Shown here: positions 1 through 25,346 of the stretch, piece by piece | How the letters are laid out: each line of letters opens with the position of its first letter | Numbering within the stretch: position 1 is the first letter of the stretch | Assembly (NCBI GenBank): GCA_043737255.1 | Contig: JAYTAY010000001.1 | Coordinates: 1 to 25,346, forward strand | DNA: 25,346 nucleotides | Reading direction: 5' to 3' | Source of the DNA: Luteimonas sp. | GTDB lineage: Bacteria; Pseudomonadota; Gammaproteobacteria; Xanthomonadales; Xanthomonadaceae | Program-made: the position numbers and the translations under genes | Notes under the pieces: model-generated | The model's database searches: none | What the model was told of the DNA's origin: nothing | The model's input: only the letters and a program-made list of their open reading frames with translations

Positions 1-32
1 GAAGCCTCCCCCACGAATAGCAAGCGGCGATG

Positions 33-61
33 AAAAAAAGAGGCCGCGATGCGGCCTCTTT
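33..61 (-). terminator. Rho-independent terminator of the 89..604 gene
   Basis: Perfect stem AAAGAGGCCGC(37-47)/GCGGCCTCTTT(51-61) with a 3-nt loop. The A-run at 33-39 reads as a U-tract on the minus strand. Confidence 0.85.
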
Positions 62-88
62 CAATTGCGAAGACGATTCGAGCGTCGA

Positions 89-604
89 TCACTTCGGACA
101 GGGCACGCCCTCGACCGCCATCGCGGCGGCGTACATCGGGATTGCCGCGATGTCACCCTTCCTTGCGGCGTCGACCGATTCCTTCAGATAGATGCGCGAG
201 CGGCCCTGTGCGTCGAGCTTCGGCGGCACGGCGTTCGCTGGTTTGCGCCAGACGCGCACGACCGCCTGCTGGGTGGCGCAGGTGGCGTTGGGCACGCGGA
301 TCACGTCATTGAATTTCCAGCCGGAGTCCGCGCTGGGTTTGGCCTTGGCCGCATCGACGAACTTGGCGCGCGCCTGGCAGTTGGGGCTGGTGCGGACGAC
401 GGCGAATTTGTACGGCTGCGCGGATTGGCCGGTGAACTGGCCTTCCATGCGGGCGCAGGCTTCGGGGATGGTGCGCAGGGTGTGCACGGCGCCGATGACT
501 TGCGGCTTGGCGGCGTCGCGTTTGATTTCCGGGGTGGGGTCGGCGGCGGAGACCGGCAACATCACTACCAGACCGAGAACAGCAAGCAATGGGGCGAATC
601 GCAT
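89..604 (-). CDS. Secreted hypothetical protein (171 aa, Sec signal peptide, 4 Cys)
   Basis: Start moved from 655 to the ATG at 604 because AGGAGA lies just upstream and the N-terminus MRFAPLLAVLGLVVMLPVSAA is signal-peptide-like. A terminator follows. Confidence 0.8.
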   Translation of the reverse strand: MRFAPLLAVLGLVVMLPVSAADPTPEIKRDAAKPQVIGAVHTLRTIPEACARMEGQFTGQSAQPYKFAVVRTSPNCQARAKFVDAAKAKPSADSGWKFNDVIRVPNATCATQQAVVRVWRKPANAVPPKLDAQGRSRIYLKESVDAARKGDIAAIPMYAAAMAVEGVPCPK

Positions 605-715
605 GGTGGATCTCCTCAAATCAGGTGCGAAGGCTGTCATGGGGCGGCTGAACATGGGCCGTTGACTGGGTCGAGTCCTGAATCATCGGGGCCATCACGC
701 GCGATTTGATCCTTA

Positions 716-864
716 GTAGGGCGGAATCGACGCAATCGCTTCCGCCGCATGTGACGCGTCCGATCAATCCCCGGCGCCCGGAGTTCGCCTCGATCGGAAC
801 GACATGCGGCGGAAGCCGCTACGCGAAGCGCTTTTCAACAGCGAAGCTGGTCATTCCGCCCTAC
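716..864. repeat. GTAG-family REPIN (long inverted REP doublet)
   Basis: Outer IR GTAGGGCGGAAT(716-727)/ATTCCGCCCTAC(853-864), inner IR GCTTCCGCCGCATGT(738-752)/ACATGCGGCGGAAGC(802-816), innermost TCCGATC/GATCGGA. Confidence 0.85.
834..853 (-). repeat. Nested hairpin module, copy 1 (TGACCAGCTTCGCTGTTGAA on minus)
   Basis: Read directly. It lies inside the right arm of the 716-864 REPIN and is absent from the left arm. Confidence 0.8.
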
Positions 865-873
865 GGGATCTCT

Positions 874-894
874 GTACAACAGCGCAGCTGGTCA
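874..894 (-). repeat. Nested hairpin module, copy 2 (TGACCAGCTGCGCTGTTGTAC on minus)
   Basis: Read directly. Same orientation as copy 1, 20 nt away, and abutting the AACCCAGTGGC part of a CGTC-type REP. Confidence 0.8.
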
Positions 895-957
895 ACCCAG
901 TGGCTGTTGGCTTTCAACGGCTTGAGGCGCTGGATCCCCGCGTTCGCGGGATGACGG
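894..957. repeat. CGTC-family REP doublet with truncated left arm
   Basis: Right arm CTGGATCCCCGCGTTCGCGGGATGACGG (930-957) has the typical CGTC-tagged palindrome form. Only AACCCAGTGGC remains of the left arm. Confidence 0.75.
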
Positions 958-974
958 CCATGCTGTCCGCCGAG

Positions 975-1062
975 CGTAGCCCGGGTAAGGCTGCAGGCCG
1001 CACCCGGTGATTTTCGTCACGTCTTGGAAAGCCCCGCATGCGCTGCGCTTACCCGGGCTACG
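975..1062. repeat. GTAG-family REPIN
   Basis: Perfect 15-bp IR CGTAGCCCGGGTAAG(975-989)/CTTACCCGGGCTACG(1048-1062). Confidence 0.85.
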
Positions 1063-1204
1063 AAATGCGTCTCCCCGCGCAACAACGTCCCCACCCCGAA
1101 GGCAGAGCTCTTGACGGTTTGGCTGGTCTGCGGACCCTGTGCGATAGTCGCGGGGTTTTGCAAAGCAGCAATTTCGACATCGGCATCACTCGGGGAGAGG
1201 ATTC

Positions 1205-3280
<2,076 letters not shown>

Positions 3281-3300
3281 TTGTTGTCGCGGAGATGACG

Positions 3301-3334
3301 AAGAGGCCCCGCACGTGCGGGGCTTCTTTTTTTT
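3301..3334 (+). terminator. Rho-independent terminator of hppA
   Basis: GC-rich stem GAGGCCCCGCAC/GTGCGGGGCTTC followed by 8 T (3327-3334). Confidence 0.9.
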
Positions 3335-3346
3335 AGCACCCTCGCC

Positions 3347-3423
3347 TCTTGTAGGAGCGCCCCATGGGCGCGATGAGGCATTCCCGGAAAAGCCCACCGC
3401 ACGCATGGGGCGCTCCTGCAAGA
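3347..3423. repeat. GTAG-family REPIN
   Basis: 20-bp IR TCTTGTAGGAGCGCCCCATG(3347-3366)/CATGGGGCGCTCCTGCAAGA(3404-3423) with one mismatch. Confidence 0.85.
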
Positions 3424-3513
3424 GAGCCGATTCTTCGTTACGTTCCACCACCGCGTAAAATGCGCGCTCCGCATCGCGAGATCAGCCCCCGCAGCGCACT
3501 TTGGAGCATCCCC

Positions 3514-4062
3514 ATGGCCCTTGCCCTTGTCCCCACCGGCAACAATCCACCCGACGAAATCAACGTCATCATCGAGATCCCGAAAGACGCCGAACCGGTC
3601 AAGTACGAAGTGGACAAGGCCAGCGGCGCGATCTTCGTCGACCGCGTGCTGTCCACGCCGATGCGCTATCCCTGCAATTACGGCTACGTCCCGCACACGC
3701 TGTGCGGCGATGGCGATCCCGCCGACGTGCTGGTGCTGATGCCGCTGGCGCTGATCCCCGGTTCGGTGATCCGCGTGCGTCCGGTGGGTGTGTTGCGGAT
3801 GAAAGACGAGGCCGGCGACGACGAAAAAATCCTGGCCGTGCCAATCAACAAGGTGTTCCCGAGTTACGCGCACATCGAGCATCTCGACGACGTGCCCAAG
3901 CACTGGCTCGACCGGATCGGCTACTTCTTCGAGCACTACAAGGACCTGGAAGTCGGCAAGTGGGTCAAGCTCGATGGCTGGGGCGGCCGCGATGAAGCCC
4001 GCCAGGTGCTGCGCGATTCGATCACGCGCTACAACGACACGCCGGACAAGCCGAATTTCTGA
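3514..4062 (+). CDS. ppa: Soluble family I inorganic pyrophosphatase
   Basis: Motifs EIPK, KYEVDK, YPCNYGYVP, DGDPADVLV, DEAGDDEK and FFEHYKDLE. Start at ATG 3514 after GGAG; the ORF's 50-codon extension runs through the REPIN. Confidence 0.96.
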   Translation: MALALVPTGNNPPDEINVIIEIPKDAEPVKYEVDKASGAIFVDRVLSTPMRYPCNYGYVPHTLCGDGDPADVLVLMPLALIPGSVIRVRPVGVLRMKDEAGDDEKILAVPINKVFPSYAHIEHLDDVPKHWLDRIGYFFEHYKDLEVGKWVKLDGWGGRDEARQVLRDSITRYNDTPDKPNF

Positions 4063-4069
4063 TGCATGC

Positions 4070-4135
4070 GTCGGGTGGGTCCCGGCCCATCGCTCATCGT
4101 TAGAAGTACGGCCACTGTGGGCCAAGGCACCCTAC
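4070..4135. repeat. Degenerate GTAG-family REP doublet between convergent genes
   Basis: GTCGGGTGGGTCCCGGCCCATC (4070-4091) and, on minus, GTAGGGTGCCTTGGCCCACAG (4135-4115). Confidence 0.65.
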
Positions 4136-4821
4136 TTGCGATCCCTCTCGCGGACGATGGTCAGGCCGATCAGGCGCGACACCACGGTGGCGATGTAGCC
4201 GACACCGGTGAAGGCTTCCAGCATCACCAGCACGCGCGCGGGTGAACTGATCGGAACGATGTCGCTCAGGCCCACCGAGGACAGCACGCTGAAGCTCAGG
4301 AACAGCAGTTCCATCCAACTTCGCGGCCGCGCCGGTTCGACCATGCCGGTGAAGCTGTCGGGATACCAAGCCTGACAGACGAAGAATGCGTAAGCGAACC
4401 CCCATGCCAGCAGGGTGAACGTCGCACCCGCCGCGAACAGCTCATCGGCCGTGACCCGGTGGTCGTGCAGCATGTACAGGATCAGGCCGCCGGCGGCATA
4501 GAAATACAGCGCCGCCTCCAGCAGAGAAGAGGCGACCAGCAATCCCGGACGATCGAACACGATCGCCATTACCGACAACACCATGGCGGGCAGCGCCAGC
4601 GACCAGGCGATCCAGTTCACCGCGTGGCTGCGATTCACCACCCAGACCGCCAGCGGCACGATCACCAGAGCCACCGCGCTGAACAACACGCGGCCGGTCT
4701 GGGTCTCGTCCATCAATGGATACAGCAGCAGGCTCAGCAATTGTGCCGCCAACAGGATCGCCGACGGATGGCGGCGCGCCAGCGAGGTCCAGTGAGAGTT
4801 ACGTTCGGCCGGAAGCTGCAT
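4132..4821 (-). CDS. Pore-loop ion channel (Ion_trans_2-like C-terminus), paralog 1
   Basis: Several N-terminal hydrophobic helices, then a helix-pore-helix module: WMELLFLSFSVLSSVGLSDIVP...MLEAFTGVGYIATVVSRLIG. Confidence 0.8.
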   Translation of the reverse strand: MQLPAERNSHWTSLARRHPSAILLAAQLLSLLLYPLMDETQTGRVLFSAVALVIVPLAVWVVNRSHAVNWIAWSLALPAMVLSVMAIVFDRPGLLVASSLLEAALYFYAAGGLILYMLHDHRVTADELFAAGATFTLLAWGFAYAFFVCQAWYPDSFTGMVEPARPRSWMELLFLSFSVLSSVGLSDIVPISSPARVLVMLEAFTGVGYIATVVSRLIGLTIVRERDRK

Positions 4822-4954
4822 GGGGCTGGAGTCCTTGGCGAGGGCTCAGTCGATCACAGCCATGCGCGGCAGCGCAACCGGCGAAACGTCGTGGATCACC
4901 GGGGCCGCCAAGCGATCATGGCGGGTTGCAACGAATCGAACTTGCCCCCGAGGA

Positions 4955-5557
4955 TTAGTTCGCGGGCACCGGCTGCGACGACCCGGCGCGATACGGATAG
5001 CGCAGGAAGATTTCCGCGATCGATCGATCGACTTCCAGCGCCCGCTCCTGCGGCGTCTTCTGGATCACGCGACCGATCGCGTCGCCGGTCCACACCAGGC
5101 GATTGCGCGTGGCATCGACCAGATCGACGCTGAGCGTGCCTTCGGTGTAACGGCTGACCCGCGCCTCGTCGTACCAGTAAGGCACCGCCACATAGCTCCG
5201 CGCGCGGTAGTTGTAGTAGTACTGGTAGTCGACCCTGGGCATGGAATACACGTCTGTACGTTCCTCGACGATGCCCTGGAAATTGACGCGTAGGTCAGGC
5301 ACGGTTTCGTTGTAGACATATCCGCGTGCGACCATTTCGCGGTGGAGGTTGGTCTTGATGCGGTCGGTGATGTAGGTCGAATAGCCCGACGCTTCCATCG
5401 CGATCGGCTGGTAGAAAGCGTACGTGCGATAGCGGCCGAAGTCCGCTTCCGGATCGAAATCGGTGCGGATGCGCGGGCCGGTAACGCAACCGGCGAGCAC
5501 TGCCAACAGAGCACACAGCGCAAACATCATGGTCTTGCCGGAACGCGAACGGTTCAT
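4955..5557 (-). CDS. DUF4136-like lipoprotein
   Basis: Lipobox LAGC. Family-typical DFDPEADFGRYRTYAF at the N-terminus and EGTLSVDLVDATRNRLVWTGDA near the C-terminus. Confidence 0.8.
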   Translation of the reverse strand: MNRSRSGKTMMFALCALLAVLAGCVTGPRIRTDFDPEADFGRYRTYAFYQPIAMEASGYSTYITDRIKTNLHREMVARGYVYNETVPDLRVNFQGIVEERTDVYSMPRVDYQYYYNYRARSYVAVPYWYDEARVSRYTEGTLSVDLVDATRNRLVWTGDAIGRVIQKTPQERALEVDRSIAEIFLRYPYRAGSSQPVPAN

Positions 5558-5661
5558 GGGTGTTCTCCGATCAATGGTCTTCAGTGTAAGACCGCAGCGG
5601 CGCTGGTTGGGGCCCGGTCAGCGCACGTGTCGGCAGCGTTGTCGCGAGTTCATGCAGCCGT

Positions 5662-8465
<2,804 letters not shown>

Positions 8466-8505
8466 GGGGTATTGGAACATGCGACCAGTGGCGGGGCTAG
8501 CGCCG

Positions 8506-8741
8506 CATCTCCCTTGGGGAGAAGGTGGCGCGAAACGCCGGACACCCCGAAAGAAGCACCCTTGGGGTCTGGGGGCGGGAAAGTAACTTGCCACGAACGT
8601 CCACTACGACTGAACCTCTACACCCTCATCCATCCTTCTGGCACCTCGCTGTGCGCTCCAACCTTCGCGCCAGCGCTCAGGCGTTCATCGCGCGCGGACC
8701 AGTGCTCCGCAAACGCTCCTCTTCACCCCGAAAGGAGAAGG
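8506..8741. repeat. Degenerate inverted doublet of the CCTTCTCCC-GGGAGAAGG...GGATGAGGG repeat type, with internal insertions
   Basis: Left copy TCTCCCTTGGGGAGAAGGTGGCGCGAAACGCCGGA (within 8506-8542). Right inverted copy CCCTCATCCATCCTTCTGGCACCT (8623-8646)...CTTCACCCCGAAAGGAGAAGG (8721-8741). Confidence 0.6.
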
Positions 8742-8749
8742 AAAAGCCG

Positions 8750-9805
8750 TCATCGCAATGAATCGTTGATCTTCTCGAGCGTGGCGATGCCTGGCGACAA
8801 CTCGGCCGCATTCAAGGTATTCAACGGCGCGGCGACGGTATTGAGATGCCCGTGCAAGTCATCCGCCACCGGATCGACGAACAACAATCCCGTCACCACT
8901 TCGCCCGCCGCCTGCCGCTGCTGGATGATGTTCATCGCAGCGATGCGGTCGCGCGGATCGTAGGCATCGTCCAGCTTGCGCAGGCGCAGTACCGAGCCGT
9001 TGTGTTGCTCGACCTCGATGGTCTCGCCCGCGCGGTAATCGACCGCAATCTCGGCGCGCGGCACCATCACGTCGAGCTGGTTGACGGCGTCGTTGTGTTC
9101 GCGCACGTAGTCGTAGCTTTTGGTGCTGCCGGCGTGGTTGTTGAACGCGACGCATGGGCTGATGACATCCAGGAATGCGGCGCCGCGATGCGACAGCGCG
9201 CCCCTGATCAGCGGCACCAGTTGCGGCTTGTCACCCGAGAAGCTGCGTGCAACATAAGTCGCACCCAGTTGCAGCGCCATCATCACCAGGTCGATCGGAC
9301 TGTCGCTGTTGGCGACGCCTTTCTTCGACATCGAACCCTGGTCGGCGGTCGCGGAAAACTGGCCCTTGGTGAGTCCGTACACGCCGTTGTTCTCGACGAT
9401 GTAGACCATGTTCACGCCGCGCCGGATCGCATGCACGAACTGGCCGATGCCGATCGATGCAGAATCGCCATCACCGGATACACCGAGATAGATCAGTTCG
9501 CGATTGGCGAGATTGGCGCCGGTCAGCACCGACGGCATGCGCCCGTGCACGGTGTTGAAGCCGTGCGACTGGCCTAGGAAGTAGTCCGGCGTCTTGCTGC
9601 TGCAGCCGATGCCCGACAGCTTGGCGACGCGGTGCGGCTCGATGTCGAGTTCCCAGCAGGCCTGGATGATGGCCGCGGAGATCGAGTCGTGGCCGCAGCC
9701 TGCGCACAGCGTGCTGATTTTCCCCTCGTAATCGCGACGGGTAAAGCCGATCGCGTTGCAGCCGAGGGAGGGGTGGTGGAGTTTTGGCTTGGTGAGGTAG
9801 GTCAT
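8750..9805 (-). CDS. 2-oxoacid:ferredoxin oxidoreductase beta subunit (KorB-like, TPP-binding)
   Basis: CAGCGH, SGIGCSS, HGRMPSV, TPP motif GDGDSASIG...ENNGVYGLTKGQ, and ISPCV. The substrate cannot be determined from sequence. Confidence 0.92.
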   Translation of the reverse strand: MTYLTKPKLHHPSLGCNAIGFTRRDYEGKISTLCAGCGHDSISAAIIQACWELDIEPHRVAKLSGIGCSSKTPDYFLGQSHGFNTVHGRMPSVLTGANLANRELIYLGVSGDGDSASIGIGQFVHAIRRGVNMVYIVENNGVYGLTKGQFSATADQGSMSKKGVANSDSPIDLVMMALQLGATYVARSFSGDKPQLVPLIRGALSHRGAAFLDVISPCVAFNNHAGSTKSYDYVREHNDAVNQLDVMVPRAEIAVDYRAGETIEVEQHNGSVLRLRKLDDAYDPRDRIAAMNIIQQRQAAGEVVTGLLFVDPVADDLHGHLNTVAAPLNTLNAAELSPGIATLEKINDSLR

Positions 9806-10017
9806 GACTGCAACTCAACGATGCCGCAAATTCCGAGGTCGTCGTGACCAGCCAGCCGGCTGTTGAACATTACGCGAGGGCGGGAACCCAGCGACTTTTG
9901 TTTCGGGGTTCCAACGCACCCAAGCGAGAGCCGCTGGGTTGACCACCTTACGCTGTTGAACAACGCTTGCGCCTTCGCGGTAATGACGAGCAACAGCGAC
10001 AGCAGCGTCCGCCTCAT
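9802..10017 (-). CDS. Putative 71-aa bridging ORF between alpha and beta genes (REP-derived)
   Basis: Its ATG (10017-10015) overlaps the alpha stop and its TGA (9804-9802) overlaps the beta ATG. It starts after GGGAGA. Translation is not demonstrated. Confidence 0.45.
   Translation of the reverse strand: MRRTLLSLLLVITAKAQALFNSVRWSTQRLSLGCVGTPKQKSLGSRPRVMFNSRLAGHDDLGICGIVELQS
9845..9868 (+). repeat. Nested hairpin module, copy 3 (TGACCAGCCAGCCGGCTGTTGAAC)
   Basis: Read directly. Same ends as copies 1 and 2 with a longer loop. Confidence 0.75.
9940..9961 (+). repeat. Nested hairpin module, copy 4 (TGACCACCTTACGCTGTTGAAC)
   Basis: Read directly. Preceded by GCCGCTGGGT, as copy 2 is preceded by GCCACTGGGT. 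Followed by AACGCTT, as copy 1 is followed by AAGCGCTT. Confidence 0.75.
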
Positions 10018-11855
10018 GCAACTTTCTCCCGTTGCATCGCCGGACGCACTCGCGCCGCAATGGCATCGGCGATGAAACGTGCCGTAACCGGCGTGCCGTC
10101 GTAATGCAACACCGCAACCAGCCGCGCCGGATCGATGCCGAACTCGTTGACCAGCAACGAGCGCAATTGAGCATCGCGGTTCTGTTCGATCACGAACACC
10201 GATTCATGCGCATCGATGAAGGCGCGCACGGATTCAGGAAACGGAAACGCGCGTACACGCAGCGTGTCCAGCGCGATTCCTTCATCGCGCAAACACTCGA
10301 TGGCCTCCTGCATCGCCGGACTGGTCGAACCGAAATAGATCGCGCCATGTTTCGCCGGCACATCCGACTGGCGCACGATCGGCTGCGGCACCAGCGCCTT
10401 GGCGCTGTCGAACTTCTGCAACAACCGTTGCATGTTGTAGACGTAATCTGCACCGCGCTCGGAATATTGCGCCTGCGGATTGCGCGAGGTGCCGCGGGTG
10501 AAATATGCGCCCTTGTCGGGGTGCGTGCCCGGATAGGTGCGGTACGGGATGCCGTCGCCGTCGATGTCCTTGTAGCGCGCGAACTCCCTGCCCGTATCCA
10601 GCACATCGGCGGTCATCACCTTGCCGCGGTCGTAGGCGCGCGCGTCGTTCCACACGAACGGCGCGCACAGGCGCTGGTTCATGCCGATGTCGAGGTCGGT
10701 CATCACGAACACCGGCGTCTGCAGGCGGTCGGCAAGATCGAGCGCGGCGGCGGCAAATTCGAAACACTCATGCGGATCTTCCGGAAACAACAGCACGTGC
10801 TTGGTGTCGCCATGCGACGCATACGCGCACGCCAGCACATCGGACTGTTGCGTGCGCGTCGGCATGCCGGTCGACGGCCCGCCGCGCTGCACGTCGATGA
10901 TGGTCACCGGAATTTCGGCGAAATAGGCCAGGCCGATGAACTCGTTCATCAACGACACGCCCGGGCCCGACGTCGTGGTGAATGCACGCGCGCCATTCCA
11001 CCCGGCGCCGACCACCATGCCGATCGATGCGATCTCGTCCTCGGCCTGGATGATCGCGAACCGGTGCTCGCCGGTGACGGGATCGACGCGGTATTTCTGG
11101 CAATACTTTTCGAACGCCTCGGCCAGCGACGACGACGGCGTGATCGGATACCACGCGCATACCGTCGCTCCGCCGTAGACACAACCTAGTGCGGCTGCGG
11201 CGTTGCCCTCGACGAAGATGCGGTCCCCGACCGCATCGGCCGCCTGCACGCGCAGGCCGATCGGATATTGCAGATGCTCGCGCACCCAGTCGCGGCCCAG
11301 ATGCAACGCCTCGATGTTGGGCTTCAGCAACTTCTCCTTGCCCTTGTACTGCGCAGCGATGAGCATCTCGATCGTCGGCACGTCGATGTCCAGCAGCGCG
11401 CTCAGCGCACCGACATACATGATGTTCTTGAACAACTGGCGCAGGCGCGGATCGCTCCAGGCCTCGTTGCAGATCTGGGTCAGCGGCACGCCGAGGATAT
11501 GGATGTCGTCGCGGAATTTCGACTTCGGCAGCGGCTTGCTGTTGTCGTAGAACAGATAGCCGCCCGGTTCGATCTCGGCGACATCGACGTCCCAGGTCTG
11601 CGGGTTCATCGCCACCATCAGGTCGACACCACCACGCCGTCCGAGCCAGCCGCGTTCGGACACGCGCACCTCGTACCATGTCGGCAAACCCTGAATGTTC
11701 GACGGAAAGATGTTGCGCGGGCTGACCGGCACGCCCATGCGCAGGATCGCCTTGGCGAACAGTTCGTTGGCGGATGCGGAACCGGAACCGTTGACGTTGG
11801 CGAACTTGACGACGAAGTCGTTGGTGGATTGCAGGGGAGCGTGGGCGGGGGTCAT
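10014..11855 (-). CDS. 2-oxoacid:ferredoxin oxidoreductase alpha subunit (gamma-alpha fusion, KorA-like)
   Basis: N-terminal FANVNGSGSASAN gamma-like domain, WYPITPSS, QAEDEIAS, TSGPGVSLM and QRGGPSTGMPT. Start at ATG 11855 after GAGGT. Confidence 0.92.
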   Translation of the reverse strand: MTPAHAPLQSTNDFVVKFANVNGSGSASANELFAKAILRMGVPVSPRNIFPSNIQGLPTWYEVRVSERGWLGRRGGVDLMVAMNPQTWDVDVAEIEPGGYLFYDNSKPLPKSKFRDDIHILGVPLTQICNEAWSDPRLRQLFKNIMYVGALSALLDIDVPTIEMLIAAQYKGKEKLLKPNIEALHLGRDWVREHLQYPIGLRVQAADAVGDRIFVEGNAAAALGCVYGGATVCAWYPITPSSSLAEAFEKYCQKYRVDPVTGEHRFAIIQAEDEIASIGMVVGAGWNGARAFTTTSGPGVSLMNEFIGLAYFAEIPVTIIDVQRGGPSTGMPTRTQQSDVLACAYASHGDTKHVLLFPEDPHECFEFAAAALDLADRLQTPVFVMTDLDIGMNQRLCAPFVWNDARAYDRGKVMTADVLDTGREFARYKDIDGDGIPYRTYPGTHPDKGAYFTRGTSRNPQAQYSERGADYVYNMQRLLQKFDSAKALVPQPIVRQSDVPAKHGAIYFGSTSPAMQEAIECLRDEGIALDTLRVRAFPFPESVRAFIDAHESVFVIEQNRDAQLRSLLVNEFGIDPARLVAVLHYDGTPVTARFIADAIAARVRPAMQREKVA

Positions 11856-11935
11856 GCGGTGACCTCTGCACCAACGTACTGTATGCAAGCCGAAATGCTT
11901 TCAGCCGTCATTCCCGCGCTTAGCTTGCACTTCAT
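11852..11935 (-). CDS. Putative 27-aa bridging ORF (MKCKLSAGMTAESISACIQYVGAEVTA)
   Basis: Its ATG overlaps the flavoprotein stop (ATGA), 4 nt after GGGAGG. Its TGA overlaps the alpha ATG. Translation is not demonstrated. Confidence 0.45.
   Translation of the reverse strand: MKCKLSAGMTAESISACIQYVGAEVTA
11905..11918. repeat. Truncated CGTC-family REP fragment
   Basis: CCGTCATTCCCGCG resembles the start of the CGTC REP arm seen at 930-957 (inverted). Confidence 0.55.
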
Positions 11936-13770
11936 GCCGCCTCCCTTGCCCGTTTGTTGCGGCATCCAGCGCCCGCATAAGTCTCCAGCAACAAGAACTT
12001 CTGCATGTCCCACGCCCCGGTCGGGCACCGCTCGGCGCACAGGCTGCAATGCAGGCACACATCCTCGTCCTTCACCATCACCCGCATCGTCTTCAGCGGT
12101 TCGGACACATACAGCGCCTGCTCAACATTCAGCGCCGGCGCGGTCAGCCGCGTGCGCAACTCGTCCTCCTCAGCATTCATGGTGAAAGTAATGCAGTCGG
12201 TCGGGCAGATATCCACGCAGGCATCGCATTCGATGCATTTGTCTTTCGTAAACACGGTCTGCACGTCGCAGTTCAGGCATCGCTGTGTTTCCTTCAGCGC
12301 CGTCTGCGCGTCGAAGCCCAACTCCACTTCGACATGCATGCTGTCGAGTTTCTTCGCCGCTTCCGACCACGGCACCAGATAACGCTCGTCGGGTGAGATG
12401 GCGTTGTTGTAGCTCCATTCGTGAATGCCCATCTTCTGCGACTGCAACTGCACCATCGGCTCGGGACGCTCGCGCGTGTCCTCGCCCTGCAGCAGCTTGT
12501 CGATCGAGATCGCCGCCGCATGGCCGTGCGCGACCGCCCAGATGATGTTCTTCGGGCCGAACGCGGCATCGCCGCCGAACAGCACGTGCGGCAGCGACGA
12601 CTGGAACGTCACCTTGTCGACCACCGGCATGCCCCACTCGTCGAAGTCGATGCCGGTGTCGCGTTCGATCCACGGGAACGCGTTCTCCTGGCCGACCGCG
12701 ATCAGCACCTCGTCGCAGGCATGGAATTCGTCGGGTTCACCGGTCGGCACCAGCTTGCGCCGGCCGGTGTCGTCGTATTCGGCGCGCACGCGTTCGAAGG
12801 TCATGCCGGTCAGGCGACCGCTCGCATGCACGAACGTTTTCGGCACGCGGTAGTCGAGGATCGGGATGCCTTCGTGTTGCGCATCCTCTTTTTCCCACGG
12901 GCTGGCCTTCATTTCGTCAAAGCCGGAACGCACCAGCACCTTGACGTCGGTGCCGCCAAGGCGACGCGCGCTGCGGCAGCAGTCCATCGCGGTGTTGCCG
13001 CCGCCGAGCACCAGCACGCGCTTGCCGACCGCGGTGACATGGCCGAAATAGACGGATGAGAGCCAATCAAGGCCAACGTGGATATTGGCCGCGCCCTCCT
13101 TGCGTCCGGGCAGTTCGAGATCACGCCCGCGCGGCGCACCGCTGCCGACGAAGACCGCGTCATAGTTTTTCGCCAGCATCGCGCGCATCGAGTCGATGCG
13201 ATGGTTGCCGATGAACTCGACGCCGAGATCGAGGATGTAATCCGTTTCCTCATCGATGACTTCCTCGGGCAAACGGAAGCGCGGCACCTGCGTGCGCATG
13301 AAGCCGCCGGCTTTCGGATCGGCTTCAAAGACGGTGACGTGGTAGCCGATCGGCGCCAGATCGCGCGCGACGGTCAGCGACGAGGGACCCGCGCCGATGC
13401 AGGCGATGCGTTTGCCGTTGTGCGTGGCCGCGGGCTTGGGCATGCGTGCGCGCACGTCGCCCTTGTGGTCGGCGGCGACGCGTTTGAGACGGCAGATCGC
13501 GACCGGTTCCGGTTTCTCGCTCATCGAAGCGGGGCCGTTGTTCTCCTCGACACGCCCCCGCCGGCATGCCGGTTCACAGGGACGATCGCAGGTGCGGCCG
13601 AGGATTCCGGGAAACACGTTGGAGTGCCAGTTGACCATGTACGCATCGGCGTAACGGCCATCGGCGATCAGGCGGATGTACTCGGGCACCGGCGTGTGCG
13701 CCGGGCAGGCCCACTGGCAGTCGACGACCTTGTGGAAGACGTCGGGATTGCGAATATCGGTAGGCTTCAA
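11932..13770 (-). CDS. GltD-like FAD/NADPH oxidoreductase with a C-terminal 2x[4Fe-4S] ferredoxin domain (KorC-like)
   Basis: CQWACPAH and CDRPCEPACRR Fe-S motifs, GAGPSS (FAD), GGGNTAMDC (NADPH), and C-terminal CIECDACVDICP and CLHCSLCAERCP. TTG start after GGAG. Confidence 0.9.
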   Translation of the reverse strand: MKPTDIRNPDVFHKVVDCQWACPAHTPVPEYIRLIADGRYADAYMVNWHSNVFPGILGRTCDRPCEPACRRGRVEENNGPASMSEKPEPVAICRLKRVAADHKGDVRARMPKPAATHNGKRIACIGAGPSSLTVARDLAPIGYHVTVFEADPKAGGFMRTQVPRFRLPEEVIDEETDYILDLGVEFIGNHRIDSMRAMLAKNYDAVFVGSGAPRGRDLELPGRKEGAANIHVGLDWLSSVYFGHVTAVGKRVLVLGGGNTAMDCCRSARRLGGTDVKVLVRSGFDEMKASPWEKEDAQHEGIPILDYRVPKTFVHASGRLTGMTFERVRAEYDDTGRRKLVPTGEPDEFHACDEVLIAVGQENAFPWIERDTGIDFDEWGMPVVDKVTFQSSLPHVLFGGDAAFGPKNIIWAVAHGHAAAISIDKLLQGEDTRERPEPMVQLQSQKMGIHEWSYNNAISPDERYLVPWSEAAKKLDSMHVEVELGFDAQTALKETQRCLNCDVQTVFTKDKCIECDACVDICPTDCITFTMNAEEDELRTRLTAPALNVEQALYVSEPLKTMRVMVKDEDVCLHCSLCAERCPTGAWDMQKFLLLETYAGAGCRNKRAREAA

Positions 13771-13875
13771 CGCTGCACTCCGGTCGGATGCCGTCGCTGC
13801 TGCTGGCCGGACGCGCCGGTCGTCGCTTGCATCCCGAGTCTATGCCGGCTGCTCGCCGGCGTCATGCATCCCGGC

Positions 13876-15498
13876 CTATTCCGCGGGTGCCAGCACCACA
13901 CAGTCGCGTTGCAGTCGCTTGGCTTCATACAGCGCGGTGTCCGCGCGCTGCAGCAGGCGCTCCGTGGTACCGCTTGTCGCCGGCGTGCAGGTCGCCACGC
14001 CGATGCTGGCGGTCACCCGCGATACGTGCGTGTGCGGGAAGACCAGGTCTGCCACGATCGCGCGCAGCTGCTCGGCAACCGTCCGTGCCTGCTCGTCATT
14101 CAGACCGGGCAGCACCGCAACGAACTCCTCGCCGCCGTAGCGGGCCACTTCAGCGCCATGCGCTGCCAATGCGGCTTCCAGGGCCGATGCCGTCCGTCGC
14201 AGGCAATCGTCGCCGGCCAGATGACCGAAGGTATCGTTGTACGTCTTGAAATGGTCAAGATCGATCAACAACAGTGCCAAATCGTCACCGTTGGCGAACG
14301 CCTCCCACCACAGTTTTTCCAGTTGTGCATCGAAGCGGCGCCGGTTGGCAACGCCGGTCAGGCCGTCGCGCTGGCTCAACCGCTCCAAGGCCAGGTTGGC
14401 ATGGCGCAGCTGATCGTTCGCCGTCTCCAGTTCTGATGACCGTTGCTCAAGCAGCTGGTTGACCTCGGCCAGGCGGCGCGCGGCAATGGCCAGATGGATG
14501 GCGCCGGCCACATGGGTCGCCAACGCCTCCAGCATGGTGCGGTTGTGCGCATCGAAGGAGTCGGCTCCACCGCTTTCCATGTTGAGTACGCCCAACAGGC
14601 GATCGTGTACGCGGATCGGCAAGGCGAGTTCGCTTATCACCTGCGGATCGTTCATCAGGTAATCGGGATCGGAAGCCACGTCAGGCACGTATTGCGCTTG
14701 GCCAGTGCGGTACGCGCGCAAGGCGATGCCCCGATCCTGCGGCCACTTGCCGGCCGGCAGCACTGCCGGATTCACATGGCCCGCATGGGCGCGCATGACG
14801 AGGTCGCCCTCGGCATTGGCCAGCACGATCGCGCAATTCTCCAGTTGGAAACGCCCGCGGATGAATCCGGTGATGCGATCCAGCGCCTGATCGAAGTTGC
14901 CGGCCTCGAATGCGTTGCGCGAAAGCTCGCTCATCATCGCCAGCAGCTCGACGCGGCGACTCAGCTCTTCATGCAGGCGCGCCGCGGCCAACGCCGCTGC
15001 AATCTGCTCGGCAACCGTTTCCAGCAGCGCGCGCTGACCACGGAATGCACCTGGCATTCGGCTTTCGACATTGAGGACGGCCAGCACACGTCCGTTGTGC
15101 TTGACCGGCACGCACAACTCGGATCTCGCGCCAGGCAGGGTATCGACGAAGTTCGCCCATGTCGCTACATCATCGATCTCAATGGTGGCACCGCTCCGTG
15201 CCACCTCGCCTACCACTCCTGAGCCGATTTCGCGGCTGTATCCGACGTGCATTTCGGTCGGTAGTACCGAATGCAGCGCTTCGCAAACGAAGCGTCGCCC
15301 ACGCAGATCGACACTGGCGCAGGCGATGAATTCCCAGCCGAAGTATTGGTGCAGCGAATCGACGATGTGCTGCAGCATCGGTCGCAGTTCCATCTCCGCG
15401 CTCGCCAGCCGCGCGATGCTGTTAAGCACGGGCAGCACACTGGCGTTCTCAAGCCCGCTATCGGAGATCGGGGTGACAGGTTCGGGGTCGGGCCGCAT
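13876..15498 (-). CDS. GAF-GAF-GGDEF diguanylate cyclase (cytoplasmic; start uncertain)
   Basis: Two GAF-like repeats (SELCVPVKHNGRVLAVLNVES; SELALPIRVHDRLLGVLNMES), a coiled-coil linker, RDGLTGVANRR, DLDHFKTYNDTFGH and ARYGGEEF. No TM helix. The start could also be 15570. Confidence 0.88.
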   Translation of the reverse strand: MRPDPEPVTPISDSGLENASVLPVLNSIARLASAEMELRPMLQHIVDSLHQYFGWEFIACASVDLRGRRFVCEALHSVLPTEMHVGYSREIGSGVVGEVARSGATIEIDDVATWANFVDTLPGARSELCVPVKHNGRVLAVLNVESRMPGAFRGQRALLETVAEQIAAALAAARLHEELSRRVELLAMMSELSRNAFEAGNFDQALDRITGFIRGRFQLENCAIVLANAEGDLVMRAHAGHVNPAVLPAGKWPQDRGIALRAYRTGQAQYVPDVASDPDYLMNDPQVISELALPIRVHDRLLGVLNMESGGADSFDAHNRTMLEALATHVAGAIHLAIAARRLAEVNQLLEQRSSELETANDQLRHANLALERLSQRDGLTGVANRRRFDAQLEKLWWEAFANGDDLALLLIDLDHFKTYNDTFGHLAGDDCLRRTASALEAALAAHGAEVARYGGEEFVAVLPGLNDEQARTVAEQLRAIVADLVFPHTHVSRVTASIGVATCTPATSGTTERLLQRADTALYEAKRLQRDCVVLAPAE

Positions 15499-15580
15499 CG
15501 GTCTGCTCGCTAGCCGGTGCGGACAGTCTAGCGCTCGCCAAGGGAGGAGTCCCGCGGCGCGGTCGTCCATTCGGGGAGGG

Positions 15581-18500
15581 TCAGTCCGCGCGCGCTTCGT
15601 CCGCCGTGACCTTGAACCATGCCGCATACAACGCCGGCAGGAACAGCAACGTCAATCCGGTCGCAACCGTGAGGCCGCCCATGATCGCCACCGCCATCGG
15701 CCCAAAGAACGCCGAGCGCGACAACGGGATCATCGCCAGTACCGCGGCAAGCGCCGTCAGCACGATCGGACGAAAGCGGCGCACGGTGGCTTCGATGATC
15801 GCGTGCCAGCGGTCGTGGCCGGCGGCGATGTCCTGGTCGATCTGGTCAACAAGAATGACCGAATTGCGCATGATCATGCCGGCCAGCGCGATCGTGCCGA
15901 GCAGCGCCACGAAGCCGAATGGCACCCGGAACACCAGCAGGAACAAGGCCGCGCCGATGATGCCCAGCGGCGCAGTCATCAGCACCATCGTCGTGCGCGA
16001 GAAGCTGCGCAGCTGCAGCATCAGCAACGTGATCACCACGAACAGGAACAACGGCAGGCCGGCGGAAATCGAGTTCTGGCCACGCGCCGAATCCTCGACG
16101 CTGCCGCCGATCGCCACCGAATAACCGTACGACAATCCGGTACGGATATCGTCAAGCGTCGGCGAAATCTGCGCCATCACGGTGTCGGGCTGCGTGCCGT
16201 CGTAGATGTCGGCGCGTACGGTGATCGTCGGAAGTCGATCGCGATGCCAGATGATGCCGTCCTCGAACACGTATTCGAGATTTGCGATCTGCGCAAGCGG
16301 CACCGATTTTCCGCTGCTGGTCGGTACCGCCAGGCTTGACAGGAGGGCGAGCTGCGAGCGTTCATCGGCCGGGCCGCGCAACAGCATCTCGACCAACTCA
16401 TTGCCTTCGCGATACGTGCTGACATGCGTGCCCGACAGCGAGCCGGTCAGGAACTGCGCAAGCTGCACGGAACTGATGCCTAGTGCGCGAGCGCGTTGCT
16501 GGTCGATCTTCAAACGCACCACCTTGCTCGGTTCGTCCCAGTCGAGGTTGACGTTGGCGGTGTGCGGATTGGCGCGCAATTTGTCGGCGACCTGCGTTGC
16601 AATGGCGCGGACGCGTTCGATGTGTTCTCCGGCAACGCGGAACTGCACCGGATAACCGACGGGTGGGCCGTTTTCCAGCCGCGTCACACGCAGCTGCAAG
16701 TCTGGGAATTTCGGGATGACCTCATCGATGAGCCAGGTGCGTACCGTTTCGCGCGCTTCGATATCGGCTGGCAACAACACGAACTGGGCGAAGTTGGCCG
16801 CGGGCAATTGCTGGTCCAGCGGCAGGTAGAACCGCGGCGATCCGGTGCCGACGTAGGCCACGTAATTGGCAAGGTCCTTGCGCTGTTGCAGCATGGTTTC
16901 GAGTTTCTTCACCTGCGCCTCGGTGGCGCGCAATGAACTGCCTTCGGCCAGTTCCATGTCGACCATCAGTTCCGGCCGTACCGAATCGGGGAAGAATTGT
17001 TTGGGGATGAAGCGGAACATCACGACAGACAACGCGAACACCGCGACGGTGACACCGATCACCAGCCAGCGATGCGACAGGCACCAGTCGAGTACGCCAC
17101 GGAAACGGCTGTAGAAAGGGGTGGCGTACGGATCGTGCAGGTTCGGATCGTGCGGCGCTGCGCTATACGAAGATCTCGGCGCCAGTACGCCGGCCAATTT
17201 CGGATTGCGATCGGCGAGCCGCTGGCGGAAACCATGCCAGCGCGCCTTCAATGATCCTGGGCGCGGCGGATTGCCGGCAACAGCGGGATCGGGCAACAAC
17301 TTGTCGCCGAGCCACGGGACGAACATCACCGCGGCAATCCACGACATGATCAATGCGATCGTGACCACCTGGAACAACGAGCGCGTGTACTCTCCTGTGC
17401 TCGAAGCCGCGGTTGCGATCGGCAGGAATCCCGCGGCCGTGATCAAGGTGCCGGTCAACATCGGGAACGCGGTGCTGTCCCACGCGAACGCGGCGGCCTT
17501 GAGCCGATCAAAGCCCTGTTCCATCTTGATCGCCATCATCTCGACCGCAATGATCGCGTCGTCCACCAGCAGCCCAAGCGCGAGCACCAGCGCGCCCAGC
17601 GAAATCTTGTGCAGGCCGATGCCGAAGTAACGCATCCCCGCAAACGTCATCGCCAGCACCAACGGAATCGTGATCGCGACGACGAACCCGGTGCGGAAAC
17701 CGAGCGAGAAGAAACTCACCAGCAGCACGATGAGCACCGCTTCACCGAGCACGCGCACGAACTCGCCGACCGATTCATCGACTGCTGCCGGTTGATCGGC
17801 AACCTTGCGCAATTCCATGCCGGCGGGGAGGCTGTTTTGCAGGCTGCCGAATTCGTATTCCAGTGTCTTGCCCAGACGCAGGATGTCGCCACCCTGCTTC
17901 ATCGCGACACCGATCCCGATGGCGTCCTCGCCGACAAAGCGCATGCGCGGCGCGGCCGGATCGCTGAAGCCGCGATGGACGCTGGCGACGTCGCCCAGAC
18001 GGATCGTGCGGTCACCTGCACGGATCGGGAAATCGCGGATCGCACCGACCGATTCGAATGCGCCATCCACGCGCAGCTGCACGCGATCGCTCGCAGTCTC
18101 GAAGAAGCCGGCGGCCGTCACCGCATTCTGCTGCTCCAGCGCCTCCTTCACCGCGGCGAGTGGGATGCCGAACGTGGCCAGCTTGGTGTTGCTGACCTCG
18201 ATCCAGACCTTTTCGTCCTGCAAGCCAATCAACTCGATCTTGCCGACATCCGGCACGCGTTGCAGCGCCAGTTGCGCGCGCTCGGCGTAATCCTTGAGCA
18301 CGGCATAGTCGAAACCCTTGCCGGTCAACGCATAGATGTTGCCGTAGGTGTCGCCGAATTCATCGTTGAAGAATGGCCCGACCACGCCCTCGGGCAGCAT
18401 CGGCCGGACGTCGCCGATCTTCTTGCGTACCTGGTACCAGAGCGCGGGAATGTCCTGTGAGTCCACCGAGTCGCGCGCCGCGAAGATGATCTGCGACTCA

Positions 18501-18769
18501 CCGGGACGCGAGTACGAACGGATGAACTGGTATTCGCCGGTTTCCATCAACTTTTTTTCGAGGCGTTCGGTGACCTGCCCGGCCACTTCGTCCGCGCTCG
18601 CGCCCGGCCACAACGTGCGCACCACCATTACCTTGAAGGTAAAGGCTGGGTCCTCACTGCGGCCAAGGCTCCGGTACGACCAGATGCCCGCAATGGCCAT
18701 CACCAGCATCGCGTAGATGACCAGGCTGCGATGGCGCAGCGCCCATTCCGACAGATTGAATTTGGCCAT
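15581..18769 (-). CDS. RND efflux permease, MexK/SmeP-like
   Basis: 1062 aa. N-terminus FNLSEWAL...EDPAFTFKVMVVRTLWPGAS, proton-relay LLVDDAII, and MIMRNSVILVDQI...RRFRPIVLTA. It closely resembles P. aeruginosa MexK as I recall it. Confidence 0.93.
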   Translation of the reverse strand: MAKFNLSEWALRHRSLVIYAMLVMAIAGIWSYRSLGRSEDPAFTFKVMVVRTLWPGASADEVAGQVTERLEKKLMETGEYQFIRSYSRPGESQIIFAARDSVDSQDIPALWYQVRKKIGDVRPMLPEGVVGPFFNDEFGDTYGNIYALTGKGFDYAVLKDYAERAQLALQRVPDVGKIELIGLQDEKVWIEVSNTKLATFGIPLAAVKEALEQQNAVTAAGFFETASDRVQLRVDGAFESVGAIRDFPIRAGDRTIRLGDVASVHRGFSDPAAPRMRFVGEDAIGIGVAMKQGGDILRLGKTLEYEFGSLQNSLPAGMELRKVADQPAAVDESVGEFVRVLGEAVLIVLLVSFFSLGFRTGFVVAITIPLVLAMTFAGMRYFGIGLHKISLGALVLALGLLVDDAIIAVEMMAIKMEQGFDRLKAAAFAWDSTAFPMLTGTLITAAGFLPIATAASSTGEYTRSLFQVVTIALIMSWIAAVMFVPWLGDKLLPDPAVAGNPPRPGSLKARWHGFRQRLADRNPKLAGVLAPRSSYSAAPHDPNLHDPYATPFYSRFRGVLDWCLSHRWLVIGVTVAVFALSVVMFRFIPKQFFPDSVRPELMVDMELAEGSSLRATEAQVKKLETMLQQRKDLANYVAYVGTGSPRFYLPLDQQLPAANFAQFVLLPADIEARETVRTWLIDEVIPKFPDLQLRVTRLENGPPVGYPVQFRVAGEHIERVRAIATQVADKLRANPHTANVNLDWDEPSKVVRLKIDQQRARALGISSVQLAQFLTGSLSGTHVSTYREGNELVEMLLRGPADERSQLALLSSLAVPTSSGKSVPLAQIANLEYVFEDGIIWHRDRLPTITVRADIYDGTQPDTVMAQISPTLDDIRTGLSYGYSVAIGGSVEDSARGQNSISAGLPLFLFVVITLLMLQLRSFSRTTMVLMTAPLGIIGAALFLLVFRVPFGFVALLGTIALAGMIMRNSVILVDQIDQDIAAGHDRWHAIIEATVRRFRPIVLTALAAVLAMIPLSRSAFFGPMAVAIMGGLTVATGLTLLFLPALYAAWFKVTADEARAD

Positions 18770-18775
18770 GACGAC

Positions 18776-19960
18776 TTACTTCGCGGTCGTTGTCATAGCG
18801 GTCTTTGCCGAAGCCGCAGGCAGGACCGGACGATTGTCACGATCCACCGGTGCAACGGTTTGTGCTTCGCGCAACAAATGGCCACCGGCCGCGACGATCC
18901 ATGCATCCGCCTCGACGCCATCAAGGACCGGCACCCGGTCTTCGCCGTAGGTACCGAGCCTGACCGGCGTCAGATGCACCTTGCGCGTGCCGGCATCGAC
19001 GACCCACAACGCCGCGCCATTGGTCCCGCGCTGCAAGGCCGACAACGGCACGCTTAATGCGGCTGCACTTTCGCCATTGCGGTCTGCGTTGCCGCGGTAG
19101 TTATCAACACGGCCGTTATCCAGAATGTAAACGCGCGCACTCTGCCCAAGTTCGACCGCCTGCACGGCGTCGCCCCGCAACGCAACGCGCGCCGCATAGG
19201 TGCGCGACTGCGGATCGGCGGCAGGGGAGATCTCGCGAATCGTGCCAGGCATGCGCTGACCTTGCGCACTCCACAGTTCGACCAGCACCTGCTGGCCCAC
19301 GCTGAAATCGCGGATGCGCGACTCGGGCAATGCGATCGCCACGTCGCGCCCGTTATCGCCAGCCAGCGTGAAGACGGCCTGCCCTGCCGCGACCACCTGC
19401 CCGGCTTCAACTTCCCGCTTCACGATGACGCCGTCGCGTGGTGCGCGCAATTGCGAATAGGCGGCTTGGTTGCTGGCGACATCGAGTTGCGCGCGTGCGG
19501 CCCTGGCCTGAGCGAGGGCTGCCAGATATGCCGCATTGGCGCCGTCATAGGACGAGCGGCTGACCAGTTGCTGGTCGGCCAGCTTGGCGAAACGCGCGCG
19601 ATCGGCGCTGGTGCGATTGAGCTCGGCGTTGGCCGCGGACAATTGTGCCTGCGCGGCCTGCGCCTGCAGTCGCAGATCGCCGGGGTCGAGCTCCGCGAGG
19701 GCCTGGCCCCGTCTGACCCGATCGCCGATGTCGACATCGCGGCGGACCAGATTGCCGCCCACCCGGAATGACAGCGTGGCCTCTTCGCGGGCACGTATTT
19801 CGCCGGCGTAGGCGGTCAGGGCGACATCGGTGCCACCGGTCGGTCGGACCACGAGTACAGGACGTGGTGCCTCGACGGGATTGTCGTCCTTGCCGCAAGC
19901 CGCCAGAAACGCGGCGATACACAATGCCAACCCGAGTCCGCGCAGTCGCATGATGGTCAC
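18776..19960 (-). CDS. RND periplasmic adaptor (MFP), MexJ/SmeO-like lipoprotein
   Basis: Lipobox LAAC, lipoyl halves (LSFRVGGNL; LRAPRDGVI...GQVVAAGQ) and an alpha-hairpin. GTG start after GAGG. Confidence 0.92.
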   Translation of the reverse strand: MTIMRLRGLGLALCIAAFLAACGKDDNPVEAPRPVLVVRPTGGTDVALTAYAGEIRAREEATLSFRVGGNLVRRDVDIGDRVRRGQALAELDPGDLRLQAQAAQAQLSAANAELNRTSADRARFAKLADQQLVSRSSYDGANAAYLAALAQARAARAQLDVASNQAAYSQLRAPRDGVIVKREVEAGQVVAAGQAVFTLAGDNGRDVAIALPESRIRDFSVGQQVLVELWSAQGQRMPGTIREISPAADPQSRTYAARVALRGDAVQAVELGQSARVYILDNGRVDNYRGNADRNGESAAALSVPLSALQRGTNGAALWVVDAGTRKVHLTPVRLGTYGEDRVPVLDGVEADAWIVAAGGHLLREAQTVAPVDRDNRPVLPAASAKTAMTTTAK

Positions 19961-20002
19961 GTTGCCTCATCGTCAATTAATGAACTTGGCGGTATCGTAT
20001 AA

Positions 20003-20026
20003 ATAACAAACCGATTAGTCTAGTAT
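20003..20026. promoter_or_regulatory. Candidate TetR operator in the divergent promoter region
   Basis: Imperfect IR ATAACAAACC-gatt-AGTCTAGTAT (6/10 arm identity) in an AT-rich 72-bp gap between the divergent MFP and TetR genes. Confidence 0.45.
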
Positions 20027-20032
20027 TGATTC

Positions 20033-20698
20033 ATGTCCAAGCCTGACGCCCCTGCTGCCTCAGCCTCGCTGCCTGCCAAGGTTGCCAGTCCGGGCCGCCC
20101 CAAGGACATGAACAAGCGCGCGTCGATCCTGGATGCGGCCAAGAAGATGTTCACCCAGCACGGGTTTGACGGCGTCAGCATGGATCAGATCGCGGCTGAG
20201 GCCGGCGTCTCCAAGCTCACTGTCTACAGTCATTTCGGCGACAAGGACGCGTTGTTCTTCGAAGCCGTGCGCGCCAAATGCGAGGAACTGCTGCCGCCGG
20301 AACTGTTCATGGCGGACCTCCTCCAAGACCCGCTGCGCGCGCAACTCACCGGCATCGCGCGCGCATTCTTCGCGCTGATCACCAGCGATGAAGCGCTGTC
20401 GATGCACCGGATGATGCTGACCCAGTCCAGTGACCTGCATGTGCGCGAGATGTTCTGGAAGGCCGGGCCGCAACGCGTGCAAGATGCGTTCGCCGCGTTC
20501 GTGCAGGCACGCGCCAATGCTGGTGAACTGGTGGTGCCCGATATCCGCCGCGCCGCCTCGCAATTCTTTTGCCTGTTGAAGGGCGAGTTGCACATGCGCA
20601 TGGCCAGCGGCTTGTGCTGCGCACCGAACGAGTGCGATCTCGATGCCCACATCAATGCCACCGTCGACCTGTTCCTGCGCGCCCATGCACCGCGTTGA
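20033..20698 (+). CDS. TetR/AcrR-family regulator, MexL/SmeRo-like
   Basis: HTH GRPKD...SMDQIAAEAGVSKLTVYSHFGDKDALF. Divergent from the RND pump genes. Confidence 0.93.
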   Translation: MSKPDAPAASASLPAKVASPGRPKDMNKRASILDAAKKMFTQHGFDGVSMDQIAAEAGVSKLTVYSHFGDKDALFFEAVRAKCEELLPPELFMADLLQDPLRAQLTGIARAFFALITSDEALSMHRMMLTQSSDLHVREMFWKAGPQRVQDAFAAFVQARANAGELVVPDIRRAASQFFCLLKGELHMRMASGLCCAPNECDLDAHINATVDLFLRAHAPR

Positions 20699-20825
20699 GA
20701 CCAATGACGCCGCCAGTCTCGGTGACTTCTGGCACTCAGTCGTGCAACGGCCGCGGGCGATCCTGTCTCTACGGCATGCAACGACCGCCCGTTAAACTTG
20801 CGCGCTGACCACACCAACAATCACG

Positions 20826-21497
20826 ATGACGATCAATTACGCCAAAGCCCGCGAAACCATGGTGGAACAACAAGTCCGGCCATGGAACGTGCTCGATGCG
20901 CGCGTGCTGGCAACGCTGCGCGACGTGCCGCGCGATGCATTCGTGCCGGCCGAGTATCGCGCGTTGGCCTACACCGACCTCGCGCTGCCGATCGGCCACG
21001 GCCAGACGATGATGAAGCCGGTGGTGGAAGGACGCATGTTGCAGGCGCTCGAAGTCGCCCCCGGCGACGAAGTGCTGGAAATCGGTAGCGGCAGCGGTTT
21101 CATCACTGCCTGCCTTGCCCGTCTGGCGCGCGACGTGGTGAGCCTGGAAATCAATCCGGAACTTGCGACGGCCGCGCATGAACGCCTGGCGCAACACGGA
21201 TACGACAGCAATATCCGCATCGAAATCGCCGATGCGTTTGCATGGGACACCGATCGGCGCTTCGATGCGATCTGCGTGACCGCCGCCGTCGACACCATTC
21301 CCTCGCGGTTTACCGATTGGCTGCGTCCTGGCGGTCGATTGTTCGTGATCCGCGGCCAATCGCCGGTCATGGAAGCGGTCTGCGTGCGTAGTCCGCGCGA
21401 AGGCGGGGATGTCAACGGTGCACGCATCGAGTCGTTGTTTGAAACCGATGTGCCTTATCTTGCTGGCGCTGAGCCAGTTGCCGAATTCCAGTTTTGA
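20826..21497 (+). CDS. pcm: Protein-L-isoaspartate O-methyltransferase family protein
   Basis: ARETMVEQQVRP, VPRDAFVP, AYTDLALPIG, SAM motif VLEIGSGSGF and LRPGGRL. Its position upstream of tolC matches the pcm-tolC operon known in Stenotrophomonas. Confidence 0.85.
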   Translation: MTINYAKARETMVEQQVRPWNVLDARVLATLRDVPRDAFVPAEYRALAYTDLALPIGHGQTMMKPVVEGRMLQALEVAPGDEVLEIGSGSGFITACLARLARDVVSLEINPELATAAHERLAQHGYDSNIRIEIADAFAWDTDRRFDAICVTAAVDTIPSRFTDWLRPGGRLFVIRGQSPVMEAVCVRSPREGGDVNGARIESLFETDVPYLAGAEPVAEFQF

Positions 21498-21511
21498 TCG
21501 AAGGATTCCAC

Positions 21512-22924
21512 ATGAGTCGCCGCCCGCTCGTTTTCGCCCTCGCCCTCGCCCTGGCCCTGTTGCCTGCCAGTGCCTTCGCCGAAGATCTGTTGCAGACCTA
21601 CGAGCTTGCGCGTAACAGCGACCCGCAATTGTCCGCAGCCGAATCACAACGCTTCGCCACCCGCGAAGGTGCGGTGCAGGCACGCGCGACGATGCTGCCG
21701 CAGATCAATGGCACGGCCACGTTGCAGCGTTCACGCAGCAACGGCGCGTCGAGCCAGACCCAGTTCGATCCAGCCAGCGGTGCGCCGATCCAGTTCAACG
21801 TCAGCCGCGAAAGCGAAACGACATCGCGCAATCTCGATGTCAACGCCCGGCAGATGGTCTACGACCGTGGAAATTTCACCCGGCTCAAAAGCCAAAACGC
21901 ATTGAGCAAAGCCAGTGATTTCCAACTGGAATCCGCGGGCGATACGCTGGTCACGCGCACGTCCCAGGCGTATTTCAATGTACTGGTCGCAACCGAGACG
22001 CTTGCGGCCGCCGAAGCGCAGGAAGCGGCGCTTAAGAAGCAGTTCGATTTCGCCGACAAGCGCCTGGAAGTCGGTCTTGCACCGATCACCGACGTGCACG
22101 AGGCCCGCGCGCAATACGACAGTGCCCGTGCCAACACCATCGTCGTGCGCAACGCACTGGAAGACGCCTATCAAGCGCTGGTCGAACTCACCGGCCAAGA
22201 AGTCCGAAACCTCAAGGGTTTGCCCGAAAACTTCCAACCTGCTTTGCCGGTCGAGCAGGCGGCAGAAGGTTGGGTCAACAGCGCAATCGAGAATAATCCG
22301 GCGTTGATCGCCAAGAAATTCCAGGTCGAGTCCTCCGAAGCGAACATCGAAACCGCGCGTGCTGGGCATTGGCCGTCGTTATATGTCAGCGGTGGTTACG
22401 GCGACCAGAGAAGTTTTGGCGACAGCAGCACCAGAGGGATCACCTTTCCTTCCGACAACGACAGCCGCGGCCCAAACATTGGACTGACCTTGAACGTGCC
22501 GATCTTTTCCGGGGGCGCCGTGCAATCGCAAGTGCGCCAGGCCATCGCACAGCGCGATGTTGCGCAGGACGAATTCGAGCAGCAAAAACGCGCGCTGGTG
22601 CGCAATACCCGCAACGCCTACCAGACACTGGTCGCCGGCATCAGCGAAGTCGAAGCCCGCCGCCTTGCAGTGTTCTCCGCGCGCAGCGCCTACGACGCGT
22701 CACAGGTGGGTCTGGAAGTCGGCACGCGCACCGTGCTCGACGTGCTCAACAACCAGCAGACCCTGTTCAACGCCGAGCGCGAATACGCGCTGTCGCGTTA
22801 CAACTTCCTGCAGAACCGCTTGTTGCTGGAACAGGCTGCCGGCACGCTGGATGTCGCCGACGTGCAGGACATCAACCGCCTGCTGACGGTCACGCCGGAA
22901 GCGCGTTTGAATCACGCGCCTTAA
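21512..22924 (+). CDS. tolC: Outer-membrane channel TolC
   Basis: Signal peptide, EDLLQTYELARNSDP, EVGLAPITDVHEARA and EVGTRTVLDVLN. ATG 21512 follows AAGGA. Confidence 0.95.
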   Translation: MSRRPLVFALALALALLPASAFAEDLLQTYELARNSDPQLSAAESQRFATREGAVQARATMLPQINGTATLQRSRSNGASSQTQFDPASGAPIQFNVSRESETTSRNLDVNARQMVYDRGNFTRLKSQNALSKASDFQLESAGDTLVTRTSQAYFNVLVATETLAAAEAQEAALKKQFDFADKRLEVGLAPITDVHEARAQYDSARANTIVVRNALEDAYQALVELTGQEVRNLKGLPENFQPALPVEQAAEGWVNSAIENNPALIAKKFQVESSEANIETARAGHWPSLYVSGGYGDQRSFGDSSTRGITFPSDNDSRGPNIGLTLNVPIFSGGAVQSQVRQAIAQRDVAQDEFEQQKRALVRNTRNAYQTLVAGISEVEARRLAVFSARSAYDASQVGLEVGTRTVLDVLNNQQTLFNAEREYALSRYNFLQNRLLLEQAAGTLDVADVQDINRLLTVTPEARLNHAP

Positions 22925-22933
22925 GCTTGCCTT

Positions 22934-22997
22934 TGCAGGAGTGGCTTGAGCCCCGAGGATTGCAGGCCCCCAGCGTCGGGCTCAAGCCCCTCCTGCA
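22934..22997. repeat. GCAG/GTAG-type REPIN between convergent tolC and waaA
   Basis: IR TGCAGGAGTGGCTTGAGCCCCGA(22934-22956)/TCGGGCTCAAGCCCCTCCTGCA(22976-22997). Confidence 0.85.
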
Positions 22998-23059
22998 TGA
23001 TTCTTCATCACCGGCTTCGATTCTTGATGGAACAATGGCAACACCGCGGATGCGTTGCG

Positions 23060-24361
23060 TCATTTGTCATCGTGCGGTAAATCCGACTTGATCAGCGCCA
23101 TCGTCCGCGTCAGTGCCCCTCGTCCCTGATCGACCAACGCACGGCCCGCAAGTGTCATTACCGCGCGTGCGTCTGCATCTTCCAGCAACGCTTCCAGCTC
23201 AGCCGCTACGGCGTCCGCATCGACCGCGATGCGCAACGCGCCGACAGCATCGAGTCTGGCCGCGATCTCGCTGAAGTTGTGCAGGTGCGGACCGGTAACG
23301 ATCGCCGTCCCGGCCGCGGCAGGCTCCAGCAGGTTATGTCCGCCAACCGCTTGCAGGCTGCCGCCGACGAATGCCACGTCAGCGCAGGCGTAGAACTTGC
23401 TCAGTTCGCCGAGGGTATCGATCACGAACACGTCGTCGCTGGCGTCCGGCCAGTGCGTGAGCCGCCGTGTCGCCACGCGCCAGCCCGCTTCGAGTGCAAG
23501 TTGCGCGACTGCACGAAACCGTTCGGGATGTCGCGGCGCCCAGAGCAACAAGGTCTGCGGCCATCGTTGCCGCAAGTGATGGTGCATCGCCACGACGGCG
23601 GCCTCCTCGCCATCATGCGTGCTGGCGGCGATCCAGATGCGGCGCGAGGCGCCCGAGCTGTTGCGGAAGGTTGCTACGAATTCCGCCACGTCATCGGTGA
23701 TCGCGACGTCATATTTGAGATTGCCGGTCTCGATGATGTGTTCCGGCATGGCACCGAGTTTGCGGAAGCGTTCCCCATCGGCAGCCGACTGCGCCGAGAT
23801 GCAGCGCAAGGTCCGCAGTGCGCGGCCGATCAACGGTGCCAACACGCGATAACCCCGCAACGAGCGTTCCGACAATCGCGCGTTGAGCACGTAGGCCGGG
23901 ATGCCGCGATCGCGGCAGCCAAACAGAAGGTTCGGCCACAACTCGGTTTCCAGGATCAATGCGAGCCGTGGCTGGAAGTGGTCGAGAAAACGCCCGACCG
24001 CGCCCGGCAAATCGTAGGGAAGATACACATGCTCCACCGTGTCGCCCCACAGGCTACGTACGCGCTCGGATCCGGTGGGCGTGATCGTGGTGATGACCAG
24101 GTGCAAATCAGGATATTCGCGCCGCAATGCGTTGACCAACGGCGCGGCAGCGCTGACCTCGCCAACCGACACCGCGTGCACCCAGACTGGCGCCGATTGC
24201 CCCGTAGAAGCGTACGACGCATAACGTTCATTCCAACGCTGGAAATACTCGCGCTGACGAAAACCGCGCCAGATCAAGTGATATACGGTGATCGGCACAA
24301 GCAAATACAGCACAGCCGAATACAGCCTGCGTAAGATGCGTTCGATGGAATCACCCTTCAT
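23060..24361 (-). CDS. waaA: 3-deoxy-D-manno-octulosonic acid (Kdo) transferase
   Basis: WVHAVSVGEV, YLPYDLP, ETELWPN, GNLKYD, AASTHDGEE, PRHPERF and FVGGSL...GGHNLLEPA. Start at ATG 24361. Confidence 0.96.
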   Translation of the reverse strand: MKGDSIERILRRLYSAVLYLLVPITVYHLIWRGFRQREYFQRWNERYASYASTGQSAPVWVHAVSVGEVSAAAPLVNALRREYPDLHLVITTITPTGSERVRSLWGDTVEHVYLPYDLPGAVGRFLDHFQPRLALILETELWPNLLFGCRDRGIPAYVLNARLSERSLRGYRVLAPLIGRALRTLRCISAQSAADGERFRKLGAMPEHIIETGNLKYDVAITDDVAEFVATFRNSSGASRRIWIAASTHDGEEAAVVAMHHHLRQRWPQTLLLWAPRHPERFRAVAQLALEAGWRVATRRLTHWPDASDDVFVIDTLGELSKFYACADVAFVGGSLQAVGGHNLLEPAAAGTAIVTGPHLHNFSEIAARLDAVGALRIAVDADAVAAELEALLEDADARAVMTLAGRALVDQGRGALTRTMALIKSDLPHDDK

Positions 24362-24654
24362 CGTTACAGCATAGCGAAGCCGCGAGCTCACTGAATACCA
24401 TTACCACTGACAGCGGTTGGCGACATCAACACAGTGCTCGAACCTTCGACACGCAGACAGGCTGGTCTTGTCGATCAGGGCTTGGTGTTGGTATCGGGAT
24501 TCAGACCTGTTGAAGCCGGGAGATAACCGCGACGATCGCTGCGCCACAGATATGCATCATCGTGCGGCAGGATGGATGGATATTTGATCTGAAGTCGCAT
24601 GGGTCAGTGCAAAATCAGCTGTCGCTCATCGAATTGGATGTGGAGAAAGCTGCT

Positions 24655-25346
24655 TCATGCGTCGGCATGTACCTGCCTTCTGGCATTGAATCGGTCGAAA
24701 CACGCATTCCAAGACAAGGGGCGATCCCGATACCAGCCGGCTTCAAATCCTGGCTTGGCGAACACGCCCCAATTCTGCCTGGGATGATGCCAATCGAGGG
24801 GTAAAAATTCCAGACCACGCTTGCGCGCCAGTTCGTCCAAGGTTTTGGATGTGAAACCAACACATTCTGGATAAATCCAGCCGCGACGTTCGTTATCCGT
24901 ATCGCTGGAAACATACGTCGCGACCAGCGCCCCGGATTCTCCTAATAAACCGCTTGCCTGGGCAAGCCACTGGTCAAGCAGATCCATGCCGCAGTGGCTG
25001 AAAATGGACTGCGCCAGCAGGTAATCGTATTTGCTGCCTTCCGCAAGGAGCTCGGAAGCCGAATCCGATAACACGAAACGGGGCTGCTTGATGTCGATCT
25101 GGTCCTGTCCCACCTCACTCTGGATGCCGTCATGTACGAGCCACTGGTTGGGCTCCAAGCCGGTATAGCCGCCATGATTGAGGTAGGGAATGAGCAGGCG
25201 CCCGATCCTCAGCGAACCGCAGCCGATGTCGAGCAACTGATGCTGCTGACGAAGGCCAAGTATCGTCAACAGGCCAAAGGACATTGCTGCCACCAGATCG
25301 TAATCATCGGGAGGACCGACATAGGCACGGTAATGGGCTTCGCCTG
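24655..25346 (-). CDS. Class I SAM-dependent methyltransferase, 5' end beyond the window
   Basis: SAM motif LLDIGCGSLRIG and post-II AQSIFSHC. The frame stays open to the window edge (GEAHYRAYVGPPDDYDLVAAM), so the real start is outside. Confidence 0.85.
   Translation of the reverse strand, partial: GEAHYRAYVGPPDDYDLVAAMSFGLLTILGLRQQHQLLDIGCGSLRIGRLLIPYLNHGGYTGLEPNQWLVHDGIQSEVGQDQIDIKQPRFVLSDSASELLAEGSKYDYLLAQSIFSHCGMDLLDQWLAQASGLLGESGALVATYVSSDTDNERRGWIYPECVGFTSKTLDELARKRGLEFLPLDWHHPRQNWGVFAKPGFEAGWYRDRPLSWNACFDRFNARRQVHADA

What the first reader, a model, noticed from the sequence alone, without database searches (positions are those of the whole stretch)
823..894. A 20-24 bp hairpin module that sits inside unrelated REP families (4 copies in the window)
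Seen: TGACCAGCTTCGCTGTTGAAA (834-853, minus), TGACCAGCTGCGCTGTTGTAC (874-894, minus), TGACCAGCCAGCCGGCTGTTGAAC (9845-9868) and TGACCACCTTACGCTGTTGAAC (9940-9961). The ends are conserved (TGACCA; GCTGTTGWA), the loop varies, and a CAGC/GCTG stem is intact in 3 of 4 copies. Copies 1 and 4 extend with A(A/G)CGCTT. I found none in coding backbone genes. Every copy interrupts a REP arm: one a GTAG arm whose partner arm lacks it, three CGTC-type arms. Copy 2 marks a junction where a CGTC arm is cut off and joined to a GTAG REPIN. Established: HUH Y1 enzymes (RAYT/TnpA-REP, IS200/IS605 TnpA) act on short hairpins with adjacent tetranucleotides, and several IS (e.g. IS621, IS1397) target REPs. Inference: this is a REP-hitchhiking mini-element, the end or footprint of a REP-targeting transposon or recombinase, or a protein-binding site spread by REPs. 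I do not recognise it as a described element.
Basis: partly seen in the sequence, partly recalled or inferred. Interest (0 to 1): 0.72.

Follow-up and report, generated by a model that had tools for sequence, protein, structure and literature searches.

The report
Hairpin cassette nested inside REP repeats
A 20-29-base DNA hairpin cassette, conserved across the bacterial order Xanthomonadales, has been copied into the tips and feet of many unrelated small palindromic repeats (REPs). This points to an unidentified process that moves very small hairpins into other hairpins.

Summary
All four copies are real (0 expected by chance). The window's genome holds about 63-72 copies, nearly all intergenic. 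They sit in at least seven unrelated repeat contexts and in head-to-tail arrays. In every REP family the cassette is a minority (0-30%), so it belongs to no REP consensus. Sister species carry empty REPs at three orthologous sites. The cassette occurs in 93 of 401 sampled genomes of the order (1 to about 116 copies). Outside the order, 2 of 396 genomes gave one chance-like hit each. None was found in viral contigs or Rfam, and no searched paper holds the sequence.

The anatomy is TGAC, a CAGC/GCTG stem, TTGAA, then ARSC. The stem covaries (A-T to G-C). Loops are TNC, or VTTC in longer forms. On the opposite strand these read GNA and GAAB, the loops of extraordinarily stable "mini-hairpin DNA".

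Best reading (about 0.4): a discrete cassette copied in single-stranded DNA into REP hairpin tips and feet by an unknown enzyme, then co-amplified with its host REP. Y1 transposases do not track it. Passive recombinational exchange and a host-factor site remain open. It is a new variant of the REP/BIME/NIME kind.

The parts
834..853 (-). Module copy 1 (20 nt, genome consensus, TTC loop)
   Evidence: Exact pattern hit; identical 20-mer in families A, B, C and G genome-wide
826..833 (-). 3' extension AAGCGCTT of copy 1 (long form of the unit)
   Evidence: Positions +20 to +26 are conserved across 63 copies (A, R, S, C.., T)
796..865 (-). Host GTAG REP (family A, GGCGGAA...TTCCGCC), filled; 54-nt core instead of 28
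   Evidence: about 25 empty 28-nt cores against 5 filled 54-nt cores; the orthologous REP in G002:C90 is empty
716..752 (+). Partner GTAG REP of the same REPIN, empty
875..894 (-). Module copy 2 (TGC loop, GTTGTA end) at the foot of a CGTC REP arm that is cut off at the module's 3' end
   Evidence: The usual continuation (AAGCGCTTCC...GGGAATGACG) is missing and the GTAG REP follows. The same truncation occurs at C329:1730
895..956 (-). Rest of that CGTC REPIN: tail ACCCAGTGG (895-903), spacer, and empty partner arm (927-956)
   Evidence: Sequence; compared with B-type elements
9845..9867 (+). Module copy 3 (23-nt form, 5-bp stem CAGCC/GGCTG) inserted right after the CGTC tag
   Evidence: F-type context also at C276:232 and C348:1487; predicted 5-bp hairpin
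9840..9897 (+). Host CGTC REP arm (tag 9840-9844, stem and tail 9868-9897), filled
   Evidence: The orthologous arm is empty in G001:C129 and G003:C54
9940..9960 (+). Module copy 4 (21 nt, stem degraded to CACC/GCTG) at the stem foot of the right CGTC arm
   Evidence: the orthologous arm is empty in G001:C129
9961..9988 (+). Extension CAACGCT plus right CGTC REP arm ending in AATGACG
   Evidence: B-type architecture, 14 copies genome-wide
976..1062 (.). Neighbouring GTAGCCCGGGT REPIN without module (context; the related GGAGCGCAGC subfamily is filled in about 12-14 copies elsewhere)

Best explanation
The module is a discrete cassette of about 24-29 nt. Its anatomy is (T/A)GAC, a CAGC stem, a TNC or VTTC loop, GCTG, TTGAA, then ARSC, with or without GCT. 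It is not part of any REP. Copies were placed repeatedly into the loop, the stem foot or the tag-stem junction of pre-existing REP hairpins, and head-to-tail next to each other. Afterwards they were co-amplified with their host REP or REPIN. The conserved flanks, the covarying stem and a loop restricted to sequences that form hyperstable DNA mini-hairpins on the opposite strand all suggest one thing: the active form is a single-stranded DNA hairpin, recognised at its base by a trans-acting enzyme that cuts at defined ends. Extruded REP hairpins offer the single-stranded tips and junctions that serve as targets. Shown: discreteness, recurrent gain in unrelated contexts, filled/empty differences between species, order-wide but patchy distribution, lineage-specific variants, stem covariation and the loop rule. 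Inferred: the ssDNA form, enzymatic insertion and the identity of the enzyme, which is unknown and apparently not a resident Y1 transposase.
For: (1) Discrete ends. The same 5' end (W-GACC) and the same 3' end (TTGAA + ARSC) occur in at least 7 unrelated contexts of one genome. Arrays are perfect concatemers of a 25-26-nt unit. (2) Not integral to any REP. The module is a minority in every family and absent from the dominant REP (0/231) and from the RAYT-flanking REP (0/16). (3) Several positions within one family. Family A carries it at the 5' junction, at the 3' junction, or at both (C317, C501). CGTC REPs carry it in the loop, at the foot, or after the tag. (4) Orthologous REPs are empty in sister species: G002:C90; G001:C129 and G003:C54; G003:C35 and G001:C243. 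(5) Distribution. It occurs in 93/401 genomes of the order at 1 to about 116 copies, with reversed-pattern controls of 0-1. Outside the order, 2/396 genomes gave single atypical hits. Named hosts include Dyella, Rhodanobacter, Lysobacter, Luteimonas, Pseudoxanthomonas, Stenotrophomonas and Thermomonas. (6) Each lineage has its own dominant loop variant across contexts: TTC in this genus, TCC in genus g33, CATTCG in G380, CCTTCG in G310. (7) Stem covariation. In G310, 100 listed copies split A-T 57, G-C 36, G.T 5 and A.C 2. CAACC/GGTTG variants occur in G380 and in G000 C490. Stem extensions are always complementary. (8) Loop rule. 27 of 30 triloops in G000 are TNC, which is GNA on the other strand. 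All four N dominate somewhere. Longer loops are mostly VTTC, which is GAAB. Only GNA triloops, and to a lesser degree GAAB loops, form mini-hairpin DNA, with Tm 70-76 C for GCGNAGC (PMC13037366). (9) I saw no target-site duplication at the junctions compared, and 1-4 host bases are replaced. This fits ssDNA or HUH-like or recombinase chemistry, not DDE transposition. (10) Two CGTC arms are truncated exactly at the module's 3' end.
Against: No enzyme was identified. Y1_Tnp (RAYT/IS200) occurs in 290/401 genomes and does not track the module. G318 (16 copies), G384 (11), G141 (8), G081 (6) and G405 (6) show no match. TnpB was found in 0 of 5 high-copy genomes. No copy flanks a transposase gene. 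Junctions are not clean insertions: one pyrimidine or the whole loop of the host is replaced. At C213 the orthologous empty REPINs belong to another stem subfamily, so REPIN replacement rather than cassette insertion is possible there. Copies of one genome are not independent events, so the covariation and loop counts overstate the number of events. In G310 the two stem types go with two positions, that is, two lineages. Nearest-neighbour folding gives only -2.2 to -2.6 kcal/mol, with unremarkable z-scores. No empty allele was seen within the species' own population at 9591-10622.
Confidence: 0.4

Rival explanations
1. Passive building block. The module has no mobility of its own. It is shuffled between REP families by template switching, microhomology-mediated recombination or gene conversion at replication forks stalled at palindromes, and it then spreads only because its host REPs, REPINs or MITEs amplify.
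For: Context-specific signatures show co-amplification with the host: AGACC in all family D copies and GTTGTA in many B copies; the GC-type stem in loops and the AT-type stem at feet in G310. Junctions replace host bases rather than inserting cleanly. No cognate enzyme was found. CGTC REPs themselves lack a dedicated transposase (PMC3733652). Neisseria NIMEs are comparable mosaics.
Against: The ends of the transferred unit are the same in at least 7 unrelated contexts and across families of bacteria. Random template switches should carry variable donor flanks. Flanks, stem and loop type are conserved across the whole order while host REP arms differ completely. That conservation needs a constraint on the module itself.
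Confidence: 0.28
2. Host-function site. The hairpin is bound by a host factor of Xanthomonadales, for example a nucleoid protein as with the IHF site of E. coli BIME-1, or a primase or SSB-excluding priming signal like the mini-hairpins in G4 ori and RSF1010 ssiA. REPs that carry it are retained or favoured.
For: Sequence conservation across at least three families of the order. Mini-hairpin sequences are known at priming sites (PMC13037366). BIME-1 linkers bind IHF (PMC2817692). The module is promiscuously recruited by REPs, a TIR-MITE (L012, L013) and heptamer runs.
Against: Distribution is patchy, for example 0 of about 20 genomes in the large genus g80, and copy number runs from 0 to 116. 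Sites are not conserved at orthologous positions even within the genus. Lineage-specific homogenised variants suggest amplification, not site-by-site selection. Loop length varies from 3 to 7 nt, which argues against a dimer on double-stranded half-sites.
Confidence: 0.15
3. Footprint or solo end of an insertion sequence that targets REP loops, as IS1397, ISKpn1, IS621 or ISPpu9/10 do.
For: REP loops are known IS targets (references in PMC2817692). The module starts with TG.
Against: The unit is only 20-29 nt and uniform, with no TSD seen by eye. No IS whose ends contain the module was seen next to any copy examined. Arrays are perfect concatemers. Bacterial IS excision does not leave such footprints (established knowledge).
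Confidence: 0.04
4. Structured RNA element: an mRNA stabiliser, a processing site or a protein-binding RNA hairpin carried by transcribed REPs.
For: The stem covaries and G.T pairs occur (5/100).
Against: There is no orientation bias relative to the upstream gene (34 same, 25 opposite), and intergenic classes match the background. No Rfam match was found. The loop rule matches DNA mini-hairpins on one strand, yet both orientations are transcribed equally.
Confidence: 0.05

Closest known systems
E. coli BIMEs (REP/PU clusters with extra-REP motifs such as the IHF-binding L motif of BIME-1/RIB/RIP)
   Same: Short conserved non-REP motifs are combined with REPs into mosaics. They are extragenic and vary between strains.
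   Different: BIME motifs lie between two REPs. Here the module lies inside the REP hairpin (loop, foot or tag junction), is itself a hairpin, occurs in many unrelated REP families, and is conserved across an order. No host factor is known.
Neisseria intergenic mosaic elements (NIMEs) built from dRS3 = CGTC-1 REPs (Di Nocera et al. 2013, PMC3733652)
   Same: The host CGTC REPs here have the dRS3-like ATTCC-N-GGAAT core. Repeat units are interleaved into mosaics. No dedicated transposase is known for CGTC REPs.
   Different: RS units of NIMEs are 50-150 bp and sit between dRS3 copies. The module is 20-29 nt and nested in the hairpin, and it also occurs in GTAG REPs.
REPINs and REPs mobilised by RAYT (TnpA-REP, Y1 HUH) (Nunvar 2010, PMC2817692; Bertels and Rainey 2011, PMC3116915)
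   Same: Small extragenic palindromes with lineage-specific amplification and a presumed ssDNA hairpin substrate.
   Different: The module has no GTAG or CGTC tag and does not flank a RAYT gene. It is present in genomes with no Y1_Tnp match and is conserved far beyond genus level.
REP-loop-targeting insertion sequences (IS1397, ISKpn1; IS621 and other IS110-family elements)
   Same: The same habitat: insertion into REP hairpins.
   Different: Those are kilobase-sized autonomous IS with transposase genes. The module has no coding capacity and no IS-like ends.
Mini-hairpin DNA GCGNAGC / GCGNNAGC (Hirao and co-workers; review PMC13037366)
   Same: The bottom strand of the short form reads CA-GCGNAGC-TG, with all four N seen. 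Longer forms have C-GAAB-G loops, exactly the loop sets reported to form the stable structure.
   Different: That is a physico-chemical motif known from phage and plasmid priming sites, not a dispersed repeat. No link to REPs has been described.
Earlier notes of this scan (unchecked AI notes): e1-4851780, hairpin cassettes at tips of REP hairpins in a Nitrospirota genome; e1-782040, a hairpin with fixed 13-nt loop and variable stem in many phyla
   Same: The same phenomenon: a conserved small unit occupying the loop of other repeat hairpins, with the enzyme unknown.
   Different: Different sequences and taxa. The 13-nt loop motif also occurs in this genome and loosely resembles the module's flanks (11 of 13 positions by my own count, by eye). 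I did not test that resemblance.

Membership tests
GTAG- or CGTC-tagged REP (Di Nocera 2013) | Unpaired GTAG or CGTC tag at one end of the palindrome | tested here: not met
   The module is flanked by TGAC and TTGAA and has no GTAG or CGTC of its own
GTAG- or CGTC-tagged REP (Di Nocera 2013) | Short GC-rich imperfect palindrome, extragenic, many copies | tested here: met
   4-6-bp covarying stem; 63-72 copies; 68/72 intergenic
REPIN-RAYT system | Repeat flanks a single-copy RAYT gene, and the RAYT is present wherever the repeat is | tested here: not met
   The RAYT at G000:C141 is flanked by GTAGGGTGGGCAC REPs without the module. Module-bearing genomes G318, G384, G141, G081 and G405 have no Y1_Tnp match
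BIME/NIME-type mosaic motif | Recurrent short motif physically combined with REPs in variable mosaics | tested here: met
BIME/NIME-type mosaic motif | Bound by a host factor (IHF for BIME-1) | not testable with these tools
   By eye, no IHF consensus (WATCAANNNNTTR) in either strand; binding was not assayed
MITE | Terminal inverted repeats, target-site duplication, 50-500 bp | tested here: not met
   Unit of 20-29 nt; no TSD seen at the filled/empty junctions compared by eye
IS200/IS605-derived non-autonomous element (PATE) | Left and right subterminal hairpins plus a cognate Y1 TnpA (often TnpB) in the genome | tested here: not met
   Single hairpin; Y1 presence does not track the module; TnpB 0/5
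Integron attC site | R'' RYYYAAC and R' GTTRRRY core sites, located in cassette arrays | tested here: not met
   The module's ends do not fit either core by inspection; copies are dispersed in REPs
Any Rfam RNA family | Covariance-model match | tested here: not met
   Only a TPP riboswitch elsewhere in the window; nothing at or near the modules, even at E<=1
Mini-hairpin DNA motif | G-C-closed GNA triloop or GAAB loop | tested here: met
   Bottom-strand loops are GAA, GCA, GTA or GGA; 27/30 triloops in G000. Longer loops are GAAT, GAAC or GAAG. Rule taken from PMC13037366. Stability was not measured

The most novel reading that the evidence does not exclude
The cassette is an independently mobile element of only about 24-29 nt, among the smallest mobile DNAs proposed. 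It folds as a hyperstable ssDNA mini-hairpin and is inserted by a still unknown, order-wide enzyme specifically into the single-stranded tips and junctions of other extruded hairpins. Similar notes from other phyla in this scan would then mark a general, undescribed 'hairpin-into-hairpin' insertion pathway in bacteria.
Probability: 0.3. Interest if true: 0.8.

Novelty: new variant of a known kind. Interest (0 to 1): 0.6.

Why it matters
REPs are among the most abundant non-coding repeats of bacteria, yet how they arise, diversify and move is only partly understood. CGTC-type REPs have no known transposase at all. A discrete, order-wide cassette that recurs in the loops and feet of unrelated REP families gives a sequence-defined handle on a process acting on hairpin tips. 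Its conserved flanks, covarying stem and loops limited to the DNA mini-hairpin set make concrete predictions. The active form should be one particular DNA strand. There should be a binding or cleaving protein. New insertions should land in REP tips. It also warns annotators that REP surveys which discard 'unusual loops' miss this layer of structure.

Tried and rejected
**Database and literature searches that found nothing**
- Rfam at gathering and at E<=1 on the window and on related loci gave nothing relevant.
- A full-text search for the module sequence found 0 papers. The REP papers of Nunvar and Di Nocera do not mention it. Di Nocera et al. discarded REPs with unusual loops.
- The IMG/VR scan gave 92 pattern hits, none module-like.
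- BLAST of an array against plasmids and phages gave no match; the low-complexity filter may have hidden arrays.

**Enzyme candidates**
- Y1_Tnp profile across 401 genomes shows no correlation with the module.
- TnpB was found in 0 of 5 high-copy genomes.
- RAYT and IS200 loci carry no bordering module. One IS200 in G310 lies about 190 bp from a module-bearing REPIN, which is probably coincidental.

**Population data**
- Contigs from three other samples laid on 1-11000 span 9591-10622 without gaps, so no empty allele was seen there.
- Contigs break at 753-836.
- One X6 contig joint at 825 continues like an empty family-A REP, but it may come from a paralogous copy. I do not use it.

**Structure prediction**
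- Thermodynamic folding gave z-scores of -0.3 to -1.9, which is not informative for a 4-bp stem. The parameters lack mini-hairpin bonuses.

**Readings rejected by inspection of the sequence**
- Sigma-70 promoter: TTGACC is present but there is no -10 element.
- IHF site, integron attC cores, Xanthomonas PIP box (TTCGC spacing is 13, not 15), FadR-like palindrome, Chi and Ter similarity.

**Not settled**
- Replichore bias: strands in the single-contig genomes G380 and G358 show no clear pattern, and the origins were not located.
- ISfinder was not available.

Full report
**1.

The pattern TGACCA-N5-12-GCTGTTGWA hits the window four times, at 834-853 (-), 875-894 (-), 9845-9867 (+) and 9940-9960 (+). 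None appeared in 100 dinucleotide-preserving shuffles (sequences).
- The stem CAGC/GCTG is intact in three copies and broken in the fourth.
- Copies 1 and 4 carry the A(A/G)CGCTT extension.
- Copy 1 lies inside a GTAG REP whose partner arm (716-752) lacks it.
- Copies 2-4 lie in CGTC-type arms.
- Copy 2 ends a CGTC arm that is truncated exactly at the module's 3' end.

The window's genome (G000) is a 2.46-Mb, 509-contig assembly with 62.6% GC and about 83% completeness. It holds 35 exact copies. Allowing up to 3 substitutions to the consensus TGACCAGCTTCGCTGTTGAA gives 63 copies, against 0 in the reversed genome. A combined pattern gives 72 copies, and 68 of those lie outside crude GC3-based gene calls.

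Conservation extends one or two bases to the 5' side (G-N-W). On the 3' side it covers A-R-S-C, often followed by G-C-T.

**2. It is a unit of its own, not part of a REP**

In G000 the module occupies at least seven unrelated contexts:
- Inside GTAG REPs with GGCGGAA arms (family A): 8 clear copies, at the 5' inner junction, the 3' inner junction, or both.
- Inside GTAGCCCGGGT REPs (family D): 14 copies.
- Inside GTAGGTGCGA REPs (family E): 2 copies.
- In CGTC REPs at three places: the loop (6), the stem foot (14), and directly after the tag (3).
- In head-to-tail arrays next to a longer composite element (family C): 13 copies.

It is a minority everywhere:

| Context | Filled / total |
|---|---|
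| CGTC arms | 16/198 |
| Family A | 3/37 |
| Family D | 12/60 |
| Family E | 1/160 |
| Dominant REP (GTAGGAGCGCC type) | 0/231 |
| REP flanking the only RAYT gene | 0/16 |

Filled and empty members of one family have the same arms. The unit replaces one pyrimidine at a junction, or the whole 4-nt loop, and I saw no target-site duplication at the junctions I compared by eye.

Arrays in sister genome G002 are perfect concatemers with a 25-26-nt period. This fixes the unit at roughly T-TGACC...TTGAA-ARGC.

**3. Filled/empty differences between species**

At the orthologue of window 796-865, G002:C90 has the same GTAG REPIN with both arms empty.

At the orthologue of 9806-10013, G001:C129 has a complete empty CGTC REPIN. 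G003:C54 has an empty left arm and then its contig ends.

At G000:C213, G003:C35 and G001:C243 have empty CGTC REPINs in the same spacer. Their stems belong to another subfamily, so REPIN replacement is possible there.

Elements at C488 and C72 are absent from the sister spacers.

Claims that cite G001 rest on an unpublished genome. Each is also supported, at least in part, by G002 or G003.

Within the species' own population (sediment, glacier and soil metagenomes), contigs from three further samples span 9591-10622 without gaps. The insertions there are therefore older than that population.

**4. Distribution**

All four other species of the genus carry the module, with 2 to 56 exact copies.

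In an even sample of the order, 93 of 401 genomes have it. Counts range from 1 to 57 with the strict pattern, and reach about 110-116 in G310 when the stem is relaxed. Reversed-pattern controls give 0-1 per genome.

Presence is concentrated in three families and is patchy within them. For example, none of about 20 genomes of the large genus g80 has it.

Outside the order, 2 of 396 genomes of the class gave single hits with atypical loops.

A capped scan of named genomes found it in Dyella, Rhodanobacter, Lysobacter, Luteimonas, Pseudoxanthomonas, Stenotrophomonas, Thermomonas, Dokdonella and Pseudolysobacter, plus many Lysobacterales MAGs. The remaining hits look like chance matches inside genes.

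In those genomes it again sits in the loops or feet of locally different palindromes:
- GTAGAGCGGCC-type and GTAGGAGGGG-type REPs
- CCCCCT/AGGGGG hairpins
- runs of GGGATTC heptamers
- a roughly 200-bp TIR-MITE carrying three copies

Nothing module-like was found in IMG/VR. Plasmid and phage BLAST of an array gave no match. Rfam gave nothing. No searched paper holds the sequence. Di Nocera et al. 2013 state that REPs with unusual loops were discarded from their census.

**5. Anatomy points to a hairpin, probably in single-stranded DNA**

The flanks TGAC and TTGAA and the first four stem pairs are conserved across the order. Loop length varies from 3 to 7 nt, which is hard to reconcile with a dimer on duplex half-sites.

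The stem covaries:
- In G310, 100 listed copies split into A-T 57, G-C 36, G.T 5 and A.C 2 at the second pair.
- G210 shows the same two types.
- CAACC/GGTTG variants occur in G380 and in G000.
- Stem extensions (C-G, CC-GG, GC-GC) are always complementary.

Copies within a genome are not independent. In G310 the G-C type goes with the loop position and the A-T type with the foot position. These counts therefore reflect a few compensated lineages, not a hundred events.

The loop is not free:
- 27 of 30 triloops in G000 are TNC.
- Each of TTC, TGC, TCC and TAC dominates in some lineage.
- Longer loops are mostly VTTC.

On the opposite strand these read GNA and GAAB. According to the review PMC13037366, only GNA among all 64 triloops gives the extraordinarily stable mini-hairpin DNA (GCGNAGC, Tm 70-76 C). 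GAAB loops give a somewhat weaker version. The short form of the module reads CA-GCGNAGC-TG on its bottom strand.

Standard nearest-neighbour folding, which lacks these bonuses, predicts only -2.2 to -2.6 kcal/mol.

There is no orientation bias relative to neighbouring genes (34 against 25), and no preference for gene 3' ends. This argues against a strand-specific RNA role.

**6. Dynamics**

Each lineage has its own dominant loop variant, shared across different host contexts:

| Lineage | Dominant loop |
|---|---|
| This genus | TTC |
| Genus g33 | TCC |
| G380 | CATTCG |
| G310 | CCTTCG |
| G024 | CATGCG |

Context-specific signatures show that the module also rides along when its host REP amplifies. 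All family D copies start AGACC, and many foot-type copies end GTTGTA.

Together these show two layers. Occasionally the cassette is transferred or homogenised between contexts. More often it is co-amplified with the host.

**7. What moves it is unknown**

The single Y1 transposase gene of G000 is flanked by a different REP.

Y1_Tnp occurs in 290 of 401 genomes of the order and does not track the module. G318 (16 copies), G384 (11), G141 (8), G081 (6) and G405 (6), all at least 99% complete, show no match.

TnpB is missing from five high-copy genomes.

CGTC REPs, the most widespread hosts of the module, are themselves reported to lack a dedicated transposase (PMC3733652).

**8. Verdict**

The best-supported reading (about 0.4) has three steps:
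- The module is a discrete hairpin cassette.
- It is copied, most likely as single-stranded DNA and by an unidentified enzyme, into the tips and feet of extruded REP hairpins and next to itself.
- It is then co-amplified with its hosts.

A passive origin by template switching or gene conversion among palindromes (about 0.28) and a host-factor or priming site recruited by repeats (about 0.15) are not excluded. An IS footprint and an RNA element are unlikely.

The closest known systems are the mosaic REP assemblies of E. coli (BIMEs) and Neisseria (NIMEs built on dRS3/CGTC-1), and REPIN-RAYT systems. The module fails the defining tests for REP (no tag), REPIN (no RAYT link), MITE, PATE and attC. 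I file it as a new variant of the mosaic-repeat kind.

Earlier unchecked notes of this scan describe comparable cassettes at REP tips in other phyla. If these share a mechanism, the phenomenon is general.

Noticed in passing
window 8368-8468 (-): TPP riboswitch (RF00059, 60.9 bits, above the gathering score).
   Followed up: no
window 9806-10013: The CGTC REPIN carrying module copies 3 and 4 lies between two co-oriented minus-strand ORFs (8750-9805 and 10014-11888). It is therefore inside a probable operon. The sister species G001 has an empty REPIN at the same junction.
   Followed up: partly
G000:C72:5940-6370 (L262); L009-L011 (G002); L100:5261-5841, L131, L028, L104, L051: A long composite repeat of about 250-430 bp is conserved across genera. 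It has the module or a module array at one end. Then come a GC hairpin, an AGTCACTTTTCTTTG/CAAAGAAAAGTAAC hairpin, CAAAAGAAA, and two hairpins with CATCC-type loops. In L100 two copies face each other. No Rfam match. Its nature is unknown.
   Followed up: partly
L012 (G037:C23:57600-58150), L013 (G037:C26:3500-4050): A roughly 200-bp MITE-like element with terminal inverted repeats (GGGAACC..TGAATAAGTC) contains three module copies, one inverted pair and one direct. Relatives are seen in L095 and L099.
   Followed up: no
G000 genome-wide, e.g. C176:1232, C332:3815; L007:270-300 (G002): Hairpins of the type TCC-TGAGCYTGTCGAA-GGA carry the fixed 13-nt loop that an earlier scan note (e1-782040) reports from many phyla. 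That loop's ends (TGA..CTGT.GAA) loosely resemble the module's flanks.
   Followed up: partly
G000 genome-wide: The dominant REP family is GTAGGAGCGCCCCATGGGCGCGATG-like (about 100-230 hits, depending on the pattern). It never carries the module.
   Followed up: partly
G000:C141:3872-4222 (L152): The only Y1_Tnp (RAYT-like, 230-aa frame) of the assembly is flanked on both sides by GTAGGGTGGGCAC-type REPs.
   Followed up: partly
L079, L108, L118, L121 (Rhodanobacter and relatives): Runs of the heptamer GGGATTC are interrupted by a module plus AGCC.
   Followed up: no
L163-L166 (G310): Clusters of CGTC REPINs with 0-3 modules each are bracketed by inverted copies of a motif like AGAGCCTGTTCAA. 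This suggests that the REPIN pairs there are the inside of a larger MITE-like unit. An IS200-like gene with its own CCCCGGC hairpins sits about 190 bp from one such REPIN (L153).
   Followed up: no

What the first reader, a model, noticed from the sequence alone, without database searches (positions are those of the whole stretch)
9802..10017. 71-codon ORF exactly bridges the alpha stop and the beta start across a REP insertion (translational relay)
Seen: alpha ends ...GGGAGAAAGTTGC-ATGA and beta begins ATGA-CCTAC. Removing the intervening DNA rebuilds a standard ATGA stop/start overlap with GGGAGA as beta's RBS. AGTTGCA and ATGA recur on both sides of the 208-bp insert, like a duplication. 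The insert is open in the frame that starts at the ATG overlapping alpha's stop and ends at the TGA overlapping beta's ATG. Beta's own upstream sequence has only a weak SD. The peptide begins like a Sec signal peptide (MRRTLLSLLLVITAKAQA). Established: ATGA overlaps mediate translational coupling in operons. Inference: a REP-derived insertion was tolerated because it formed a relay ORF that hands ribosomes from alpha to beta, and it may be a de novo small gene.
Basis: partly seen in the sequence, partly recalled or inferred. Interest (0 to 1): 0.78.

Follow-up and report, generated by a model that had tools for sequence, protein, structure and literature searches.

The report
Relay reading frame bridging korA and korB
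A mobile palindromic repeat sits where two enzyme-subunit genes once overlapped stop-to-start, and the inserted DNA is kept readable as a throw-away 71-codon frame that most likely hands ribosomes from the first gene to the second; over thirty unrelated inserts at the same junction in other bacteria follow the same rule.

Summary
On the minus strand, korA (2-oxoacid:acceptor oxidoreductase alpha) ends in ATGA at 10017-10014. korB (beta) starts with ATGA at 9805-9802. The 208 nt between them are stop-free in the one frame that links the two ATGAs.

About 154 of the 208 nt (9840-9993) derive from a palindromic repeat family with about 55 core copies in this MAG.

I examined 154 unique korA-korB junctions from Lysobacterales and Burkholderiales.
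- 75 keep the direct ATGA overlap and 29 have spacers of 1-19 nt.
- Of 50 spacers of 20 nt or more (43 unrelated sequence clusters), 39 (33 clusters) are stop-free in exactly this frame. The other five frames manage 9-19.
- A shuffle null gives P about 1e-7.
- 31 of 43 clusters have the required length phase (P about 2e-7).

In bridged junctions the Shine-Dalgarno signal stays with the bridge start and is weak before korB.

The peptides are unrelated between lineages, so translation matters, not the product. The signal-peptide look is simply the repeat arm translated.

The principle is known from mycobacterial MIRUs, and this scan has seen it on other DNA. New here is recurrence at one junction with unrelated inserts. 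There is no ribosome or reporter data, so the mechanism remains inferred.

The parts
10014..11888 (-). korA: 2-oxoacid:acceptor oxidoreductase alpha subunit. Its stop TGA is at 10016-10014. The longest ORF begins at TTG 11888; the true start may be the ATG 11 codons further in.
   Evidence: Pfam POR, POR_N and PFOR_II. NCBIfam TIGR03710 scores 581.8 bits against a cut-off of 482.75. The C-terminal tail ...REKVA* is shared with relatives.
10025..10030 (-). GGGAGA Shine-Dalgarno motif inside korA's last codons. It is the ancestral korB ribosome-binding site and now sits 7 nt upstream of the bridge ORF's ATG.
   Evidence: In relatives with the ATGA overlap the same motif precedes korB. Mean anti-SD duplex is -6.0 kcal/mol before bridge starts and -3.8 before korB in bridged junctions.
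9802..10017 (-). Bridge (relay) ORF of 71 codons plus stop. Its ATG (10017-10015) overlaps the korA TGA. Its TGA (9804-9802) overlaps the korB ATG.
   Evidence: It is the only one of the six frames of the spacer without a stop. No Pfam family.
9840..9993 (-). Repeat-derived core of the spacer: a diverged composite copy of the genome's palindromic REP-like family, whose consensus arm is close to GTCATTCCCGCGAAGGCGGGAACCCAGCG. The left arm is at 9970-9993. An inner module is at about 9934-9969. The inverted right arm is at 9873-9898. A terminal module is at 9840-9872.
   Evidence: 28 partial matches in the own genome. Coverage map, hit list and aligned copies. The 17-nt core has 55 hits in 42 loci. 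Internal inverted repeat 9885-9906 / 9919-9940.
9994..10013 (-). Left flank of the spacer. It has no repeat match and encodes RRTLLSL of the bridge peptide.
   Evidence: Zero coverage by genome-wide matches.
9806..9839 (-). Right flank of the spacer. It has no repeat match and holds the second AGTTGCA (9815-9809). There is no usable SD before korB.
8750..9805 (-). korB: 2-oxoacid:acceptor oxidoreductase beta subunit (TPP-binding). It starts with ATGA.
   Evidence: Pfam TPP_enzyme_C. Best NCBIfam matches are 2-oxoacid ferredoxin oxidoreductase beta models, all below their curated cut-offs. The N-terminus MTYL... is conserved in all relatives, and every one of the 154 starts is [A/G]TGA.

Best explanation
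The 71-codon frame is a relay ORF, not a protein gene.

Ancestrally korA and korB overlapped as ATGA. korB's Shine-Dalgarno motif (GGGAGA) lay in korA's last codons, so korB was translated by ribosomes finishing korA and by ribosomes binding that motif.

DNA that is mostly a copy of the genome's palindromic REP-like repeat then came to lie between two copies of ATGA.

The old korB start codon and its SD stayed at the korA end. They now open a frame that runs through the repeat without a stop and terminates on the UGA overlapping the new korB AUG. Ribosomes that finish korA, or that start at the old site, are carried across the 208 nt. They melt the repeat's hairpins and keep the RNA covered. 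They are released exactly on the korB start, where they can reinitiate, although korB has almost no SD of its own.

What is shown:
- the anatomy of the junction;
- the repeat origin of most of the spacer;
- the ancestral ATGA state;
- strong cross-lineage selection for this frame and phase;
- the position of the SD.

What is inferred:
- that the bridge is translated;
- that korB expression depends on it through termination-reinitiation.
For: 1. Ancestral state. 75 of 154 unique korA-korB junctions are direct ATGA overlaps, and all 154 korB starts read [A/G]TGA.

2. Frame kept open. Of 50 spacers of 20 nt or more, 39 have no stop in the frame that ends at the TGA inside korB's ATGA. The korB frame manages 19 and the third frame 12. 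The three reverse frames, counted only on the first 34 spacers, gave 12-15 of 34, where this frame gave 29 of 34. Per unrelated spacer cluster the count is 33 of 43, against 18.6 expected from dinucleotide shuffles (Poisson-binomial P = 1.1e-7). For spacers of 100 nt or more it is 23 of 31 against 10.1 (P = 8e-8).

3. Phase. 31 of 43 clusters have spacer length = 1 mod 3 (binomial P = 2.3e-7). 34 of 39 open frames have ATG, GTG or TTG overlapping or next to the korA stop.

4. The inserts are unrelated. They include several REP families, a 213-nt x 3.7 tandem array open for 290 codons (L055), a conserved small membrane-protein gene, and sequence of unknown origin.

5. SD placement. Anti-SD duplex before korB averages -7.3 kcal/mol in overlap junctions and -3.8 in bridged ones (-2.2 in the window). 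It averages -6.0 before the bridge start.

6. Several apparent exceptions are relay chains or near misses. L158 has three ORFs joined ATGA / TGAnATG / ATGA / ATGA. L157 has two ORFs, the last ending 3 nt before korB. The relay frame in L076 and L046 ends 4 and 13 nt before korB.

7. A closely related strain in glacier and soil metagenomes carries the same spacer with 9 substitutions, no indels and the frame still open. The spacer differs at 4.3% of positions against about 1.6% in flanking coding DNA.

8. Neither an internal promoter nor a terminator was found on the gene strand.
Against: - There is no direct evidence of translation or of dependence. No Ribo-seq, proteomics or reporter data exist, and no RNA run held enough of the locus to look at transcripts.
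- For this window alone the open frame has a chance probability of about 0.08.
- 11 of 50 spacers are not bridged by a single frame, and most of these also lack an SD (mean -2.6 kcal/mol; only L073 has GGAGG). korB can therefore be expressed in some lineages without an exact relay, or those MAG sequences carry errors.
- In one same-genus relative (L046, unpublished genome G001) the frame stops 13 nt short of korB.
- Related genomes are not independent. I reduced this by clustering spacers by sequence, but did not map events on a tree.
- The shuffle null keeps a composition that may itself have been shaped by selection, which makes the test conservative rather than liberal.
Confidence: 0.75

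Rival explanations
1. The spacer must be translated, but hand-over at the stop/start overlap is not the reason. Ribosomes on the spacer would prevent Rho-dependent termination, or RNase attack at the repeat hairpins, in a 200-nt untranslated gap. korB would then start on its own.
For: Translation across the spacer is what the open-frame statistics show directly, and they do not by themselves prove reinitiation. Some lineages have relay frames that stop 4-31 nt before korB. That would still protect the RNA.
Against: The phase bias is specific. 31 of 43 clusters end exactly on the TGA inside korB's ATGA. Protection alone would be served equally by a frame running a little into korB. korB lacks an SD in bridged junctions, so independent initiation is unlikely. 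The two mechanisms are not exclusive.
Confidence: 0.13
2. The frame is open by chance in GC-rich DNA. The bridge is not translated to any purpose, and korB is expressed independently.
For: The genome is 62.6% GC. For the window alone the chance of phase plus openness is about 0.08. The fold of the spacer is no more stable than shuffles (z = -0.71).
Against: The same frame is open in 33 of 43 unrelated spacers at the same junction (P about 1e-7), with a matching phase bias (P about 2e-7). The other frames are closed at the expected rate. korB has no SD of its own.
Confidence: 0.06
3. The ORF is a genuine, perhaps newly born, small gene encoding a Sec-exported peptide.
For: The N-terminus has MRR, an 11-residue hydrophobic stretch and AQA, as in signal peptides. 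The ORF has a good SD and an ATG. At the same position some lineages carry a real conserved 95-residue membrane protein gene (L035, L065, L089).
Against: The hydrophobic stretch LLVI(T/P)AKA is the translation of the repeat arm. Bridge peptides of other lineages share no similarity. The nearest strain has 4 non-synonymous against 4 synonymous codon changes. There is no Pfam family. The rest of the peptide is Arg/Gly/Ser-rich, as expected from translated GC-rich repeat DNA. No signal-peptide predictor was available.
Confidence: 0.05

Closest known systems
MIRUs, mycobacterial interspersed repetitive units (Supply et al. 1997, as described in the review PMC12548453, section 11, and in PMC3184786)
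   Same: Both are short repeats lying between genes of an operon. In both, an ORF in the repeat overlaps the neighbouring genes and is coupled to the downstream gene at -4 nt spacing. Both have tetranucleotide direct repeats on either side. The tandem array in L055 has a period that is a multiple of 3, which recalls MIRU arrays.
   Different: The phylum differs (Lysobacteraceae, not mycobacteria), and the repeat is an unrelated REP-like palindrome. The ORF is not a built-in property of the element: part of it is non-repeat flank, and only about 4 of 16 co-directional spacers carrying this repeat in the same genome are bridged. Here the host junction, not one element family, shows the rule, since unrelated inserts all obey it.
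Termination-reinitiation coupling at overlapping stop/start codons (ATGA / NUGA), reviewed in PMC12548453
   Same: Both junctions of the bridge are 4-nt ATGA overlaps. The downstream gene lacks its own SD. The ancestral korA-korB arrangement is the textbook case.
   Different: Two consecutive overlaps are joined by a 71-codon spacer frame with no evident product function. Dependence of korB on upstream termination was not measured.
Leader or activator peptides whose only role is to deliver ribosomes. Examples from my own knowledge, not checked here: tap before repA of plasmid R1, and repY before repZ of IncI plasmids. The short 'delivery' uORFs are discussed in PMC12548453.
   Same: A short ORF whose translation, not its peptide, enables translation of the next gene, with its stop at the downstream start.
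   Different: Those ORFs are dedicated regulatory devices conserved with their replicons. This one is an accidental by-product of an insertion that passed a selective filter.
REP / REPIN elements of proteobacteria (own knowledge: Bertels and Rainey 2011; Nunvar et al. 2010; REP overview in PMC3184786)
   Same: A short GC-rich imperfect palindrome present in dozens of mostly intergenic copies, often as inverted pairs 60-110 nt apart.
   Different: No cognate RAYT transposase was found next to this family. The only Y1 transposase gene in the MAG is flanked by a different repeat. The copy in the window is diverged and composite.

Membership tests
MIRU-type relay ORF on an intercistronic repeat | A repeat element lies between two co-oriented genes of one operon | tested here: met
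   9840-9993 matches the genome's repeat family. korA and korB are adjacent subunit genes on the same strand. Co-transcription itself was not tested.
MIRU-type relay ORF on an intercistronic repeat | The ORF start overlaps the upstream stop, and the ORF stop overlaps the downstream start (-4 nt) | tested here: met
   ATGA at 10017-10014 and at 9805-9802, with the frame open between them.
MIRU-type relay ORF on an intercistronic repeat | Tetranucleotide direct repeats flank the filled site | tested here: met
   ATGA is present on both sides. The longer AGTTGCA repeat is only suggestive (p = 0.06).
MIRU-type relay ORF on an intercistronic repeat | Sequence membership in the MIRU family of mycobacteria | not tested
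   No MIRU sequence was fetched for comparison. The host is a Lysobacteraceae MAG and the repeat is a REP-like palindrome, so membership is not expected. I claim 'works like', not 'is a'.
REP / REPIN | A short GC-rich imperfect palindrome in many, mainly intergenic, copies | tested here: met
   The 17-nt core has 55 hits (2 mismatches or fewer) in 42 loci of a 2.46-Mb MAG. 6 loci lie inside crude gene calls and 8 could not be placed (contig edge); the other 28 lie between called genes. The hairpin CCCGCG-AAG-GCGGG is visible in the copies.
REP / REPIN | Inverted doublets (REPIN form) | tested here: met
   Copies in C380, C416, C363, C31, C231 and C378 are inverted pairs. The window copy has diverged arms at 9970-9993 and 9873-9898.
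REP / REPIN | A cognate RAYT (Y1 transposase) flanked by the same repeat | tested here: inconclusive
   There is one PF01797 match (C141, 33 bits), and it is flanked by a different repeat, GTAGGGTGGGCAC.... The MAG is 83% complete.
Termination-reinitiation translational coupling | The stop of the upstream ORF overlaps or abuts the downstream start | tested here: met
   The same arrangement is seen in 75 overlap junctions and 39 bridged junctions.
Termination-reinitiation translational coupling | Downstream translation depends on upstream translation | not testable with these tools
   Testing this needs reporters or Ribo-seq. Indirect support comes from the weak SD before korB and from selection on frame and phase.
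2-oxoacid:acceptor (ferredoxin) oxidoreductase, two-subunit type | Alpha subunit with POR, POR_N and PFOR_II domains; beta subunit with the TPP-binding domain | tested here: met
   Pfam. TIGR03710 is above its cut-off for alpha. The beta matches are to 2-oxoacid ferredoxin oxidoreductase beta models but fall below their curated cut-offs. Substrate specificity (2-oxoglutarate or another 2-oxoacid) is not settled, and 'kor' is used as a label only.

The most novel reading that the evidence does not exclude
korB translation is so dependent on hand-over from upstream ribosomes that the junction acts as a selective filter. On this reading, whatever DNA lands between korA and korB survives only if it forms one ORF, or a chain of ORFs, that delivers ribosomes onto the korB AUG. 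That DNA can be a palindromic repeat of several families, a tandem array, anonymous sequence, or a whole gene. The many independent inserts would then be a natural mutagenesis experiment. It measures how strictly coupling is required for a heteromeric enzyme, and it shows that repeat-derived 'hypothetical small proteins' in operons can be purely mechanical relays.
Probability: 0.6. Interest if true: 0.7.

Novelty: new variant of a known kind. Interest (0 to 1): 0.6.

Why it matters
- It gives strong comparative evidence that translational coupling of two enzyme subunits constrains what mobile DNA can do inside operons. Insertions into a stop/start overlap are tolerated when they create a relay frame.
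- It explains a class of small repeat-encoded ORFs that annotation pipelines either miss or call hypothetical proteins.
- It warns against reading signal-peptide-like N-termini of such ORFs as function.
- It offers a simple comparative test (frame openness and length phase across relatives) for finding obligatorily coupled gene pairs.
- The principle is already described for MIRUs in mycobacteria, and this scan has met it in other genomes. The gain is breadth and statistics, not a new mechanism.

Tried and rejected
- Rfam at a permissive threshold on 9500-10300: no family.
- RNA fold of the spacer: -89.4 kcal/mol, z = -0.71 against shuffles, so there is no exceptional structure.
- Promoter and terminator scan: nothing on the gene strand in the spacer. 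The single terminator-like hit is on the + strand inside korB and within the shuffle expectation.
- A loose 15-mer regex for the repeat gave only noise. It was replaced by BLAST hits and a 17-nt core.
- Junction duplication as the origin of spacers: only 4 of 50 spacers reach p of 0.05 or less in the local-alignment test, and the window has p = 0.06. It is not a general rule.
- A two-step origin through a 5-nt tandem duplication giving a 2-codon mini-bridge: rejected, because most 1-nt spacers read CTGAnATGA and so have no start codon.
- The idea that unbridged junctions had gained their own SD: not supported. Their mean is -2.6 kcal/mol, and only L073 has GGAGG.
- RAYT association of the repeat: the only Y1 transposase gene has a different flanking repeat.
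- Pfam on the bridge peptide and on the 95-residue membrane protein of L035: no family.
- RNA evidence: RNA runs hold at most 0.15 of the sampled words. I therefore used the single read-laying run on DNA runs, and co-transcription was not examined.
- No signal-peptide predictor was available.
- I did not run the large protein homology searches on the 71-residue peptide, because unrelated peptides in relatives already answer the question.
- I did not build a tree to count insertion events.
Full report
**What is there.**
The window is the whole of contig C1 of a 2.46-Mb, 509-contig, 83%-complete MAG. Its GC content is 62.6%. Its KorB is closest to Lysobacter/Luteimonas-type Lysobacteraceae.

All relevant genes are on the minus strand.
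- korA spans 10014-11888. Pfam finds POR, POR_N and PFOR_II, and TIGR03710 (2-oxoacid:acceptor oxidoreductase alpha) scores above its cut-off.
- A 71-codon ORF spans 9802-10017.
- korB spans 8750-9805 and has a TPP_enzyme_C domain. Its best NCBIfam matches are 2-oxoacid ferredoxin oxidoreductase beta models, all below their cut-offs.

korA ends ...GGGAGAAAGTTGC-ATGA, and the ATG of that ATGA opens the small ORF. The small ORF's TGA lies inside the ATGA that starts korB.

**The insert.**
A search of the organism's own genome with the spacer gave 28 partial matches. They fall on two stretches of the spacer. These stretches are the two arms of a palindromic repeat whose usual form is close to GTCATTCCCGCGAAGGCGGGAACCCAGCG. 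It is often present as inverted pairs 60-110 nt apart.

A 17-nt core of the repeat has 55 hits in 42 loci. Where flanking genes could be called, most lie between them.

The copy in the window (about 9840-9993) is diverged and composite. The 20 nt next to korA and the 34 nt next to korB match nothing repeated. So the phrase '208-bp REP insert' is only about three-quarters true.

The only Y1-transposase (RAYT-like) gene in the MAG is flanked by a different repeat. The mobilising enzyme of this family is therefore unknown.

Rfam finds nothing. The fold is not unusually stable. No promoter or terminator is seen on the gene strand.

Contigs from glacier and soil metagenomes span the spacer with 9 substitutions and no indels. 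The structure is therefore real and occurs in more than one sample.

I collected korA-korB junctions from three sources: relatives, the species-representative genome collection, and a 400-genome sample of the order. In each I located the korA stop and the korB start.

There are 154 unique junctions.
- 75 are direct ATGA overlaps, with an SD-like GGAG/GAGA in korA's conserved ...E-K/R-V-A tail.
- 29 have spacers of 1-19 nt.
- 50 have spacers of 20-1101 nt.
- All 154 korB genes start [A/G]TGA.

The 50 long spacers fall into 43 clusters with no sequence similarity to one another. Among them are other REP families (for example GTAGGAGC-type units in L040 and L041), a 213-nt x 3.7 tandem array (L055), a conserved small membrane-protein gene (L035, L065, L089), and anonymous sequence.

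**Result.**
I call the frame that ends at the TGA inside korB's ATGA the T frame.
- The T frame has no stop anywhere in the spacer in 39 of 50 cases.
- The korB frame is stop-free in 19 of 50 and the third frame in 12 of 50.
- On the first 34 spacers, the five other frames were stop-free in 9-15 cases, against 29 for T.

Taking one representative per cluster, 33 of 43 are open, against 18.6 expected from dinucleotide-preserving shuffles (Poisson-binomial P = 1.1e-7). For spacers of 100 nt or more the figures are 23 of 31 against 10.1 (P = 8e-8).

Independently, 31 of 43 clusters have spacer length = 1 mod 3. This is the phase that puts the start codon overlapping korA's TGA in the T frame (binomial P = 2.3e-7).

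34 of the 39 open frames have ATG (20), GTG (11) or TTG (3) overlapping or next to the korA stop.

L055 is the extreme case. Its spacer is 869 nt, its repeat period is a multiple of three, there are no indels between units, and 290 codons are open.

For the window taken alone the chance of phase plus openness is about 0.08. It is the recurrence that carries the weight.

**Where the ribosome-binding site is.**
I measured the anti-SD duplex energy for the 18 nt before each start.
- Before korB it averages -7.3 kcal/mol in overlap junctions.
- Before korB it averages -3.8 in bridged junctions, and is -2.2 in the window.
- Before the bridge start it averages -6.0.

The bridge has thus inherited korB's old initiation site. 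The relocated korB start is nearly bare, as a hand-over mechanism requires.

**Exceptions.**
Eleven spacers are not crossed by one open T frame.
- L158 has three ORFs joined ATGA / TGAnATG / ATGA / ATGA.
- L157 has two ORFs joined by ATGA, the second ending 3 nt before korB.
- In L076 and L046 the relay frame stops 4 and 13 nt before korB.
- In L148 and L068 long frames stop 31 and 15 nt short.
- L073 has its own GGAGG.
- L181, L182, L118 and L187 remain unexplained. As a group the exceptions do not have better SDs.

In L167 a full-size gene of more than 433 codons ends in ATGA with korB. In L030 (same genus) the T frame is open through the repeat arm up to the contig edge.

L046 comes from genome G001, which is unpublished. 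Only the statement about that one same-genus junction rests on it. Because it served as the (closed) representative of its cluster, dropping it would raise the count of open clusters, not lower it.

**Is the peptide itself functional?**
Probably not.
- Bridge peptides of different lineages are unrelated.
- The signal-peptide-like stretch LLVI(T/P)AKA is the translation of the repeat arm, and it recurs wherever that arm is read in this frame.
- The near-identical strain from other metagenomes differs by 4 synonymous and 4 non-synonymous codon changes. The spacer evolves about 2.7 times faster than the flanking coding DNA, yet it acquires no stop in T and no indel. A new stop does appear in another frame.
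- Pfam finds nothing.

**Is the repeat built as a relay?**
No. In this genome only about 4 of 16 short co-directional spacers that carry the repeat are bridged (C154, C501, C348). The constraint belongs to the junction, not to the element.

**Origin.**
ATGA is present on both sides of the spacer, as are the tetranucleotide direct repeats reported for MIRU-filled sites. The longer AGTTGCA repeat in the window is only suggestive (p = 0.06). Clear junction duplications are seen in few lineages, for example L132.

My idea of a first step through a 5-nt duplication failed. Most 1-nt spacers have no start codon at the korA stop.

**Comparison with what is known.**
[quoted passage not shown] This likely minimises the effect on expression (PMC12548453). 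A 2011 review adds that MIRU ends overlap the adjacent genes of a polycistron and are flanked by tetranucleotide direct repeats (PMC3184786).

A full-text search for REP sequences together with translational coupling returned nothing relevant.

Earlier agents of this scan reported the same architecture on other DNA, for example a REPIN array in a Xanthomonas mdc operon and repeats in pilus, ABC-transporter and kinase gene junctions. Those notes gave me the MIRU lead, and I checked it in the papers myself.

The present case therefore works like a MIRU relay, but it is not a member of that family. What it adds is a single conserved junction at which dozens of unrelated inserts obey the same frame and phase rule.

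**Verdict.**
The de novo gene or secreted-peptide idea is not supported. The mechanism (termination-reinitiation, possibly together with protection from polarity) remains inferred until reporters or ribosome profiling are done.

Noticed in passing
L035:2547-2834 (minus strand of the locus); homologous ORFs in L065 and L089: In some Lysobacterales (e.g. Tahibacter and Rudaea MAGs) a conserved ORF of about 95 codons sits between korA and korB. It appears to encode three hydrophobic helices and is joined TGATG/ATGA at its start and ATGA at its end. It looks like a real small membrane-protein gene rather than a relay. No Pfam family.
   Followed up: partly
L055:635-1504: The 869-nt korA-korB spacer is made of 3.7 tandem copies of a 213-nt unit (a multiple of 3; 93% matches, no indels). 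It is open for 290 codons from an ATG 3 nt after the korA stop to the ATGA of korB.
   Followed up: yes
L158 and L157 (spacers of 457 and 460 nt, re-oriented coordinates): These spacers hold chains of two or three short ORFs linked by ATGA or TGAnATG junctions. Together the ORFs span the spacer from the korA stop to the korB start.
   Followed up: partly
L167 (G415), 1300 nt upstream of korB: No korA end was found. Instead an ORF of more than 433 codons ends in an ATGA overlap with korB. By eye it has Sel1-like repeats and a 2OG-oxygenase-like C-terminus (not scanned).
   Followed up: no
Own genome G000: C154 about 811-933, C501 about 1144-1356, C348 about 1450-1745: Three other co-directional gene pairs in the same MAG have a copy of the same repeat in their spacer. 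Each also has an ORF running from the upstream stop ([A/G]TGA in C154 and C501; a TTG 8 nt after the stop in C348) to a 4-nt overlap with an in-frame start of the downstream gene. Gene calls were crude.
   Followed up: partly
Own genome G000:C141:3872-4222 (minus strand): A RAYT-like Y1 transposase gene (PF01797, 33 bits; HxH and YxxxNP motifs visible) is flanked on both sides by a different palindromic repeat, GTAGGGTGGGCAC... This is a second REP family in the MAG.
   Followed up: partly
window 9831-9981, variant strain in runs X5, X6, X7: Glacier and soil metagenomes hold a strain with the same spacer but 9 substitutions. One is T13P, which restores the repeat consensus CATTCCCGCG. Loose ends in X7 point to further korA-korB spacer variants in the same habitat.
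   Followed up: partly
window 11856-11888: The longest korA ORF starts at TTG 11888, but an ATG lies 11 codons further in and the family model aligns from residue 24. The annotated start may be too far upstream.
   Followed up: no

What the first reader, a model, noticed from the sequence alone, without database searches (positions are those of the whole stretch)
11852..11935. Second relay ORF (27 aa) at the flavoprotein-alpha junction, same architecture
Seen: the flavoprotein gene ends GGGAGGCGGC-ATGA and alpha starts GC-ATGA-CCC, so GCATGA flanks a 76-bp spacer containing a CGTC-REP fragment. The ATG overlapping the upstream stop has a strong SD (GGGAGG). It opens MKCKLSAGMTAESISACIQYVGAEVTA, whose TGA overlaps the alpha ATG. 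Both internal junctions therefore read gene-ATGA-peptide-ATGA-gene. Each case needs the right frame (1 in 3) and no stop, so two of two is unlikely by chance. Caveat: alpha has its own plausible SD (GAGGT). Inference: selection keeps translation continuous across all three subunits, for stoichiometry or to avoid Rho polarity.
Basis: partly seen in the sequence, partly recalled or inferred. Interest (0 to 1): 0.7.

Follow-up and report, generated by a model that had tools for sequence, protein, structure and literature searches.

The report
Relay reading frame bridging korC and korA
A fragment of a mobile palindromic repeat sits where two enzyme-subunit genes once overlapped stop-to-start, and it is kept readable as a throw-away 27-codon frame that probably hands ribosomes from one gene to the next; the same rule holds in relatives and at other operon junctions of this genome.

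Summary
On the minus strand the flavoprotein gene (korC-like) ends in ATGA at 11935-11932. That ATG opens a 27-codon frame whose TGA (11854-11852) overlaps the ATG of the 2-oxoacid oxidoreductase alpha gene (11855).

In relatives, the commonest state of this junction is a direct 4-nt (A/G)TGA overlap. The 76-nt spacer is a decayed REP insertion, homologous to 178- and 181-nt inserts in two genomes of the same genus.

- **Inserts at this junction:** 9 of 14 independent inserts keep a frame running from the upstream stop to the downstream start, against 1.5 expected (P about 2e-7). Lengths within the window's lineage (76, 154, 178, 181) differ by multiples of three.
- **Alpha-beta junction:** 13 of 18 inserts do the same, against 3.0 expected.
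- **Genome-wide:** 13 of 48 REP-bearing same-strand spacers are exact relays, against 2.3 expected. They include nuoF-nuoG and the CoA-transferase A-B junction.
- **Peptides:** they are not conserved, and the REP arm is read in different frames. What is kept is translation, not a product.

The closest known case is the mycobacterial MIRUs. An earlier follow-up in this scan reached the same reading for the sister junction (9802-10017). Translation itself, and the benefit it brings (re-initiation or protection from polarity), remain untested.

The parts
11932..13770 (-). korC-like NAD(P)-binding flavoprotein gene with Fe-S domains (612 aa from TTG 13770; the start is not verified). Its last codons carry the Shine-Dalgarno sequence for the next start.
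   Evidence: ORF list. Pfam Fer4_20, Pyr_redox_2 and Fer4_7. NCBIfam NAD(P)-binding protein / GltD-like, below the curated cut-offs.
11940..11945 (-). GGGAGG, 4 nt upstream of ATG 11935. It is the Shine-Dalgarno sequence of the ancestral alpha start and now serves the relay frame.
   Evidence: Sequence. GGAGGCGGC(A/G)TGA is conserved at the end of korC in many genera, with or without an insert.
11852..11935 (-). Relay ORF of 27 codons plus stop. Its ATG overlaps the korC stop (ATGA) and its TGA overlaps the korA ATG (ATGA).
   Evidence: No Pfam family.
11903..11918 (-). Remnant of one arm of a REP/REPIN-type palindromic repeat (CGCGGGAATGACGGCT).
   Evidence: Many copies in the genome. It aligns with the right arm of the full two-arm insert at the same junction in G002 and G003.
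11863..11866 (-). GAGG, 7 nt upstream of the korA ATG. It is a Shine-Dalgarno-like site lying inside the relay ORF.
   Evidence: Sequence. GGAGG or GGAG sits at the equivalent place in G002, G003 and G017.
10014..11855 (-). korA, 2-oxoacid:acceptor oxidoreductase alpha subunit (613 aa).
   Evidence: Pfam POR, POR_N and PFOR_II. TIGR03710 at 582 bits, above its cut-off.
9802..10017 (-). Sister relay ORF of 71 codons across a two-arm REP insert between korA and korB. Same ATGA...ATGA architecture.
   Evidence: Earlier scan finding e1-5299693.
8750..9805 (-). korB, beta subunit (351 aa, TPP-binding).
   Evidence: Pfam TPP_enzyme_C. The NCBIfam beta-subunit families are the best matches, below their cut-offs.

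Best explanation
The 27-codon frame is a translational relay with no function as a peptide.

Originally the korC stop and the korA start overlapped as (A/G)TGA, so ribosomes finishing korC could restart on korA. A REP-type mobile palindrome inserted at that overlap and left one copy of the four letters on each side. The upstream copy keeps the korC stop, the old start codon and its GGGAGG. The downstream copy keeps the korA start.

Ribosomes that start at AUG 11935 read through the repeat remnant and stop at UGA 11854-11852, on top of the korA AUG. There they can re-initiate, helped by GAGG 7 nt upstream. Variants that close or shift this frame are removed by selection.

Shown: the architecture, the ancestral overlap, the homology of the insert, and the statistical maintenance of frame and openness.

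Inferred: that the frame is translated, and that re-initiation is the benefit.
For: - **Ancestral state:** a direct 4-nt overlap is the commonest state in relatives, at korC-korA in 33 of 83 loci and at korA-korB in 56 of 97. A contig of a related organism in a public glacier metagenome also reads as a direct overlap.
- **Insert homology:** the window's spacer aligns with the right arm of the 178- and 181-nt inserts of G002 and G003. Lengths of 76, 154, 178 and 181 nt are all 1 mod 3 and all open. Spacer identity is 56-71%, against about 88-90% for the flanking genes.
- **Independent inserts at korC-korA:** they come from different repeat families. 9 of 14 are exact relays against 1.49 expected, P = 1.8e-7. 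Without the window's lineage it is 7 of 12 against 1.27, P = 1e-5. 11 of 14 lengths are 1 mod 3, P = 7e-4.
- **korA-korB junction:** 13 of 18 against 3.04 expected, P = 7.5e-8.
- **Within-sequence control:** spacer interiors are open in the relay frame versus the third frame in 10 vs 5 (C-A), 15 vs 2 (A-B) and 28 vs 8 (REP spacers of this genome). In that last set the relay frame alone is open in 24 spacers and the third frame alone in 4, sign test P = 1.8e-4.
- **Genome-wide:** 13 of 48 REP-bearing same-strand spacers are exact relays against 2.29 expected, P = 2e-8. Examples are nuoF-nuoG, CoA-transferase A-B, batC-batD and ftsB-ispD.
- **No fixed element frame:** REP arms are read in all stop-free frames, so the ORF is not a fixed element-borne frame.
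- **Precedent:** MIRUs (PMC12548453, PMC3184786).
Against: - There is no expression or ribosome data. No RNA run holds this organism's stretch.
- korA has its own Shine-Dalgarno-like GAGG and could start independently.
- The window alone is only about 1 in 70 by chance.
- Exceptions exist. L098 has no relay at korC-korA. L030 and L051 end 3 nt before or 8 nt after the start. L112 and L047 have none at korA-korB.
- The genome-wide survey rests on a home-made gene caller, and at least one hit was a real small gene (ccmD).
- Short korA-korB spacers are also mostly 1 mod 3 without any relay ORF. This is unexplained.
- Loci from kin are not fully independent.
Confidence: 0.72

Rival explanations
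1. The frame is translated and selected, but not for re-initiation. Ribosome traffic across the spacer keeps the mRNA covered, preventing Rho-dependent polarity, repeat-hairpin formation or nuclease entry. korA starts independently at its own GAGG-AUG.
For: GAGG, GGAG or GGAGG lies 6-9 nt before the korA ATG in the window, G002, G003 and G017. A few relatives have frames that end 3-16 nt before the start rather than on it. These would still cover the spacer.
Against: Most frames end exactly on the start codon: 22 of 27 long korA-korB spacers. Mere coverage would not require that. The 76-nt spacer is not unusually structured (z = -0.14) and no terminator-like site lies in it.
Confidence: 0.2
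2. The relay is a built-in property of the mobile element, as proposed for MIRUs. The element targets stop-start overlaps and carries its own open frame of fitting length, so no host-level selection after insertion is needed.
For: The MIRU precedent, with tetranucleotide direct repeats and ORFs overlapping both neighbours (PMC3184786, PMC12548453). (A/G)TGA lies on both sides here. In G017 an 8-nt repeat, ATGACGCC, flanks the insert. A Y1 transposase (RAYT-like) gene is present in the genome.
Against: The inserts come from unrelated repeat families and have very different lengths (40-869 nt). The same REP arm is read in all its stop-free frames. Within one lineage the insert changed length by 3, 24 and 102 nt and stayed in frame. 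In this genome 23 of 48 REP-bearing same-strand spacers are not in the relay frame.
Confidence: 0.12
3. Coincidence: GC-rich spacers are often open, and the frame match is one in three.
For: For this spacer alone the shuffled, frame-randomised probability is 0.15, and jointly with the sister junction about 0.014. The finding was picked post hoc.
Against: Comparative and genome-wide excesses have P between 1e-5 and 1e-8, with the window left out. All length changes in the lineage are in frame.
Confidence: 0.05
4. The 27-aa product is a functional micropeptide, for example an assembly factor of the enzyme.
For: In three other genera a real, conserved 95-97-aa membrane protein gene sits in the equivalent place between korA and korB.
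Against: The peptide is encoded by a repeat remnant. The homologous stretch is 56-71% identical at DNA level and the peptides differ widely among G002, G003 and the window. No Pfam match. Many relatives have no insert at all.
Confidence: 0.02

Closest known systems
MIRUs, mycobacterial interspersed repetitive units (Supply et al. 1997, as described in PMC12548453 and PMC3184786)
   Same: A short interspersed repeat lies between co-transcribed genes. It contains an ORF whose ends overlap the stop of the gene before and the start of the gene after (-4 spacing). Four-letter direct repeats are seen at filled versus empty sites. It is read as a way to insert with little harm to expression.
   Different: Here the element is a palindromic REP/REPIN-type repeat of a gammaproteobacterium (order Lysobacterales), not a MIRU. 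Its arms are read in several frames and the inserts vary from 40 to 869 nt, so the frame is not a fixed part of the element. The same rule holds for unrelated repeat families in Beta- and Alphaproteobacteria at the same junction. In-frame length change after insertion is documented.
Translational coupling by stop-start overlap (ATGA / TGATG; termination-reinitiation), reviewed in PMC12548453
   Same: Both ends of the relay are classic -4 overlaps, each with a Shine-Dalgarno-like site inside the preceding frame. The ancestral korC-korA and korA-korB junctions are such overlaps.
   Different: Two couplings in series run through a non-functional frame, rather than one direct coupling between functional genes.
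Bicistronic design and leader-cistron expression cassettes (short first cistron whose stop overlaps the start of the gene of interest; cited in PMC12548453)
   Same: A short ORF whose only role is to deliver ribosomes and melt structure at the downstream start.
   Different: That is an engineered device at the 5' end of an mRNA. This is natural, internal to an operon, and produced by a mobile-element insertion.
REP sequences in intercistronic regions (for example the hisJ-hisQ and malE-malF REPs of enterobacteria; Stern et al. 1988, cited in PMC3184786)
   Same: A REP-type palindrome lies between genes of one operon.
   Different: From general knowledge, not read here: those REPs are untranslated and act as mRNA-stability barriers that lower downstream expression. 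Here the repeat lies inside a maintained reading frame.

Membership tests
MIRU-type intercistronic repeat with coupled ORF | Interspersed repeat present in many copies in the genome | tested here: met
   The REP arm motif is found about 328 times (up to 2 mismatches) in the 2.46-Mb assembly; many BLAST hits.
MIRU-type intercistronic repeat with coupled ORF | ORF within the insert whose start overlaps the upstream stop and whose stop overlaps the downstream start | tested here: met
   ATGA at 11935-11932 and ATGA at 11855-11852, with 27 open codons between.
MIRU-type intercistronic repeat with coupled ORF | Empty sites in relatives and a short direct repeat at filled sites | tested here: met
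   Direct (A/G)TGA overlap in 33 of 83 relatives at this junction. (A/G)TGA on both sides of filled sites. ATGACGCC on both sides in G017.
MIRU-type intercistronic repeat with coupled ORF | The ORF is a fixed, oriented part of the element (same frame in all copies), with sequence kinship to MIRUs | tested here: not met
   REP arms are read in three (left arm) or two (right arm) frames among relay copies. The inserts belong to unrelated repeat families. Sequence kinship to MIRUs was not tested; no MIRU sequence was at hand.
REP / REPIN (RAYT-associated palindromic repeats) | Short GC-rich hairpin unit, often as an inverted pair | tested here: inconclusive
   The full insert in G002 and G003 has two inverted arms, each ATTCCCGC-GAAG-GCGGGAAT. 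In the window only part of one arm remains, and the spacer fold is not better than shuffles (z = -0.14).
REP / REPIN (RAYT-associated palindromic repeats) | A Y1 (RAYT) transposase gene in the genome, flanked by the repeats | tested here: inconclusive
   One Y1_Tnp match above cut-off (33.3 bits, contig C141:3872-4222). Its flanks were not examined.
Translational coupling by termination-reinitiation | Stop and start overlap or lie within a few nt, with a Shine-Dalgarno site inside the upstream frame | tested here: met
   GGGAGG lies 4 nt before ATG 11935, and GAGG lies 7 nt before ATG 11855.
Translational coupling by termination-reinitiation | Downstream translation depends on upstream translation | not testable with these tools
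   This needs reporter mutants or ribosome profiling. No RNA or ribosome data exist for this organism.

The most novel reading that the evidence does not exclude
A general rule of operon evolution in Proteobacteria: DNA that lands in a stop-start overlap survives only if it keeps a ribosome relay. Such junctions therefore accumulate obligatorily translated junk frames. These frames are under selection for openness but not for sequence, and they can mature into new genes. The orphan 95-97-aa membrane protein gene sits exactly in the relay position between korA and korB in three Lysobacterales genera. It has no Pfam family and was found in 1 of 151 genomes of the order. It would be one such birth.
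Probability: 0.3. Interest if true: 0.75.

Novelty: new variant of a known kind. Interest (0 to 1): 0.55.

Why it matters
The finding is quantitative evidence that a reading frame can be kept by selection purely because it is translated, not for its product. That matters in several ways:
- It explains how mobile repeats can colonise tightly coupled operon junctions without breaking subunit balance.
- It warns annotators that such small frames are neither genes nor noise.
- It offers natural test cases for how far termination-reinitiation can be chained.
- It points to a steady source of translated, unconstrained sequence from which new small proteins could arise.

Tried and rejected
- **RNA folding.** The korC-korA spacer (z = -0.14) and the korA-korB spacer (z = -0.89) fold no better than shuffles. 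I make no claim that a hairpin masks the korA start.
- **Promoter and terminator scan.** Nothing lies in either spacer.
- **Sequencing runs.** DNA holders are sediment metagenomes, probably the source sample. RNA runs hold only small shares from relatives, so there is no expression evidence. The many joints skipping about 160-178 nt in those metagenomes come from other organisms and were not interpreted.
As a 6-nt target duplication it is not conserved in G002 or G003. Only (A/G)TGA is.
- **Alternative alpha start.** TTG 11888 is rejected because homologues align from ATG 11855.
- **Relay peptides.** No Pfam family.
- **A false hit.** One genome-wide REP relay (contig C287, 54 codons, between ccmC and ccmE) is by position and size the real gene ccmD, with a chance match to the REP motif. 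It was removed from the counts.
- **Alpha start rule.** An a priori rule (nearest ATG upstream of the conserved core) scores L042/L043 as failures. A start 11 codons further up would make them exact relays. I kept the conservative count.

Full report
**What is there.** The window is a whole 25-kb contig of a 2.46-Mb, 509-contig metagenome-assembled genome (83% complete, GC 62.6%). Its nearest named relative at this locus is Lysobacter sp. CFH 32150, and its DNA is held by sediment metagenomes.

Three genes lie head to tail on the minus strand:
- A 612-aa flavoprotein with Fer4_20, Pyr_redox_2 and a 2x[4Fe-4S] domain (13770-11932).
- The alpha subunit of a 2-oxoacid:acceptor oxidoreductase (11855-10014; TIGR03710 at 582 bits).
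- The TPP-binding beta subunit (9805-8750).

I call them korC, korA and korB for short. The substrate was not established.

**The observation.** It is exact.
- korC ends GCA TGA.
- The ATG at 11935 overlaps that stop and has GGGAGG 4 nt upstream.
- It opens 27 codons, MKCKLSAGMTAESISACIQYVGAEVTA.
- Its TGA overlaps the korA ATG at 11855, which has GAGG 7 nt upstream.
- The spacer holds a 16-nt arm of a palindromic repeat (CGCGGGAATGACGGCT, 11918-11903) that is abundant in the genome.

**Chance for the window alone.** With the flanks fixed, the spacer shuffled (keeping dinucleotides) and the frame randomised, an exact relay arises with p = 0.15 here. At the korA-korB junction p = 0.095. Two of two is therefore about 1 in 70. 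That is suggestive but not decisive for a feature picked post hoc.

**Ancestral state.** I fetched the whole operon from 20 relatives and 80 further genomes, and placed the genes by tblastn.
- korA-korB is a direct ATGA/GTGA overlap in 56 of 97 scorable loci.
- korC-korA is a direct overlap in 33 of 83. Five more have a TGATG overlap, and most alphaproteobacterial loci have longer overlaps.
- GGAGGCGGC(A/G)TGA at the end of korC is conserved across genera.
- A contig of a related organism in a glacier metagenome also reads as a direct overlap.

So both ATGA motifs in the window are the two halves of one ancestral stop-start overlap, split by an insertion.

**The insert.** G002 and G003 (same genus) carry 178- and 181-nt inserts at korC-korA. 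Each has two inverted arms (CGTCATTCCCGCGAAGGCGGGAATCCAGTGACTT ... its complement). The window's 76 nt align with the right arm and the sequence after it; the left arm and loop are deleted. G017 has a 154-nt version flanked by an 8-nt direct repeat, ATGACGCC.

All four lengths are 1 mod 3, and all four frames are open from the (A/G)TG overlapping the korC stop to the TGA overlapping the korA ATG. The shared part of the spacer is only 56-71% identical, against about 88-90% for the flanking genes. The peptides differ widely.

This is the signature of a frame kept open with no constraint on its product.

G001, also of the genus, has a direct GTGA overlap here. **G001 is an unpublished genome.** Three things rest on it: this statement, its 156-nt korA-korB spacer (frame ending 16 nt before the ATG), and the CAGCGA variant of the repeat arm. 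It enters the korA-korB statistics only as one failure.

**Independent inserts.** Other genera carry unrelated repeats at the same two junctions.

A success was defined as an ORF that starts (ATG, GTG or TTG) within -2 to +10 nt of the upstream stop and whose stop overlaps the downstream start. One representative was taken per sequence cluster.

| Junction and set | Exact relays | Expected | P |
|---|---|---|---|
| korC-korA | 9 of 14 | 1.49 | 1.8e-7 |
| korC-korA, without the window's lineage and G017 | 7 of 12 | 1.27 | 1e-5 |
| korA-korB, window and the real small gene left out | 13 of 18 | 3.04 | 7.5e-8 |

On frame alone, 11 of 14 korC-korA lengths are 1 mod 3 (P = 7e-4).

Near misses:
- A stop 3 nt before the ATG (G010).
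- A stop 8 nt after the ATG (L051).
- Stops 7, 12 and 16 nt before the ATG (L048, L051 and G001 at korA-korB).

True failures are L098 (C-A) and L112 and L047 (A-B).

An extreme case is L042. Its 869-nt array of repeat units between korA and korB stays open for 289 codons in the relay frame.

**Within-sequence control.** This control uses the real sequences and needs no shuffling. Spacer interiors are open in the relay frame versus the third frame in 10 vs 5 (C-A) and 15 vs 2 (A-B).

**Genome-wide survey.** I built a simple gene caller for the laid genome: codon log-odds, greedy selection, and start choice by coding score plus Shine-Dalgarno match plus codon type. It recovers the three kor starts.
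- Of 612 same-strand spacers of 31-400 nt, 56 are exact relays against 27.4 expected.
- Among spacers with the REP motif, leaving out the window contig and one false hit, 13 of 48 are exact relays against 2.29 expected (P = 2e-8). Of these 48, 25 are 1 mod 3.
- Among all 52 REP-bearing spacers, the relay frame alone is open in 24 and the third frame alone in 4 (P = 1.8e-4).
- Flanking genes of several hits are classic operon partners: nuoF-nuoG, CoA-transferase A-B, batC-batD and ftsB-ispD.

The caller is crude, so these figures need repeating with curated annotation. Its start choice uses no relay feature.

**Element or host?** Among relay copies the left REP arm is read in all three frames and the right arm in both of its stop-free frames. 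Insert lengths vary widely. The frame is therefore not a fixed part of the element, unlike the picture given for MIRUs. It looks like a filter on which insertions, and which later length changes, survive. A Y1 transposase (RAYT-like) gene is present, but its link to these repeats was not examined.

**Mechanism.**
- *Shown:* the architecture, the ancestry, and the maintenance of frame and openness.
- *Inferred:* ribosomes start at AUG 11935, either re-initiating after korC or binding at GGGAGG. They read 27 codons, stop on the korA AUG and re-initiate with help from GAGG.
- *Main alternative:* translation matters only for covering the mRNA (anti-Rho, anti-hairpin), and korA starts on its own. 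The strong preference for stops placed exactly on the start codon favours re-initiation. The few near-miss frames, and the Shine-Dalgarno-like site of korA itself, leave room for the alternative.

There are no RNA or ribosome data for this organism. Folding and terminator scans gave nothing.

[quoted passage not shown] It reads this as minimising harm. PMC3184786 adds tetranucleotide direct repeats at filled sites and ORFs overlapping both neighbours.

The present case works the same way, but it is not a MIRU. It is a palindromic REP-type element in a gammaproteobacterium, with no fixed frame. The rule extends to unrelated repeats in many Proteobacteria and to other operons of this genome.

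An earlier follow-up in this scan (e1-5299693) reached the same reading for the sister junction at 9802-10017. My tests of that junction agree with it.

**Verdict.** It is a new variant of a known kind. Interest is moderate: the principle has a 1997 precedent and the sister junction was already reported. However, the evidence for selection on translation alone, and the genome-wide reach, are new.

Noticed in passing
L027:1392-1679 (-), L045:4711-5004 (+), L054:4383-4673 (+): A real, conserved 95-97-aa hydrophobic protein gene sits exactly in the relay position between korA and korB in three Lysobacterales genera, coupled at both ends (TGATG or ATGA upstream, ATGA downstream). L045 and L054 are 33% identical over the full length (E = 4e-10). 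It has no Pfam family and was found in 1 of 151 genomes of the order searched. It may be a gene born from a relay frame.
   Followed up: partly
L042 (MAG JAZKFJ010000005.1), between korA and korB: An 869-nt array of tandem repeat units stays open for 289 codons, in a frame starting 3 nt after the korA stop and ending on the korB ATG. A related MAG (L043) has a 200-nt, 66-codon version.
   Followed up: partly
korA-korB junction in L050, L056, L067, L053, L086, L099, L052, L088, L060, L071, L062: Short spacers of 1, 1, 1, 7, 7, 7, 10, 13, 16, 16 and 19 nt are all 1 mod 3, although most have no start codon at the korA stop and so no relay ORF. Genome-wide short gaps in G000 show no such excess. 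Unexplained; kinship among the loci may inflate it.
   Followed up: partly
G000 contigs C166:491-652, C257:771-1112, C74:752-982, C344:2686-2859: Other REP-bearing relay frames (55, 115, 77 and 59 codons) bridge nuoF-nuoG, the CoA-transferase subunit A-B genes, batC-batD and ftsB-ispD in the same genome.
   Followed up: partly
G000 C166 and C291; L021 (G001, unpublished) korA-korB spacer: The consensus left REP arm carries TGA in one frame (CCAGTGAC). Copies read in that frame inside relay ORFs lack the stop (for example CAGCGA in G001). This could be selection or a subfamily difference.
   Followed up: no
L030 (G010) korC-korA spacer, about 326 nt: The spacer repeats the last ~37 nt of korC, including its stop, after a palindromic insert. 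That suggests a long duplication at insertion. The 100-codon frame from the first stop ends 3 nt before the korA ATG.
   Followed up: no
G000 contig C141:3872-4222 (-), locus L128: The single Y1_Tnp (IS200/RAYT-like) transposase match in the assembly (33.3 bits). It is a candidate mobiliser of the REP family. Its flanks were not examined.
   Followed up: no
L048 korC-korA junction: korA appears to start at TTG, and its only upstream partner is a 13-codon relay frame whose TGA overlaps that TTG. A weak start codon like this may depend on coupling.
   Followed up: no
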